From an uncultured Clostridia bacterium (GTDB taxonomy: Bacteria; Bacillota; Clostridia; Christensenellales; UBA1242): a stretch of 64,000 bases of DNA. Positions 1 through 64,000 of this stretch are shown piece by piece. The first letter of the stretch is position 1, and each line of letters starts with the position of its first letter. The notes beneath the pieces are model-generated. The model was not told the origin of the DNA. It saw only the letters and a list, made by a program, of their open reading frames with translations, and searched no databases. The stretch lies in the NCBI GenBank assembly GCA_947627545.1, contig CANQWK010000008.1, positions 352 to 64,351 of the forward strand, in the 5' to 3' direction. The translations under genes and the position numbers were made by a program.

Positions 1-627
1 TTATTGCTTGTTCAGCTACGCGGTTTGCCAAATCTACAATTGTTTGATTTCGGTTTAATTTATAGCCGTCTATATCTAAATACATTCTAATAGGGCCTTC
101 GCTTCTCAATTTTAAGCCACTTAAAAGATATTGCAATGCTTGAATATTCTCCCCATGATAGCCAATAAGTTTGCCTAAATTTTCGCCCTTTAAAGCAAAT
201 GAAATTTCATTTTCGCCTGCGGTTACCTGCACTGTTGCGGTTTGGTCAATTAACTGAGCAAGTCCAAGTAAAAACTCTTGCCCACGTTTAACCAACCTAG
301 ATGTATCTACCACGCGTTTAGGTTTTTCAGGTTTTGTTTCTTCTTGCTCGGCATTTTCTACATTTGATGATGCCTGTTCACTTTCATTAACTTGAGCCAA
401 CTGCTCTTCTGCATTTTTGTCCGCTTGCTCGCCATTATTTTGCGGCTGATTGGCAGTTTCGGTTTTTGTTTCGGCGTCTTCGCCCCACAACAACACAACT
501 TTTGCTTTTTTAAATAGTCCGCCTTCTTCTATAACTTTTACTTCAACTTCATCACGAGTTAAGCCGCACTCTAAAAGCCCATTTTGAATGGCTATATCTA
601 CATTTTTGCCTGTTGCTTCTAATTTCA
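1..627 (-). CDS. jag: Jag/KhpB RNA-binding protein; the C-terminus runs off the window edge
   Basis: Missing from the ORF track because no stop lies inside the window. Reverse translation from the ATG at 625-627 gives MKLEATGKNVDIAIQNGLLECGLTRDEVEVKVIEEGGLFKKAKV... followed by a KH-like block ...GENLGKLIGYHGENIQALQYLLSGL... It lies directly downstream of yidC, as in the conserved rnpA-yidD-yidC-jag cluster. Confidence 0.75.
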
Positions 628-892
628 TAAAACACTTCCCTTTAAAACAATTTCAATTTAAACTGCTTAAATAAATTTATTAAGATTTAACCAATTTAAA
701 ATTTAATAATTAACTTTATAAACAAACTAAATCAATTACAAAATTTTAAACCTAAACCAAACTGCAAATTAAACTGAAACATTAAATTTAAAATAATTAT
801 ATCCATTTAAATTTTGTTGAGTTAATTATATCATAAAAAAACAAAAAAGGCAAGACTTATGCAAAAGTTTTACCTTTTTTAAATAATTTGTT

Positions 893-1969
893 TTATTTTT
901 TGTAATTTCTAGAATATTCAACCACGGTAACGTTGCGTTTTTTTAGTAAGATGTCATCTTCATGACCTTCGTATTTTTTGTTAATTTTACGCATAATTAG
1001 CGAAATTATGGTTGAAATTATAGCAGTAACAAGCGAGTTTACAATGATGTAAAGCGTATAAATTACGTTTGAAGTAGATGCCAAAATTAGCATAGTTATA
1101 GGCACAACGGCGAACATAACAATGTTGGTGGTGCCCATTTTTTGACCTTTTGGAGAAAGCAGTTTTGCCGATAAAAATTGTGTTAAGAACGATATAATAA
1201 CAGCCAAAATAATTAGCACGTAGTAGCCGTTTGCTTGGCTAGAGCCACCAATTGCTTGCTTGGTAATAAAGTTATATCTAACTTCAAACTCTTGTTTTAT
1301 GGCGTCAATTTGCTCGTCAGAAAGGTCTTTAAATTGTTCCTTATTTTGCCTTTTATACTCGTTAAAATAGTCGTTAAAACTCATAAATTGACTAGTTTTC
1401 GTGTCGCTTTTCCACACATTTTTAACCCATAACCAACTATTTTTTTCCTTTATATCGTCATATTTTTGCTTAATAACAAGTTTAAGTTCTTCTTGCTGTT
1501 CAACAGTAAAATCTTGCCCACTTGTAACGCCAAATTTGACTTGTTTTTCCACATAAGTTCGGTCAAGTTCGTTAAACGATGTGTATAATTTATCTGCACC
1601 GAACGAACGCACACTTGAATAAAGGGTGAACAAAATAACCATGTTCAAAATTAACGAAACAAGCATAATAATACAACTTCCGCCAAGTCCGGTGTTGTAT
1701 TTTTTATATAATTTGTTGGTTTCTTGGTTTAGGCGTTCTTTATCGTTGCCATATTTTTTTTGAAGGTTTTGCAATTCAGGTTGCATTGCATTCATAACAC
1801 GAGTTTGCTTTGAACTTGCCACACGCTGAACAACATCAAGCGGAGTAAGCACCAATTTTAAGCAGATTGTAAAAAGAATAATTGCCCAGCCGTAGTTTAC
1901 CACCCAGCGAGCAAATAAACCTATTAAGGTTGTCCATAAATTACCAGAAAGTAATGTTGAAATAATCAT
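893..1969 (-). CDS. yidC: YidC/Oxa1-family membrane protein insertase
   Basis: 358-aa polytopic membrane ORF located between yidD and jag. Overall YidC-like layout with a charged K/E/Q-rich loop. Confidence 0.88.
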   Translation of the reverse strand: MIISTLLSGNLWTTLIGLFARWVVNYGWAIILFTICLKLVLTPLDVVQRVASSKQTRVMNAMQPELQNLQKKYGNDKERLNQETNKLYKKYNTGLGGSCIIMLVSLILNMVILFTLYSSVRSFGADKLYTSFNELDRTYVEKQVKFGVTSGQDFTVEQQEELKLVIKQKYDDIKEKNSWLWVKNVWKSDTKTSQFMSFNDYFNEYKRQNKEQFKDLSDEQIDAIKQEFEVRYNFITKQAIGGSSQANGYYVLIILAVIISFLTQFLSAKLLSPKGQKMGTTNIVMFAVVPITMLILASTSNVIYTLYIIVNSLVTAIISTIISLIMRKINKKYEGHEDDILLKKRNVTVVEYSRNYKK

Positions 1970-2189
1970 AATTTAAATTCCTATTTTTTAATTTTTAAGT
2001 TTTGCCTTTATTTACCTTTTTGATTTAGTTTTACCTTTTGTATTTTTGCCTTTATTTGCCTTTTTTTGATTTATTTTGTTTTATGTCTTTTTGTTTTTTC
2101 CCTTATTTGCCTTTTAACTTGTGCTTTTTAATTTTAACAATTGTATTTAATATCTTAATTAAGTAAATTTTAAGCACTATCTTATAAAT

Positions 2190-2465
2190 CTAACATTTAT
2201 ATTTATAATTTCCTTTAAGGTTAAGCGGCGGAAAGTCCACTCCAGCCTGAACGTTTGGCCTACAACGTAAAAGCCGCTTTGCTGCTAGCACTCCACCCCA
2301 AATTGCACCAAATTGTTTAACGCACATTAAGGCATAACTACTGCAAGTAGGCAGATATTTGCACGACCTATTCATCATTTTGCTAAAAGTGAATTTGTAA
2401 AGCCAAATTAAGCCCATTAAAATTAACGTTAAAGGATAAGTTAAAACATAATAAATTTTAAACAT
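2190..2465 (-). CDS. yidD: Membrane protein insertion efficiency factor YidD
   Basis: 91 aa carrying the YidD signature ...CKYLPTCSSYALMCVKQFG...LRCRP. Overlaps the rnpA stop codon. Confidence 0.85.
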   Translation of the reverse strand: MFKIYYVLTYPLTLILMGLIWLYKFTFSKMMNRSCKYLPTCSSYALMCVKQFGAIWGGVLAAKRLLRCRPNVQAGVDFPPLNLKGNYKYKC

Positions 2466-2994
2466 CTTTTTTACTCTTTACAACTTTTGTTTGTTTTGGT
2501 TTTTCGGCTTGTAATGATTTTTTAGGCTGAGGTTTTTCAACCTGTGTTTTTTTAGTCTGCACTTTTTCGGTTTTTATTTCTTTGTCATTAACATTTGCTT
2601 GCTTAAAAATTTTTGGTTGTTCTAATTTTTCAGTTTTTAATTTAGGCTTATCATTTTCACCTTTAATTAGGCCGTTTTTCTTTAATAAAGATAAAATTTC
2701 GGTTTCAACTTCGGTAGATTTTTTATTTACAATAGATGGTTTTGGCGTAAATATATAATTTTTTATGGCAAATTTATCTATGTTAAGGCGGCAAGCCTCA
2801 CTAATAATTCGCTTAACTCTGCTACGCACCACGCTGTTGCCAACGGTTTTGCTAACGCTAATGCCAATTTGAGCATAAGGCTTAAACGCTTGCACGTAGT
2901 GAATAGTAAAGTCCGCCGAATGTGCAACTTGACCTTTTTTGTAGATATAATTAAATTCCTTTCGCTTTTTTAAGCGGTTTGCTTTATTTAACAC
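2458..2994 (-). CDS. rnpA: RNase P protein component with a lysine-rich C-terminal extension
   Basis: The N-terminal about 110 aa (LNKANRLKKRKEFNYIYKKG...SVSKTVGNSVVRSRVKRIISEA) match RnpA. The likely start is the GTG at 2992-2994, preceded by GGGGGA; the ORF track extends to a TTG at 3012. It lies downstream of rpmH. Confidence 0.85.
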   Translation of the reverse strand: MLNKANRLKKRKEFNYIYKKGQVAHSADFTIHYVQAFKPYAQIGISVSKTVGNSVVRSRVKRIISEACRLNIDKFAIKNYIFTPKPSIVNKKSTEVETEILSLLKKNGLIKGENDKPKLKTEKLEQPKIFKQANVNDKEIKTEKVQTKKTQVEKPQPKKSLQAEKPKQTKVVKSKKDV

Positions 2995-3124
2995 ATATCC
3001 CCCAAAACACAAATTTGCTTTTTGTTTGCAGTTTTAAATTTTTTAAATTAAACTTGCTTGCTCATTAAGGCTCAACACAGCAATTAAACTAAAAAACGCC
3101 AACCGCAAATACTTGTCGTTTAAA

Positions 3125-3268
3125 TTATCTATCGCTAACAGTAAGTTGTTTTTTACCTTTGTTTCTACGCCTTTTAAGCACATTTCTGCCAGATAAAGTT
3201 TTCATTCTTGCTCTAAAACCATGCACTTTATTGCGTTGTTTTTTCTTAGGTTGATAAGTTTGTTTCAT
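3125..3268 (-). CDS. rpmH: 50S ribosomal protein L34
   Basis: Not in the ORF track (47 aa). Manual translation gives [47 protein letters not shown], a classic L34 sequence, upstream of rnpA. Confidence 0.95.
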
Positions 3269-3402
3269 AAATAGCTCCTTTTAAAATGTAAGTAATTACT
3301 TATATTAATTAACCATAAAGGCTAAAAGATAGTTTAAATGAACAATAGAAAGCATAAAAATTGAAAGTCATTTAGAACTAAATAATATACAAGTATTTAG
3401 AT

Positions 3403-3431
3403 ATAATAACAAAAAAAAGAATAATTGTCAA
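3403..3431 (-). promoter_or_regulatory. Candidate sigma-70 promoter for rpmH-rnpA
   Basis: On the minus strand: TTGACA (3426-3431), a 17-nt spacer, then TATTAT (3403-3408). Confidence 0.45.
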
Positions 3432-3436
3432 TAAAA

Positions 3437-3478
3437 AAAGCAAATTTTTTAATTTACTTTAAAACGACAAATTTTGCT
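3437..3478 (-). terminator. Candidate terminator closing the 3' UTR that contains the module-A array
   Basis: On the minus strand: stem gcaaaattt/aaatttgc with a large loop, followed by a run of 7 T. Confidence 0.4.
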
Positions 3479-3521
3479 TTTCTAACCTTTTAGCCCTCTA
3501 CTTTGCCTGTCCATATCTTCT

Positions 3522-3645
3522 GCGTCGCAGAATTCGCCCTTTCTCGTTTGCTTTCGCAAACTTCGATTTCTGCTCTTCTGTTCCTTTCCCCCCTTCAAAA
3601 CATTTCCTATGTTTTGTGGGGTCCCCTATTCGTTGTAGAAGATAT
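3522..3645 (-). ncRNA. Unclassified structured scaffold plus 15-nt target-mirroring segment, copy A1
   Basis: Read on the minus strand: atatcttctacaacg, then aataGGGGACCCC, hairpin caaaacat/atgttttg, GGGGGGAAAGGAACAG, CGAAG, hairpin gtttgc-GAAA-gcaaac, CGAGAAAGGG...gcgacgc. It is homologous in layout to 44983-45104. No transcription evidence is available. Confidence 0.4.
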
Positions 3646-3718
3646 TAAACCTTTTACTTTATATCTTATAAAATCTTGTTAACCTTTTAGTCCTCTACTT
3701 TGCCTGTCCATATCTTCT

Positions 3719-3841
3719 GCGTCACAGAATTCGCTCTTTCTCGTTTGCTTTCGCAAACTTCGATTTTTGCTCTTCTGTTCCTTTCCCCCTTCAAAACATT
3801 TCCTATGTTTTGTGGGGTCCCCTATTCGTTGTAGAAGATAT
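3719..3841 (-). ncRNA. Unclassified structured scaffold plus 15-nt target-mirroring segment, copy A2
   Basis: Near-identical tandem copy of 3522-3645, with a few substitutions and a 1-nt C-run difference. Confidence 0.4.
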
Positions 3842-3875
3842 TAAACCTTTTACTTTATATCTTATAAAATCTTTT

Positions 3876-4163
3876 CTAACCTTTTAGCCCTCTACTTTGC
3901 CTGTCCATATCTTCTACAACGATGTCGCAAATTTCACCCAAGGTAGAACAATATTTTAACACGTCCCACGGCTCGTTGGTGTGAAAATGAATTTTTACAG
4001 TTTCGCTATCATCACCCAAACCATCGCCTACTGCTATTAAACAATCTCCCTTAAAATTTTTTAAAAAATATTCTCTAATTTTGCGTTCGCTTAAATTTTT
4101 GCCTTCAATTAAAAGTTGAGTATCATATCTAAATTCAATCATAATTTCTCCTTTTATAGCCAA
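3876..4163 (-). CDS. Small stand-alone protein resembling the central region of FakA/YloV (DAK2-domain fusion) proteins
   Basis: 95 aa. The block ...GDCLIAVGD...VKIHFHTNEPWDVLKYCSTLGEICDIVVEDMDRQ resembles, from memory, the GDSL.VV...VHVHTN.P..VL....G.L..I.I.NM..Q block of YloV/FakA. No DhaL or DegV-like domains are attached. Confidence 0.5.
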   Translation of the reverse strand: MAIKGEIMIEFRYDTQLLIEGKNLSERKIREYFLKNFKGDCLIAVGDGLGDDSETVKIHFHTNEPWDVLKYCSTLGEICDIVVEDMDRQSRGLKG

Positions 4164-4208
4164 ACTTAAAAATTTGGCTGCGTAATTTTAAATAAATTTA
4201 CACTACTT

Positions 4209-4871
4209 CTAGCCCTGATTTGCACGGTTAAATTTTATAATGTAATTATATATCTGCTCAGTTGTGTCTTGAACATTGTTTTGGTCAAAGAAAATTGAAT
4301 GCCCTCCCATGCGAGTAAAAGGAATTAAATTTTTTTCGCGGTCATCAATAAGCAAACTTTCTTCCGCTTTAATTTTCCATTTTTTTAATGCTGCCAAATA
4401 AATTTCTTCATCTGGCTTAACAAAGCCCACATCGCACGAAAACATCATATCTTTAAACCAATCTTTATTTAAAAGTTTAGCAACGGCATCAACCGTGTCC
4501 TTATTCATGTTGGAAAGCACGTAGATGTTAAATCCGGTATCGTGCAATTGTTTAATAAGTTTTAAACTATCTTTTATAAACACAATTTTAGATTTATGGT
4601 TAATTTTTTCATTAATTAAACTAACAATTTCAAGCGGCTCGCCGGTTTCTTCCGCCACCGATTCCGCAAACCTTTCCTTGCTAACAAGGCCTTTTTCGTA
4701 GCCGGTTGCCCTGCCTTTTGTTAGATATTTAAAATAATAATCTCTAAGCCCCATGCCCTTATAACGCTTGCCGAACTTAAACCTCAACCCAAGCGGAAGC
4801 ATACTGTTTATGCTACAATTTTTAATTTCTTTAATAACTCCGCCCAAATCGAAAATAACATTTTTAATCAT
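4209..4871 (-). CDS. HAD-superfamily hydrolase
   Basis: N-terminal DLGGV motif (DxDx[TV] type), a SN motif-II region and a C-terminal DD motif, in a protein of about 220 aa. Confidence 0.7.
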   Translation of the reverse strand: MIKNVIFDLGGVIKEIKNCSINSMLPLGLRFKFGKRYKGMGLRDYYFKYLTKGRATGYEKGLVSKERFAESVAEETGEPLEIVSLINEKINHKSKIVFIKDSLKLIKQLHDTGFNIYVLSNMNKDTVDAVAKLLNKDWFKDMMFSCDVGFVKPDEEIYLAALKKWKIKAEESLLIDDREKNLIPFTRMGGHSIFFDQNNVQDTTEQIYNYIIKFNRANQG

Positions 4872-5231
4872 AACACTCCTAATAACGCAATTACAAATTG
4901 AATTTAATGTTTAAATTTTATCTTTAAACACTATAATTTTTTTATCTTAATAGATATTTAAAACACTATAATTTTTTATCTTAATAAATATTAATGTCTA
5001 TATAAATTTCTATAATATTTAATATATTTTTTATATTATAACATAAAAATTTTTTATTTCAAACTAATTTTACAATCAAATTTTAACGCTAAAACCCTTC
5101 AAAATTTTTAAACTTTGCTAATTTATTTAAATGTATTAATAAAAAAACACCATTTACTTAAAATCAATCGCAAATTCATAAATTTTACAAATAATGTTGC
5201 TAAACAATTAAAAATTTGTTAATATGAAGTT

Positions 5232-6176
5232 ATGAATATTTTAAATGGTAAAATGGTGGCGGAAGAAATTAAAAATCAGGTTAAATTGCGAGCAGAAAAA
5301 TTAGGCAAACCTGTTTGTTTGGCGTGCATAATTGTTGAGGGTAACCCAGCAAGCGAAATTTATGTAGTGTCTAAACAAAAAGCGTGCGAAACCTACGGCT
5401 TAAAATCTAAAATTATAAGGTTAAAAAACAATGTTAGCCAAGCCGAGTTGGAAAACACAATTATTTCGCTTAATAAGGACAAAAAAATCTCCGCAATTTT
5501 GCTTCAACTTCCACTACCTAAACAACTCAACGAACAGAAAGCCATAAATTTAATAAGTCCGCAAAAGGACGCCGATTGCCTAACTCCACAAAACTTAGGC
5601 AGATTATTTTCCTCACAAAGCAAATTTGCCCCATGCACAGCAAACGGAATTATAAAATTATTAAACCGATACAACATTAAAATTGAAGGCAAACACGCGG
5701 TTGTTGTTGGCAGAAGTTTGCTTGTAGGCAAGCCGATTGCAGCACTGTTAGAGCAACATAATGCCACAGTAACAATCTGCCACAGCAAAACCGAAAATTT
5801 AGAGTATTTCACGCGCCAAGCCGACATTTTAATTGTAGCAATAGGCAAACCAAATTATATAACCGCCAACCACATAAAACAAAACGCAGTTGTTGTAGAT
5901 GTTGGAATAAACCGCATAACCGAAAATAATTTACAAAGCAAAAACGCAACTTTAAACAACTCAAACAACAACTCAAACTACTTAAACAACAACACAAATA
6001 GCAACACAAATAATAACAAAACAAAAATATGCGGAGATGTAAATTTTGAAGAAGTTAAAGAAATTTGTTCATATATAACGCCTGTGCCAGGCGGAGTTGG
6101 ACCATTGACAGTTGCCTGCTTACTAGACAACACTCTAACCTTGGCAGAAACCACAGCCGAGCAAACGAACAAATAA
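5232..6176 (+). CDS. folD: Bifunctional methylene-THF dehydrogenase/methenyl-THF cyclohydrolase
   Basis: VSKQKACE..., LQLPLP, VVGRSLLVGKPIA and PVPGGVGPLTVA motifs. Contains an Asn-rich insertion (NNSNNNSNYLNNNTNSNTNNNKTK). Confidence 0.9.
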   Translation: MNILNGKMVAEEIKNQVKLRAEKLGKPVCLACIIVEGNPASEIYVVSKQKACETYGLKSKIIRLKNNVSQAELENTIISLNKDKKISAILLQLPLPKQLNEQKAINLISPQKDADCLTPQNLGRLFSSQSKFAPCTANGIIKLLNRYNIKIEGKHAVVVGRSLLVGKPIAALLEQHNATVTICHSKTENLEYFTRQADILIVAIGKPNYITANHIKQNAVVVDVGINRITENNLQSKNATLNNSNNNSNYLNNNTNSNTNNNKTKICGDVNFEEVKEICSYITPVPGGVGPLTVACLLDNTLTLAETTAEQTNK

Positions 6177-6182
6177 TTTAAA

Positions 6183-6443
6183 TTAGTTGTTTTTTTGTTT
6201 TAATTCATTTAATTTTTTGTTAAAAAAGGTTAATTCTTTTTCAATTCTTATTAATAGATTTAACAAGTTTATATCTTGTTTGTTTAAATTTTGATTTTGT
6301 TCAAATTGAGAGCAGCCAAATTGCATTTTATTTTCCATACAATGACCACATGCAAGTTCTCTAATTCCAACATCTTTAATGTTCACGTAATGTTGATGAA
6401 AATGCTTACAATTTTTACAATAATCATAATCTTTTTGTTTCAT
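6183..6443 (-). CDS. Hypothetical Cys-rich small protein (CxxC...CxxC)
   Basis: 86-aa ORF with an AGGAG-type RBS. Putative zinc-ribbon cysteines. Divergent from an XRE regulator. Confidence 0.4.
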   Translation of the reverse strand: MKQKDYDYCKNCKHFHQHYVNIKDVGIRELACGHCMENKMQFGCSQFEQNQNLNKQDINLLNLLIRIEKELTFFNKKLNELKQKNN

Positions 6444-6592
6444 AATTTTCTCCTTTGATATAATTTGTGTTTATTTATAATTTTATGATATAAAACATAT
6501 CGTTGGATTTATTGTAAAATATAAAACATATCATTGTCAAGTATTTTTGATATTAAATATAACAATTTTTTATTATTTTTTATTATATAGAT

Positions 6593-6901
6593 ATGAATAA
6601 TTTAATAAAATTTAGAAAAAGACTAAATTTAACGCAGGGAGAAATGGCTCTAAAGTTGGGTGTGCCAAGAGCAACATATCAAAGTTATGAAAACGGAAGA
6701 AACCAACCAAACATTCAAATGTTAATAAAAATGGCAGATGTTTTTAAGGTTAGTATAGATAGTTTGGTAGAGCATACAGGAGAATTAATTGATTTGCAAG
6801 CAATTAGCGCTAATCAAAGGTTGGCAGTAGAGGCTATTGTTAATAAATTGACTGATGAGCAGGTTGCTAGAGTTGTTGGTTATATTGACAATTTAAAATA
6901 G
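6593..6901 (+). CDS. XRE-family helix-turn-helix transcriptional regulator
   Basis: LTQGEMALKLGVPRATYQSYENG is a typical HTH_3 sequence. Confidence 0.7.
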   Translation: MNNLIKFRKRLNLTQGEMALKLGVPRATYQSYENGRNQPNIQMLIKMADVFKVSIDSLVEHTGELIDLQAISANQRLAVEAIVNKLTDEQVARVVGYIDNLK

Positions 6902-6950
6902 GTTTGAATAAATTTTAATATTAAGCAAAAACTATTGCAAGGAGATTTTT

Positions 6951-8225
6951 ATGAAAAAGAAAATATCTTGTTTTTTAGTTTTTGTTTTAATGCTCGCTTT
7001 ATTAATTGTTCCGGCGGTAAAAATTCAAATGAAAATGCCTGCAAATGCGTGGTCAGGTAGCCAAATTTTTCATAATTTAGAAGAAAAATCTGCAAAAAAA
7101 CTTGTCAACTTTGGCAAAACAAATCCGCAATCTGCAAATGAAAATTTTGTGGCTAACAGTTTGCCAATTGAGGCGGCTTGCGGCTACAAATCGGCTTTGT
7201 TATTAGATAAAAATTCAGGCAAAATTTTAGTAGAAAACAATTGTAACGAACGCTTGCCAATTGCAAGTGTAACCAAATTAATGACAATTTTATTAACGCT
7301 TGAAAAGGTAGATGCAGGCGAAATTTGTTTAGATGACATAGTAACAGTATCGCCAAACGCGAGTGGAATGGGCGGAAGTCAAGTGTTTTTAGACGCCAAC
7401 GCCGACTACAAATTAAGCGAACTTTTAAAATCGGTAATTGTTGCAAGTGCCAACGATAGCAGCGTTGCCTTAGCCGAACATATATCTGGCAGCGAAACAA
7501 ATTTTGTTCGTTTAATGAACGAGCGTGCAAGCGAATTAGGTTTAAACAACACTCACTACGCCAACTGCACCGGCTTGCCAACCAGCGAAGGTTATTCTTC
7601 GGCGTATGACCAAGCCATAATTTTATCAAAGGTGCTAACTCACCCTGTTTACGGCGAATTTTCACATATTTGGATGGAAGATTTTGCTCATCCAACCGGC
7701 AGAACCACACAAATGACAAACACCAATCGGTTATCACGCTTTTACGACGGATGTTTAGGCGGAAAAACCGGTTCAACCAGCCAGGCAAAATACTGCTTAG
7801 CGGTAGGAGCAGAACGCGGAGATTTACAATTAATTTCAGTTGTTTTAGGCGCAGAAAACAGCAAAGGACGATTTAAACTTGCCAGCGATTTGTTAAATTA
7901 CGGCTTTGAAAATTACAAAACCACAAAAATTTTAACCAACGCCGATTTAGCCAACCGACAATTAAAAATAAAAGGTATGAATAGATATTGCAACCTTAAA
8001 TTAGAGCGAGAATATAGCATAACAACAAAAATTGACGAACAAACAAATTACAGTTTAAACTTCAATTTGCCAAATATGTTAGATAGCGTTAAAGAAAATC
8101 AAATAGTAGGAAATGTAGAAATTGTTATAGACGGCGTTGTTGTGGATGCTATAAACATATTGTCTTGCCAAACATTAAATCAAGCTACAATTTGGGATTA
8201 TTTTAAAGATATTATTAAAGAATAA
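6951..8225 (+). CDS. D-alanyl-D-alanine carboxypeptidase (PBP5/DacB-type serine peptidase S11)
   Basis: Signal peptide; SVTK (ASVTKLMT), SAND and KTGST active-site motifs; C-terminal PBP5_C-like domain. Confidence 0.85.
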   Translation: MKKKISCFLVFVLMLALLIVPAVKIQMKMPANAWSGSQIFHNLEEKSAKKLVNFGKTNPQSANENFVANSLPIEAACGYKSALLLDKNSGKILVENNCNERLPIASVTKLMTILLTLEKVDAGEICLDDIVTVSPNASGMGGSQVFLDANADYKLSELLKSVIVASANDSSVALAEHISGSETNFVRLMNERASELGLNNTHYANCTGLPTSEGYSSAYDQAIILSKVLTHPVYGEFSHIWMEDFAHPTGRTTQMTNTNRLSRFYDGCLGGKTGSTSQAKYCLAVGAERGDLQLISVVLGAENSKGRFKLASDLLNYGFENYKTTKILTNADLANRQLKIKGMNRYCNLKLEREYSITTKIDEQTNYSLNFNLPNMLDSVKENQIVGNVEIVIDGVVVDAINILSCQTLNQATIWDYFKDIIKE

Positions 8226-8288
8226 TTTTAAATAAATTTTTAAAATAATATTTTAAAAAAAATACCAAAAAATTATTAAAAAATTAAA

Positions 8289-8316
8289 AATTGAGCCTAA
8301 AAACTCAATTTTTTAT
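8289..8316 (+). terminator. Rho-independent terminator after the carboxypeptidase gene
   Basis: Hairpin attgag-cctaaaa-ctcaat followed by a T-run. Confidence 0.6.
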
Positions 8317-8408
8317 TATTTTTTGCCTATTTTTTAATATTTTTTTATTTTTTTGTTAATTTTTTATAATTTTATTTTTTAAGTTTTTTATTATTTACTT
8401 TTTCTTTT

Positions 8409-8434
8409 GTTACTTTTCTTGCAAGAAAAGTAAC
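8409..8434. repeat. Intergenic palindromic element, copy 1
   Basis: Core GTTACTTTTCTTGCAAGAAAAGTAAC with a T-rich left flank and an A-rich right flank. Confidence 0.9.
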
Positions 8435-8525
8435 AGAAAAGAAAATTAATAAAATTAAAAACAAATAATAAAAAAACAAATTTAAAATTAAAAAATTTAT
8501 AAAACAAAAAATAAAAAATCTCATT

Positions 8526-9629
8526 TTAAATTGAATGAGATTTTTTTAAATATTCATTTATAAACGGAGTAAGTTCGCCGTCCATAACCGACTGAACATC
8601 GCTTGTTTCGTAGTCGGTGCGGTGGTCTTTAACCATAGTGTAAGGTTGGAACACATAACTTCTAATTTGGCTACCCCATTCTATGCGTTTTAATTCGCCT
8701 TTTATTTCGTTAAGGTTTTGGCGTTGTTTTTCTTCTTCTAGTGCCACAAGTTTGCTGGTTAAAATTTTCATTGCATTTTCTCGGTTTTGAAGTTGACTTC
8801 GTTCATTTTGGCAGGTAACAACCAAGCCGGTTGGAAGGTGGGTTATTCTAACCGCCGTTTCCACTTTATTAACATTTTGACCACCTGCTCCGCTGCTGCG
8901 ATAAGTGTCTATTCGCAAATCTTCGTTATTAATTTTTACATTTGTTCCATTGCTTATAGAAGGCACAACTTCAACCGATGCAAAACTTGTGTGCCTACGC
9001 TTGTTGCTATCAAAAGGGCTAATTCGCACTAATCTGTGAACACCCATTTCGCCTTTCAATTTGCCGTAAGCGTAATCCCCTTTCAGCCACAAAACCACCG
9101 ATTTCAACCCTGCATCATTGCCTTCAATGCTATCCACAACGCTAAAATCTAATCCGTTTTTGTTAGCGTACATTTTATACATTCTGGCAAGCATAACCAC
9201 CCAATCTTGCGCTTCCGTTCCGCCTGCCCCAGCATGAATTGTTATAATTGCATCATTATTATCATATTTTTCATCCATAAGTGTGCGAACATTAAGGTCA
9301 TCTATTTTTTCTTTTAATGTAAGCATTTCGCTAAACGCAAGGTTCAAAAGTTCAATATCTGGGTTGTTTTCTAAACTTTTAACACTATCTATAAGACCTT
9401 GCAATTCGGCTTGAAGTTTACTTACCGTTTCAAATAAATCTTGAACTGCCTTAATTTCCTTGTTTGTTTGCATGGCATAATCTAAATTGTTCCAAAAAGT
9501 TAAACTTTCTCGCTCTTTCAACAATTTGTTTAACTTTTCCTGCTCCACATCAAGATGCAAACAACTTTTGGTAAGTTCAAACTTGCCAACCAATTTGCTT
9601 AACTCATCACCTATGTTCTCTATATTCAT
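8526..9629 (-). CDS. prfB: Peptide chain release factor 2, encoded in a single frame
   Basis: SPF (RISPFD) and GGQ (SGAGGQNVNK) motifs. The N-terminus aligns across the usual frameshift site with no in-frame stop. The likely start is the ATG at 9627-9629; the ORF track extends to 9656. Confidence 0.9.
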   Translation of the reverse strand: MNIENIGDELSKLVGKFELTKSCLHLDVEQEKLNKLLKERESLTFWNNLDYAMQTNKEIKAVQDLFETVSKLQAELQGLIDSVKSLENNPDIELLNLAFSEMLTLKEKIDDLNVRTLMDEKYDNNDAIITIHAGAGGTEAQDWVVMLARMYKMYANKNGLDFSVVDSIEGNDAGLKSVVLWLKGDYAYGKLKGEMGVHRLVRISPFDSNKRRHTSFASVEVVPSISNGTNVKINNEDLRIDTYRSSGAGGQNVNKVETAVRITHLPTGLVVTCQNERSQLQNRENAMKILTSKLVALEEEKQRQNLNEIKGELKRIEWGSQIRSYVFQPYTMVKDHRTDYETSDVQSVMDGELTPFINEYLKKSHSI

Positions 9630-9720
9630 AAACCTTATTATATCAAAACTAAACATTTTTTACAAATGTTTTTTATTTCTTAATTTATATTTATATTTTT
9701 TGTTTTTATTTGCTTTTCTA

Positions 9721-9749
9721 TGCTACTCTTTTTGCCAAAAAGAGTAGCA
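9721..9749. repeat. Intergenic palindromic element, copy 2 (GCTACTC variant)
   Basis: TGCTACTCTTTTTGCCAAAAAGAGTAGCA. Confidence 0.9.
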
Positions 9750-9985
9750 GAAAATTAATAAATTAAAAAATAAAATAATAAATAAAAATAAAACAACTAA
9801 ATAAAAAATAAAAAGTGAACAATTATGCTCACTTTTTTGTTGTTAAATAACCACCTATTAATAATTCGTACGCAATTACCCTCAGTTCTCCTCTTTAACA
9901 ACAATCCTATATAGGTAATTTTATTATAACTGACCTTATAGGGTCTTGTCAAGTAAAATTAACAATTTTTTGCCATAATAATTTT

Positions 9986-10210
9986 ATGAGAACGAAAGAG
10001 CAAATAATAAAAACATTTGCCGATAGATTAAAAGAATTAATGCAAGAACGAAGCTTAAATAATACAACTTTGGCTACAAAACTCAATTTGCCAAGAACTA
10101 CAATAAATGGTTGGACAGAGTTTAAAAAATTGCCGCGAGTTGACGCTTTGGAAATTGTTGCAGAATTTTTTGGTGTTTCAATAGATTATTTAATAGGGAG
10201 GGAAAATTAA
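9986..10210 (+). CDS. XRE-family HTH transcriptional regulator
   Basis: 74 aa; ...LATKLNLPRTTINGWTE... fits an HTH_3 domain. Confidence 0.65.
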   Translation: MRTKEQIIKTFADRLKELMQERSLNNTTLATKLNLPRTTINGWTEFKKLPRVDALEIVAEFFGVSIDYLIGREN

Positions 10211-10267
10211 GTTTTCTCTTTTTTATTTATTTATTAAATTTTATTTTTGTTTTTATTTGCTTTTCTG

Positions 10268-10297
10268 TGCTACTCTTTTTGCCAAAAAAGAGTAGCA
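10268..10297. repeat. Intergenic palindromic element, copy 3 (GCTACTC variant)
   Basis: TGCTACTCTTTTTGCCAAAAAAGAGTAGCA. Shares about 75 nt with copy 2. Confidence 0.9.
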
Positions 10298-10367
10298 GAA
10301 AATTAAATAAATTAAAAACAAAAGCAAACAAATAATAAATCAAAACAAAAATAAAAAAACTAAAAAA

Positions 10368-12233
10368 TTAAAGTAAATTTTTTAGCTTTAAATAAACTAG
10401 TAGCACACTTATATCGCTTGGGCTAACGCCGTCAATTTGTTTCGCCTGACCAATTGTGGCAGGTTTAAATTTATTTAGTTTTTGCCTTGCCTCAATGCGT
10501 AGGCCTGAAATGGTCGAATAATCAATTTCCGGCAATGGAATATTGTTTGTTTTGTTGTTCTTTTCAATTTGTTCGTTTTCTTTTTTTATATATCCTTCGT
10601 ATTTAATTTCGGTGTTTACATAGTCTAGCACGCTATCTGGAATGTTTAAAAACAAATTAAATTCCTTTTTAACATCAAAAATGGTTATATTGTTACGTTT
10701 AATAACCTCTTTTAAAGTTAGCGAGTTGTTGGTTAAACTTTCGCCTTTTAATAAAAACAACGGCTTTAATTCGCTAGGTTTTTTGCTTTCGTTAAGGGTT
10801 TTAAACACTTCATTAATTTGGCTTAATTTTTGTTTGAAAGTTTTGTATCGTTTATTAGAAACCAAACCTATTTTATGTCCTAATTCTGTCAACCTTATAT
10901 CGCAATTGTCTTGCCTTAAAATTAGCCTATATTCCGCTCTAGATGTCATCATTCGGTAAGGTTCGGTTATATCTTTTGTGGTTAAATCGTCAATAAGCAC
11001 GCCAATATATGCTTCATTTCGGCTAAGCACAAAAGGCGGTTTTTTATCAATATATCGTTCGGCGTTTATTCCTGCCATAATGCCCTGAGCGGCTGCTTCT
11101 TCATAGCCAGATGTTCCGTTAATTTGCCCAGCAAAAAACAATCCGCCATTTTTTTTGCTTTCTAGGTTGTTTTTTAGTTCAAGGGCGTTAATGCAGTCAT
11201 ATTCAATTGCGTAAGCAAACCGCATAATTTTAACCTTTTCAAACCCAGGAATAAGGCTGTACATTTTGCGCTGAATATTTGCAGGCATGCTACTTGAAAT
11301 TCCTTGAACATAAACTTCATCTGTAAGTTTGCTTTCCGGCTCTAGAAAAAGTTGATGACGCTCTTTATCGGCAAACCTCATAATTTTATCTTCAATGCTA
11401 GGGCAATATCTAGGTCCAACACCTACAATTTTGCCAGAATAAAGCGGTGCTTTGTTAATGTTTTTCCTTATATAATTGTGCATTTCTTGGCTAGTGTAAC
11501 CAAGGTAACACGGCATTATGTTTTTAACTTTTTTGCCACTCGCACTAAAACTTAAATTTAAACTATCTCCTGGCTGAATTTCAAACTGCGAATAATCTAT
11601 TGTTTTGCCGTCAACTCGGGCAGGCGTGCCTGTTTTAAAGCGGCGGATTTCAATGCCTAAATCCATTAACGACTTAGTTAAATAAGTGCTTGGCTCGTAG
11701 CCGTTAGGACCGGTTTTTTTTGTAAAATCGCCAATAATAATTTTACTGTTTAAATAAACTCCGGTGGCAACTACAACCGCTTTACATTTAAACACTTCTC
11801 CCATGCTGGTTTTAACGCCAACCACTTTGTTATTTTCGGTTAAAATTTCAGCCACCTCACATTGCAAAATGTCTAAATTTTTTTGCCTTTCAAGAGTGTG
11901 TTTCATCTCATTATGATAAACCACTTTATCTACTTGCGCTCGCAACGATTGAACCGCCGGCCCTTTGCCAGAATTTAACATTCTAATTTGCAACACAGAT
12001 TTATCAGCATTAACACCCATTTCGCCGCCCAAAGCGTCAACTTCGCCAGCCAACTGCCCTTTTGCCGTGCCACCAATTGAAGGATTACATGCCAGAAAAG
12101 CAATACTATCTAAATTAAGCGTGGTTAAAAGGGTTTTTTTGCCTAAGCGTGAAAGAGCCAAACAGGCTTCGCTGCCTGCATGCCCACTGCCAATAACAAT
12201 TGCATCAAATTCTTCAACCACATTTTTTATCAT
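10368..12233 (-). CDS. mnmG: tRNA uridine-5-carboxymethylaminomethyl modification enzyme MnmG (GidA)
   Basis: FDAIVIGSGHAGSEA FAD motif and full-length GidA similarity. The start is chosen at the ATG at 12231-12233; the ORF track runs to 12278. Confidence 0.92.
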   Translation of the reverse strand: MIKNVVEEFDAIVIGSGHAGSEACLALSRLGKKTLLTTLNLDSIAFLACNPSIGGTAKGQLAGEVDALGGEMGVNADKSVLQIRMLNSGKGPAVQSLRAQVDKVVYHNEMKHTLERQKNLDILQCEVAEILTENNKVVGVKTSMGEVFKCKAVVVATGVYLNSKIIIGDFTKKTGPNGYEPSTYLTKSLMDLGIEIRRFKTGTPARVDGKTIDYSQFEIQPGDSLNLSFSASGKKVKNIMPCYLGYTSQEMHNYIRKNINKAPLYSGKIVGVGPRYCPSIEDKIMRFADKERHQLFLEPESKLTDEVYVQGISSSMPANIQRKMYSLIPGFEKVKIMRFAYAIEYDCINALELKNNLESKKNGGLFFAGQINGTSGYEEAAAQGIMAGINAERYIDKKPPFVLSRNEAYIGVLIDDLTTKDITEPYRMMTSRAEYRLILRQDNCDIRLTELGHKIGLVSNKRYKTFKQKLSQINEVFKTLNESKKPSELKPLFLLKGESLTNNSLTLKEVIKRNNITIFDVKKEFNLFLNIPDSVLDYVNTEIKYEGYIKKENEQIEKNNKTNNIPLPEIDYSTISGLRIEARQKLNKFKPATIGQAKQIDGVSPSDISVLLVYLKLKNLL

Positions 12234-12416
12234 AACGATATTATAACACATATAAAAAAATTTTTTAAAAGAAAACAAAAAATTTTTAATAAAACTGACA
12301 GGTTTTGGTTGAAATTTAAAATTTTAGTGGTTTAATAAAAGAAAAGAGTAAAACAACAAAGGTTAAATTAAGAAAATATAAACATTAAAAAATGAAGTTA
12401 AAAAATTGGAGAATAT

Positions 12417-12719
12417 ATGTCAAGAATATATAATGAAAAAATAAAAAGAATGAAAAGATATATTAGCAAGCGTTACACAAAATTATGGCAAAAGTTTTCA
12501 CCTGACGGAACATATATATCAAAATTTGGAGCAATGGTTTCACTTTTTAACAACGGAGTTTTTATTTATTATGACGAAACCACCGACCCCAGCATAGTAC
12601 TAGCACAAATAAAGCAAAAGAACACCAAGTTGGCAATGATAGAAAGTTTAGTTACAAGTTTTTCAAAAAAACAATTAACTCGCCAACAATTAATAGACAC
12701 AATTAGCAGTTTTAACTAA
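12417..12719 (+). CDS. Hypothetical protein
   Basis: 100-aa ORF with a GGAGA RBS. No recognisable motif. Confidence 0.35.
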   Translation: MSRIYNEKIKRMKRYISKRYTKLWQKFSPDGTYISKFGAMVSLFNNGVFIYYDETTDPSIVLAQIKQKNTKLAMIESLVTSFSKKQLTRQQLIDTISSFN

Positions 12720-12950
12720 AAAAATTAATTTTTAATAAATATTTTTAATTTTTTTATTATTTTTTATTATTTTTATATATATTTTTTGTTGTTTTTTATT
12801 TATTTTTTTAATTTTTGCTTATTTTTTATATTTTAATATTTATAACGCTAATTTTAATGGAAAAATTAATTTTTTATTATTTTTAACAATTTTTTATATT
12901 TTTTATGATATTTTTTATATTTTTATTTCAATTTTTAAAATTTTTATTTT

Positions 12951-14288
12951 TTATTTGCCTAAGCAAAATTTGCTAAAAATTCTATCAATAATTGCCTCGT
13001 TAGAGGTTGAGCCAGAAATTTCGCCTAAAGTGGACCAAGCGGCTTTCAATTCATGGCTAACAATATCCATAGTGGAAGTTTTAAAAATTTTAATGGCATT
13101 TTTTATTTGCTTTGTTGCATTTTTTACACACTCTATATGCCTTGCATTTGTTAAATAAAATTTATTGCTATCTATTTTGTTTTTTACTGTAAGGTCAAAA
13201 ATTAGTTGTTTTAATTCGTTTACATTTTTGCCTGTTTTTGCTGAAATTTCAATTGACGGATTTTTTATTTCTTTTAAATTTTCAGTTGTTAATTTATTTT
13301 TATTTGTTTTTATTAAATCTATTTTATTTAACACATCTATACATGGTTTGTTGGTTTTTATGTTGTTTTTATTCTGGTTATCGCTTAAACGCAAAACAAT
13401 GTCGCATTCTTCTAGCGTTCGTTTTGCACGTTCTATGCCTATTTGTTCAACTTTATCTTCGCTTTTATGTATGCCAGCCGTATCGAAAAGCGTAAAAATT
13501 ATTCCGTTAAATTCATATTCCGCCTCAATAATATCTCGCGTAGTGCCTGCGATGTCGGTTACTATGGCTTTATTACTCTTTGTTAGTGCATTAAGCAGGC
13601 TAGATTTTCCTACATTTGGTGCGCCAACTATGGCAACTTTTATGCCATTTTTTATTATAAGGCCTTTTGAACTTTCTATTAACAACTCGTTTAATTCATT
13701 TTCTAAATTGGTTAAATTTTTAAGAATGTTGCTTGTTTCCGCTTGAGTATATTCATATTCGGGGTAGTCTAACTTTGCTTCAATTTCTGCCAAAATGTCG
13801 GTTAAAATTCCTTGATATTTTATTATGTTTTCCTTTAATTTCCCCTGCATTAAATTGCTGCCTGAATTAATTTGCATTTCGGTTTCGGCGTTAATTAAAT
13901 CCATAATTCCTTCGGCCTGGTCTAAACTAAGTTTGCCATTTAAAAAGGCACGTTTAGAAAATTCGCCAGCACCTGCAAGCCTAGCGCCAAACTCAACAAT
14001 TTGCTCTATTATTTTTTGTGCTAATAAATAACCGCCATGACTATGAATTTCGGCAACATTTTCACCTGTAAAACTAAATGGCGAAGCAAAAAACACCACC
14101 AAACATTTATCTACAAACGAACCAGCATAAACCGATTTTAAATACATTTTTCTTGGCTCAAAATTAAGTTTTTGTTTAATTAGTTTTTGCAAAATTTGTT
14201 TAGATTTTTCTCCACTAACTCTAATAACCGCCACCCCACTATTTCCTGGCGGAGTTGCAAGTGCCACAATTGTTTCTTCCATAATCAT
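12951..14288 (-). CDS. mnmE: tRNA modification GTPase MnmE (TrmE)
   Basis: GAPNVGKSSLLN, DTAG and NKID GTPase motifs, plus the C-terminal FCLGK (CxGK) motif. Confidence 0.92.
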   Translation of the reverse strand: MIMEETIVALATPPGNSGVAVIRVSGEKSKQILQKLIKQKLNFEPRKMYLKSVYAGSFVDKCLVVFFASPFSFTGENVAEIHSHGGYLLAQKIIEQIVEFGARLAGAGEFSKRAFLNGKLSLDQAEGIMDLINAETEMQINSGSNLMQGKLKENIIKYQGILTDILAEIEAKLDYPEYEYTQAETSNILKNLTNLENELNELLIESSKGLIIKNGIKVAIVGAPNVGKSSLLNALTKSNKAIVTDIAGTTRDIIEAEYEFNGIIFTLFDTAGIHKSEDKVEQIGIERAKRTLEECDIVLRLSDNQNKNNIKTNKPCIDVLNKIDLIKTNKNKLTTENLKEIKNPSIEISAKTGKNVNELKQLIFDLTVKNKIDSNKFYLTNARHIECVKNATKQIKNAIKIFKTSTMDIVSHELKAAWSTLGEISGSTSNEAIIDRIFSKFCLGK

Positions 14289-14408
14289 CCTTAAATTTAT
14301 TTAATTTTTTATGTTTTCGTTTTCCTTTTTTATAGTTTTTTATGTTTTTAATTTTCTAATTCAATTTAATTTTTTAATTTTATATTTTGCATAATTTTAT
14401 TTACAAAG

Positions 14409-15110
14409 TTATACTGCAAGTTTTCGTTTTAAACGCTCGCTTAACAATTCGTCAAGTTCTAGGCGTAAAAATTGTTTTTCATTTACAAGATTTAAAATTT
14501 CCACAATTTCCGTACACAATTCTTCGTAATTTTCACTTTCTTGTGCATCTAGCAAATGTTCCTTAATTTTATTGAAATAAGTTACATCTTCTTCGTCAAT
14601 AACTTCATTTGCTATTAGCGTTGCAATTTCTTCATTTATTAACCTAAGCAGTTGTTCAACCGACATTATTAACGGATTAATTTTGCCGCTAACCACGTCA
14701 ATTATGTTTTCAACGTCAATTTCTTCGTTGTTTCCTTCGTTTTGTTTAAGTTTGTTATGACTTGCAAAGGCAAGTTCACTAAAAAGTTGATTAGAATTTT
14801 CTATTTTAGATAAATCAATTTTAGACAAACTAAATTTGCGAACAAGGTAATTGCCAAGCCATAAATAGAAAGATTTAAACGATTGTTTAACCGAAGAAAG
14901 CATTTGTTTTTGAATAGAATTAACCGCTTTTTTTTGTTTGCTATTGTTAATAATTTCTATAGAAATAGAAACAAAAATAGCACCAATAAGGCTTGCGCCA
15001 AAACTCATAATAACTTGAAGAATAGGCAAACTAGGATTAATAAAATACAGCCCAATGCACAAACCACACACTAAAGCAAAGCCAATATAAATAAAAAAAC
15101 GAGTTTTCAT
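14409..15110 (-). CDS. Hypothetical membrane protein with an acidic coiled-coil tail
   Basis: Two N-terminal TM helices. The start is chosen at 15108-15110 (MKTRFF), 6 nt downstream of TGTTATAAT. Confidence 0.45.
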   Translation of the reverse strand: MKTRFFIYIGFALVCGLCIGLYFINPSLPILQVIMSFGASLIGAIFVSISIEIINNSKQKKAVNSIQKQMLSSVKQSFKSFYLWLGNYLVRKFSLSKIDLSKIENSNQLFSELAFASHNKLKQNEGNNEEIDVENIIDVVSGKINPLIMSVEQLLRLINEEIATLIANEVIDEEDVTYFNKIKEHLLDAQESENYEELCTEIVEILNLVNEKQFLRLELDELLSERLKRKLAV

Positions 15111-15421
15111 AAAGATATTATAACACAAACACATAAAAAATAAAAACAAATTGATTATTTGTAAAACCTTTAAATTATTTTTTAACTACTTACCTCTTAA
15201 TTATTTTTTTGTTTGCAAGGTTTAATTTAGTTGGTAGATTTTTAAAAACGTTTTCAAAGTTAATTTTATAAATTTTTATAAAAAATTTTTTATTTTATTA
15301 ATGTTAACTTTATAAATTTTCATAAAACGTTTTTCAAATTTTTTAATGTTAATTTAACAAAATGTTTATAATATTAAGTTTTAAATTACAATTATTGTCA
15401 AACATAAAGTTGGAGGTTTTT

Positions 15422-15637
15422 ATGAAAAAGGAAATAACAACCAAAGATTTAATGTCGCTAAACGAAATGATGACGTTTGAAAATTGGATGGCATCAAAAA
15501 TGAAATTTTGCAGTCAATCAGTATCAGAAAAACCATTAAAAACAATGTTTAACGAAATGGCGCAAAAGCACTTAGAAAATCATGAAAAATTGCTAGCATA
15601 TTTGAAAAGCAATTCATTAGAAGGGGGAACAAAATAA
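15422..15637 (+). CDS. Small helical protein paired with the CotF-like gene
   Basis: GGAGG RBS and ATG at 15422. Its stop overlaps the next start (TAATG). Confidence 0.4.
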   Translation: MKKEITTKDLMSLNEMMTFENWMASKMKFCSQSVSEKPLKTMFNEMAQKHLENHEKLLAYLKSNSLEGGTK

Positions 15638-15918
15638 TGGAATTTAACACAAAAAACACCTTACAAGACGCATTAATTGCACATAAATTTTTAATAAATA
15701 TGTATTGTCAATATGGCATAGAATGTTCTAACGAAACCTTACGCTCAATTTTTGCCGAACTTGAAAAAGTTGCCATGCAACACGACCTAAAAATTTTTAA
15801 AATAATGAATGAAAAAGGGTTTTATCCAACCACGTCTGCAGCGGCAAAAGATGTTAAACAAACTTTAACAATGCACACAAAAATGCAAGAAGAATTAGAA
15901 AAAAATTTAAAATCTTAA
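15637..15918 (+). CDS. Spore coat protein F (Coat_F)-like protein
   Basis: DALIAHKFLINMYCQYGIECSNETLRSIF...MNEKGFYPT resembles the Coat_F domain pattern (recalled, not searched). Confidence 0.5.
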   Translation: MEFNTKNTLQDALIAHKFLINMYCQYGIECSNETLRSIFAELEKVAMQHDLKIFKIMNEKGFYPTTSAAAKDVKQTLTMHTKMQEELEKNLKS

Positions 15919-15926
15919 AAAAACAA

Positions 15927-15957
15927 AAAGACTTCGCTTTATTTGGCGAGGTCTTTT
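15927..15957. terminator. Bidirectional terminator hairpin between convergent genes
   Basis: aaagacttcgc...gcgaggtcttt, flanked by an A-run and a T-run. Confidence 0.55.
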
Positions 15958-15982
15958 ACATAAAATTATTACATTAAATAAT

Positions 15983-16741
15983 TTATTTTTTATTGGATTT
16001 TTTTGTTGTGGACTTTTTTAAATTTTCAACATTTTTATTTTGAGATTTTGTTGTTTTTATCTCTTTAGTTGCTGCTTTTTTAGTTTCGTTTTTGGCGGTG
16101 CTTTTTGTTTTTGCATTAGTTTTAATAGTATTTTCAGTTTTAGCAATGTTTTTTGTTTTGTTTGATGTTGTGTTTTTGGTTTCTTTATTTGCTACTTTTT
16201 TTGTTTTGTTTGATGTTGTGTTTTTGGTTTCTTTATTTGCTACTTTTTTTGTTTTATTTTTTGTTGCAGATTTAGTTTTATTTTTAATGTCTGTTTTTGT
16301 TTTACTAGCCTGCTCCTGTTCATGCAAACAAGCACAGTCGCCTGCGCAATATTTCTTTTCGTCAAATGGAATTTTATGCTTTATATAATAATCTTTAATT
16401 GCCGCTTTTATTGCCTCTTCGGCAAGCACCGAGCAGTGAAGTTTATATGCAGGCAAGCCGTCAAGAGCCTCAACCACCGCCTGATTTGTTATTTCTAGTG
16501 CCTTATCTAGCGGTTTTCCTTTTATAAGTTCAGTAGCCATGCTGCTGGTTGCAATTGCACTTCCACAACCAAAAGTCATAAACTTAACATCTGTTATAAT
16601 GTTGTTTTTAACTTTTATATACATACGCATTATGTCCCCACATTTTGCGTTGCCAACTTCACCTATTCCATCGGCGTTTTTTATTTCGCCAACATTGCGC
16701 GGATTTTTAAAATGGTCCATAACTTTTTCGCTATATAACAT
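15983..16741 (-). CDS. nifU: NifU/IscU-type Fe-S cluster scaffold with a K/T-rich repetitive C-terminal tail
   Basis: GNAKCGD, FGCGSAIA and HCSVLA cysteine motifs. The tail contains the exact duplicate KTKKVANKETKNTTSN x2. Confidence 0.85.
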   Translation of the reverse strand: MLYSEKVMDHFKNPRNVGEIKNADGIGEVGNAKCGDIMRMYIKVKNNIITDVKFMTFGCGSAIATSSMATELIKGKPLDKALEITNQAVVEALDGLPAYKLHCSVLAEEAIKAAIKDYYIKHKIPFDEKKYCAGDCACLHEQEQASKTKTDIKNKTKSATKNKTKKVANKETKNTTSNKTKKVANKETKNTTSNKTKNIAKTENTIKTNAKTKSTAKNETKKAATKEIKTTKSQNKNVENLKKSTTKKSNKK

Positions 16742-17915
16742 GTTTTCGTTCTCCTTTTTTTAATTCGTCCCAAACTGGCGACATATTTCTATAATATTCC
16801 ACAATTTTTGGCACGGCTTTTATAACTTCATCAATTTCTTTGGCGGTGTTATACTTGGAAAGTGTTAGTCTAAGCGAGCCGTGAGCAACTTCGTGCGGAC
16901 GGCCAATTGCAAGCAAAACATGGCTTGGGTCTAGCGAGCCGGAGGTACATGCACTGCCTGAAGAAGCACAAATGCCTAAATCGTCTAGCGAAAGCAATAA
17001 ACTTTCACCTTCCACCCCTTCAAAACACAAATTGACATTGTTGCTAAGGCGATTAACTGCATCGCCGTTTAATGCACTGTGCGGAATTTTTGTTAGTTCA
17101 GCAATAAGTTTATCACGCAATTTTGTAAGTTTTTCATTTGTTTTTTTCATATCTTTGCATGCAAGTTCTAGTGCGGTTGCAAGCCCAACGATGTTCGCAA
17201 CACTTTCTGTTCCTGCGCGCTTATTTTTTTCTTGTGCTCCACCTTCAATTAGCGGAAAAATTGGAACGCCTTTTCTTACATACAATGCACCAATTCCTTT
17301 TGGACCGTGAAATTTGTGCGCGGACAAACTTAGCATGTCTATATTCATTTTTTTAACGTCAATTTCAACATGCCCCACGGCCTGAACCGCGTCTGTGTGA
17401 AAAATTATGCCCTTTTCCCTGCAAATTTTTCCAATTTGTTCAATTGGCTGAATAGTTCCTATTTCATTGTTGGCAAACATAATGGTTACCAAACAGGTGT
17501 CTGGGCGAATAGCCTTTTTTAAATCTTCCACCTTAACAATGCCGTTTGAATATACTGGTAAATAAGTTACCTCAAAACCTTCTTTTTCCAATTTATTTAG
17601 TGCGTGCAACACGGCGTGATGTTCAAACGCCGAAGAAATAATGTGTTTTTTATTTTTTAACGCACCAAACCTAGCACACGATGCAATTGCTTGATTATCA
17701 CTTTCGCTGCCGCCCGAAGTAAAAATAATTTCGCTAGCATCTGCACCTAAACATTTAGCAACTTTTTCACGAGAAGTTTCAACCACTTCGCGAGCCATTT
17801 GCCCAAACGAATAAAGGCTAGACGCATTGCCATAATTTTCACAAAAATAAGGTAACATTGCTTTTAAAACAGCGTCATCAACTCTAGTTGTGCCAGCATT
17901 GTCTAAATAAATCAT
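16731..17915 (-). CDS. nifS: Cysteine desulfurase NifS
   Basis: Class V aminotransferase with the SAHKFHGPKG PLP-lysine motif and the SSGSACTS active-site Cys loop. Overlaps nifU. Confidence 0.9.
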   Translation of the reverse strand: MIYLDNAGTTRVDDAVLKAMLPYFCENYGNASSLYSFGQMAREVVETSREKVAKCLGADASEIIFTSGGSESDNQAIASCARFGALKNKKHIISSAFEHHAVLHALNKLEKEGFEVTYLPVYSNGIVKVEDLKKAIRPDTCLVTIMFANNEIGTIQPIEQIGKICREKGIIFHTDAVQAVGHVEIDVKKMNIDMLSLSAHKFHGPKGIGALYVRKGVPIFPLIEGGAQEKNKRAGTESVANIVGLATALELACKDMKKTNEKLTKLRDKLIAELTKIPHSALNGDAVNRLSNNVNLCFEGVEGESLLLSLDDLGICASSGSACTSGSLDPSHVLLAIGRPHEVAHGSLRLTLSKYNTAKEIDEVIKAVPKIVEYYRNMSPVWDELKKGERKHVI

Positions 17916-17971
17916 TTTTTCTCCTTTTTTATTTAAATTTTGTTATTAGTTATTTTAAACTTTTCTTTTCA

Positions 17972-17997
17972 GTTACTTTTCTTGCAAGAAAAGTAAC
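17972..17997. repeat. Intergenic palindromic element, copy 4
   Basis: cttttCAGTTACTTTTCTTGCAAGAAAAGTAACAAAAG. Confidence 0.9.
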
Positions 17998-18121
17998 AAA
18001 AGAATAATTTAAACTAAAACAAAATAAAAACTTAACAATAACTAAAAAACAAATTTAACTTACAATTATATTTTACCACAATTTTTTAATTTTGTATTGT
18101 TTTTATAAAAAATTTTTTAAT

Positions 18122-18664
18122 TTAATTTAAATTCTTGGTTTTCTTAAAATTTTTTATTGATATAATAATTGCCCAAATTACCCCTATAATTGAAAAAATT
18201 ATAGCTGATGATTCAATTATCGACGCAATATATGAACCGTTTAAGGCTAAATAGATTGTTGAAAAAATTGAACTTATTAAAGTTGCTATTTTCATAATCA
18301 AAAAATTTGAAATAGTTAAACTTATTAAAATTAAAAATGAACCAGTAATTGGCAAAATTGAATACCACCCATTCCAACTAAAAATAGAACAAATTATACA
18401 TACAATAAACAAAAATAAACCTGCAATAAGCTTAGATTTGTTGTTACCATTTTTAAGTTCAATAATATAAAAGATTACAAGTCTAAATATATCGAAAACT
18501 GCCACAATTAAAGCAACCATAGCCGACAAAAAATAAAGACTTAAAACATACATTGCACCGCTAACAATTTGAGTTGCAAGCAACCATTTTTTATGTTTAA
18601 TAATAGTGCTTAAGCCATAAAGTACTGAAGATATTGATAAAAATATATATGAAAATATTGTCAT
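18122..18664 (-). CDS. Hypothetical integral membrane protein (about 6 TM; possibly YgjV-like)
   Basis: A highly hydrophobic ORF of about 180 aa. The start ATG lies 6 nt downstream of TGTTATAAT. Confidence 0.45.
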   Translation of the reverse strand: MTIFSYIFLSISSVLYGLSTIIKHKKWLLATQIVSGAMYVLSLYFLSAMVALIVAVFDIFRLVIFYIIELKNGNNKSKLIAGLFLFIVCIICSIFSWNGWYSILPITGSFLILISLTISNFLIMKIATLISSIFSTIYLALNGSYIASIIESSAIIFSIIGVIWAIIISIKNFKKTKNLN

Positions 18665-18736
18665 GTACATATTATAACAATAAAGTAAAAAAAATCAAAT
18701 ATAATTAATAATTTTGTTTTTAACCTTTTCTTTTCA

Positions 18737-18762
18737 TTTGCTTTTTTTGCAAGAAAAGCAAC
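18737..18762. repeat. Intergenic palindromic element, copy 5 (degenerate)
   Basis: tttgctttttttgcaagaaaagcaac. Confidence 0.7.
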
Positions 18763-18822
18763 AAAAAAATTTAACTAAATAAATAATATATTAATAATTA
18801 AAAAATAATTTAATAAAACCCC

Positions 18823-18851
18823 TTGCATTTTTTCAAAATTTATGTTAATAT
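18823..18851 (+). promoter_or_regulatory. Candidate sigma-70 promoter of the rpsF-ssb-rpsR operon
   Basis: TTGCAT (18823-18828), a 17-nt spacer, then TAATAT (18846-18851). This predicts a leader of about 120 nt. Confidence 0.5.
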
Positions 18852-18980
18852 ACATTTGCTTAAAATTTTTATTTTGCAAAATGCATCAACAAAAATTTAA
18901 GCGGCATATTAATAAGTCGAGATAAAAAATATGTTCCTTACCTAACCTATAGTTAGGTCTTATGTCCACAAGGAGGTTTT

Positions 18981-19262
18981 ATGAATAACTACGAATTAAT
19001 GTACATCATTCCAAGCCAATCAACCGATGAAGAAAAAGAAGCTTTAATTGCTCAAGTAAACGGAATGATTGAAAAAGATGGTGGCAAAATTGAAAGTGTA
19101 GAACGCATTGGCAACAAAAAACTAGCTTATGAAATTGCCAAAAAGCGTGAAGGCTTTTATGTTTTGGTTAATTTCAGTGCAAACCAAAGCGTGCCAAACT
19201 CACTTGGAAAGTTGTTAGCAATAACAAACAACATAATGCGTTATATAATTATTGCAAAATAA
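18981..19262 (+). CDS. rpsF: 30S ribosomal protein S6
   Basis: MNNYELMYII...KLAYEI...GFYVL; classic rpsF-ssb-rpsR order. Confidence 0.92.
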   Translation: MNNYELMYIIPSQSTDEEKEALIAQVNGMIEKDGGKIESVERIGNKKLAYEIAKKREGFYVLVNFSANQSVPNSLGKLLAITNNIMRYIIIAK

Positions 19263-19414
19263 TATAACTAGCAAATCGGTTTTAAAATTATATAATTTAA
19301 TGTCATGTTTTTAATTTAAAAAGTTATTAAAATTTTAAAACAAAAAATTTACAAAATAAAAAATAAAAAAACAATAAATGAAAGAATAGATAGATTGAAA
19401 ATTAGGAGTATTTT

Positions 19415-19831
19415 ATGAATAGAATTTACATTATAGGCAATTTAACTAGAGACCCTGAACTTAACACAACAAACAGTGGAGTTTCAGTGTGCAGATTTAC
19501 CGTTGCGGTTCAACGCAGAATGAGCAATGCAGACGGTGTTCGCGAGGCAGATTTCTTTAATGTTTCTGCATGGAGAGGCACTGCGGACAATTGTGCAAAA
19601 TTTTTAAAGAAAGGCAGCAAAGTAGCAGTTACAGGTTCAATTCAAATAAGGAATTTTGACCGAGCAGATGGCACAAAAGGCACATCGGTAGAAATAACTG
19701 CAGACGAAGTTGAATTTTTATCTCCACGCGGCGAAGGTGACAACTCAAATGCGGGCGGAATGGGAGTAGCAGGCAATGAAACTGCCAATACAAACAACCT
19801 TCAACCAGTAGATGAAGATTTGCCTTTTTAA
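19415..19831 (+). CDS. ssb: Single-stranded DNA-binding protein
   Basis: OB-fold N-terminus MNRIYIIGNLTRDPEL, a Gly/Asn-rich linker and the acidic tip DEDLPF. Confidence 0.92.
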   Translation: MNRIYIIGNLTRDPELNTTNSGVSVCRFTVAVQRRMSNADGVREADFFNVSAWRGTADNCAKFLKKGSKVAVTGSIQIRNFDRADGTKGTSVEITADEVEFLSPRGEGDNSNAGGMGVAGNETANTNNLQPVDEDLPF

Positions 19832-19865
19832 TAAATAATGTAAAAATAAATTAAAAGGAGAATAA

Positions 19866-20228
19866 ATGAAAGACGAAAAAGTTGAAAAGAAAGTAAAGCC
19901 AGCTGAAAAAACAGAAAAAGTTGAAGCAGCAAAAGTTGAAAAAACTGAAAAGATAGAAAAGAAAGTTGAAGGTCAAAAACCTGAAAAGACCGAGAAAAAG
20001 AAATTTTTTAAACCACGCAAACAAAACAAACGCAAAGTTTGTGTGTTCTGCCAAGATAAAAAACCTATCGACTATAAAGATGCTAACAGACTTAGAAAAT
20101 TTATTGCCGAAGGCGGAAAAATTTTACCTTCTCGCCAAACAGGAACTTGTGCAAGACATCAACGCGAATTAACCGTTGCAATTAAACGTGCAAGAAACAT
20201 TGCTTTACTTCCATTTGTTGGAGAATAA
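19866..20228 (+). CDS. rpsR: 30S ribosomal protein S18 with an N-terminal K/E-rich extension of about 45 aa
   Basis: C-terminal core ...[59 protein letters not shown]. Confidence 0.9.
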
Positions 20229-20239
20229 AAAGTAAATAA

Positions 20240-20270
20240 AAAACACGATTTTATCGTGTTTTTTATTTTT
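20240..20270 (+). terminator. Rho-independent terminator after rpsR
   Basis: aaacacgat-ttt-atcgtgttt followed by a T-run. Confidence 0.65.
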
Positions 20271-20315
20271 ATTTTTTCTTTATTATTTTTTGTTTGTGTT
20301 TTACTCTTCTTTTCA

Positions 20316-20341
20316 GTTACTTTTCTTGCAAGAAAAGTAAC
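20316..20341. repeat. Intergenic palindromic element, copy 6
   Basis: Core GTTACTTTTCTTGCAAGAAAAGTAAC. Confidence 0.9.
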
Positions 20342-20387
20342 AAAAGAAAAAGTTAAAAACAAAAATAAAATTATAAAAATACAAAAA

Positions 20388-21101
20388 TTAAGAAAATAAA
20401 AGATTAAACATTTTTAAAACGATGGTTTTAAATTTGTTGCTGCCCTTTTGAATAATAAGGTCCACATTTCCATAGATATTATTTTTTGTTGCCATTACGC
20501 CTGTTGCTATGCTATCTTTACTATTTGCCCAATTATCTCCAAGTAAGAGATATTCATTATCTTTTAAAATTAACATATCTTGCCCTGCGGTGTTTTGTTT
20601 AACTCTATTTTCAGTTTCGGTGTTCTCTTTTAAGCCTTCAACTAATGCCAAAAATTGATAATATTTTATTGAACTTTCGCCATCAACAAAACCGCCATGT
20701 TCATCTGGATAATTAATTATGCTTGGCACACTTTTAATTAAATTTTCATTTACAAAAAGTTCGTAACCGCCTCGTTCACTAGGCGAAATTCTTATGCTAT
20801 CATTAGGCATAGCAACTAAACGCTTAACTACAGGTGTTTCGTCCTTAAACAATTTTGCAACAACAATATCTCCCCGGTTAAGCTCGGCACATGTGTTTAC
20901 TAAAACTGTATCGCCGAACACTGTGCTACTTGTTACATTTTTATTTATTGTGGGGTACATTGAAAATTGTTTAACATCTGTTTTTATATGCGTAAAACAA
21001 AATGTAAAAAGAACAATGCAAAAAAGGAAAGAAAGTGTTAACATTACACTAACCACAGCACCCACAATGTTAAAGAAAATTCTTTTATCCCTAAAATCCA
21101 T
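20388..21101 (-). CDS. lepB: Signal peptidase I
   Basis: N-terminal TM helix, catalytic Ser motif SMYPT, VKRLV and GDNWANSKDS motifs (S26 family). Confidence 0.85.
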   Translation of the reverse strand: MDFRDKRIFFNIVGAVVSVMLTLSFLFCIVLFTFCFTHIKTDVKQFSMYPTINKNVTSSTVFGDTVLVNTCAELNRGDIVVAKLFKDETPVVKRLVAMPNDSIRISPSERGGYELFVNENLIKSVPSIINYPDEHGGFVDGESSIKYYQFLALVEGLKENTETENRVKQNTAGQDMLILKDNEYLLLGDNWANSKDSIATGVMATKNNIYGNVDLIIQKGSNKFKTIVLKMFNLLFS

Positions 21102-21241
21102 ATATCTATTATATCAAATTAAAATTTAAAACAAAATTGTTTTTTCTAATTTTTTTATTTTCGACATTTTTATATTTTTACTTTCTTATTTACTTTTTTG
21201 TTTTTTATTTTAATATTTATTTTTAATTAATTGTGTTTTTG

Positions 21242-21267
21242 GCTACTTTTTTCGCAAAAAAAGTAGC
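21242..21267. repeat. Intergenic palindromic element, copy 7 (GCTAC/CGC variant)
   Basis: GCTACTTTTTTCGCAAAAAAAGTAGC, embedded in an about 88-nt block near-identical to the one at 25.95-26.04 kb. Confidence 0.9.
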
Positions 21268-21317
21268 GCAAAAAAGAATTTAACTAAAATTAAAATTAAT
21301 AACAAATTAAACAATAA

Positions 21318-21343
21318 AAAATAAAAACAGGCGAATGCCTGTT
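21318..21343 (-). terminator. Terminator overlapping the ttcA-like stop codon
   Basis: aacaggc-GAAT-gcctgtt followed by a T-run on the minus strand. Confidence 0.65.
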
Positions 21344-22418
21344 AAAAATTATCTTTAAAGGAGTGAGTTCCAAATTTATCTTTATACGAAATTAAAGTTG
21401 AAAGGTTTACATTTTCCACGCTTTTAAAAATGTTGGTTTCAATTTGAGGGTATAGTTTAGATAATTTATCAATTAATTGTTTTGTAAATTTACGCATGCT
21501 AGTTTCTTCTTTTAAATTAAATGTGCCTGATTGATTATCTTCTATAATTTTTGCGTTCATTTTTTCATTTTCACTTATGCTTGCCTTATTTTTTTTATAA
21601 GCAGCTGAAATTGGTTCATTTTTATTTATATCGTTTGTTTCATACGCTGATGAATAATTAGTTTGTTCGGTAAAGCGGCAAGCACACTGCAAAAATTTTA
21701 GACCACAATAATCTTTCCAATGCAAAATGTCCTTTTCTTTTATTAAATACATAGGTCTAATAAGTTGCATTCCTTTAAAATTTGTGCTGTTAAGTTTTGG
21801 CAACATTGTTTGAAACTGTCCACTAAAAAGCATTCCCATAAGGATTGTTTCAATAACATCATTATAGTGATGCCCAAGTGCAATTTTGTTACAACCTAAC
21901 TCTTGAGCTTTACTGTAAAGATATCCTCGGCGCATTCTGGCACACAAATAACATGGCGATTTTTCTACATTAACAACTGAATTAAAAATGTCCGTTTCAA
22001 AAATTGTTATAGGCACCCCTAACTGTTTTGCATTTTGTTCTATCAAATCTCGGTTGGCTTTGTTGTAGCCTGGGTCCATAACCAAAAACACCAACTCAAA
22101 ATTATGTTTTTTATCTTTATTTTTATCTATTTTTTGAAATTTTTCCTTGTTATTTTTGTCGTTATTATTATCATTTTTAACAGAACAAAGAATATCATTC
22201 TTTTTTACTCGGTTTTCTCTATATACCCAGCGGCGTTGCAATTCTTGAAAAAGTTTTGCCATAAGCATGCTATCTTTTCCACCAGAAATGCACACGGCAA
22301 TTTTATCTCCTGCCTGAATTAAATCATACTCGTCAATCGCCTTGCAAAAATTATTAAAAAGTTCTTTCTTAAACCTTTTTATTAAACTCTGTTCAACTTT
22401 AGCCTGCATCTCTTCCAT
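21342..22418 (-). CDS. PP-loop ATPase of the TtcA type (tRNA 2-thiocytidine biosynthesis-like) with an N/K-rich insertion
   Basis: SGGKDS PP-loop, CYLCARMRRG and LQCACRF cysteine motifs. Contains the insertion NDNNNDKNNKEKFQKIDKNKDKKH. Confidence 0.72.
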   Translation of the reverse strand: MEEMQAKVEQSLIKRFKKELFNNFCKAIDEYDLIQAGDKIAVCISGGKDSMLMAKLFQELQRRWVYRENRVKKNDILCSVKNDNNNDKNNKEKFQKIDKNKDKKHNFELVFLVMDPGYNKANRDLIEQNAKQLGVPITIFETDIFNSVVNVEKSPCYLCARMRRGYLYSKAQELGCNKIALGHHYNDVIETILMGMLFSGQFQTMLPKLNSTNFKGMQLIRPMYLIKEKDILHWKDYCGLKFLQCACRFTEQTNYSSAYETNDINKNEPISAAYKKNKASISENEKMNAKIIEDNQSGTFNLKEETSMRKFTKQLIDKLSKLYPQIETNIFKSVENVNLSTLISYKDKFGTHSFKDNF

Positions 22419-22510
22419 GTTTTTATTATATCACATTTTTGTTTTAATTTTTATTATTTTTGTTGTTTTGTTTATTTTTTATTTTTTTATTTTATTTAAC
22501 TTTTTCTTTT

Positions 22511-22536
22511 GTTACTTTTCTTGCAAGAAAAGTAAC
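22511..22536. repeat. Intergenic palindromic element, copy 8 (reverse orientation)
   Basis: Core GTTACTTTTCTTGCAAGAAAAGTAAC. Confidence 0.9.
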
Positions 22537-22589
22537 AAAAAAGAATAGTAAAAAATTAAAAATAAATGAAAAAAATATATAAAAAACAT

Positions 22590-22615
22590 AAATAAAAAAG
22601 TGGCGAATGCCACTT
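22590..22615 (-). terminator. Terminator overlapping the dnaN stop codon
   Basis: aagtggc-GAAT-gccactt followed by a T-run on the minus strand. Confidence 0.65.
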
Positions 22616-23711
22616 ATTTTGCTTTTACAGGTAAAATTAGGAATAGGAAATCGTTACCTTCGCTTGGCGTGATAACGCAAGGTTGAATAGGACTATTAAA
22701 GTTAAGTTTAATGTATGGGTTATCCACAACACGCAAGCAATCTGTGTAATACTTGCTGTTAAAAGAAATAATTAAATCGCTACCCTTCACTCCTACTGTT
22801 AAATTTTCTTTAGTAGAGCCAATTTCACTGTTAGAAGTTAGCATTAAATTTTTTTCTTTAATGTCAAATTTAACAAGGTTGTTTTTATCAATTTTAGAAA
22901 GCACGCTAGCACGGTCAATAGCATCTTGAAACTGCTCTTTATTTATTGTTACCACTGTTCCAAAATCCTTAGGTAAAATTTGCTTATAATTTATAAATTG
23001 ACCATCAATTAAGCGGTTGATTATAATAGTGTCGCCTAAATCAACCATAATGTTGTTAGTGTGAACGTAAACTTTAACAGTGCCTTCACTATCTAACATT
23101 TTAACAATTTCATTAAGGTTTCTGCCAGGAACTATTATTCTAAAATCTGCCGAACTCATTTCCAATTTTTTATTAGATATGCTTAACCTACAACCGTCAA
23201 CTGCCACTGCTCGAATATCGGTGCCGTTAGTTTCAATTAAAATGCCCTTTAAAACAGGTCGGCTATCATCTTGCGCAACTGCATAAAAAACGTTGTTTAT
23301 AAGTGATTTAAAATTTTCTTTGTTAATTTCAAAATAACTTGTTTTTTCAATTTCCTTAATTTCAGGGAATTCACTTATATCCATACATTGAATATAACCT
23401 TCGCTATCGGTGTACGCAATTTTCAATTGATTTTTTTCATTAAGTTCACACTCAATTTGCTCGTTAGTTAATTTTTTAATGTATTCACCAAACAATCTGC
23501 CCGGAACAACAGTTTCTCCAGCACCATAAACTTCAGCCCTGATTGTTTTTTCCACACTCATTTCTAGGTCGGTTGAAGTAAGTATTAATTTATCATCTCC
23601 GCACACTAATTTTATGCCTTCCAAAATTTGTGAGGTTGTTTTGCTGCTGATAGCTTTGCTAACTATTCCTATAGCCTCACTTAATTCTAGCCCATCACAT
23701 TTAAATTTCAT
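22614..23711 (-). CDS. dnaN: DNA polymerase III beta sliding clamp
   Basis: 365 aa with full-length beta-clamp similarity (MKFKCDGLELSEAI...LEGIKL...). Has an AGGAG RBS. Confidence 0.92.
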   Translation of the reverse strand: MKFKCDGLELSEAIGIVSKAISSKTTSQILEGIKLVCGDDKLILTSTDLEMSVEKTIRAEVYGAGETVVPGRLFGEYIKKLTNEQIECELNEKNQLKIAYTDSEGYIQCMDISEFPEIKEIEKTSYFEINKENFKSLINNVFYAVAQDDSRPVLKGILIETNGTDIRAVAVDGCRLSISNKKLEMSSADFRIIVPGRNLNEIVKMLDSEGTVKVYVHTNNIMVDLGDTIIINRLIDGQFINYKQILPKDFGTVVTINKEQFQDAIDRASVLSKIDKNNLVKFDIKEKNLMLTSNSEIGSTKENLTVGVKGSDLIISFNSKYYTDCLRVVDNPYIKLNFNSPIQPCVITPSEGNDFLFLILPVKAK

Positions 23712-23870
23712 TTCTACTCCTTTAACCCCTGCTGTATTTTTATACCTTAATATATTACCAAATTAACCCACTCTTTGTCAAATATTTTAACCATGTTTAT
23801 TTTATTTTTTTCTTGATTTACTTGTTTACTTTATCTTTCTATTTTTTTATTTTGTTTACTATTCTTTTCA

Positions 23871-23896
23871 GTTACTTTTCTTACAAGAAAAGTAAC
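23871..23896. repeat. Intergenic palindromic element, copy 9
   Basis: GTTACTTTTCTTACAAGAAAAGTAAC (one central mismatch). Confidence 0.85.
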
Positions 23897-24127
23897 AAAA
23901 GAGCAAGTCAATAAAAGCTATAAAAAAGCAACAAGTAAAATAAACAACAAAATATAAATATATTAAATAAATAATAAATAATAAAAACATAAATAGATTT
24001 TAACTGATAAAAAATACTTATCGTTATAATTCAAGCATACAAAAACAAAAAGTGAAATTGAGCAGCAACAACAGAATTATTTATTAATTTTTAATTATTT
24101 TTTGTTATTGATTTTCTTATTATATCG

Positions 24128-24271
24128 TGTGGATATGTGCAAAACTATTAATTAATACAATATCTAGATAAAATAAAAATAGATATATCAATATATTGTA
24201 AAAGTTTTCCACAAAAAATGTAGAAAACTATGTGTAAATATGTGTGTATAACTGAATTTTTATGTGTATAA
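24128..24271. promoter_or_regulatory. DnaA-box cluster in the dnaN-dnaA intergenic region (candidate oriC segment)
   Basis: All boxes match the TTATCCACA consensus at 8/9: TGTGGATAT 24128-24136, TTTTCCACA 24205-24213, and TGTGTATAA at 24243-24251 and 24263-24271. A very AT-rich tract at 24270-24360 follows. Confidence 0.6.
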
Positions 24272-24379
24272 CTAGTATTTTTTGTATTTTTATTTTTTTA
24301 TTAATTTTTAGTATTTTTTATTTAATTATTTTATCAATTTTTTATATTTTTTATTAATTTTTTATTAATTGCGTTTTTG

Positions 24380-24405
24380 ACTACTTTTTTCGCAAAAAAA
24401 GTAGC
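24380..24405. repeat. Intergenic palindromic element, copy 10 (GCTAC/CGC variant)
   Basis: ACTACTTTTTTCGCAAAAAAAGTAGC. Confidence 0.85.
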
Positions 24406-24554
24406 GCAAAAAAGAATTTAACTAAAACTAAATTAAAAATAAAAAAATAAAAATTAAAATTAATTAAACAATAATAAAAACAAAAAACAACTAAACAAAA
24501 TAATTGACAAGAGAAGATAAAAAAGATAAAATATAAAGCAAGGAGAGTGTGCTT

Positions 24555-25901
24555 ATGTTGTTAGACGAGCAGTGGAAAAAGGTTTTAAAAAGGTTAAGTA
24601 ATGAATTAACTGCGGTTAATTATGATTTATGGGTATCAACATTAGTGCCTGTAAATTATTCTAATGACGAGTTAGTGTTAATTTCGCCTAGCATAACGGC
24701 ACGAAATCAAGTTAATCAGCCTGACATATTTGAGAAGATAACAAAATGTGTGCGTGCGGAGTTTACTCCTTACACCTTTGTGCGAGTTTGTGAAAAAGAC
24801 GAGTATGAAGAAAGTTTACGCAAGCAGAATGAAGAAATTGAAAAAATAAAAGAAACTAACAATTTAAAAAGCAAGTTTAACAAGAAATATACTTTTGACA
24901 ATTTTGTTGTGGGCAAATCAAACCAAGTGGTGTGTGCGGCAATGCAAAGCGTGGCGGAAAATCCTAGCAAAAAATTCAATCCGTTGTTTATATATGGAGG
25001 AGTAGGATTAGGAAAAACTCACTTATTGCACGCCGTTGGCAATTATTTAAACGAGCATAACCCTGAATTAACCGTGTTATACGTAACGTGCGAAAAATTC
25101 ACCAATGATTATATTGACAGTTTAAAAAACAACAAAACATCTAACACTGCCGATTTTAGAGATAAATATCGCCAAGTTGATGTGCTTATGGTTGATGATA
25201 TTCAATTTATTAGTAATAAAATGGGTATTCAGGAAGAATTTTTCCACACCTTTAATGACCTATATCAAAACAACAAGCAGATAATTTTGGCATCTGACCG
25301 CAGCCCAAAAGAAATGACCGCACTAGAACCTCGTTTAAGCAGCAGATTTTCTAGCGGACTTATTCAAGACATTCAAGAGCCAGACTACGAAACAAAGGTT
25401 GCTATTCTTGAAAAGAAATGTAGCCAAGAAGGGTATCTTGTTGACCCGGAAGTGCTAGATTTTATTGCACAAAAAAATAGCAATAACATTCGTGAAATGG
25501 AAGGAATTTTATCTAAGGTTGTGTTTTATGCAAGTTTGTTAGGTAAATCTCATTCAACAATTGAAGACGCAAAAGAAGCTCTTAAAGATTATGGCGAAGT
25601 TGAACATACCGACCTAGACGCCGATAAAATTATTTCAATTGTGTGCGATTTCTTTAAGGTTAGCCGTGAAGATATTATTGGCAACAAACGCAATAAAGAA
25701 ATTGTAGAGCCAAGGCAAATGTGCATTTACTTAATTAATGATATGCTTAACATTCCGCTAACCGCAATAGGCACAATTTTTGGCGGACGCGACCACACAA
25801 CTATTATGCACGCTCGTGATAAAATTTCTAACGCTATGAAAACTAACCCACATACAAAAGTGTTGGTTAACGATATAAAATCTCGCTTAACAAAAAACTA
25901 A
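24555..25901 (+). CDS. dnaA: Chromosomal replication initiator DnaA
   Basis: Walker A GGVGLGKTHLLHA, the box VII region and the C-terminal DNA-binding block GGRDHTTIMHARDKI. The ATG at 24555 lies 8 nt after AAGGAGAG; the ORF track starts at a GTG at 24549. Confidence 0.95.
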   Translation: MLLDEQWKKVLKRLSNELTAVNYDLWVSTLVPVNYSNDELVLISPSITARNQVNQPDIFEKITKCVRAEFTPYTFVRVCEKDEYEESLRKQNEEIEKIKETNNLKSKFNKKYTFDNFVVGKSNQVVCAAMQSVAENPSKKFNPLFIYGGVGLGKTHLLHAVGNYLNEHNPELTVLYVTCEKFTNDYIDSLKNNKTSNTADFRDKYRQVDVLMVDDIQFISNKMGIQEEFFHTFNDLYQNNKQIILASDRSPKEMTALEPRLSSRFSSGLIQDIQEPDYETKVAILEKKCSQEGYLVDPEVLDFIAQKNSNNIREMEGILSKVVFYASLLGKSHSTIEDAKEALKDYGEVEHTDLDADKIISIVCDFFKVSREDIIGNKRNKEIVEPRQMCIYLINDMLNIPLTAIGTIFGGRDHTTIMHARDKISNAMKTNPHTKVLVNDIKSRLTKN

Positions 25902-25922
25902 GTGGCATTCGCCACTTTTTTA
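25901..25922 (+). terminator. Rho-independent terminator after dnaA
   Basis: agtggc-ATTC-gccact followed by a T-run. Confidence 0.7.
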
Positions 25923-25994
25923 TTTTTATTTTTGTTTTTTATGTTTAGTTTAACTTTTTATTTTAATATTTATTTTTAATTAATTGTGTTTTTG

Positions 25995-26020
25995 GCTACT
26001 TTTTTCGCAAAAAAAGTAGT
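25995..26020. repeat. Intergenic palindromic element, copy 11 (GCTAC/CGC variant)
   Basis: GCTACTTTTTTCGCAAAAAAAGTAGT. Confidence 0.85.
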
Positions 26021-26092
26021 GCAAAAAAGAATTTAACTAAAAAATAAATAATAAATAATCAAAATAAATAAAATCAAAACAAAAAAGCAAAA

Positions 26093-26854
26093 TTAAATAG
26101 GGTTTAATTTAGGTTTGTTTTGAGAGCGTGGGTAGATAGATGGGGTTGGTTTTATTTTTTTTATAACAAAAATGTTTCTAATTCCGGCGTTATTAGGCAG
26201 AGAAAAAGTTAAAGTTTTAACTAACTTTCCGCCAAGCACAGATAAAGCGTTTTGGCTTTCGTTAAGTTCTTCTAGATTATTTCCTTTATAAGCAAGCACA
26301 ATTCCGCCAACTTTTACAAGAGGCAATAAATATTCAAGCAAAGTGTTTAATTTTGCCACAGCACGAGCAACCGCAACATCAAATTTTTCACGATGAGTTT
26401 TGCAAAAATCTTCCGCACGAGCATGCACCGCTTTTACATCTAAAAATGTTTGTTCAGGCTTATATAATGCATCATTAAAAGGCAACAATTCGTTATCTCG
26501 TTTTTCAGTGGCAAGATTTTGCAAATAAACTTCATTAAGTTTTTCGCATACAAGGTTTAAAAAATTAACTCGCTTGTTAAGACTATCTATCATGGTTAAA
26601 TTTATGTCTGGCCTAACAATTTTTATTGGCAAACTTGGAAACCCTGCTCCGCTGCCCACATCAACCACAGTTGCACCCTGTTTAATTTCTTCAATAGGCA
26701 AAATGCTATCTAAAAAATGTTTAACAAACACTTCCCCTCGCTCTACAATTGCCGTTAAATTTGTGTGCTGATTATATGAAATAAGTTCTTTATAATAAAC
26801 TTCAAACTCGGCAGAATGTGTGATAATTAAATTTTCTAAATCTTCAATTTTCAT
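26093..26854 (-). CDS. rsmG: 16S rRNA (guanine527-N7)-methyltransferase RsmG (GidB)
   Basis: DVGSGAGFPSLPIKI SAM motif and GidB-like length. The start is chosen at the ATG at 26852-26854 (MKIEDLEN), 6 nt after TATAAT. Confidence 0.88.
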   Translation of the reverse strand: MKIEDLENLIITHSAEFEVYYKELISYNQHTNLTAIVERGEVFVKHFLDSILPIEEIKQGATVVDVGSGAGFPSLPIKIVRPDINLTMIDSLNKRVNFLNLVCEKLNEVYLQNLATEKRDNELLPFNDALYKPEQTFLDVKAVHARAEDFCKTHREKFDVAVARAVAKLNTLLEYLLPLVKVGGIVLAYKGNNLEELNESQNALSVLGGKLVKTLTFSLPNNAGIRNIFVIKKIKPTPSIYPRSQNKPKLNPI

Positions 26855-27074
26855 AAAAATATTATAAAAGTTTTTTAAAAGGAAATCAAGCAAATAATTT
26901 AAAAGAATTTTTACAACTTAAAAACAAAAATTATATATTTAAGTTTACAACTTTTAAATAATAATAGTTTAAATAACTTTTGACAATTTTCTATTTTTAG
27001 GTTATAATATTATATATTTTATTTTTATTCTTATTTTTGATTTAATTTTTATTTTTGTTTTAACTTTTTCTTTT

Positions 27075-27100
27075 GTTGCTTTTCTTGCAAGAAAAGCAAC
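27075..27100. repeat. Intergenic palindromic element, copy 12 (GTTGC variant, reverse orientation)
   Basis: GTTGCTTTTCTTGCAAGAAAAGCAAC. Confidence 0.9.
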
Positions 27101-27195
27101 TGAAAAGAATAGTAAAAATAAAGTAAATTAAAACAATAAAAGTAAACAAAATAATAAACAAAAAGCAAAAAAGCAAATTTGTTGGAGAAATGTAA

Positions 27196-28272
27196 GTGAA
27201 AATTAATAGCGTTAAACTTAACAATTTTAGAAATTATGCGTTAGCAGAAATTTTTTTTAATGATGGGTTAAATTTTATTGTTGGCAAAAACGCACAAGGC
27301 AAAACAAATTTGTTAGAGAGCATTTATATTTCCAGTGTAGGCAAAAGCCCTAAAAACAGCAAGGACAAACAGATTATAAAATTTGGAGAAAGTAAAGCCA
27401 AAATTGACATAAATTTTTTAACGAACGCAGGCAAAAAAAACATAGAAATTTATTTGGACAAGCAGAATAAAAAATCTATAAAAATTAACAAACTAAATGT
27501 GTTAAAATTAACCGAATTAGTAGGTTGTTTGTCTGTGGTGTATTTTAGCCCAGACGAATTAAAACTTATTAAAGAAGTGCCAGAAGATAGGCGAACTTTT
27601 TTAGATATTTCTATAAGTCAATTTGACAAAAATTATTTATATAATCTTATAAAGTATGATAAAATTTTGCGTCAACGAAATGCAATTTTAAAAAGTTTAC
27701 AATCGGAGCAAAGTAAAATTGAGCAACTTAAATTGTTTACTCCGCAATTAATTGAAACTGCTGAAAAAATTATTTTAAAACGCCTTGAATTTATTAAAAA
27801 TCTTGCACCAATTGCGGCGGACATTCACAAACAAATAACGCTCGACGAAACGCTAGAAATTGAATATTCTTATAAACTTAAACCTGGCATTTCTATAAAT
27901 GAAGACTTAACAAAAATTAGTCAAAATCTTTTGCAAAAAGAATTAGAACTTGGCTACACTTGTTTTGGTCCGCACCGCGATGACTTAGAATTTAAAATTA
28001 ACGGCCTAGATTGTAAAAGTTTTTCTAGCCAAGGCCAGCAACGCACAGTTGCACTTGTTATAAAACTTTCGCTTATGCAAGTGGTGTATAATGAAATTGG
28101 AGAATACCCTGTTCTTTTGCTAGATGATGTGCTAAGTGAACTAGATTTGCCTCGCCAAAACAGGCTGCTTGAATTTGCAACTAAATATCAAACGTTAATA
28201 ACTTGCGTAAATATTCCCACCACCAACCTTAATTATAATAAAATTGAAATTTCAAACGGCAGCGTTGTTTAA
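27196..28272 (+). CDS. recF: DNA replication and repair protein RecF
   Basis: GKNAQGKTNLLE Walker A, the SQGQQRT signature and LLLDDVLSELD Walker B. GTG start with a GGAGA RBS. Confidence 0.9.
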   Translation: MKINSVKLNNFRNYALAEIFFNDGLNFIVGKNAQGKTNLLESIYISSVGKSPKNSKDKQIIKFGESKAKIDINFLTNAGKKNIEIYLDKQNKKSIKINKLNVLKLTELVGCLSVVYFSPDELKLIKEVPEDRRTFLDISISQFDKNYLYNLIKYDKILRQRNAILKSLQSEQSKIEQLKLFTPQLIETAEKIILKRLEFIKNLAPIAADIHKQITLDETLEIEYSYKLKPGISINEDLTKISQNLLQKELELGYTCFGPHRDDLEFKINGLDCKSFSSQGQQRTVALVIKLSLMQVVYNEIGEYPVLLLDDVLSELDLPRQNRLLEFATKYQTLITCVNIPTTNLNYNKIEISNGSVV

Positions 28273-28301
28273 ATTTTTTATTTTTATTTAATTATTCTTT
28301 T

Positions 28302-28328
28302 GTTGCTTTTCTTTTAAAGAAAAGCAAC
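28302..28328. repeat. Intergenic palindromic element, copy 13 (GTTGC variant)
   Basis: GTTGCTTTTCTTTTAAAGAAAAGCAAC. Confidence 0.85.
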
Positions 28329-28371
28329 TGAAAAGAAATTTAATTAATAAATTAATAAAAAATTAAACAAA

Positions 28372-28396
28372 AGAAAAAAAGTGGCAACTTGCCACT
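28372..28396 (-). terminator. Terminator overlapping the metG stop codon
   Basis: agtggca-act-tgccact with a T-run on the minus strand. Confidence 0.6.
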
Positions 28397-30404
28397 ATTT
28401 TTGTGTTAATTGAAGTAGTTGATATTCGCTTTTTTTAAAGAAATCTTCTTTTTCTTTTAGTAAAGTTAATTTGCCGTTTCTTTCTGTGTTTAATAGTGAA
28501 TAAAAAGGTTCAAAAATATAGTTCCAATTAAAGCACTTTTGTTTATCTAATCCAATATAATCAGCCACATTTTCCGTTCCGCTTGGTGCTATTGGATGAA
28601 GCAAAGTGTTAGCGGTTATAATCATTTGTAAAGTGTTAGCAATTAAAGTTTTTAAACTTTCCTCAGTGGTGGCAGTAGCAATTTCTTTAATCCAATATTT
28701 ATTTATGTTGCGAATAAACACATCTATTGCGTTATACACTTGATGAAATTTTTTATCATACATAAAACGCTCTACATCTAAAATTGTTTTTTTGCAGGCT
28801 TGCATAGTTTCTTCCGTTATGGTTGCCGTTGGAATTATTCCTATTTTTGAGCCGTTTTCGTCAACTCCAAAATTGTTTTGTGTTGAATAAAACACTGTTC
28901 GCAATATGCGGTTAAACACATTTGTTAGCAAGTTGCCTTCAAGCACCATAGGGTCGACATCTTCTGGTTTTGCATCTGGGTTAAACACCTTAGGGTTAAG
29001 GCTAACATTGTTATTGCCAAGGTTCATGGCAAGGAAGTGCATTCTAAACTGCTCTGGCGTATAATATTTTAAAAACTCGCTAGCAACTGGTGGCTTTATG
29101 CTACCCGAAGAACTTGCCTTTTGATTCATATACAATAATAATTTTATTGGAATAACTTTTGTGTTTTGCAACTCGCCCTCTTTAGCCTCGGCTTCTGGGT
29201 GGTTGCCGTTCATATACATAAACATTGCCTGTTGAGCGGGACCATAAAAATATAGGTTATCTTCACCAATAAACTGGTAAACTTTTGAATCTTTACTGCA
29301 CCAAAATTTTTTCCATTCGTCATCTGGCTTGCCTATGCTTTTTAAATAGGTTTTAGTAAACGAAATTGGTGCCCAAAGGCTTTCTGGCCAAACGTAAAAT
29401 GTTTGATTTTTAAGCCCATTAATATCTGCACACGGAACGCCCCATTCTATATTTGCGGTTAACCTAAATGGTGTTAGCGTTTTGCCTGTGCGATAGCGAA
29501 TTTCATATTTATTTAAAATTTCGCACGCTTGCTCGCGGTCGGTTAACTTTTCAAACTGCAAAGTTAAGCTTGGCATTTTGTCGTTTTTAGTTATGTCCTC
29601 AAAAGCGGGTAACTCTGCCTTAATTTCGTTAAGTTTTGATAAATATTCACGCTTAATGTAGATTTCTGGCTTTTTAAAAAACTCGCGTATCTCTTTAACC
29701 ATAAATTGAGGAGTGTCCCCATCATGCTCTATTGAATTTATCCAATTTTCTAATTGAGGAATACATTGCTCCAAATTAAAATAGTGGTTTTGCACCTTGA
29801 TTAACTCTGGCTTTTCCCCCGTTAAGGTGGAGATAGGGTCAATTAAATCTTCTGGCATATATTGGTGACCCAAACTGCACTCGTCCGCATAACCACGCTC
29901 ACTTGTGCAACCCTCAAATGGGCATTTGCCAACCACCTGACGCCCATTTAAAATTAGGTTTAGTTTTTTATCATAAAATTGATAAGACGAATGTGTGGAC
30001 AACATGCCGTTTTTGTTAAGAGTGGTTATAAAGTAATGGCTCATATCCTCATGAATTTTATTTGCAGGTGGAAGGGCTGATGCTCCAAAAAAGTTAAAGC
30101 CAATTTCATAATCCAAAAAAGTTTTGGCTTGCTGTTCGTGATAAAAATTAACATAATCAAAAATAGAATTAAATTTATCTTTAGCCGCCCTATACCCCTC
30201 TATTGTGGTTGTGCCGTAACAATCTGTGCCAGAAATAAACACAACATTTTCTGCACCTATTCTATCTCGCATAAAACGAGCAAAAAAATCCGCACGAACG
30301 GCTAAGCCTACATGTCCATAATGCAATAATTTGTTGCCATAAGGCATGCCAGATGTTATAACCGCCCTTTTTGGAAAGTTTGGTCTTGGTTTTACATATT
30401 CCAT
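28395..30404 (-). CDS. metG: Methionine--tRNA ligase (class I aaRS)
   Basis: HIGH-type LHYGHVG, GTDCYGT, and a CP..C...C..GH zinc knuckle. The KMSKS position is degenerate (KASSSGS). Confidence 0.75.
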   Translation of the reverse strand: MEYVKPRPNFPKRAVITSGMPYGNKLLHYGHVGLAVRADFFARFMRDRIGAENVVFISGTDCYGTTTIEGYRAAKDKFNSIFDYVNFYHEQQAKTFLDYEIGFNFFGASALPPANKIHEDMSHYFITTLNKNGMLSTHSSYQFYDKKLNLILNGRQVVGKCPFEGCTSERGYADECSLGHQYMPEDLIDPISTLTGEKPELIKVQNHYFNLEQCIPQLENWINSIEHDGDTPQFMVKEIREFFKKPEIYIKREYLSKLNEIKAELPAFEDITKNDKMPSLTLQFEKLTDREQACEILNKYEIRYRTGKTLTPFRLTANIEWGVPCADINGLKNQTFYVWPESLWAPISFTKTYLKSIGKPDDEWKKFWCSKDSKVYQFIGEDNLYFYGPAQQAMFMYMNGNHPEAEAKEGELQNTKVIPIKLLLYMNQKASSSGSIKPPVASEFLKYYTPEQFRMHFLAMNLGNNNVSLNPKVFNPDAKPEDVDPMVLEGNLLTNVFNRILRTVFYSTQNNFGVDENGSKIGIIPTATITEETMQACKKTILDVERFMYDKKFHQVYNAIDVFIRNINKYWIKEIATATTEESLKTLIANTLQMIITANTLLHPIAPSGTENVADYIGLDKQKCFNWNYIFEPFYSLLNTERNGKLTLLKEKEDFFKKSEYQLLQLTQK

Positions 30405-30661
30405 AATTGTCCTTTTAATTTTATATAATCCTAAATAGGAAAAATAAAAATAAATTTTAATTTTATACTAATTTTTTATTATGCTACAATTTAACCGCCA
30501 ATAGCTAATATAAAATATCTAATATTATTATATAAATATAGTATATCACAAAAAAAGTTTGTTGTAAATTATTTTTTTATTTTTAATTTTATTTTTTTAC
30601 AAGAATTTTATTTTTTATTTTTATAAAAATTTTTTATTAAATTTTATTACTATTCTTTTCA

Positions 30662-30687
30662 GTTACTTTTCTTGCAAGAAAAGTAAC
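30662..30687. repeat. Intergenic palindromic element, copy 14
   Basis: Core GTTACTTTTCTTGCAAGAAAAGTAAC. Confidence 0.9.
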
Positions 30688-30809
30688 AAAAGAAAAAGTA
30701 AAGCAAAAAAAATAAAATAAAACAATTTAAGAGAACAATTCATGTTAATTAAAATGTTTGACAAATAATTTAAATATGAGATATAATTATATTTAAATAA
30801 GGAGGGCGT

Positions 30810-31685
30810 ATGCCAACAGGATTTTCTTCAGGTGGCGGAAGTAGCCATAGTTCAGGTGGCGGAAATATTGGAGGCGGAGGTTTTGGTGGTGGGCGTTACC
30901 CACGCGGTTTTTTTGGACCAGGCGTTGTAATTATAAATAACCGACCATATAGAATGGGAAAAGCAAGCATTGGTTATTTTATTAACCTAATTTTAATTTT
31001 TGTGCTTGTTATTGTGGCTATGGCTGGCGGAGGCATGATGGCTAACGCGTCTAGTCTAAAAAAGACCATAAAATATGAGTTCATTAAATATCAAGACCTT
31101 ATAGAGTTTGTGGAAAATGACCGCGAGGCTGCCATAGATAGAATTGTAGAAGGTCAAATTAAATCTATTGAGCCAGGATATGGAAAATATAGAGTGATAT
31201 ATGAATTTGATTACCAAAATTATGAAGGCTGCAACGGTTATTCATTTTACGTTTACACCCAGGAAGATTTACGCGAGTTAAATTATAGAGTAGGTGCAAA
31301 AATTTATTTAGCAATAGACCCTTCAATTGTAAACAACGACGGTCCGGATTCTATTCCAATGGATTTTGAAGATTTTGATGTGGAAGATGACGGCGAATAT
31401 GTAGAAGCAAACTTTAATTTTAAAATAGGCGTTGGTATGTTAGTTGGCGGAATTGTTGGCGTTGTGTTGCTAATAATTGCTAATCATTTTATACTAAAAA
31501 AACACGCACAACCGGTAGAGGACGGCAAAAACAACGGTAACAGCGGAAATAACGACAATAATAACAACAATGATGGAAATGCAACAGGCAATAGTGATGA
31601 AGATGAAATAACTTATTGTTCTTATTGCGGTGCAAGAATAAAAAAAGGCGAACAAAAATGCCCTAATTGTGGAGCAAAAAATTAA
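30810..31685 (+). CDS. Hypothetical membrane protein with a Gly-rich N-terminus and a C-terminal zinc ribbon
   Basis: GGAGGG RBS, two TM helices, and CSYCGARIKKGEQKCPNCG at the C-terminus. Confidence 0.5.
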   Translation: MPTGFSSGGGSSHSSGGGNIGGGGFGGGRYPRGFFGPGVVIINNRPYRMGKASIGYFINLILIFVLVIVAMAGGGMMANASSLKKTIKYEFIKYQDLIEFVENDREAAIDRIVEGQIKSIEPGYGKYRVIYEFDYQNYEGCNGYSFYVYTQEDLRELNYRVGAKIYLAIDPSIVNNDGPDSIPMDFEDFDVEDDGEYVEANFNFKIGVGMLVGGIVGVVLLIIANHFILKKHAQPVEDGKNNGNSGNNDNNNNNDGNATGNSDEDEITYCSYCGARIKKGEQKCPNCGAKN

Positions 31686-31708
31686 AGGCTTTAAGCCTTT
31701 ATTTTTTT
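31684..31708 (+). terminator. Rho-independent terminator
   Basis: aaaggct-tta-agccttt followed by a T-run. Confidence 0.65.
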
Positions 31709-31760
31709 GCTTTTATTTAATTTTATTTTATTATTTTTATTGTTTTAACTATTCTTTTCT

Positions 31761-31786
31761 GTTACTTTTCTTGCAAGAAAAGTAAC
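31761..31786. repeat. Intergenic palindromic element, copy 15
   Basis: Core GTTACTTTTCTTGCAAGAAAAGTAAC. Confidence 0.9.
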
Positions 31787-31847
31787 AAAAGAAAACGTAA
31801 AAAAATAAATAAAAATATAAATAAAACAAATTAAAAAACAAAATATA

Positions 31848-31873
31848 AAACAAAAAACAGGCGAAAGCCTGTT
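31848..31873 (-). terminator. Terminator overlapping the alaS stop codon
   Basis: aacaggc-GAAA-gcctgtt followed by a T-run on the minus strand. Confidence 0.65.
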
Positions 31874-33707
31874 AAAAATTTATAATTGCTTTAATGCGGC
31901 GCACACCTGCGGAGACGGCTTCTTGTTTAGTAATTTTAAAGTTTTTAAGTTCGCTAGTGTTTTTAGCGTGTGGTCCGCCACAAATTTGGAAATCTACATC
32001 TCCAATTTTATAAACTGAAACAATTTCATCATCAGCGGCTTTGTGTATGCCGTAAGCACCTTGTGCTTTGGCTTGTTTTAGTGGCATTTCTAGCCTTTCA
32101 ACCGCTATGGCAGATTTTATTGCGTTGTTTACAAAATCTTCTAATTGTTTAACTTCTTCATCGGTTAATTTGCGTTCAAAGTTAAAATCAAAACGCAAGC
32201 GTTCGCTTGTAATGTTGCTGCCCTTTTGTTCAATGCCTGTACCAAACATTTTTCTTAACCCTGCTAGCAACAAGTGGCAAGCCGTGTGCAAGCAAGTGGT
32301 TGCTTGGCTGTTATCTGCCAAACCGCCCTTAAACACTCCTGCATTTGTGGTGCGTGCAAGTTCTTGATGCTGTTTAAAACATTCGTTAAATCCGTTTAAA
32401 TCTACCTTATAGCCACGCTCGGTTGCCATTTCGGTGGTAAGTTCAATAGGAAAACCAAAAGTATCGTAAAGCCTAAACGCTGCCTTGCCAGAAATTGTGT
32501 TATCTAGCACAAAATTTGGGTTGGAACGCATAAATTGATTTTTACGCTCTATGCCTAAAATAACCTTTTCAAATTCCTTGTTGCCAAGTTCTAGCGTTTT
32601 GTTAAATTTTTCAATTTCTGCCGCTATGCTTGAAATAATGTAATCTTGCTTTTCAACTAAATTTGGATATGCCTGATTATACACTTTTTGAATGTAAATT
32701 TTAGCTAAGTCTAGCAAATTTTGTGTTGGAAGGTTAATTTTTTTAGCATGCCTAATTGCTCGCCTTAAAATGCGGCGCAAAATGTAGCCTGCCCCAACAT
32801 TAGACGGCAAAATTCCGTTTTCATCGCCTATAAGCATAACCGATGTGCGAATGTGGTCGGCAATAATGCGCATTGATTTCGTCTGCTCGCTATTCTCACC
32901 ATATTTTATGTTTAACGCCTGCTCCATGTAAGCAATAACATCGGCAAAAAGGTCGGTTTTATAGCCGTCCTTCTCGCCATTTAAAAACATTAACATGCGT
33001 TCAAAACCAAAGCCTGTATCTACATTTTTGTTCTTTAGCGGCTCGTATTTGCCATCACCAAGTTTTTTATATTGCATATACACATCGTTGCCTATTTCTA
33101 CAAATCTTCCGCATTTGCAGTCTATATCGCACTTGCCGTCATGGTTAGGCTGGTCGGTTAGTGGGTAAAACCACTCGTTATCTGGTCCGCACGGAGTGTT
33201 TGTTGTGCCTTCCAATTCCCACCAATTGTCCGCTTTGCCTTTAAAAAATATGTTTTCCTTTTTAATGCCTAATTGCAATAAATAATTTGCTGTTTCATCG
33301 TCCCTTGCCGCGTTTTTATCTCCGGCAAAAACCGTACAACAAATTTTGTTGCTATCTAAACCAAAAACTTTAGTTAAAAGTTCAAAGGTCCACGCCGTTT
33401 TTTCCTTTTTAAAATAATCGCCTAAACTCCAATTGCCCATCATTTCAAAAAAGGTAAAATGACTTTCATCTCCTACTTCATCAATGTCAACCGTTCGCAT
33501 GCAACCCTGAATGTTTGTAAGGCGAGTTAAATTGTTTTTATATGGCTTGCCTAAAAGATAAGGCAAAAGCGACTGCATGCCAGCAACATTAAACATAACA
33601 CCTGTTTCGCCGTCCCCTATTAGCGACACCGCGCCAATGTTTGTATGCCCTTTTGAAATATAGAAATTTAACCATAAATCTCGTAATTGTTTGCTTGTAA
33701 TTTTCAT
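31872..33707 (-). CDS. alaS: Alanine--tRNA ligase, short form (611 aa) lacking the C-Ala domain
   Basis: HFTFFEMMGNWSLGDYFK catalytic motif and editing-domain HTACHLL...CGGPH motifs. The ORF ends right after GVRRIKAI. Confidence 0.88.
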   Translation of the reverse strand: MKITSKQLRDLWLNFYISKGHTNIGAVSLIGDGETGVMFNVAGMQSLLPYLLGKPYKNNLTRLTNIQGCMRTVDIDEVGDESHFTFFEMMGNWSLGDYFKKEKTAWTFELLTKVFGLDSNKICCTVFAGDKNAARDDETANYLLQLGIKKENIFFKGKADNWWELEGTTNTPCGPDNEWFYPLTDQPNHDGKCDIDCKCGRFVEIGNDVYMQYKKLGDGKYEPLKNKNVDTGFGFERMLMFLNGEKDGYKTDLFADVIAYMEQALNIKYGENSEQTKSMRIIADHIRTSVMLIGDENGILPSNVGAGYILRRILRRAIRHAKKINLPTQNLLDLAKIYIQKVYNQAYPNLVEKQDYIISSIAAEIEKFNKTLELGNKEFEKVILGIERKNQFMRSNPNFVLDNTISGKAAFRLYDTFGFPIELTTEMATERGYKVDLNGFNECFKQHQELARTTNAGVFKGGLADNSQATTCLHTACHLLLAGLRKMFGTGIEQKGSNITSERLRFDFNFERKLTDEEVKQLEDFVNNAIKSAIAVERLEMPLKQAKAQGAYGIHKAADDEIVSVYKIGDVDFQICGGPHAKNTSELKNFKITKQEAVSAGVRRIKAIINF

Positions 33708-33786
33708 AATGTCCTTTTAATTATTTTTTAATTTTTTTATTATTCTTTAAGTTGAATTTATAAATTAAATAAAATTTTATAAATTA

Positions 33787-34452
33787 TTAAATAGTAAAAT
33801 TAATGTTCGCGTTTAGTTTGTCCACAACAAGCGAATGAATTTCATCAATTGATTTTAATTGTCCATTTTCTGTGCAGTTTATTGTTTGCCATTTAAGTTT
33901 TTTGGCTATATATTTTGCTCGCTCGTAAGCGTGCTTTAAATGATTAAAATCTTTTTCTAAAATATCTTGCGAATTGCTCGCTTTGTTTTTAAGGTCGGCG
34001 CGTTCGTTGGCTAGGCGGCTGCTTATTTCAACCGGAACATCTAAAAATATAACTATGTCCGGTTTTGGAAGTTTTAACACGCTGTATTCGTAAAACTCCA
34101 CCCAATTTAAGAAAGCGTCTATATCTTCTTTAAACTCTATTGACGCCGATTGGTGTATCATGCTTGAAGGTGTGTAACGGTCCATTAAAACAAAGTCGTA
34201 ATCTTGCAAATTATAGTTGCAAATTGTTGTTAACCTATCAATAGCAAAAAAACTGTTTATTTGATAAGGGCTAAGGTTGTTATTTTCAAACTTTCCGCTT
34301 AAAAACATTTTAACAGGCTCGCAGCCTGGGCTGGCATAGTTTGGAAAACTTAAACTTAAACATTTATAACCCATGTCTGTTAAGTAATTATAAAGTTTTT
34401 TTGTTTGAGTTGCCTTGCCGCATCCGTCTGTTCCTTCAATATTAATAATCAT
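33787..34452 (-). CDS. tmk: Thymidylate kinase-like (dTMP kinase family)
   Basis: IEGTDGCGKATQ P-loop, DRY motif, about 220 aa. Confidence 0.75.
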   Translation of the reverse strand: MIINIEGTDGCGKATQTKKLYNYLTDMGYKCLSLSFPNYASPGCEPVKMFLSGKFENNNLSPYQINSFFAIDRLTTICNYNLQDYDFVLMDRYTPSSMIHQSASIEFKEDIDAFLNWVEFYEYSVLKLPKPDIVIFLDVPVEISSRLANERADLKNKASNSQDILEKDFNHLKHAYERAKYIAKKLKWQTINCTENGQLKSIDEIHSLVVDKLNANINFTI

Positions 34453-34706
34453 ATCAATCTCTCCTTGCTTAATATTATAGCATATTATTTTTATTTTGCA
34501 AATTATTAAATAAGGATTATATAATATATAAATATATATCTATATATAGATACAATAAAAAAGTAAAAATATAAAAATAAACATTAGGAAGTAAATACAA
34601 TATTAACATATAAAATAAGTAATTAAGTAAATATAATATAAAAATTAGTTGTTTTATATAAAAATTTAAATCAAATTTCTTTTATGTTAAAATTTAATGT
34701 TAATTA

Positions 34707-34735
34707 TTGACAAATAAAATTAAATAAGTTAAAAT
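34707..34735 (+). promoter_or_regulatory. Consensus-like sigma-70 promoter ending 6 nt before the start codon
   Basis: TTGACA (34707-34712), a 17-nt spacer, TAAAAT (34730-34735), then gattat and the ATG at 34742. Confidence 0.55.
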
Positions 34736-34741
34736 GATTAT

Positions 34742-36244
34742 ATGAAGAAGTTTAAAAATTTTTGGAAATATTTTACTTTAACAGTTTTGCTGTTGCTAGG
34801 GCTGGTTTGTGCAGGAGCGCTTTATTTATTTTTTGTTCCGCACAGCTCAATTTTTGGTTTGACATATATAAGCTATAAAGAAGATGTTTATTCGGAGAGT
34901 TATGATTTAGGCGAAAATAGTATATACAAAACCTTATCAACCATTAAATTAACCAGTAACCGAATAGAAGTAAACATCAAAGAGGCGGCAAGCTCTGCAA
35001 TTACATTAAAGGTGCATAATCGCTGTTTTGGTTACACGGTAAAAAAACATAGCAAATTAAATTTAAGTCAATTAGTGGAAGAAAGTGGCACAATTTTAAG
35101 TTTTGAAGTAACCGAGCCGGTTGGTGCAGTTGGTGCAGGAAGTTCTTACATTGAATTGCTTGTTCCAAAAGCTACAAATTTAAATTTGGTTTTAATAAAC
35201 AACAGGGCTGAAACCAATTTTAAAGCGGAAAATGTTTCCATAAATAATTTAAATTATCAAACTCATGCAGGAAATTTAAAACTTGTTTCTGGCAAAATTG
35301 TTGGCGAACTAAATTTATCGCTAGGTCGAAGCAAATTTCAAATAGAAAATACTTTTGAAACTTCTAATAATGTTGTAAATTTAAGTTTAACAAGCGGCGC
35401 GTTTAATTGTAAAAATAAAGATTTTAAAACTATCAATTTAAATTCAAGCACAAGTGGTCAAATTCAAGCAAACAAATGTGAAGAAATTAAAGGCAATAAC
35501 TCCAACGCAGGCGGCAGCATAAATATAGTTGAAGTTGTTTCAGCAGATATTGCTGCAGGAGATACAAACATTACAATTAAAATTTTACAATCAGGGTCAA
35601 TTCGTTTAAGCAAATCAGGCAAAGTGAATATAGAAACAATTAATGGAGATGCTGATATTTATGTAAACTCAGGCAGCATAACAGTTAACGAAGCAAAAGC
35701 TTACCTTACTTGTTATAGCACTTCAGGCAAAATTTCAGTTGCAAATGCGTATGGCACAGTAAATGTTCACACCTCAAGCGGCGATGTTAATGTAACTTTT
35801 AATAAAGATGCCGAACATTTTGTTCCTAATATTGAAAATGTTGCTAACCCTAGAAAATTGATTGCTATTGTGGAAACGGGCAATTTAACCACTAGCGGAG
35901 TGGAAAATGTTGACATTCAAGTTACATCAAAGGGAAAAATAAGAGTTTATATGCAAGACGTTATAGGCTCAAATCGTATTGAAGGAAACACAGGCTCGGT
36001 TTATGTTGAAATTAAACTTGACTTGGAAAAACCAGAAACTTGGCCAAAATATGTGTTAACAACACATTCCAACACAGGAAATGTAAGCGTAAACCTTGCA
36101 ACAACACTTGAACAAGGTACAGGCGGTTATACTGATAAAGATAGAACAGAGTTAATTAATGGCGGAAGCGATGTGAATAATTTAAATATTTCAACATCTT
36201 CTGGAAGTTTAACTGTAAGAAACGATTTAACAGCAAGATTTTAA
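34742..36244 (+). CDS. DUF4097-like putative adhesin / beta-helix repeat protein with an N-terminal TM anchor
   Basis: Repeated ...SG.I.V / TSSGDVNV / STSSGSLTV strands typical of DUF4097-type proteins. Confidence 0.5.
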   Translation: MKKFKNFWKYFTLTVLLLLGLVCAGALYLFFVPHSSIFGLTYISYKEDVYSESYDLGENSIYKTLSTIKLTSNRIEVNIKEAASSAITLKVHNRCFGYTVKKHSKLNLSQLVEESGTILSFEVTEPVGAVGAGSSYIELLVPKATNLNLVLINNRAETNFKAENVSINNLNYQTHAGNLKLVSGKIVGELNLSLGRSKFQIENTFETSNNVVNLSLTSGAFNCKNKDFKTINLNSSTSGQIQANKCEEIKGNNSNAGGSINIVEVVSADIAAGDTNITIKILQSGSIRLSKSGKVNIETINGDADIYVNSGSITVNEAKAYLTCYSTSGKISVANAYGTVNVHTSSGDVNVTFNKDAEHFVPNIENVANPRKLIAIVETGNLTTSGVENVDIQVTSKGKIRVYMQDVIGSNRIEGNTGSVYVEIKLDLEKPETWPKYVLTTHSNTGNVSVNLATTLEQGTGGYTDKDRTELINGGSDVNNLNISTSSGSLTVRNDLTARF

Positions 36245-36253
36245 CTAAAATAA

Positions 36254-36280
36254 AAAGCAGATAAATTCTGCTTTTTTTGT
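36254..36280 (+). terminator. Rho-independent terminator
   Basis: aaagcag-ataaatt-ctgcttt followed by a T-run. Confidence 0.65.
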
Positions 36281-36384
36281 TTTTATTTATGTGCAATGTT
36301 TTTGTTTAACAATAATTAAAAACCTTTAAATAAAAATGTAATAAGGTTGGCAGTAAAAAATAAAAGATAAAATTATAAACGTTT

Positions 36385-37062
36385 TTAGCCAAAATATAAA
36401 ATTATGGCAGAAAAAATAGAATTTACAATTTGTTCTTGATATTCGGCAGAATTTAATTTTTGCTCTTCGTTGGGGTTAGATAAAAATCCACATTCAACCA
36501 AAACAGATGTGTAGTATGAACAATTTAAAATGTAATAATCACCTACTTTTGCTTTGTTGTTTGGCGCCTTGCAATAGGTGTTTAGCGATTGTTGAATATA
36601 ATTTGCTATTGTTTTGCTAGCTTCATCGTCTGCTCGGTAATAGGTCAATGCTCCGTGAGCGGTGCTATCTAAAAAACTGTTCATGTGAATAGATATTACT
36701 AAATTAGGATTAGTTTTTTTTATTATTTCAAATCGAGCCTTCATGTCGCTTAATTTTTTGTTGCTGGCGGTGTTAGTATATAATCCATCATCATTTTTTC
36801 GTGTCAGTTCAACTTTATAACCAGCTTTAACAAGTTTATCTTTTAAGGCTAAAGTATATTTTAAATTTATTTCTTTTTCAATTGTTCCGTTTTTACCAAC
36901 ACTTCCACCATCTCGGCCGCCATGTCCGGCGTCTAACACAATTGTTATTCCGTTAAATTTGGAAACTCGTTTAACAACAAGGCTTGAATAAAAACAAGAT
37001 ATTAAAACAAAACAGATAATAATTGAAATTAAACATTTTTTTGTTTTTAAAAATTTTAACAT
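36385..37062 (-). CDS. N-acetylmuramoyl-L-alanine amidase (Amidase_3, CwlD-like)
   Basis: N-terminal TM helix, then IVLDAGHGGRDGG, ISIHMNS and ECGFLSN motifs. Confidence 0.8.
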   Translation of the reverse strand: MLKFLKTKKCLISIIICFVLISCFYSSLVVKRVSKFNGITIVLDAGHGGRDGGSVGKNGTIEKEINLKYTLALKDKLVKAGYKVELTRKNDDGLYTNTASNKKLSDMKARFEIIKKTNPNLVISIHMNSFLDSTAHGALTYYRADDEASKTIANYIQQSLNTYCKAPNNKAKVGDYYILNCSYYTSVLVECGFLSNPNEEQKLNSAEYQEQIVNSIFSAIILYFG

Positions 37063-37167
37063 ATTCCATATTATGCTTTAACAAATAAAAAAATAATTTA
37101 ATATTGCTAAATTGAAATATTGATGAATTGTTAAGTTTAAAATTTATTTTATAAACTATTCTTTTCA

Positions 37168-37193
37168 GTTACTTTTCTTGCAAGAAAAGTAAC
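37168..37193. repeat. Intergenic palindromic element, copy 16
   Basis: Core GTTACTTTTCTTGCAAGAAAAGTAAC. Confidence 0.9.
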
Positions 37194-37311
37194 AAAAGAA
37201 AAAGTTAAACAAAAATAATAATAAAACAAGAAAAATTAGGCAGAATTTACGTCAAAAAGTTTTAAAATCGTTAAAAATTTAATTATTTTGCTAAAAATTT
37301 AAGTTTTCAAC

Positions 37312-37428
37312 ATTTCCACATAGTTATGCACTAGTTATCCACAGGTTTTCCACCGATTGTGGATAACTTTTGTGGAAAATTTTTAAAAAATTGCATTTTT
37401 GACCCTAAAAAGCATATACTTATCCACA
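37312..37428. promoter_or_regulatory. Dense DnaA-box cluster (three perfect and three or four near-perfect boxes)
   Basis: Perfect TTATCCACA at 37335-37343 and 37420-37428, and perfect TGTGGATAA at 37358-37366. Also TGTGGAAAA 37371-37379 (8/9), TTTTCCACC 37346-37354 and ATTTCCACA 37312-37320 (7/9 each). Confidence 0.7.
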
Positions 37429-37448
37429 TTTTGTGCTATAATTTGTGT

Positions 37449-45490: not shown

Positions 45491-46348
45491 ATGAATGTAG
45501 ATATAATTTGTCCTCTATACAATGCAGAACAATATGTGCAGGGGTTAATTGATTCTATAAAAAAACAAAAAAATGTAACTATAAACAAATTTAGGTTTAT
45601 TGTAACTAAATCTAAAGACGGAACAGATGCAATTTTGCAAAAAAATGGAATTGAATTTACAACCGTTTTGCCTAGCGAATTTTCGCACAGTTTAACCAGA
45701 GAAACCGAAGCTATGAAAAGCGAAGCGGACATTCTGGTTTTTATAACGCAAGACGTTGTTATAGAGCGAGAAGATTGGCTAGAAAATTTAATTAAGCCTA
45801 TTGAGAATGGAGAATGCGAGGCAAGTTTTTCAAGGCAAATTTCTAAATATAACACAATTGAAAAATATACAAGAGAAAAAAATTATCCTGAGCAGTCATT
45901 TATTAACACTAAGCAGGACATTGCTACAAAAGGTTTGAATGCGGTGTTTTTTTCAGATGCGGCATCGGCAATAAAAACTTCGGTGTTTAAAGAACTTAAC
46001 GGCTATGACGGAAAACGCTTTTCTACAAATGAAGATATGTACATTGCCTATAAAATTATTATGGCAGGTTACAGAATAAAATATTGTGCAAATTCGGTTG
46101 TTAGCCATTCGCATAAATTTAGTTTAAAACAGTTGTATAAAAGATATTATTGCATTGGCGAATTTATGGCGGCTAACCCTGAAATTTATAAACTTGGAAC
46201 AACAAAAGCGGGCGGAGGGCTTGCTAAATATATTTTAAAACGAGCAATTTGTCAGTTTAATGTGCCAGTGTTGTTTAGGTTTTTCCCCGATATGTTTGCT
46301 AGGTGGCTAGGCATGAAAAATGGAAGAAAAAAAGGAGAAAAACATTAA
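45491..46348 (+). CDS. Glycosyltransferase family 2
   Basis: ICPLYNAE and TQDVV motifs. The ATG at 45491 follows AGGAG. Confidence 0.7.
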   Translation: MNVDIICPLYNAEQYVQGLIDSIKKQKNVTINKFRFIVTKSKDGTDAILQKNGIEFTTVLPSEFSHSLTRETEAMKSEADILVFITQDVVIEREDWLENLIKPIENGECEASFSRQISKYNTIEKYTREKNYPEQSFINTKQDIATKGLNAVFFSDAASAIKTSVFKELNGYDGKRFSTNEDMYIAYKIIMAGYRIKYCANSVVSHSHKFSLKQLYKRYYCIGEFMAANPEIYKLGTTKAGGGLAKYILKRAICQFNVPVLFRFFPDMFARWLGMKNGRKKGEKH

Positions 46349-47767
46349 ATGATTTATGCACTTTTGGCGGTTTTAATTGTTTTGCTTGCAATAGATTTTG
46401 TTTTAAACAAAAACCTTGTAACGCCTGGTGTTTTGTTTAACGGAATTTTTTTTATAACATTGCTTCTTTATAATTTTTACCTTAGCAATATTCAACAAGT
46501 GCTGTCAACAAAGTTGCTTTTAACCTTGTTGGGTTGCATAGTATGTTTTAACATTCCAGTGTTTATTTCCTATTTTTTGCAAAAGAAAAAATCTTTAAAT
46601 AAACCTCAAAGCAAAACGATTGAATTAACTATGTCTAGAAAAAAAGAATTTATTTTTTTCTTAATTTGGGCAGTAATTTTTTTAATTGAAATAATTTACA
46701 ATAAAGGCTTACCTTTGTTTTGGAAAATTCTAAATGATACAAAAACATATGTGGATTTTAATTTTCCTTTATTACATGGCGCGTTTATTGCTTATACATC
46801 CATACTTGGAGCATATAGTCTTTTTAAAAAAAATTGCTTCTATAAATGGTTTTATTTATCTACCGGACTTTTAATAATTAACAGAAATTTAGTTATAACA
46901 ATTTTGGTTGAAGGTGTAGTGTTCTTTTTGTTAAGGAATAGTGGCTGGCTAAAAAACAAAAAACATATTTTAATAAGTTTGTGCTTAGTTGTTGCTGTTG
47001 TTGTTGGCTTTTCGCTTGTTGGCAATTTTAGAACAGGAGAAAATCAATTTTTATTAGTTGCCGAATTTAAATCTAGTGTAAATTGGCTGCCAACCTCGTT
47101 TAAATGGATTTATTCATATATGTGCTTTTCGCTTTCCAATTTAAACAATCTGTTTGCTGTGTCGTCAGGTGGAATTTATAACGGACTATTATCATTAAAA
47201 AACATTTTACCAAATATTTTTGGTGATATCATTAAAATTAACGATTGTCCAGAATATTTAATTAAAAAAGATTTTAATGTTAGCACTTTTGCCCCTGACC
47301 TTTATTTAGATTTTGGAATTGTTGGTGTAATTGGTTTCTGCTTATTGTTAGGTGTGTTGTGTTCGGTGGTTTTTGCAAAGGCAAAAAACAACAATTTCTT
47401 TAAATTGGCTTATTCAGTTTTGGCTTATTGTCTTGTTTTTATTTTCTTTGTAAATATGTTGTTTATGTCATCTATATATTTTCAATTTATTTTAATTCCA
47501 ATTTTATTTTGCAATTTATACAGTGTAAAAGTAAAATTTTTTGGAGCCAAAGTTAAAACTGTTAATAAAACAAGCGGAGTTGCTAAAGAAGATAATCAAA
47601 TTTCTCAATTAAAAAATTCACAAAAAACAGACACGAAAAACACAATTAAAAACGTGCAAAAAATTGATGTACAAAAATTAAATGAAAATGAGCAAATAAA
47701 TAATAATAAACAAAATAACAACGAACAAAAAATAAATGGTCTGCGGCGAAAAAATAAACGAAAGTAA
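46349..47767 (+). CDS. Polytopic membrane protein; candidate oligosaccharide repeat-unit polymerase (Wzy-like) with an N/K/Q-rich tail
   Basis: About 10 TM helices. Lies in the glycan locus, which also encodes a Wzx. Confidence 0.45.
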   Translation: MIYALLAVLIVLLAIDFVLNKNLVTPGVLFNGIFFITLLLYNFYLSNIQQVLSTKLLLTLLGCIVCFNIPVFISYFLQKKKSLNKPQSKTIELTMSRKKEFIFFLIWAVIFLIEIIYNKGLPLFWKILNDTKTYVDFNFPLLHGAFIAYTSILGAYSLFKKNCFYKWFYLSTGLLIINRNLVITILVEGVVFFLLRNSGWLKNKKHILISLCLVVAVVVGFSLVGNFRTGENQFLLVAEFKSSVNWLPTSFKWIYSYMCFSLSNLNNLFAVSSGGIYNGLLSLKNILPNIFGDIIKINDCPEYLIKKDFNVSTFAPDLYLDFGIVGVIGFCLLLGVLCSVVFAKAKNNNFFKLAYSVLAYCLVFIFFVNMLFMSSIYFQFILIPILFCNLYSVKVKFFGAKVKTVNKTSGVAKEDNQISQLKNSQKTDTKNTIKNVQKIDVQKLNENEQINNNKQNNNEQKINGLRRKNKRK

Positions 47768-47866
47768 TATTAGAAAAATAAAAAACAAAACGATAAAACA
47801 AATAAAAAATACAAATCAAAATAATTAAAATTCAACTATACAAAAACAGGTTTTAAGGAGGATTAT

Positions 47867-48757
47867 ATGAAAGGAATTGTTTTAGCAGGTGGCAGTGGGA
47901 CAAGGTTGTATCCGTTAACAATGGTTACGAGTAAACAACTTTTGCCGGTTTATGATAAGCCTATGATTTATTATCCGCTATCAATTTTAATGCTGGCAGG
48001 CATTAATGAAATTTTAATAATTTCAACGCCTGAAGATACGCCTAAGTTTAAAAAATTGTTAGGCAATGGCAGTAATTTTGGAATTAAGTTACATTACAAA
48101 GTTCAGCCTTCGCCAGATGGGTTGGCTCAAGCGTTTTTGTTGGGTGAAGATTTTATTGGCAAAGATAGTGTTTGCATGATTTTGGGAGATAACATCTTTT
48201 ACGGTGCCGGCTTAAAGCGTGGGCTTAAACAGGCAAAAGAAAATGCTCAAAAAGGCGTGGCAACAATATTTGGCTATCATGTAACAGACCCTGAACGGTT
48301 TGGCGTGGTTCAGTTTGGTAAAAACAACAAGGCAATTTCAATTGAAGAAAAGCCAAAAAATCCAAAATCTAATTATGCGGTTACCGGACTTTATTTTTAC
48401 GATAACAGCGTTGTAAATCTTGCAAAACAAATAAAGCCTTCCGCTAGAGGAGAACTTGAAATTACCGATTTAAACCGATTATATTTAAACGCCAATAAAT
48501 TAGATGTTGTTACATTTTCAAGGGGAATGACCTGGCTAGACACAGGTACGCATCAAGCCCTTGCCGAAGCAACCGAATTTGTTAAAATGGTAGAAGAGCA
48601 TCAGGGCTTAAAAATAAGTTGTCCAGAAGAAATTGCTTACAAGCAAGGCTGGATAACCAAACAACAACTTATTGAGCAGGGTAATAAAATGAGTAAAAAT
48701 TCTTATGGTCAACATTTGTTGCGTGTTGCCAAAGGCAAGTATGTAAGGGAGATGTAA
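47867..48757 (+). CDS. rfbA: Glucose-1-phosphate thymidylyltransferase
   Basis: [18 protein letters not shown]...[18 protein letters not shown]. Confidence 0.93.
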
Positions 48758-48759
48758 AC

Positions 48760-49302
48760 ATGAAAATTGAAAAAACAAAACTTAAAGATGTTTTATTAAT
48801 AACCCCTGATGTTTTTGGAGATAATCGCGGCTGGTTTATGGAAACTTACACAAAAAACAAACTAGAACAAATTAATGTGGAGTTTGTGCAAGATAATCAA
48901 TCGTTTTCTTCGCAAAAGGGCATTGTAAGAGGGTTACATTGTCAAGTTAATCCGCACTGTCAAGCCAAGTTGGTTAGATGCACTCGCGGTCAAATTTATG
49001 ATGTGGTGGTAGATATTCGCCGAAGTTCGCCAACTTATAAACAGTGGATTAAGGTTTTGTTAACCGAAGAAAATAAACAGCAGTTATTTGTTCCAAAAGG
49101 GTTTTTGCATGGCTTTGTTACATTAACGGACAATGTAGAAATTCAATATAAGGTTGACGATTATTACAACAAAGAGTGCGACCGTTCAGTTAAGTTTGAC
49201 GATGCCGAATTTAATGTGGATTGGGGAGTAACCGAGCCAATTCTTTCTAATAAAGATAAAAATGCTCCGTTGTTTAAAGATAGCGATTGTTATTTTGATT
49301 AA
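48760..49302 (+). CDS. rfbC: dTDP-4-dehydrorhamnose 3,5-epimerase
   Basis: F.D.RGWF.E..., RGLH.Q and KLVRC..G.I.DV.VDIR motifs. Confidence 0.92.
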   Translation: MKIEKTKLKDVLLITPDVFGDNRGWFMETYTKNKLEQINVEFVQDNQSFSSQKGIVRGLHCQVNPHCQAKLVRCTRGQIYDVVVDIRRSSPTYKQWIKVLLTEENKQQLFVPKGFLHGFVTLTDNVEIQYKVDDYYNKECDRSVKFDDAEFNVDWGVTEPILSNKDKNAPLFKDSDCYFD

Positions 49303-49370
49303 TTATTTACAATTTTTATAATAAAAAATAAAATGTTGAATTTGTAGAGATTATTAAATTGAGGTAAGAT

Positions 49371-50234
49371 ATGAAAGTTATAGTTACAGGAGTTCATGGA
49401 CAGTTAGGGCATGATGTTGTTGATGAGTTGCGTAGGCAAAACATAACAGATATTTTGGCATTAACGCGAGAAATGGCAGATATAACTAATGAACAACAAA
49501 TAAAGCAAGCCATTTTAAATTTTGCGCCAGACGCAATTGTGCATTGTGCCGCTTACACTGCAGTAGATAAAGCGGAAGATAATGTTGATGAATGTTATAA
49601 CACAAATGTTTTAGCAACAAAATACATAACTGAGGCAGCCAAACAAGTAAATGCAAAAATGGTGTATGTTTCAACCGATTATGTGTTTGACGGCAAAGGC
49701 GATAAGTTTTACGATGTAGATGATGTAAAAAGTCCATTGTCGGTTTACGGCAAAACAAAATTTTTAGGCGAAATGGAAGCGTTAAAAAATGATAAACATT
49801 TTATTGTGCGTACTTCGTGGGTGTTTGGGCTAAATGGCAACAATTTTGTTAAAACCATGCTTAAACTTGCAAACACTAGGCAGGAAGTTAATGTGGTTAA
49901 TGACCAAATTGGCTCGCCAACCTATACAGTAGATTTAGCCAAACTTCTTGTGGAAATGATAAAAACCAATAGGTATGGAGTTTATCATGCAACAAATCAG
50001 GGCATTTGTTCGTGGGCAGAGTTCGCCGCTAAAATTTTTGAATTGGCAAAATTGCCTGTTAGAGTAAACAAAATTTTAACTAGTCAATATCCAACAAGAG
50101 CGGTTAGACCATTAAATTCACGGTTATCTAAAAGAAGTTTGAACGATGCTGGTTTTAATTTAATGCCAGATTGGCTAAATGCACTTGAAAGATATATTAA
50201 CGAGTTGGACCTTGAAAGTTTTAAAAAATTTTAA
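49371..50234 (+). CDS. rfbD: dTDP-4-dehydrorhamnose reductase
   Basis: GQLG, STDYVFDG and YGKTK motifs. Confidence 0.9.
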   Translation: MKVIVTGVHGQLGHDVVDELRRQNITDILALTREMADITNEQQIKQAILNFAPDAIVHCAAYTAVDKAEDNVDECYNTNVLATKYITEAAKQVNAKMVYVSTDYVFDGKGDKFYDVDDVKSPLSVYGKTKFLGEMEALKNDKHFIVRTSWVFGLNGNNFVKTMLKLANTRQEVNVVNDQIGSPTYTVDLAKLLVEMIKTNRYGVYHATNQGICSWAEFAAKIFELAKLPVRVNKILTSQYPTRAVRPLNSRLSKRSLNDAGFNLMPDWLNALERYINELDLESFKKF

Positions 50235-50326
50235 GAAGAATTAAAATATTAAAAATTAAATGAAAAAGTGAATTAAAAGAAAATAGTAAAAAGTGAAATA
50301 GTTTATTAAAAAATTAAGGAGATATT

Positions 50327-51382
50327 ATGAAAATTTTAATTACAGGTGGGGCAGGCTTTATTGGTGGAAATTTCTGCCATTATATGGTTAAAAATTATCC
50401 GGAAGATAGTTTTGTGTGTTTAGATGCGCTAACTTATGCCGGCAATTTAGAAACGTTAAAGGATTTGCTAAACAAACCTAATTTTCAATTTGTTAAAGGC
50501 AACATTTGTGATACTAATTTGGTTTTTAACCTTTTTAAAAAAGAAAAGTTCGATATTGTTGTCAATTTTGCTGCGGAGTCGCATGTAGATAGGTCTATTG
50601 AAAATCCTAAAATATTTTTAGAAACCAACATTTTAGGCGTGCAAACACTTATGGATGCTTGCAAAAAATTTGGCATTAAAAGGTATCATCAAGTATCTAC
50701 CGACGAAGTGTATGGAGATTTGCCGCTAGATAGAAAAGATTTGTTCTTTACCGAGTCCACTCCGTTGCATACATCTAGCCCATACAGTGCCTCTAAGGCG
50801 GCCGCCGATTTACTTGTTATGGCATATCACCGAACATTTAATTTGCCAACAACAATTTCGCGCTGCTCTAACAATTATGGACCATATCAATTTCCTGAAA
50901 AACTAATTCCGCTAATAATAAAAAAAGCGTTAAATAACGAAAATTTGCCCATTTACGGCAAAGGTGAAAATGTGCGCGATTGGTTGCATGTTTACGACCA
51001 TTGCACTGCCATTGATTTAATTATTAGAAAGGGTAAAGATGGCGAAATTTATAATATTGGCGGACATAACGAAAAAACAAATTTGCAAGTGGTTAAAGAA
51101 ATTTTAAAATATTTAAACAAGCCTGAAAGTTTAATAACTTTTGTAAAAGATAGAGCAGGGCATGACTTACGCTATGCAATTGACCCTTCTAAAATTACTA
51201 ACGAGTTAGGCTGGAAACCAAAATATACCTTTGAAACAGGCATTGGACCAAGCATTCAATGGAACATAGACAATAAAAAATGGTTGAAAAATGTAGAGTC
51301 AGGCGAATACTTGCGATTTATGGAAAATCATTATAAAGACAATATAATAGATAAAAAAGAAGAAGAGGGGATTACTTATTAA
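50327..51382 (+). CDS. rfbB: dTDP-glucose 4,6-dehydratase
   Basis: GGAGFIGGNF, STDEVYGD and YSASKAAAD motifs. Confidence 0.93.
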   Translation: MKILITGGAGFIGGNFCHYMVKNYPEDSFVCLDALTYAGNLETLKDLLNKPNFQFVKGNICDTNLVFNLFKKEKFDIVVNFAAESHVDRSIENPKIFLETNILGVQTLMDACKKFGIKRYHQVSTDEVYGDLPLDRKDLFFTESTPLHTSSPYSASKAAADLLVMAYHRTFNLPTTISRCSNNYGPYQFPEKLIPLIIKKALNNENLPIYGKGENVRDWLHVYDHCTAIDLIIRKGKDGEIYNIGGHNEKTNLQVVKEILKYLNKPESLITFVKDRAGHDLRYAIDPSKITNELGWKPKYTFETGIGPSIQWNIDNKKWLKNVESGEYLRFMENHYKDNIIDKKEEEGITY

Positions 51383-52266
51383 TGAAAAAAGTGTGCGTAA
51401 TTTTAGCAACGTATAATGCAGAAAAATATTTGCAAACGCAATTAGATAGCATTTTCGCTCAAAAAGATGTTGAAGTTTTTGTTCATGTTACTGATGACGG
51501 CTCAACTGATGGAACTCTTGATATTATTAAAAATTATCAAAAAACGCATAGTAACATTTCGGTTCACATCAACTCTAAAAACAAAAATTTTACTTACAAT
51601 TTTTTAGATGCGTTATTTAGGTTTAAAGATGAAAATAAATTCGACTTTTACGCCTTTGCTGACCAGGACGATTATTGGCTTCCAACAAAATTAGTTTCAG
51701 CAGTTAAAAAAATTGAAGAAACCGGCAACTGCACTTTATATTGCTCTAATTTAAAAATTGTAGATGAAAATTTAAATTACAATAACAGAGATATGTTAAG
51801 CAAAAAATTTATTAATAAACATTACGATGCAATATGCAAAAATTTTGTTACCGGCTGCACTGTTGTTATGGATAACGAATTTAAAAATTTAGCAACAAAA
51901 TTCTACCCAGAAAACATTTATTTGCATGATTATTGGCTAGCGTTAATTGCAAATTATTGTCAAGGAGCAAATTTTGTTTATGATAACAACGCTTACATTT
52001 TATATAGGCAACACGGCAATAATCAAATAGGCGAGGGCAAAGGTTTAATAAAAAAAGCGTTTAAACAAAAACCAAAACAGAAATCTACAAAACGCTTGTG
52101 CGAAGAGTTTTATAAACTATATGGCAATATAATAAAACATCAAGATAAAGAAATAATAGAAATGTTATCTAATTTAAATTTTAAAAACAGAGTAAAATTA
52201 TTTTTTAAAGTTAAGGGCAATTATTCAAAAATTTTTAAAGTAAAAATGCTTTTAAATAAATATTAA
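51382..52266 (+). CDS. Glycosyltransferase family 2 (rhamnosyltransferase-like)
   Basis: ATYNAEKYL, DDGSTDGT and DQDDYW motifs. Confidence 0.72.
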   Translation: MKKVCVILATYNAEKYLQTQLDSIFAQKDVEVFVHVTDDGSTDGTLDIIKNYQKTHSNISVHINSKNKNFTYNFLDALFRFKDENKFDFYAFADQDDYWLPTKLVSAVKKIEETGNCTLYCSNLKIVDENLNYNNRDMLSKKFINKHYDAICKNFVTGCTVVMDNEFKNLATKFYPENIYLHDYWLALIANYCQGANFVYDNNAYILYRQHGNNQIGEGKGLIKKAFKQKPKQKSTKRLCEEFYKLYGNIIKHQDKEIIEMLSNLNFKNRVKLFFKVKGNYSKIFKVKMLLNKY

Positions 52267-52292
52267 TTAAAATTTTCATAAAAGGAAAAATT

Positions 52293-53240
52293 GTGGAAGA
52301 TTTAGATTTTAGCGTTATAGTTTGTTGTTATAATTCTAACCTAGAAAAACTAAAAAAAACTATAACTTCAGTAGTAAATCAAAAAGATGTTAAATTTGAA
52401 ATTATTGTTTCGGACGATGGCTCTAAAAACCGAGAAGTCGAACAAATAAAATTATGGGCTGAACAAAACAAAATAACAAACATAAAATATAACTTTTTGA
52501 AAGAGAATGTTGGCACGGTAAAAAACATTTTATCGGCTGCCAAACTTTGCACGGCAAACTATATTCAAGCAATTTCTCCGGGGGATTACTTCTTTGATGA
52601 ATTTACTTTAAAAAAATATCTTTTAAAATTTAAAAAAAATTACAAATTGCTATTTTCAAAGGCTGTTTATTACACAAGCAACGGCAAAATTTTAAAAAAT
52701 TATAATCCTCACGCAACAGGCACAAAACACATGTTGTTTATGAAAAAAAATCTATGCCAATTTTTTGATTGTTTTTTAGGGGCTACAATGGCTTGGCATA
52801 AAGATATGTTTAAATATCTTGAAAGTTTAAGTGGAGTGGTTAAATTGTTAGAAGATTATCCTTTAACATTTTTAGCACTAATGAACAATGAAAAGGTTGG
52901 CTTTATAAACGATAATTTGGTGTGGTATGAATGTGATACAGGCGTTTCTACAACCAACGGCGGAAGTTTAATTGAAAGCGATTACGAAAACTTTTTTAAT
53001 TATCTTTTAAAGGAAAATAAGAATAATAAAAAGCTAATAAAAACAATAAAAATTTTAAGGTTATTAAAGAGGCCTAAAACATTTAAAAATGTATTTAAAA
53101 TTATTTTGTTAAAACCAAGTTATATGTTTTATATTATAGATTCAAAAATAACAAAACTTTGCAGAAAAATTAAATATAGTTTAATTAAAACAGACATATC
53201 TAAAATGAATGAAATAACAACATTACAAAAATTAAATTAA
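52293..53240 (+). CDS. Glycosyltransferase family 2
   Basis: VCCYNS and SDDGSKN motifs. GTG start after AAGGAAAA. Confidence 0.65.
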   Translation: MEDLDFSVIVCCYNSNLEKLKKTITSVVNQKDVKFEIIVSDDGSKNREVEQIKLWAEQNKITNIKYNFLKENVGTVKNILSAAKLCTANYIQAISPGDYFFDEFTLKKYLLKFKKNYKLLFSKAVYYTSNGKILKNYNPHATGTKHMLFMKKNLCQFFDCFLGATMAWHKDMFKYLESLSGVVKLLEDYPLTFLALMNNEKVGFINDNLVWYECDTGVSTTNGGSLIESDYENFFNYLLKENKNNKKLIKTIKILRLLKRPKTFKNVFKIILLKPSYMFYIIDSKITKLCRKIKYSLIKTDISKMNEITTLQKLN

Positions 53241-53298
53241 AAATTATAACATTACAAATATCAAACAAGTAAAATTTTAACTGCACACAGGAGGTTTT

Positions 53299-54300
53299 AT
53301 GGAACAAAGCAACATAGAGTTATCAATAATAATGGTAAGTTACAACGAAGCGGCTTTTTTAAAACAAGGCATAGAAAGTGTAATTAACCAGTCTTACAAA
53401 AATTGGGAATTAATTATAGGTGATGATGGCTCTAGCGACAACAGTTTAGAAATTATAAAAGAATATAGTGCAAGGTATCCTGACAAAATTAGATATTATG
53501 TAATGGACCGAAATGATGGAGTTACTCTACCTTCAATTAGAGTAAGCAACAATTTTAAAAGGGGGTTTTCTCTAGCTCGAGGTAAATATTTGTTAATTTT
53601 TGCGGCGGACGATTATTATTGTAACAACCTTAAATTTGAAAGAGATGTTAATTTTTTAAACAAGAACAAAAAATATGCGGCGTGCGTGTCTAAGTTTAAA
53701 TATGCTTTCTTAGATAGTTCAAAAGACTTTGTTGTTGGCAACAATCCAAATAGAACGCTGTTTTGGAGCAGTTGCTATACTCACATAGCATGTTTTACTT
53801 TTAGAAAGGAATGTTTAAAAAATTTATTAAATAATTTTTGCGATGATACAGGCTTAATATATTCAATTGCTTGTACAGGGAAATGGAAATGTTTTAACAC
53901 AGTAGATTTCGCGTATCGGCAAAGGGAAAACAGTATAATGTCGGCGGCAAATAAAATTCAACTTAATTTATTGGAATTGCTGCTTTATGACGATTTAAAA
54001 ACGCATAAAAAGTTTAAATTAAGTTCACTTTCAAGGTTTAGTAAACCAATGCAATATATATTAAAACATAGAAACGAAATAAACGAAAATAAAGATAGAT
54101 TTAAAAATTATTTATCTTTACCTAACGCAAGTGAAAGCGTAGCCAGCAATTTGTTAAATTACGATAATTTAAGTTTTATAAAAAAATTAAAAATAAAATT
54201 CAGTTTATTTAATTCAAAATTATTATTTTTGTATTTTAGATTTTTAACTGCTATTCAAACAGCATTTAGAAATATTTTAGGAGGGAAAAATGAAAATTAA
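53299..54300 (+). CDS. Glycosyltransferase family 2
   Basis: IIMVSYNEA, GDDGSSD and AADDY motifs. Confidence 0.72.
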   Translation: MEQSNIELSIIMVSYNEAAFLKQGIESVINQSYKNWELIIGDDGSSDNSLEIIKEYSARYPDKIRYYVMDRNDGVTLPSIRVSNNFKRGFSLARGKYLLIFAADDYYCNNLKFERDVNFLNKNKKYAACVSKFKYAFLDSSKDFVVGNNPNRTLFWSSCYTHIACFTFRKECLKNLLNNFCDDTGLIYSIACTGKWKCFNTVDFAYRQRENSIMSAANKIQLNLLELLLYDDLKTHKKFKLSSLSRFSKPMQYILKHRNEINENKDRFKNYLSLPNASESVASNLLNYDNLSFIKKLKIKFSLFNSKLLFLYFRFLTAIQTAFRNILGGKNEN

Positions 54301-54703
54301 AAAGTACAAATTTCAAAAACATGGTGATGAAAGAGGAATGCTTGTTGCTCTTGAAGAGTTTAAGGAAATTCCTTTTCATGTAAAACGAATTTATTACATC
54401 TATGACACTTTGCCAGGTGTTAGGCGTGGCTTTCATGCTCATAAAAAATTAAAACAAATTTTAATTTGCGTTAAGGGTTCATGCAAACTTCATTTAGATG
54501 ATGGACATGAAACAAAAGAAGTAGTGCTTAACAAGCAGTATGAGGGCATTTTGTTAGAGAACAATATTTGGCGTGAGATGTATGATTTTTCGCCTGATGC
54601 AGTTCTAATGGTGTTAGCATCGGAAATGTATGACGAAAAAGATTATATTAGAGATTATAACGACTTTTTAAAATTTGTAGCATCAGAGGAGAAAAATGTA
54701 TGA
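54290..54703 (+). CDS. Sugar 3,4-ketoisomerase (FdtA/QdtA-type cupin)
   Basis: [12 protein letters not shown]...[11 protein letters not shown]...[19 protein letters not shown]. Confidence 0.72.
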
Positions 54704-55803
54704 AAGTAGAGTTTTGTTCTTTTAAACCTATGCACGATGAAATAAAAAATAAGTTAGACGAAGCATACAGCCGAGTGCTAAACAGCAATTATTTCATTAG
54801 AGGCAGCGAATGTGAACAATTTGAAAAAGAGTTTGCCACTTTTTGCGGAGTGAAACATTGCGTTGGTGTTGGTACCGGACTAGATGCAATTTATTTAATT
54901 CTTAAAGCGCTAGATATTGGTGCAGGCGATGAAGTAATTGTTCCTTCTAACACTTTTATTGCAACTGCACTTGCAGTTTCTTATGCTGGTGCTACACCGA
55001 TTTTTGTTGAGCCTACCCTTGAAACTTTTAATATAGACACAACAAAAATTGAACAAAAAATTACTGCTAAAACCAAAGCAATTATTGCCGTTCATTTGCA
55101 GGGCAGAATGGCAGATATGGACGAAGTAAATAGAATTGCAAAAAAACATAAATTAAAAGTTATTGAAGACGCCGCACAGGCTCATGGTGCAAAATATAAA
55201 GGGTATAGGGCAGGCTCGCTTTCGGATGCTGCCGCTTTTAGTTTTTACCCTGGCAAAAATTTGGGTGCGTTAGGAGATGGCGGCTGCGTTGTTACAAACA
55301 ACGAACAACTTGCGTCAAAGGTTAGGGCGTTAAGTAATTATGGCTCGGATTATAAATATCACCATATCTACAAAGGAACTAACAGCAGGCTAGATGAACT
55401 TCAAAGTGCATTTTTGCGTGCAAAATTACCTTATTTAGATAAATGGAACAATTACAGAAGAAAGGTTGCAAAAAAATATATTCAAGGCATAAAAAATCCA
55501 TTAATAAAACTTCCGCTATTAAGCAACAACATTTACGAACATATTTATCATGTTTTTGTTGTTAGGTGCAGCAAAAGAGATAAATTAGAAAAATATCTTA
55601 ACGAAAATGGCATTTTAACAGTAAAACATTACCCTGTTCCAATGCATTTGCAACAAGCGTATGCCGATTTAGGCTTAAAAAAGGGCGATTTGCCAATAGC
55701 AGAAGAAATTAGTAACACAGTTTTAAGTTTGCCAATGTTTTACGGCATAACCGACGAACAAGTTAATTTCGTTATTGAAACAATAAACAATTTTAAAGGT
55801 TAA
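54700..55803 (+). CDS. DegT/DnrJ/EryC1-family PLP aminotransferase (FdtB/QdtB-like)
   Basis: Full-length similarity pattern including [14 protein letters not shown]. Confidence 0.87.
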
Positions 55804-55831
55804 AAATTTTGGCAATTAATAGGGAGAAAGT

Positions 55832-56821
55832 ATGTCTTTATCATTTAGTTTTTATAACAATTTAGAAGAAAAAGAATGGGACAAGTTTGTTTTAGAAAAA
55901 AGCATTAATGGCACTTTTTTGCAAACAAGAAAGTTCATTAATTATCATGCTGCAAACAAATTTAAAGATGCATCGGTTTGTGTTAGAAAGGGCAATGAAT
56001 TAGTGGCAACCATTCTTGCCTGCGAAACAACAGAAGATGGGCTTAAAACTTTTTTTGCACATAAAGGTACAACTTTTGGCGGAATTACTGTTTCTAAAAT
56101 TGTTTATTCGGCAAGCATGATTGATGAGTTAACAAATGGTTTAATAGATTTTTTAAAACAAAATGGATTTGAAAAAATTTTTATAAAAATTGTTCCTAAC
56201 ATTTATCAAAAAAGCAACAGCGAACTTATAGATTATTTTTTGGTTAAAAACAATTTTTATTGTTATAACGAATTAAATTATTATTTAAATTTAAACAATT
56301 ACAGGCAAGATATTTTATCTTGTTTTACCGCAAACAAAAGAAGAGATTATAAATATTCGCTAAAAAATGATTTACAATTTAAAGAACTTACAACAAAAGA
56401 AGAAATAAAAGAATATTATAATGTTTTAACAAAAAATTTAGAAAAATTAGGGGCAACCGCCGTTCATACTTACGAAGATTTGCTAGATTTAAAATTTAAC
56501 CGCTTTAATAACGAAATTGAATTTTATGGCGTGTTTTTAAACAACAAAATTATTGCAGGTAGCATGCTGTTTTATTTTAATAATAATATTGTTCATACAC
56601 AATATCTTTCTTCTCTTGAAGAATATTTAAACATTTTTCCAATGGACTTTTTAATTTATAATTTAATTAAAGTAAGCCTTGAAAAAAATAAAGAAATTTT
56701 TTCTTTTGGAATATGCACCGAAAATCGTGGTAGATATTTAAACCTTGGCTTATCTAGGTTTAAAGAAGGGTTTGGAACTGAGTTTTGCATTAATAGGTCG
56801 TATGAAAAATTGTTAAAATAA
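55832..56821 (+). CDS. FemAB/GNAT-like acyltransferase-fold protein
   Basis: About 330 aa with weak resemblance to the FemAB-type double GNAT fold. Assigned mainly from its context next to the aminosugar genes. Confidence 0.35.
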   Translation: MSLSFSFYNNLEEKEWDKFVLEKSINGTFLQTRKFINYHAANKFKDASVCVRKGNELVATILACETTEDGLKTFFAHKGTTFGGITVSKIVYSASMIDELTNGLIDFLKQNGFEKIFIKIVPNIYQKSNSELIDYFLVKNNFYCYNELNYYLNLNNYRQDILSCFTANKRRDYKYSLKNDLQFKELTTKEEIKEYYNVLTKNLEKLGATAVHTYEDLLDLKFNRFNNEIEFYGVFLNNKIIAGSMLFYFNNNIVHTQYLSSLEEYLNIFPMDFLIYNLIKVSLEKNKEIFSFGICTENRGRYLNLGLSRFKEGFGTEFCINRSYEKLLK

Positions 56822-56849
56822 AAATGAATTTAAACCAAAAGGAGAGATA

Positions 56850-57425
56850 ATGATACACAACATTGTAATTAAATATAAAAACCTTATGTTAAGGCAAATA
56901 AAAAAAGATGATATTGAACAATTAAGGCAATGGAGAAATGATAAAGAAAAAACAAAATTCCTTAGAAGAATAGGCAATATTACACCTGAAATGCAAATAA
57001 AGTGGTATGAAAAGTATTTAGACAATCCAGATGAAATGGCTTTTGCAATTTGCGAGGTTGAAAATTTAAATTGTTTAATAGGCAGCGTTTCACTTTATAA
57101 TTTTAATCAAAATCAGGTTGAAATTGGCAAAATTTTAATTGGCGAAGATAAGGTGAAAGGTTTGGGTTTTGGCAGGCTTTCTTTTGCAATGTTAATGACC
57201 TATGCTTTTACAAAACTGCAAGTTGTTAAGCCACAAAAAATTGTTGCAACAGTTAATAAACATAATATTCCTGCCAGAACAAGTTATTTTAGGTTAGGCT
57301 TTAAAGTTGTTGGTGAAACATATACCGAAAACGCAGGTCTTGAAGATGTTATAGAAATTGATAAAGAAACCTTTTTAAAAATAAACAATTATTATAAAGA
57401 TATAAAAATAGAACACGAAAAATAA
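56850..57425 (+). CDS. GNAT-family N-acetyltransferase (RimJ/RimL-like)
   Basis: LRQ....D...L..WRND and KGLGFG motifs. Confidence 0.68.
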   Translation: MIHNIVIKYKNLMLRQIKKDDIEQLRQWRNDKEKTKFLRRIGNITPEMQIKWYEKYLDNPDEMAFAICEVENLNCLIGSVSLYNFNQNQVEIGKILIGEDKVKGLGFGRLSFAMLMTYAFTKLQVVKPQKIVATVNKHNIPARTSYFRLGFKVVGETYTENAGLEDVIEIDKETFLKINNYYKDIKIEHEK

Positions 57426-57529
57426 AAATAATAAAAAATAAAAACAAGAAAAATAAAACAATAAAAAAATAAATAGAAGATGGAAAAATAAAAAAGTAAA
57501 AATATAAAACATGAAAAAGGAGGTAAAGA

Positions 57530-58993
57530 GTGAAAAATTATTTAAAAAAATTTAAAAATATGCCCATTGAATTAAAAGCATCGGTTTCTTACACCATTTG
57601 CAACATTTTGCAAAAATCATTATCATTTTTAACTCTTCCTCTTTTTACAAGGCTATTAACCACAACTCAATATGGGCAATACACAATTTATGCTTCGTGG
57701 ATGTCAATTTTAACAACCTTTTTAACCCTGGAACTTCCTTACGGAACATTTAACACCGCCATGGTTAATTACAAAGATGACAGAGATGGATATATTTCTA
57801 CCGTTCAAACAATTTGCACAATTTTTACTTTAGTGGCGTTGCTAATTTATTTGCCGTTTAGTTCATTTTTAAATAAATTTTTAGAATTGCCCACATTTTT
57901 AATTATTGTTATGTTTTTTGAAATATTATTTCAAGCGGCATTTATGTTTTGGTGCGGAAAGCGGCGCTTTGAATATAAATATAAAAGCATAATTGTTATA
58001 ACTTTATTAATTGCAGTTTTATCGCCTGCTCTTGCTTTAATTTTCGTTTTTTCTTCCAAAGAAAAGGGCTACGCTAGAATTTTAGGGTACTCGTTAATAA
58101 CAATTGCATTTGGTTTAATTTTTTATTTTATTAATTTAACAAAGGGCAAAAAACCTTTTAAAAAGGAATATTGGAAATATGCAATCACATTCAATGTCCC
58201 ATTGCTTATTTATTATGTTTCGCAAACAATTTTTAACCAAAGCGATAGGTTAATGATAAGTCGTTTTTGTGGCGTTGACAAAGCCGCCATTTATGGCGTT
58301 GCGTATAACTTGGCTATGGTTTTAATACTTGTTTTAAATGCAATAAATAATGCTTACACGCCATGGCTATATAAAAAGATAGATGAAAAAAAACCGCAGG
58401 AAAACAAAAAAATTTCAGCATATATTGCCTTGCTTATGGCTGTTTTGCTTAGTGGCATTATTTGGCTTGCACCAGAAATAATTTATGTTATGGCAGGAAA
58501 AAATTATTCTGCCGCAAAATGGGTTGTTCCGCCTGTTGCTGCCAGCCTCCTTTTGTTGTTATACACACAATTTTCAAACAATGTAGAGTTTTTATATAAA
58601 AAGAAATTTTATTTAATAATTGCATCGCTTGTTCCAGCCGTTGTAAACATTGTTTTAAATTACATTTTTATTCCTAAATTTGGTTTTTTGGCGGCGGGCT
58701 ACACAACATTGGTAAGTTATTTACTGTTTGCTTTAATTAGTTATTTGTTTATTATAAAATATTTAAAAAAGGGGCAGGAATTATATGGCTTATTTAATGT
58801 TAAAATTTTGTTATTAATTTTGGCAGGTTTTATAGGTGTTAACATTTTAGGTATGGCGTTATACAACTTTTTAATAGCACGAATAATTGTTATGGTAGTG
58901 GTTTTAATTGCTTTAATAATTTTTAGAAAGAAAATTTTTGCATTAATTAAAAGTTTAAAAAGTAAGGGAGAAGAAAATGTTAGCCAAAATTAA
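57530..58993 (+). CDS. Wzx-type polysaccharide flippase (MOP superfamily)
   Basis: 487 aa with 12-14 TM helices and a typical Polysacc_synt layout. Confidence 0.72.
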   Translation: MKNYLKKFKNMPIELKASVSYTICNILQKSLSFLTLPLFTRLLTTTQYGQYTIYASWMSILTTFLTLELPYGTFNTAMVNYKDDRDGYISTVQTICTIFTLVALLIYLPFSSFLNKFLELPTFLIIVMFFEILFQAAFMFWCGKRRFEYKYKSIIVITLLIAVLSPALALIFVFSSKEKGYARILGYSLITIAFGLIFYFINLTKGKKPFKKEYWKYAITFNVPLLIYYVSQTIFNQSDRLMISRFCGVDKAAIYGVAYNLAMVLILVLNAINNAYTPWLYKKIDEKKPQENKKISAYIALLMAVLLSGIIWLAPEIIYVMAGKNYSAAKWVVPPVAASLLLLLYTQFSNNVEFLYKKKFYLIIASLVPAVVNIVLNYIFIPKFGFLAAGYTTLVSYLLFALISYLFIIKYLKKGQELYGLFNVKILLLILAGFIGVNILGMALYNFLIARIIVMVVVLIALIIFRKKIFALIKSLKSKGEENVSQN

Positions 58994-60290
58994 AAATTTT
59001 TTAAGAAAGCATAAAGATAATTTCTTTGTAAAAAAAATTTATAAAATTAAACAATGTATCAACGAAAAACAATCTATTAACTATTTAAAGAAACAAAACA
59101 AGGCTGTTGTTAAAAATAGAAATATTAGAGTGCTATTTCTTATTAAAGATGCATTTACTTGGAATAAAATTAAATCGCTTTATTTTGAAATGAAAAAGTC
59201 AAATAAATTTGATGTAAAAATAGTTTGTTGCCCTGAGCCTTATAAAGAAGACACTTCAATAACATATAATTTTTTTATAAATCAAGGTTACGATTGCATT
59301 GATGCAAGAATTGGCAACGGCCCATGGGATGCAATGAAAAATATAGGTGAATGGTTTAATTTAAAACAATTAAAACCAGACTATGTTTTTTACACCGAAC
59401 CATATAATCTTTATTTGCCTAAATGTTATCAAACAAAGGTTGTTTCAAGTTACGCAAAAGTTTGCATTATTGAATATGGCTTTAAAACCACACAAGAATT
59501 TTTAGAAATTATGCCAAAAGATTTTTATCGTGATGTTTATTTAAGCTATGGCAATAATGTTGAAGAAACAAATTATTTAAAGCAACAATATGAAAAAACA
59601 TATAAGCAAAATTTGCAGCATTTTAAATATTTAGGATTTTTAGCGTATCCGGACATTTTTAGCCAACAAAATAAGCAAAGCCCAGCATGGAATTTTTCTA
59701 AAAATAAAATTAGGGCAATTTGGACACCGAGATGGACAACAGACAACACAATGGGTGGAACAAATTTTTTTAAATACAAAAATTTTATGTTTGATTATGC
59801 AAAAAATAATCAAGATGTAGATTTTATTTTTAGGCCGCACCCTATGGCTCTTGATAATTTTTTAAGAACAGGATTAATGAGCAAACAAGAAGTTGATGAA
59901 TTTATAAATCGTTGTCAAACGGAAGAGAATTTAAGTTTAGATACCAATCCAAATTATATTTCAACATTTTGGAATTCTTCATTTTTAATTACTGATATTT
60001 CTTCAATTATTGTTGAATATTTTGTAATGAACAAGCCAATAATTTTTTGCCAAGTAGAAAATGTTAATCAAAAATTTTTGCCAACTTTTAAAAAGATTAT
60101 TGACACATGCTATATTGTAAATAATAAAGAAGAATTGCAAAAAACTTTAAATTTTTTGAAGCAGGGTAACGACCCTAAAAAAGCCGAACGTGAAAAATTG
60201 TTTGCCGAAATTTTTGGAGATTTTTCTAAACAAACAGCCGCCAATATTTTGCAAGATATAATTAACGACGCAAAAGGTGTGAACAACTAA
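58977..60290 (+). CDS. CDP-glycerol glycerophosphotransferase family protein (TagB/TagF-like)
   Basis: C-terminal ...IFRPHPMA...LITDISS... pattern, adjacent to tagD. Confidence 0.62.
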   Translation: MLAKIKNFLRKHKDNFFVKKIYKIKQCINEKQSINYLKKQNKAVVKNRNIRVLFLIKDAFTWNKIKSLYFEMKKSNKFDVKIVCCPEPYKEDTSITYNFFINQGYDCIDARIGNGPWDAMKNIGEWFNLKQLKPDYVFYTEPYNLYLPKCYQTKVVSSYAKVCIIEYGFKTTQEFLEIMPKDFYRDVYLSYGNNVEETNYLKQQYEKTYKQNLQHFKYLGFLAYPDIFSQQNKQSPAWNFSKNKIRAIWTPRWTTDNTMGGTNFFKYKNFMFDYAKNNQDVDFIFRPHPMALDNFLRTGLMSKQEVDEFINRCQTEENLSLDTNPNYISTFWNSSFLITDISSIIVEYFVMNKPIIFCQVENVNQKFLPTFKKIIDTCYIVNNKEELQKTLNFLKQGNDPKKAEREKLFAEIFGDFSKQTAANILQDIINDAKGVNN

Positions 60291-60396
60291 ACGCTTTTAA
60301 AGTGTTTTATAATCTACAGCAAATAAAATTAAAAAAACTAACAAAAATGCTTTATTTTCTTTAAATAATATATTAAAATGTAATTGGAGATGTTTT

Positions 60397-60816
60397 ATGA
60401 TTATTGGTTATACTTGTGGAGTTTATGATTTATTTCATATAGGTCATTTAAATTTATTAAAAAATGCAAAAGGTATGTGCGATAAATTGATTGTAGGTGT
60501 TACCGTTGATGATTTGGTTGCATACAAGGGCAAAAAAGCACTTATACCGTTTGAAGATAGAATTGAAATTGTAAGGAATATTAAATGCGTAGATGCTGCT
60601 ATTCCTCAATATGATATGGATAAACTTGCAGCCTGCAAAAAACTTGGAGCATCTATTCTTTTTGTTGGCGATGATTGGTACGGTACTGATAAATGGAAAG
60701 ATTATGAAAAGGAATTTAACGAAGCAGGAATTAAAATTGTTTATTTTCCATACACAAAAGGAGTTTCGTCAACAATTATTACCGAAGCATTAAATAAATT
60801 AAGGAGCAAAAAATGA
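60397..60816 (+). CDS. tagD: Glycerol-3-phosphate cytidylyltransferase
   Basis: GYTCGVYDLFHIGHLNLLKNAK (HxGH) and VGDDW motifs; 139 aa. Confidence 0.88.
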   Translation: MIIGYTCGVYDLFHIGHLNLLKNAKGMCDKLIVGVTVDDLVAYKGKKALIPFEDRIEIVRNIKCVDAAIPQYDMDKLAACKKLGASILFVGDDWYGTDKWKDYEKEFNEAGIKIVYFPYTKGVSSTIITEALNKLRSKK

Positions 60817-61884
60817 CCAATATTGATAAAAATTTTTGTATGAGTTCGTATTTGGCTTTTAGGTTTATTGAAAAACCTAATGTAGAATTTTTTAAAGGCT
60901 TGCATCATAAAAATTTGCAACCTTTAAACGATAATCGCATTTTAGTTTCTTCCGCTGCCGATATTGATAAAGAAATTAGCAAACAATTTAAAAATTTAAA
61001 AAATGAAAAATTGGGCATTATGTTGTCTGGAGGAATGGACAGTGCAATTTTAGCGTCTTACCTTTCAAAAAGCGTAGGGGGGGGGGGTTGCACAAAAACG
61101 AGATGCATACACATTTAGATTTTTAAACGGCAAGTTTGGCCAAGAGGAATTACATAGAGCCGAACAATATGCAAAAAAATATAATTTAAATTTACATTAT
61201 GTTGACATTGATTGGAATGTTGTTGATAAATATCTTGATAAGCTAATGCTTGCAAAAGGTGCACCTGTGCATTCAATAGAACCTCAAATTTACGCCGCAG
61301 CAATGCAGGCAAAAGCAGATGGCATAACCAAAATGATAATTGGCGAAAGCAGCGACCTTGTTTTTGGCGGCATGGACGGTTTGCTATCTAAAGATTGGAC
61401 TTTTGATGAATTTGTAAAAAGATACACTTTTACTCCGCCAGAAGATGTTTTAAAAGAGCCTGTAAGCATGAACTATCTTTACGAAAAATTTAGAAAAGGC
61501 AACATGATAGATTTTGAAAGATTTTTAGATGAAGTTTTTTCGGTTGAAAGCAGTGGCTCATATTACAATGCGTTCACCCTTGCAGGTTTAGATTATTTAG
61601 ACCCTTATTCAAAATTAAAAATGAAACAGCCGCTAGATTTAGCCCGTGTAAGAAATGGAGAATCTAAATATTTAATAAGGGAATTGTTTAAAATGAAATA
61701 TCCAGAAATTCCTGTTCCAGAAAAAGTTCCAATGCCTAGACCGGTGGACGAATATTTTAAAAATTGGAAAGGTCCAACAAGACCAGAATTTAAACAAAAT
61801 ATTGATATGAGCAAGTTTACAGGAAATCAAAAATGGCAAATTTATTGCCTTGAAAGGTTTTTAAACTTAATTGAAAAACAATAA
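60813..61884 (+). pseudogene. Asparagine-synthase-like amidotransferase (synthetase domain only), frameshifted at a G11 tract
   Basis: The 60813-61118 ORF carries the SGGMDS PP-loop. After G11 the +1 frame reads AQKRDAYTFRFLNGKFGQEELHRAEQYAKKYNLNLHYVDIDW... and runs without a stop into the 61246-61884 ORF. Removing one G restores a single ORF. Confidence 0.75.
61077..61087 (+). repeat. Homopolymeric G11 tract
   Basis: Eleven consecutive G residues in a genome of about 30% GC. Confidence 0.95.
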
Positions 61885-61931
61885 TTTTTATGTAATCTTT
61901 AATTGGAATTTGTTATAATCTGCAAACAATA

Positions 61932-61958
61932 AAAAAGCATCTCGTATGCTTTTTTTAT
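61932..61958 (+). terminator. Rho-independent terminator ending the glycan operon
   Basis: aaaagcat-ctcgt-atgctttt followed by a T-run. Confidence 0.7.
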
Positions 61959-62103
61959 TGCTTACAATTAGTTAAAATTAAGCATTAAAAATTGTAAGTA
62001 ATAAAATTAATTATTTGCAAATTTTACGTGAGTATTAACAAGTTATAAAGGCGGTTTAACATTTGCTGTAATTTCTCATATAATGGTTGTGTAAGGAGAT
62101 TTT

Positions 62104-62748
62104 ATGAATAACTGTAATTTTAACAGATTTAACAACAACTGCTGCTCTCTAAATAATTGCAGTAATAACAATTACCGCACTCCAAACAATAACTGCTGTA
62201 ATGCAAACAATTGTTGTAATCCGTGCCTTACAAACGAGATGCCGCCAGTTTATTCTCGTATTATTGTACAAACAGGGGCGGTTGGACCTACTGGACCTAC
62301 CGGACCAACAGGTCCTGCTGGAGATATTGGACCTACCGGACCAACAGGGGCAACAGGTCCTGCTGGGTTTGAAGCAACCGCATTTTTTACTGCAGGCAAT
62401 GCGGTGGGTGTTGAACCTACGCTTTTGCTTGAAAATGCCTATCCAACTAATCAAACGCAAATTTCTTTTGCAGGCGATAACAATGTAAATCTTGAACCTG
62501 GCACTTATCTAATGCGTTTTGGTTCAACCGTTACCAGCACAAACGGAACTCCGCCTACCATATCTATTTTGGTAAATAATACTGTTGAAAGTGGAACAAT
62601 AAGAACAGGCGTTGCGTTTGGCTCGGCAAATTTAACAGGCGATGCATTAATAACAATTCAAGTTCCGTCAAGGTTGTCATTTAATGTAACAACTGCAAAC
62701 GAACTTTCTTATGATGAAAATTTTTTAATAATATCTAAGCTTGGTTAA
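62104..62748 (+). CDS. Collagen-like (GPT-repeat) surface protein, BclA-like, with an Asn/Cys-rich N-terminus
   Basis: GAVGPTGPTGPTGPAGDIGPTGPTGATGPAG triple-helix repeats, followed by a C-terminal beta-rich domain of about 125 aa. The N-terminus reads NNCCSLNNCSNNNYRTPNNNCCNANNCCNPC. Confidence 0.72.
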   Translation: MNNCNFNRFNNNCCSLNNCSNNNYRTPNNNCCNANNCCNPCLTNEMPPVYSRIIVQTGAVGPTGPTGPTGPAGDIGPTGPTGATGPAGFEATAFFTAGNAVGVEPTLLLENAYPTNQTQISFAGDNNVNLEPGTYLMRFGSTVTSTNGTPPTISILVNNTVESGTIRTGVAFGSANLTGDALITIQVPSRLSFNVTTANELSYDENFLIISKLG

Positions 62749-62750
62749 TA

Positions 62751-62785
62751 AAAATCCGTCATAGTTTGGCGGATTTTTTTATTTA
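62751..62785 (+). terminator. Rho-independent terminator
   Basis: aaaatccg...cggatttt followed by a T-run. Confidence 0.6.
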
Positions 62786-62837
62786 ACAAGTGGTTTATTT
62801 TTTTCATATAAATTTTTGAAGATTTTGGGAGGGAGTT

Positions 62838-63806
62838 ATGAATGTTGGAATTTGTGGCTATGGAAATTTAGGCAAAGCTATGGAAAAAGTTATATTGGAA
62901 GCCGCACAATTAAGCAAAGCAAATAATGAGAATAATTTAACAGAGTGTATGGCAAGCGATATAAACCTTGTTGCAATTTTTTCTAGGCGAAAGGTTAAAA
63001 GCAAATATAACACTTTAGTGGTTGACTATTCGTTGGCAAAAAATTATGTAAACAAAATTGATGTTATGTTTATGTGCGGCGGCTCTAAAACTGACCTTAA
63101 TTGGCAAAGCGCGGAAATGTGTAAATATTTTAACATTGTAGATAGTTTTGATACTCATGCAAAAATAAATGAACATAGCCAAAGTTTGCAAAAAGTGGCA
63201 ATCGAAAACAATAAAGTTGCAATATATTCATGCGGTTGGGACCCAGGAATTTTTAGTTTAATTAGGCAACTTTTTAATTCAGTTTTAAACAGCAATGTGC
63301 ATACCTTTTGGGGTAAAGGGGTTAGCCAAGGTCATAGCCAAGCATTGCGAAATGTTGATGGGGTGGCGGATGCCATTCAATTTACCATACCAAACAAACA
63401 AATAATGGCAAAAGTAAAAAAACAAAAAAATTTTTGTCCTAATTTAAACGAAACGCACATTAGGCAGTGTTATGTTTGTTTAAACGGAACAAAAAGTGAA
63501 AGCGAAGTAAAAAATGCAATAATGCAAATTGATAATTATTTTAAAGGTCAGCAGGTTGAAATTGAGTTTTGCAAGCAAGAAAAAATAGATAAATTAAAGA
63601 AGAATTTATATCATAAAGGCTATGTTTTTGCTCAGGACAATGTGGCAAAAATGAATTTTAATGTAAAAATGAAAAGCAACCCTGAATTTACAGCAAAAAT
63701 TATGTTTGCTTACAGCCGAGCAATAAAAAATCTTACTTCAGGGGCGTATTCGGTGCTAGATATTCCGTTAAATTTAATAAAAACAGATTTGAAAAGTTAC
63801 CTATAA
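62838..63806 (+). CDS. ddh: meso-Diaminopimelate D-dehydrogenase
   Basis: GICGYGNLGK, SCGWDPGIFSL and HTFWGKGVSQGHSQALR match the Ddh pattern known from Corynebacterium and Bacillus sphaericus enzymes. Confidence 0.8.
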   Translation: MNVGICGYGNLGKAMEKVILEAAQLSKANNENNLTECMASDINLVAIFSRRKVKSKYNTLVVDYSLAKNYVNKIDVMFMCGGSKTDLNWQSAEMCKYFNIVDSFDTHAKINEHSQSLQKVAIENNKVAIYSCGWDPGIFSLIRQLFNSVLNSNVHTFWGKGVSQGHSQALRNVDGVADAIQFTIPNKQIMAKVKKQKNFCPNLNETHIRQCYVCLNGTKSESEVKNAIMQIDNYFKGQQVEIEFCKQEKIDKLKKNLYHKGYVFAQDNVAKMNFNVKMKSNPEFTAKIMFAYSRAIKNLTSGAYSVLDIPLNLIKTDLKSYL

Positions 63807-63956
63807 TTCAAAGATATTATAACTAAGCGAGTTTGCGTTAATGTTAAAAGTATGCAAGCATTTGTTAAAAAATAACAGATTAAAAGTTTTATTAAAGTTG
63901 TAAAACTGTTTGCAAAATAAATTTTTTTGTAGTATCATCAAGTTATTGGAGAACTT

Positions 63957-64000
63957 ATGAAAACAAAACTTTTAAAATCTGTTTATTTTGTATTTTTGCC
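63957..64000 (+). CDS. Start of an ORF encoding a signal-peptide-like N-terminus (truncated by the window end)
   Basis: GGAGAA RBS followed by ATG; reads MKTKLLKSVYFVFL... Confidence 0.25.
   Translation, partial: MKTKLLKSVYFVFL

Follow-up and report, generated by a model that had tools for sequence, protein, structure and literature searches.

What kind of element leaves, behind an intact gene, tandem units that each combine a copy of that gene's own end, an inverted copy of the junction and a folded stretch of DNA? This question is raised by an array found 3′ of a small gene in the window, i.e., the whole 64-kb stretch of DNA analysed here, and by a second locus at a tRNA-Arg gene. A sequence-only reading had described the array as two tandem 197-bp modules downstream of a FakA-like gene, fitting no recognised element class. 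It is proposed here that these modules probably belong, on balance, to a family of miniature, non-autonomous, site-specific insertion elements whose position of insertion would be set by base pairing and not by a target-reading protein.

Anatomy of the elements at the FakA-like gene and tRNA-Arg

The element is a structured unit of ~150-200 nt with no gene of its own. Its sense strand reads, from 5′ to 3′, R, guide, scaffold and resident R. R copies the target sequence immediately to the right of the insertion point; it is 39-45 nt long at FakA-like genes, where it runs through the stop codon, and 71 nt long at tRNA-Arg. The guide (12-16 nt) is the reverse complement of 6-7 nt left and 6-9 nt right of the insertion point, marked below by a slash as in the junction X/R. 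The scaffold, which folds and spans 105-113 nt, presents the UAGGGNCCC motif, hairpin H1, AAGAG and stem P2 around CGAMG-H2-SGAG, and the tail of the family is GACGC or GAGCGA.

The array at locus 1 was delimited by Tandem Repeats Finder at 3477-3915, with a period of 197, 2.2 copies and 95% matches, in agreement with the modules first noticed, and the adjacent small gene was indeed FakA-like according to its match with PF21645. On the minus strand the gene reads ...ATCGTTGT/AGAAGATATGG...GGTTAG, and each unit is composed of R (the gene's final 45 nt), a decayed remnant of R, an inverted junction of 16 nt and a 107-108-nt scaffold; a third R, followed by a terminator, closes the array. The features of this locus are the following:

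3876..4142, minus strand: target gene 1, an 88-aa FakA-like_M protein ("kinase to dihydroxyacetone kinase"; PF21645 match)
3871..3915, minus strand: R1, contiguous with the gene and made up of its final 36 coding nt, the stop codon and 6 further nt
3842..3870, minus strand: R remnant of unit A, a 29-nt decayed R copy with an internal deletion
3826..3841, minus strand: guide A, ATATCTTCTACAACGA, exact reverse complement of TCGTTGT/AGAAGATAT, spanning the junction
3719..3825, minus strand: scaffold A, 107 nt
3675..3718, minus strand: R2, the second gene-end copy, with 3 differences from R1 and R3, all in the distal third
3646..3674, minus strand: R remnant of unit B
3630..3645, minus strand: guide B, identical to guide A
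3522..3629, minus strand: scaffold B, 108 nt, differing from scaffold A at 4 positions
3477..3521, minus strand: R3, the third copy, equal to R1 in sequence and running on into the downstream flank
3433..3477, minus strand: terminator-like hairpin GCAAAATTTG...AAATTTGC with a T run, read directly from the sequence
3403..3431, minus strand: rpmH promoter-like site, TTGACA-17-TATTAT, 11/12 matches, with TG

The junction X/R lies between 3916 and 3915, and the comparison with the relative L057 indicates that its true position is probably one base rightward, at the V/E codon boundary. The protein end encoded around it, ...DIVV/EDMDRQSRGLKG followed by the stop, is conserved across thousands of homologues. 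The inverted copy had been described as an exact reverse complement of 15 nt; its exactness held and its length was found to be 16 nt, since ATATCTTCTACAACGA (3841-3826) is the exact reverse complement of TCGTTGTAGAAGATAT. When the longest inverted match to the 30-nt junction window was searched for in the downstream 185 nt, this observed value of 16 compared with a maximum of 11 in 5000 shuffles. Similarly, the stretch of about 29 nt after the gene end had its length correctly given and is not a neutral spacer: it is an internally deleted copy of R, in which AAGATAT, AAAGTA and AAAAGGTT are collinear with R. Each unit therefore holds, as had been read, a target-flank copy and an inverted junction copy (R1-R3, guides A and B), and the first 9 nt of the latter pair with the start of the next R copy, closing a stem that corresponds to helix 1 of the fold model. 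In scaffold A, the UAGGGGACCCC motif is followed by hairpin H1, GGGGGAAAGGA, stem P2 around CGAAG-hairpin H2-CGAG and the tail GUGACGC. The end of R3 is the first base of the terminator hairpin (3477-3433) that had been expected after the last flank copy, with the rpmH promoter match directly downstream, and no other minus-strand terminator was listed between the FakA-like stop codon and rpmH by a terminator scan of 3200-4300. Plus-strand ORFs of 59 and 44 aa also occur within the units and were taken as putative repeat artefacts.

The same design had been announced for tRNA-Arg, and it was recovered at 44.9-45.2 kb, where R spans 71 nt and the inverted junction 12 nt. The features of locus 2 are the following:

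44872..44948, minus strand: target gene 2, tRNA-Arg(ACG)
44907..44977, plus strand: R1, 71 nt, antisense of tRNA nt 1-42 plus 29 nt of leader
44978-44982, plus strand: linker GGCAA, directly before the guide
44983..44994, plus strand: guide GGAACCAAAGGT, with the target ACCTTT/GGTTCC at 44901-44912
44995..45104, plus strand: scaffold, 110 nt, with tail GCGAGCGA, homologous to scaffolds A and B
45105..45175, plus strand: R2, continuous with the leader and promoter common to relatives
45276..45304, minus strand: promoter-like site TTTACT-17-TATAAT (promoter scan; homologue in L149)

R1 and R2 of this locus are identical at 70/71 positions, with a spacing of 198. The junction separates nt 42 from nt 43 of the tRNA, in the 3′ strand of the anticodon stem, and R1 is contiguous with the remainder of the tRNA gene. 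The guide is the reverse complement of the sequence spanning this junction, and an inverted match of its 12 nt was reached by 1/5000 shuffles. At both loci the left edge of the duplicated R lies within the guide's target. On account of this position and of both shuffling results, the design of guide and R is not due to chance. The homologue of the promoter at 45276..45304 adjoins tRNA-Arg upstream in the relative L149, and in the window this promoter stands ~325 nt upstream of the intact tRNA.

Regarding replication, DnaA-box clusters at 24.1-24.3 and 37.3-37.4 kb, divergent dnaN/dnaA and the GC-skew minimum are all placed between the two loci. Locus 1 lies on the minus strand, left of this origin region, and locus 2 on the plus strand, right of it and antisense to the tRNA, so that the sense strand of the element is the lagging-strand template at both loci, an assignment that assumes an origin between 24 and 40 kb. 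Only two loci underlie this argument, and at locus 1 gene orientation is a confounder.

Scaffold conservation and guide-target complementarity among relatives

A covariance model derived from locus 1 alone found locus 2 (20 bits, E=0.003), its sole other match below E=0.05 in the 64 kb, and a two-locus model recovered both the complete element of L057 (30 bits, E=8e-6) and, in L146, the 5′ half of one. The scaffolds of both loci are homologous and form a conserved folded nucleic acid. Among five sequences of four scaffold types, 95.6% of cells were paired and 21/37 base pairs were changed on both sides, these counts being biased towards structure as the alignments were fitted to the covariance model. 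When partners were slid by 1-3 columns, pairing was 34-52% with at most 5 double-changed pairs, and the observed values were reached by 0/500 shuffles. Moreover, the fold z-scores were −7.8 (locus 1) and −4.4 (locus 2), and scaffold G+C was 41-44% versus ~30% in the genome. The internal-loop sequences CGAAG, CGAG and AAGAG are common to elements with different targets, and no second target-matching segment was detected in the scaffold by k-mer comparison with the target. The scaffold 5′ domains are only 51-63% identical among elements serving one target in three genomes.

Additional copies were sought beyond these loci. Covariance models run over ~0.62 Mb of related loci gave no further convincing copy. 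A weak, possibly decayed relative (21.5 bits) was noted in L064, with P2/H2-like pairing and a degenerate guide, TACCTTCGAC, directly after the stop codon. The scaffold pattern GAACAG..CGAAGTTT..AAACGAG had one match in viral contigs, located inside an ORF and attributed to chance, and 43 matches in 185,579 representative genomes (from which the species of the window is evidently absent), none with hairpin or context. In viral contigs, the tRNA-Arg design pattern gave 0 matches and the FakA-like design pattern 93, all by chance. No similar DNA was found by BLAST in 72,556 plasmids with three scaffold types or in 50,697 phages with one. About five copies are informative, representing four types of scaffold at two targets. 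They were all found in a single narrow clade of Clostridia-like bacteria, uncultured and low in G+C, and no autonomous, enzyme-revealing relative is among them.

Empty sites, which the sequence-only reading had proposed to look for in close relatives, were seen at both targets. The FakA-like gene is empty in L049, L051, L052-L056, L139-L142 and 80 metagenome loci, the latter with an 83-aa form of the gene and with neither a second EDMDRQ copy nor an inverted junction. The full element is present in L057/L058, only the guide and H1 in L146, and a ~55-nt remnant plus a second R in L048/L050; empty, occupied, shortened and decayed sites all share the same codon boundary. Since L048-L051 encode an identical protein, P0005, presence and absence differ within one allele group. 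Likewise, the tRNA-Arg of L149, L150 and L151 carries no element. This polymorphism means that the element is mobile or removable.

The guide was also observed to follow the synonymous third-position variants of its target in its own genome. The window target GTTGTA/GAAGATAT faces the guide ATATCTTCTACAAC, the L057 target GTAGTC/GAAGATATG the guide CATATCTTCGACTAC, and the L146 target GTTGTT/GAAGATATG the guide CATATCTTCAACAACG, with a perfect match each time. Counting locus 2, complementarity is shown for two targets in one genome and for three variants of one target in three genomes. The R copies, in turn, have a coding history: R1 and R2 differ mainly at synonymous sites both in L057 (5 synonymous changes and 1 non-synonymous) and in L048 (6 nt in 4 codons, all synonymous), with all differences at R position 18 or beyond. 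The occupied FakA-like sites could nevertheless derive from one old insertion, followed by precise losses via recombination between R copies; the guide-target matches would then reflect selection for a cis hairpin and not target choice.

Known families and rival explanations

Nothing in the 64 kb was recognised as a transposase, reverse transcriptase or recombinase; its 57 ORFs of at least 110 aa read as housekeeping or cell-envelope genes. Ten ORFs that could not be placed by eye showed no mobile-element Pfam domain when Pfam was run on them, and no ORF is in or adjoins any element copy; no element-encoded protein is thus recognised in the window. At the gathering thresholds of Rfam 15, tRNA alone was matched, and at E<=10 the best match came from a mammalian lncRNA model, over 29 unstructured nt (E=4.6), and was considered noise. 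The design was not found described in the literature on RNA-guided recombinases, DNA-guided single-strand transposition and bacterial target-primed retroelements. The element fails on the defining features of every family compared, namely IS110, IS200/IS605, integrase islands, introns, retrons, DGRs and integron cassettes, which bears out the first impression that it belongs to no recognised class.

The bridge RNA (seekRNA) of IS110/IS1111 elements resembles the element in being an element-encoded, folded ncRNA of 100-200 nt whose sequence can pair with the target to the left and right of the insertion point, with specificity reprogrammable in principle and orientation-specific insertion into conserved sequences. 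The bridge RNA, however, has two internal loops, one target-binding and one donor-binding, with two guide segments each for the two DNA strands (PMC13604230). The element presents instead a single contiguous guide of 12-16 nt and internal-loop sequences that are conserved between different targets, with no DEDD (RuvC-like) plus Tnp-domain recombinase gene (DEDD/Ser) next to its ncRNA. In addition, IS110 has a 2-nt core and no long direct repeats, in contrast to the 39-45-nt and 71-nt repeats found here.

IS200/IS605 elements and their MITE-like and PATE-type derivatives share with the element the absence of terminal inverted repeats, the hairpins near both ends and a short guide beside a hairpin that picks cleavage sites by base pairing. 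They act on the template of the lagging strand, and their small derivatives without a protein gene are mobilised in trans; the corresponding orientation was observed here at both loci, which are only two. The scaffold also abuts flank sequence, as in TnpB omega RNA. Unlike the element, IS200/IS605 members have a 4-nt guide and a family-constant target/TAM (4-5 nt), whereas here one genome has both GTTGTA and ACCTTT as left flanks and L057 has GTAGTC; they also produce no flank duplication, and the Rfam IS605-orfB and HEARO models had no match at gathering thresholds or at E<=10. A TnpB-type reading, with scaffold then guide and a constant TAM, was discarded for the same difference in left flanks, and a homing-nuclease reading because the target X/R is intact in occupied alleles.

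Group I and group II introns likewise possess an internal guide (EBS or internal guide sequence) that pairs across the insertion point, and group II intron retrotransposition prefers the lagging-strand template. The scaffold of ~110 nt, however, has no intron core and no Rfam intron match, and introns insert cleanly without exon copying, whereas the element is flanked by copies of downstream sequence and leaves the gene intact, with no splicing needed. In the case of integron attC and CTX sites, the site exists only in the folded single strand, as it may for the element. In both, the terminal helix is completed by 6-7 nt of the neighbour, and small units form arrays with a strand bias relative to replication. 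On the other hand, attC and dif-like sites have conserved cores read by IntI or Xer, whereas the paired sequences here are target-specific; the junctions GTTGTAG and CCTTTGG do not fit the attC R''/R' core (RYYYAAC/GTTRRRY), there is no intI, the units have no cassette gene, and the scaffold is branched rather than one long imperfect hairpin.

The rival that survives best, although unlikely, is that integrase-type elements (phages, ICEs or islands) gave rise to these units, as scars or in miniature form, acted on in trans by a host or helper tyrosine or serine recombinase. The direct repeats would then be attL and attR derived from a replacement gene end, and the inverted segment a core-type binding site or incidental. 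As in phage 21 and e14 (icd) and in tRNA islands, the inserted substitute gene end differs from the resident one at synonymous sites: the direct repeats are the gene end, up to the stop codon plus 0-5 nt, in four genomes, and the differences between R1 and R2 in L057 and L048 are almost only synonymous. One target is a tRNA gene cut beside the anticodon stem-loop, and tandem accretion at a regenerated site is generally known for integrases. Against this, phage 21, e14 and tRNA islands are kilobases long with their own integrase, while these units have 160-200 nt and no tyrosine or serine integrase is present in any copy or in the window; moreover, the tRNA duplicate comprises the 5′ half and leader, not the 3′ part usually restored by tRNA-targeting integrases. 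The integrase explanation gives no role to a perfect inverted copy of 12-16 nt centred on the repeat edge 30-65 nt away, and we know of no such phage or island with an inverted junction copy. It also leaves unaccounted for how this copy tracks synonymous variants and why the scaffold is conserved by compensatory pair changes rather than by sequence, and it would require three independent deletions to have left the same 105-113 nt.

Slightly less probable still is a cis-acting structured RNA of the 3′ UTR or leader, involved in stability, termination or processing, which would not be mobile itself and would have been duplicated by ordinary recombination, the inverted segment and the gene end forming a regulatory hairpin. 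The array of locus 1 does lie between the stop codon and the only terminator, and would thereby be co-transcribed with the gene; its fold is dominated by a predicted 20-bp helix between gene end and guide; H2 with its T run resembles a terminator on the opposite strand; and selection keeping the hairpin would also yield guide-target matches in three genomes. Nonetheless, the module of locus 2 is antisense to the tRNA, so that no single RNA-level role suits both loci, and most close relatives, among them genomes with an identical protein, lack the module. Nor does this reading account for the two tandem copies, or for the presence of R to the left and right of the module, with R's left edge falling within the hairpin.

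A yet more doubtful possibility is the ncRNA of a known reverse transcriptase (RT) system whose RT is encoded elsewhere, either a retron-like msr/msd (a1/a2) or a DGR-like pair with the flank copies as template repeats. The stretch guide-scaffold-R9, closed by the terminal helix P0 and with one short and one long hairpin, is retron-like, and a copy of a gene 3′ end beside a structured spacer recalls, from general knowledge, the VR/TR and spacer RNA of DGRs. Yet an RT gene directly after the RNA is the rule in retrons (downstream of msr-msd) and in DGRs, whereas rpmH or a glycosyltransferase gene lies 3′ of the element RNAs at the two loci and no RT was recognised in the 64 kb. In addition, the closing helix consists of target sequence and extends into 6-7 nt complementary to the flank, which to our knowledge no retron does. 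The DGR reading was rejected on the differences between R1 and R2, which are not limited to the adenines of one copy (G/A, C/T, A/G and T/C occur in L057), and the FakA-like C-terminus is invariant among homologues rather than hypervariable.

Finally, an assembly artefact or simple slippage duplication, conceivable for a short-read metagenome with a repeat period near the read length, is very unlikely, since the ENA assemblies L001 and L002, which are independent, both contain the array base for base (a third breaks within unit B), its units differ at 7 positions, a second locus has another R and guide, and homologues exist in other samples and databases. That this is no slippage repeat, as the sequence-only reading held, also follows from the homologous scaffolds with compensatory changes and from relatives with empty sites or with sites occupied or decayed at the same codon boundary, the guide being fitted to the local sequence.

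Putative mode of insertion and implications

As base-pairing-directed insertion elements, these units would keep the host gene intact through duplication or replacement of its end: the intact X/R junction and the full gene end always remain, so the host gene is not inactivated, and the target is regenerated, which makes a tandem array possible. The element may move as a single-stranded copy of sense polarity, whose guide would anneal to the target strand while this is exposed as lagging-strand template. An enzyme acting in trans would then cut or transfer strands at the position facing the point where the guide's two halves meet, and the insertion event would be resolved via homology within R. 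The synonymous differences between R1 and R2 are hard to reconcile with de novo target-site duplication alone, unless alleles were replaced later. A pure cargo model, for its part, does not readily account for the R remnant or for the near-identity of the two repeats at locus 2 (70/71, leader included).

As for the chemistry of this step, an RNA-templated route resembling a prime-editing guide RNA (pegRNA) is preferred, if only tentatively. The RNA would be 5′-guide-scaffold-R(first 9 nt)-3′, its guide would pair with one DNA strand, a nick would be made in the other strand at X/R, the nicked 3′ end would pair with the 3′ R segment, which in the free RNA would lie on the guide (helix P0), and a reverse transcriptase would copy the whole RNA. 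The pegRNA has the same order of 5′ spacer, scaffold, template and 3′ primer-binding site, with a 3′ segment complementary to the 5′ part of the spacer. As in pegRNA editing and in the target-primed reverse transcription (TPRT) of R2/LINE elements, a nick opposite the guide would place the new DNA, and the downstream target is duplicated, as with staggered second-strand cleavage. The resemblance would be one of topology only; the pegRNA is artificial, with no natural bacterial counterpart known to us, and neither a nickase nor a reverse transcriptase was identified in the 64-kb window. Furthermore, no promoter is predicted on the locus 2 sense strand, and that strand is preceded by a bidirectional terminator, which would be awkward for an RNA intermediate made from that copy. 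Nearly as likely, and equally to be taken with reserve, would be a single-stranded DNA circle moved by an HUH or tyrosine enzyme, like IS200/IS605 or folded attC/CTX sites, with a long programmable guide.

Both routes could be accommodated, as a speculative proposal, in a natural protein-less "self-writing guide", a nucleic acid of ~130 nt bearing its own address and its own primer-binding or strand-transfer segment and copied into the chromosome by enzymes in trans. The address would be the contiguous 12-16-nt guide spanning the insertion point, and the other segment the first 6-9 nt of the flank, paired with the guide in the free molecule; the route would be either target-primed reverse transcription, as a natural analogue of prime editing, or DNA-guided single-strand transposition. 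Retargeting by a swap of the guide and R module is suggested by the observations that one scaffold family serves two unrelated targets in one genome and that 5′ domains of 51-63% identity serve one target in three genomes. A new target would need a new guide and, under the cargo reading, a new R too.

These findings suggest a mobile element not described before, one that would recognise its target through base pairing. Should the insertion point indeed be dictated by the guide, no smaller addressable mobile element would be known. The element would also differ in its logic from CRISPR-associated transposons, bridge RNAs and group II introns, using one contiguous guide, with the donor end hard-wired in the same molecule and the host gene still working. 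Even as a MITE of a known family, its long programmable guide and gene-preserving flank copy would be new features. The trans-acting enzyme, once identified, could yield a compact programmable DNA insertion system. Moreover, the element would provide a testable case of nucleic-acid-guided target choice at replication forks, and would show how protein-less parasites can live within essential genes such as tRNA-Arg.

Anatomy of the two loci

The two 197-bp modules that a sequence-only reading had placed 3′ of a FakA-like gene (locus 1, 3.4–4.0 kb) were recovered by a tandem-repeat search (period 197, 2.2 copies, 95% matches, with 7 positions differing between the units) and were present as an identical array in two independent assemblies. 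Past the two units the gene end occurs a third time. The same design was found, as that reading had also claimed, at the tRNA-Arg(ACG) gene (locus 2, 44.9–45.2 kb), where it runs along the plus strand, antisense to the tRNA. The main features are listed below, R being a copy of the target flank to the right of the junction (X|R).

3876–4142, minus strand: FakA-like_M family gene, 88 aa, gene end ...GACATCGTTGT|AGAAGATATGG...GGTTAG
44907–44977, plus strand: locus 2 R1, complement of tRNA nt 1–42 plus 29 nt of leader
110 nt, plus strand: locus 2 scaffold
45105–45175, plus strand: locus 2 R2, 70/71 identical to R1

The R of locus 1 comprises the final 36 coding nt, the stop codon and 6 nt. Each unit carries an inverted junction copy, the guide, which was first read as 15 nt and is a 16-mer, ATATCTTCTACAACGA, perfectly reverse complementary to TCGTTGT|AGAAGATAT; the adjoining scaffold is 107–108 nt long and G+C-richer. 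The supposed spacer of about 29 nt did have that length, and proved to be a decayed and internally deleted copy of R (R*) rather than a mere spacer. The third R leads into the sole terminator-like hairpin that the minus strand has between the stop codon and rpmH, located, as anticipated, before the rpmH promoter. On the plus strand, opposite to the element sense, hairpin H2 and a T-rich run score as an intrinsic terminator (3546–3561 and 3743–3758).

Locus 2 is ordered X|R1, GGCAA, guide, scaffold and R2, and its guide, GGAACCAAAGGT, is the reverse complement of the junction-spanning ACCTTT|GGTTCC. According to a shuffle test, the inverted match was not expected by chance at either locus. A 23-nt tandem repeat (AAAAATTGAAAAAACAAAGGTAA, 44746–44816, 3.1 copies, 93%) lies directly 3′ of the stop codon of a 684-aa membrane protein, ahead of the tRNA-Arg terminator, and the Logan assemblies of this species break there. 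The tRNA-Arg gene and its promoter (44849–45304) are inverted relative to two related genomes, at L149 (12030–12400) and L151 (5890–6112), where the tRNA and the 683/684-aa gene upstream of it point the same way.

Guide, scaffold and distribution among relatives

The inverted segment behaves as an address, to judge by how it tracks its target. Among three genomes the target differed by synonymous third-position changes (GTTGTA|GAAG, GTAGTC|GAAG and GTTGTT|GAAG), and in all three the segment matched its own genome's version perfectly over 15–16 nt. It always spans 6–7 nt left and 6–9 nt right of the junction, always at the 5′ edge of the scaffold, and the left edge of the duplicated R coincides with its internal boundary. 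Address and scaffold look modular, because one scaffold family serves two unrelated targets in the same genome (5′ domains 60% identical between loci 1 and 2) and the 5′ domains found at one target in three genomes are only 51–63% identical to each other.

Comparative evidence argues for a single conserved fold of the scaffold. A motif common to the three scaffold copies of the window had zero expected occurrences. A covariance model built from the locus 1 units alone gave locus 2 as its only other match in the window with E<0.05 (E=0.003), and a model from both loci recovered homologues from two further metagenomes, one of full length lying 3′ of the same gene (L057, 30 bits) and one represented by its 5′ half (L146). 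Among the five scaffold sequences, standard pairs occupied 95.6% of base-pair cells and 21 of the 37 pairs had changed on both sides, a count flattered by the fitting of the alignment to the model, against 34–52% paired and at most 5 pairs changed on both sides when the partners were slid by 1–3 columns. The hairpins could also be read straight from the raw sequences. The predicted parts are:

Helix P0: closes the fold by pairing the 5′ part of the guide with the first 6–9 nt of the R copy 3′ of the scaffold
After P0: UAGGGNCCC motif, hairpin H1, AAGAG, stem P2, tail GACGC/GAGCGA
Stem P2: encloses CGAMG, hairpin H2 and SGAG

The sense strand is weakly favoured as the folded one, because two G-U pairs (locus 2 and L057) would turn into C-A mismatches if the opposite strand were the one to fold. 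Nothing resembling the scaffold was found in Rfam, nor any similar DNA in plasmid and phage collections.

The FakA-like C-terminus, DIVV|EDMDRQSRGLKG*, is nearly invariant among thousands of homologues, and the insertion target is therefore a conserved sequence. Empty sites, sought among relatives, were found at both genes. The FakA-like stop codon is followed by a terminator or the next gene in L049, L051, L052–L056 and L139–L142, and all 80 FakA-like loci of a more distant 83-aa clade are empty. Similarly, in L149, L150 and L151 the promoter lies directly upstream of the tRNA, without the element, and its homologue in the window is located beyond R2. At this same codon boundary the element is complete in L057 and L058. 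L146 retains the guide and H1 and is truncated after that, and L048 and L050 keep a remnant of ~55 nt and a second R; L049 and L051, which encode the identical protein, are empty. The copies found are few and confined to one narrow clade, and a single ancient insertion might be the source of all the occupied FakA-like sites. Moreover, 3′ of an 83-aa FakA-like gene, L064 (256–481) holds a degenerate inverted junction (TACCTTCGAC) without a second R copy, and a G+C-rich region ~75 nt past it scores 21.5 bits against the 3′ domain of that model; this may be an older, decayed relative. In the species of P0001, a protein 93% identical to that of the window (L147 587–853, L148 747–798), an unrelated G+C-rich sequence without the inverted junction (CCCCTCCCGTGTCCCACC...GAGCGAGCCACTGCGAGTCGAG) follows the stop codon.

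In four genomes, R extends as far as the stop codon plus 0–6 nt. Between the R1 and R2 of L057 there are 5 synonymous changes and 1 non-synonymous change, and between those of L048 there are 6 nt of difference in four codons, all synonymous; every difference falls within the distal part of R. Since these differences are almost exclusively synonymous, both copies have served as coding sequence during most of the time since they separated. The pattern is compatible with an element that supplies a replacement for the gene end, in the manner of phage 21 at icd, and likewise with an insertion that homology within R resolved, leaving only the distal R1 derived from the donor. In the window the R copies are nearly identical, at locus 2 even over the 29 nt of leader, which, together with the relic R* in the units, fits a duplication made, or homogenised, in place.

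The surrounding origin region

The window is the replication-origin region (G+C roughly 30%) of a bacterium known solely from metagenomes, and its proteins have their nearest named relatives in 'Clostridia bacterium' MAGs. It contains dnaA, dnaN, rpmH-rnpA-yidD-yidC, mnmG/mnmE and parAB, as well as DnaA boxes in two clusters (24128–24271 and 37335–37428, the second with three perfect TTATCCACA) and four putative parS sites, copies of TGTTCCACGTGGAACA spaced 100–190 nt apart upstream of parB/soj (39388–39820, repeat family D18). The divergence of dnaN (minus) and dnaA (plus) is unusual, and the GC-skew minimum is broad (24–40 kb). Another repeat, intergenic and palindromic (GTTACTTTTCTTGCAAGAAAAGTAAC) with T-rich and A-rich runs at its sides, occurs in at least 11 copies in 17.9–31.8 kb (families D4 and D7; for example 17953–18005, 20297–20349, 22492–22544, 23852–23904, 30643–30695 and 31742–31794), beside a variant with stem GCTACTTTTTTCGCAAAAAAAGTAGC; these palindromes look like bidirectional terminators spread as a REP-like family. 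FolD (5232–6176) contains a low-complexity insert rich in Asn, a NifU-like protein (15983–16741) has a long Lys/Thr-rich tail coded by 48-nt repeats (16149–16266), and the ORF at 62104–62748 encodes collagen-like GPT repeats.

Relation to known systems and possible mechanism

The element can be likened to guide-bearing mobile elements, namely the IS110 bridge RNA, the EBS/IBS pairing of group II introns and the guide/cleavage-site pairing of IS200/IS605, and integrase elements likewise preserve the host gene. Judged by defining features, it is none of these: it lacks the two-loop bridge RNA and DEDD recombinase of IS110, the constant flanking tetranucleotide and omega RNA of IS200/IS605, an intron core and an integrase. 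It also differs from retrons by having no reverse transcriptase 3′ of the element RNA, from diversity-generating retroelements by R differences that are not adenine-specific, and from integron cassettes by lacking an attC core. The design was not found described in the literature on RNA-guided recombinases, DNA-guided single-strand transposition and bacterial target-primed retroelements. The 64-kb window showed no recognisable transposase, recombinase, nuclease or reverse transcriptase, and the enzyme must therefore act in trans.

At both loci the sense strand, bearing the target sequence that pairs with the guide, is the lagging-strand template, an orientation seen at n=2 loci only, with origin signals between them and locus 2 antisense to its gene. 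Lagging-strand bias is known for IS200/IS605 transposition and group II intron retrotransposition. The two loci point to pairing of the guide with single-stranded DNA at the replication fork.

From the anatomy, fold, complementarity and polymorphism, which are what was observed, we infer every mechanistic step. A single-stranded sense copy would be anchored to the target via the guide, with cutting or strand transfer opposite its internal boundary. Prime-editing-like RNA-templated insertion is proposed tentatively, and only slightly less likely is a DNA-guided circle of single-stranded DNA that an HUH or tyrosine enzyme would move. In the RNA reading, the order of 5′ guide, scaffold and 3′ flank segment, with flank segment and guide paired as long as the molecule is free, reproduces the topology of prime-editing guide RNAs. 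When the target is bound, the two P0 strands could swap partners with both DNA strands, and the nicked strand, its 3′ end now on the RNA, would prime the copying of the entire RNA. Such DNA-primed copying of the RNA would account for the orientation, the precision of the right-hand junction and the R duplication, would regenerate the target and so produce a tandem array, and would explain R*, provided that the RNA had a 5′ extension.

Assignment to a class of guide-directed non-autonomous insertion elements is somewhat favoured. The feature itself is real, non-random and conserved, and very probably represents an element that is, or once was, mobile, with a design that we could place in no known family.
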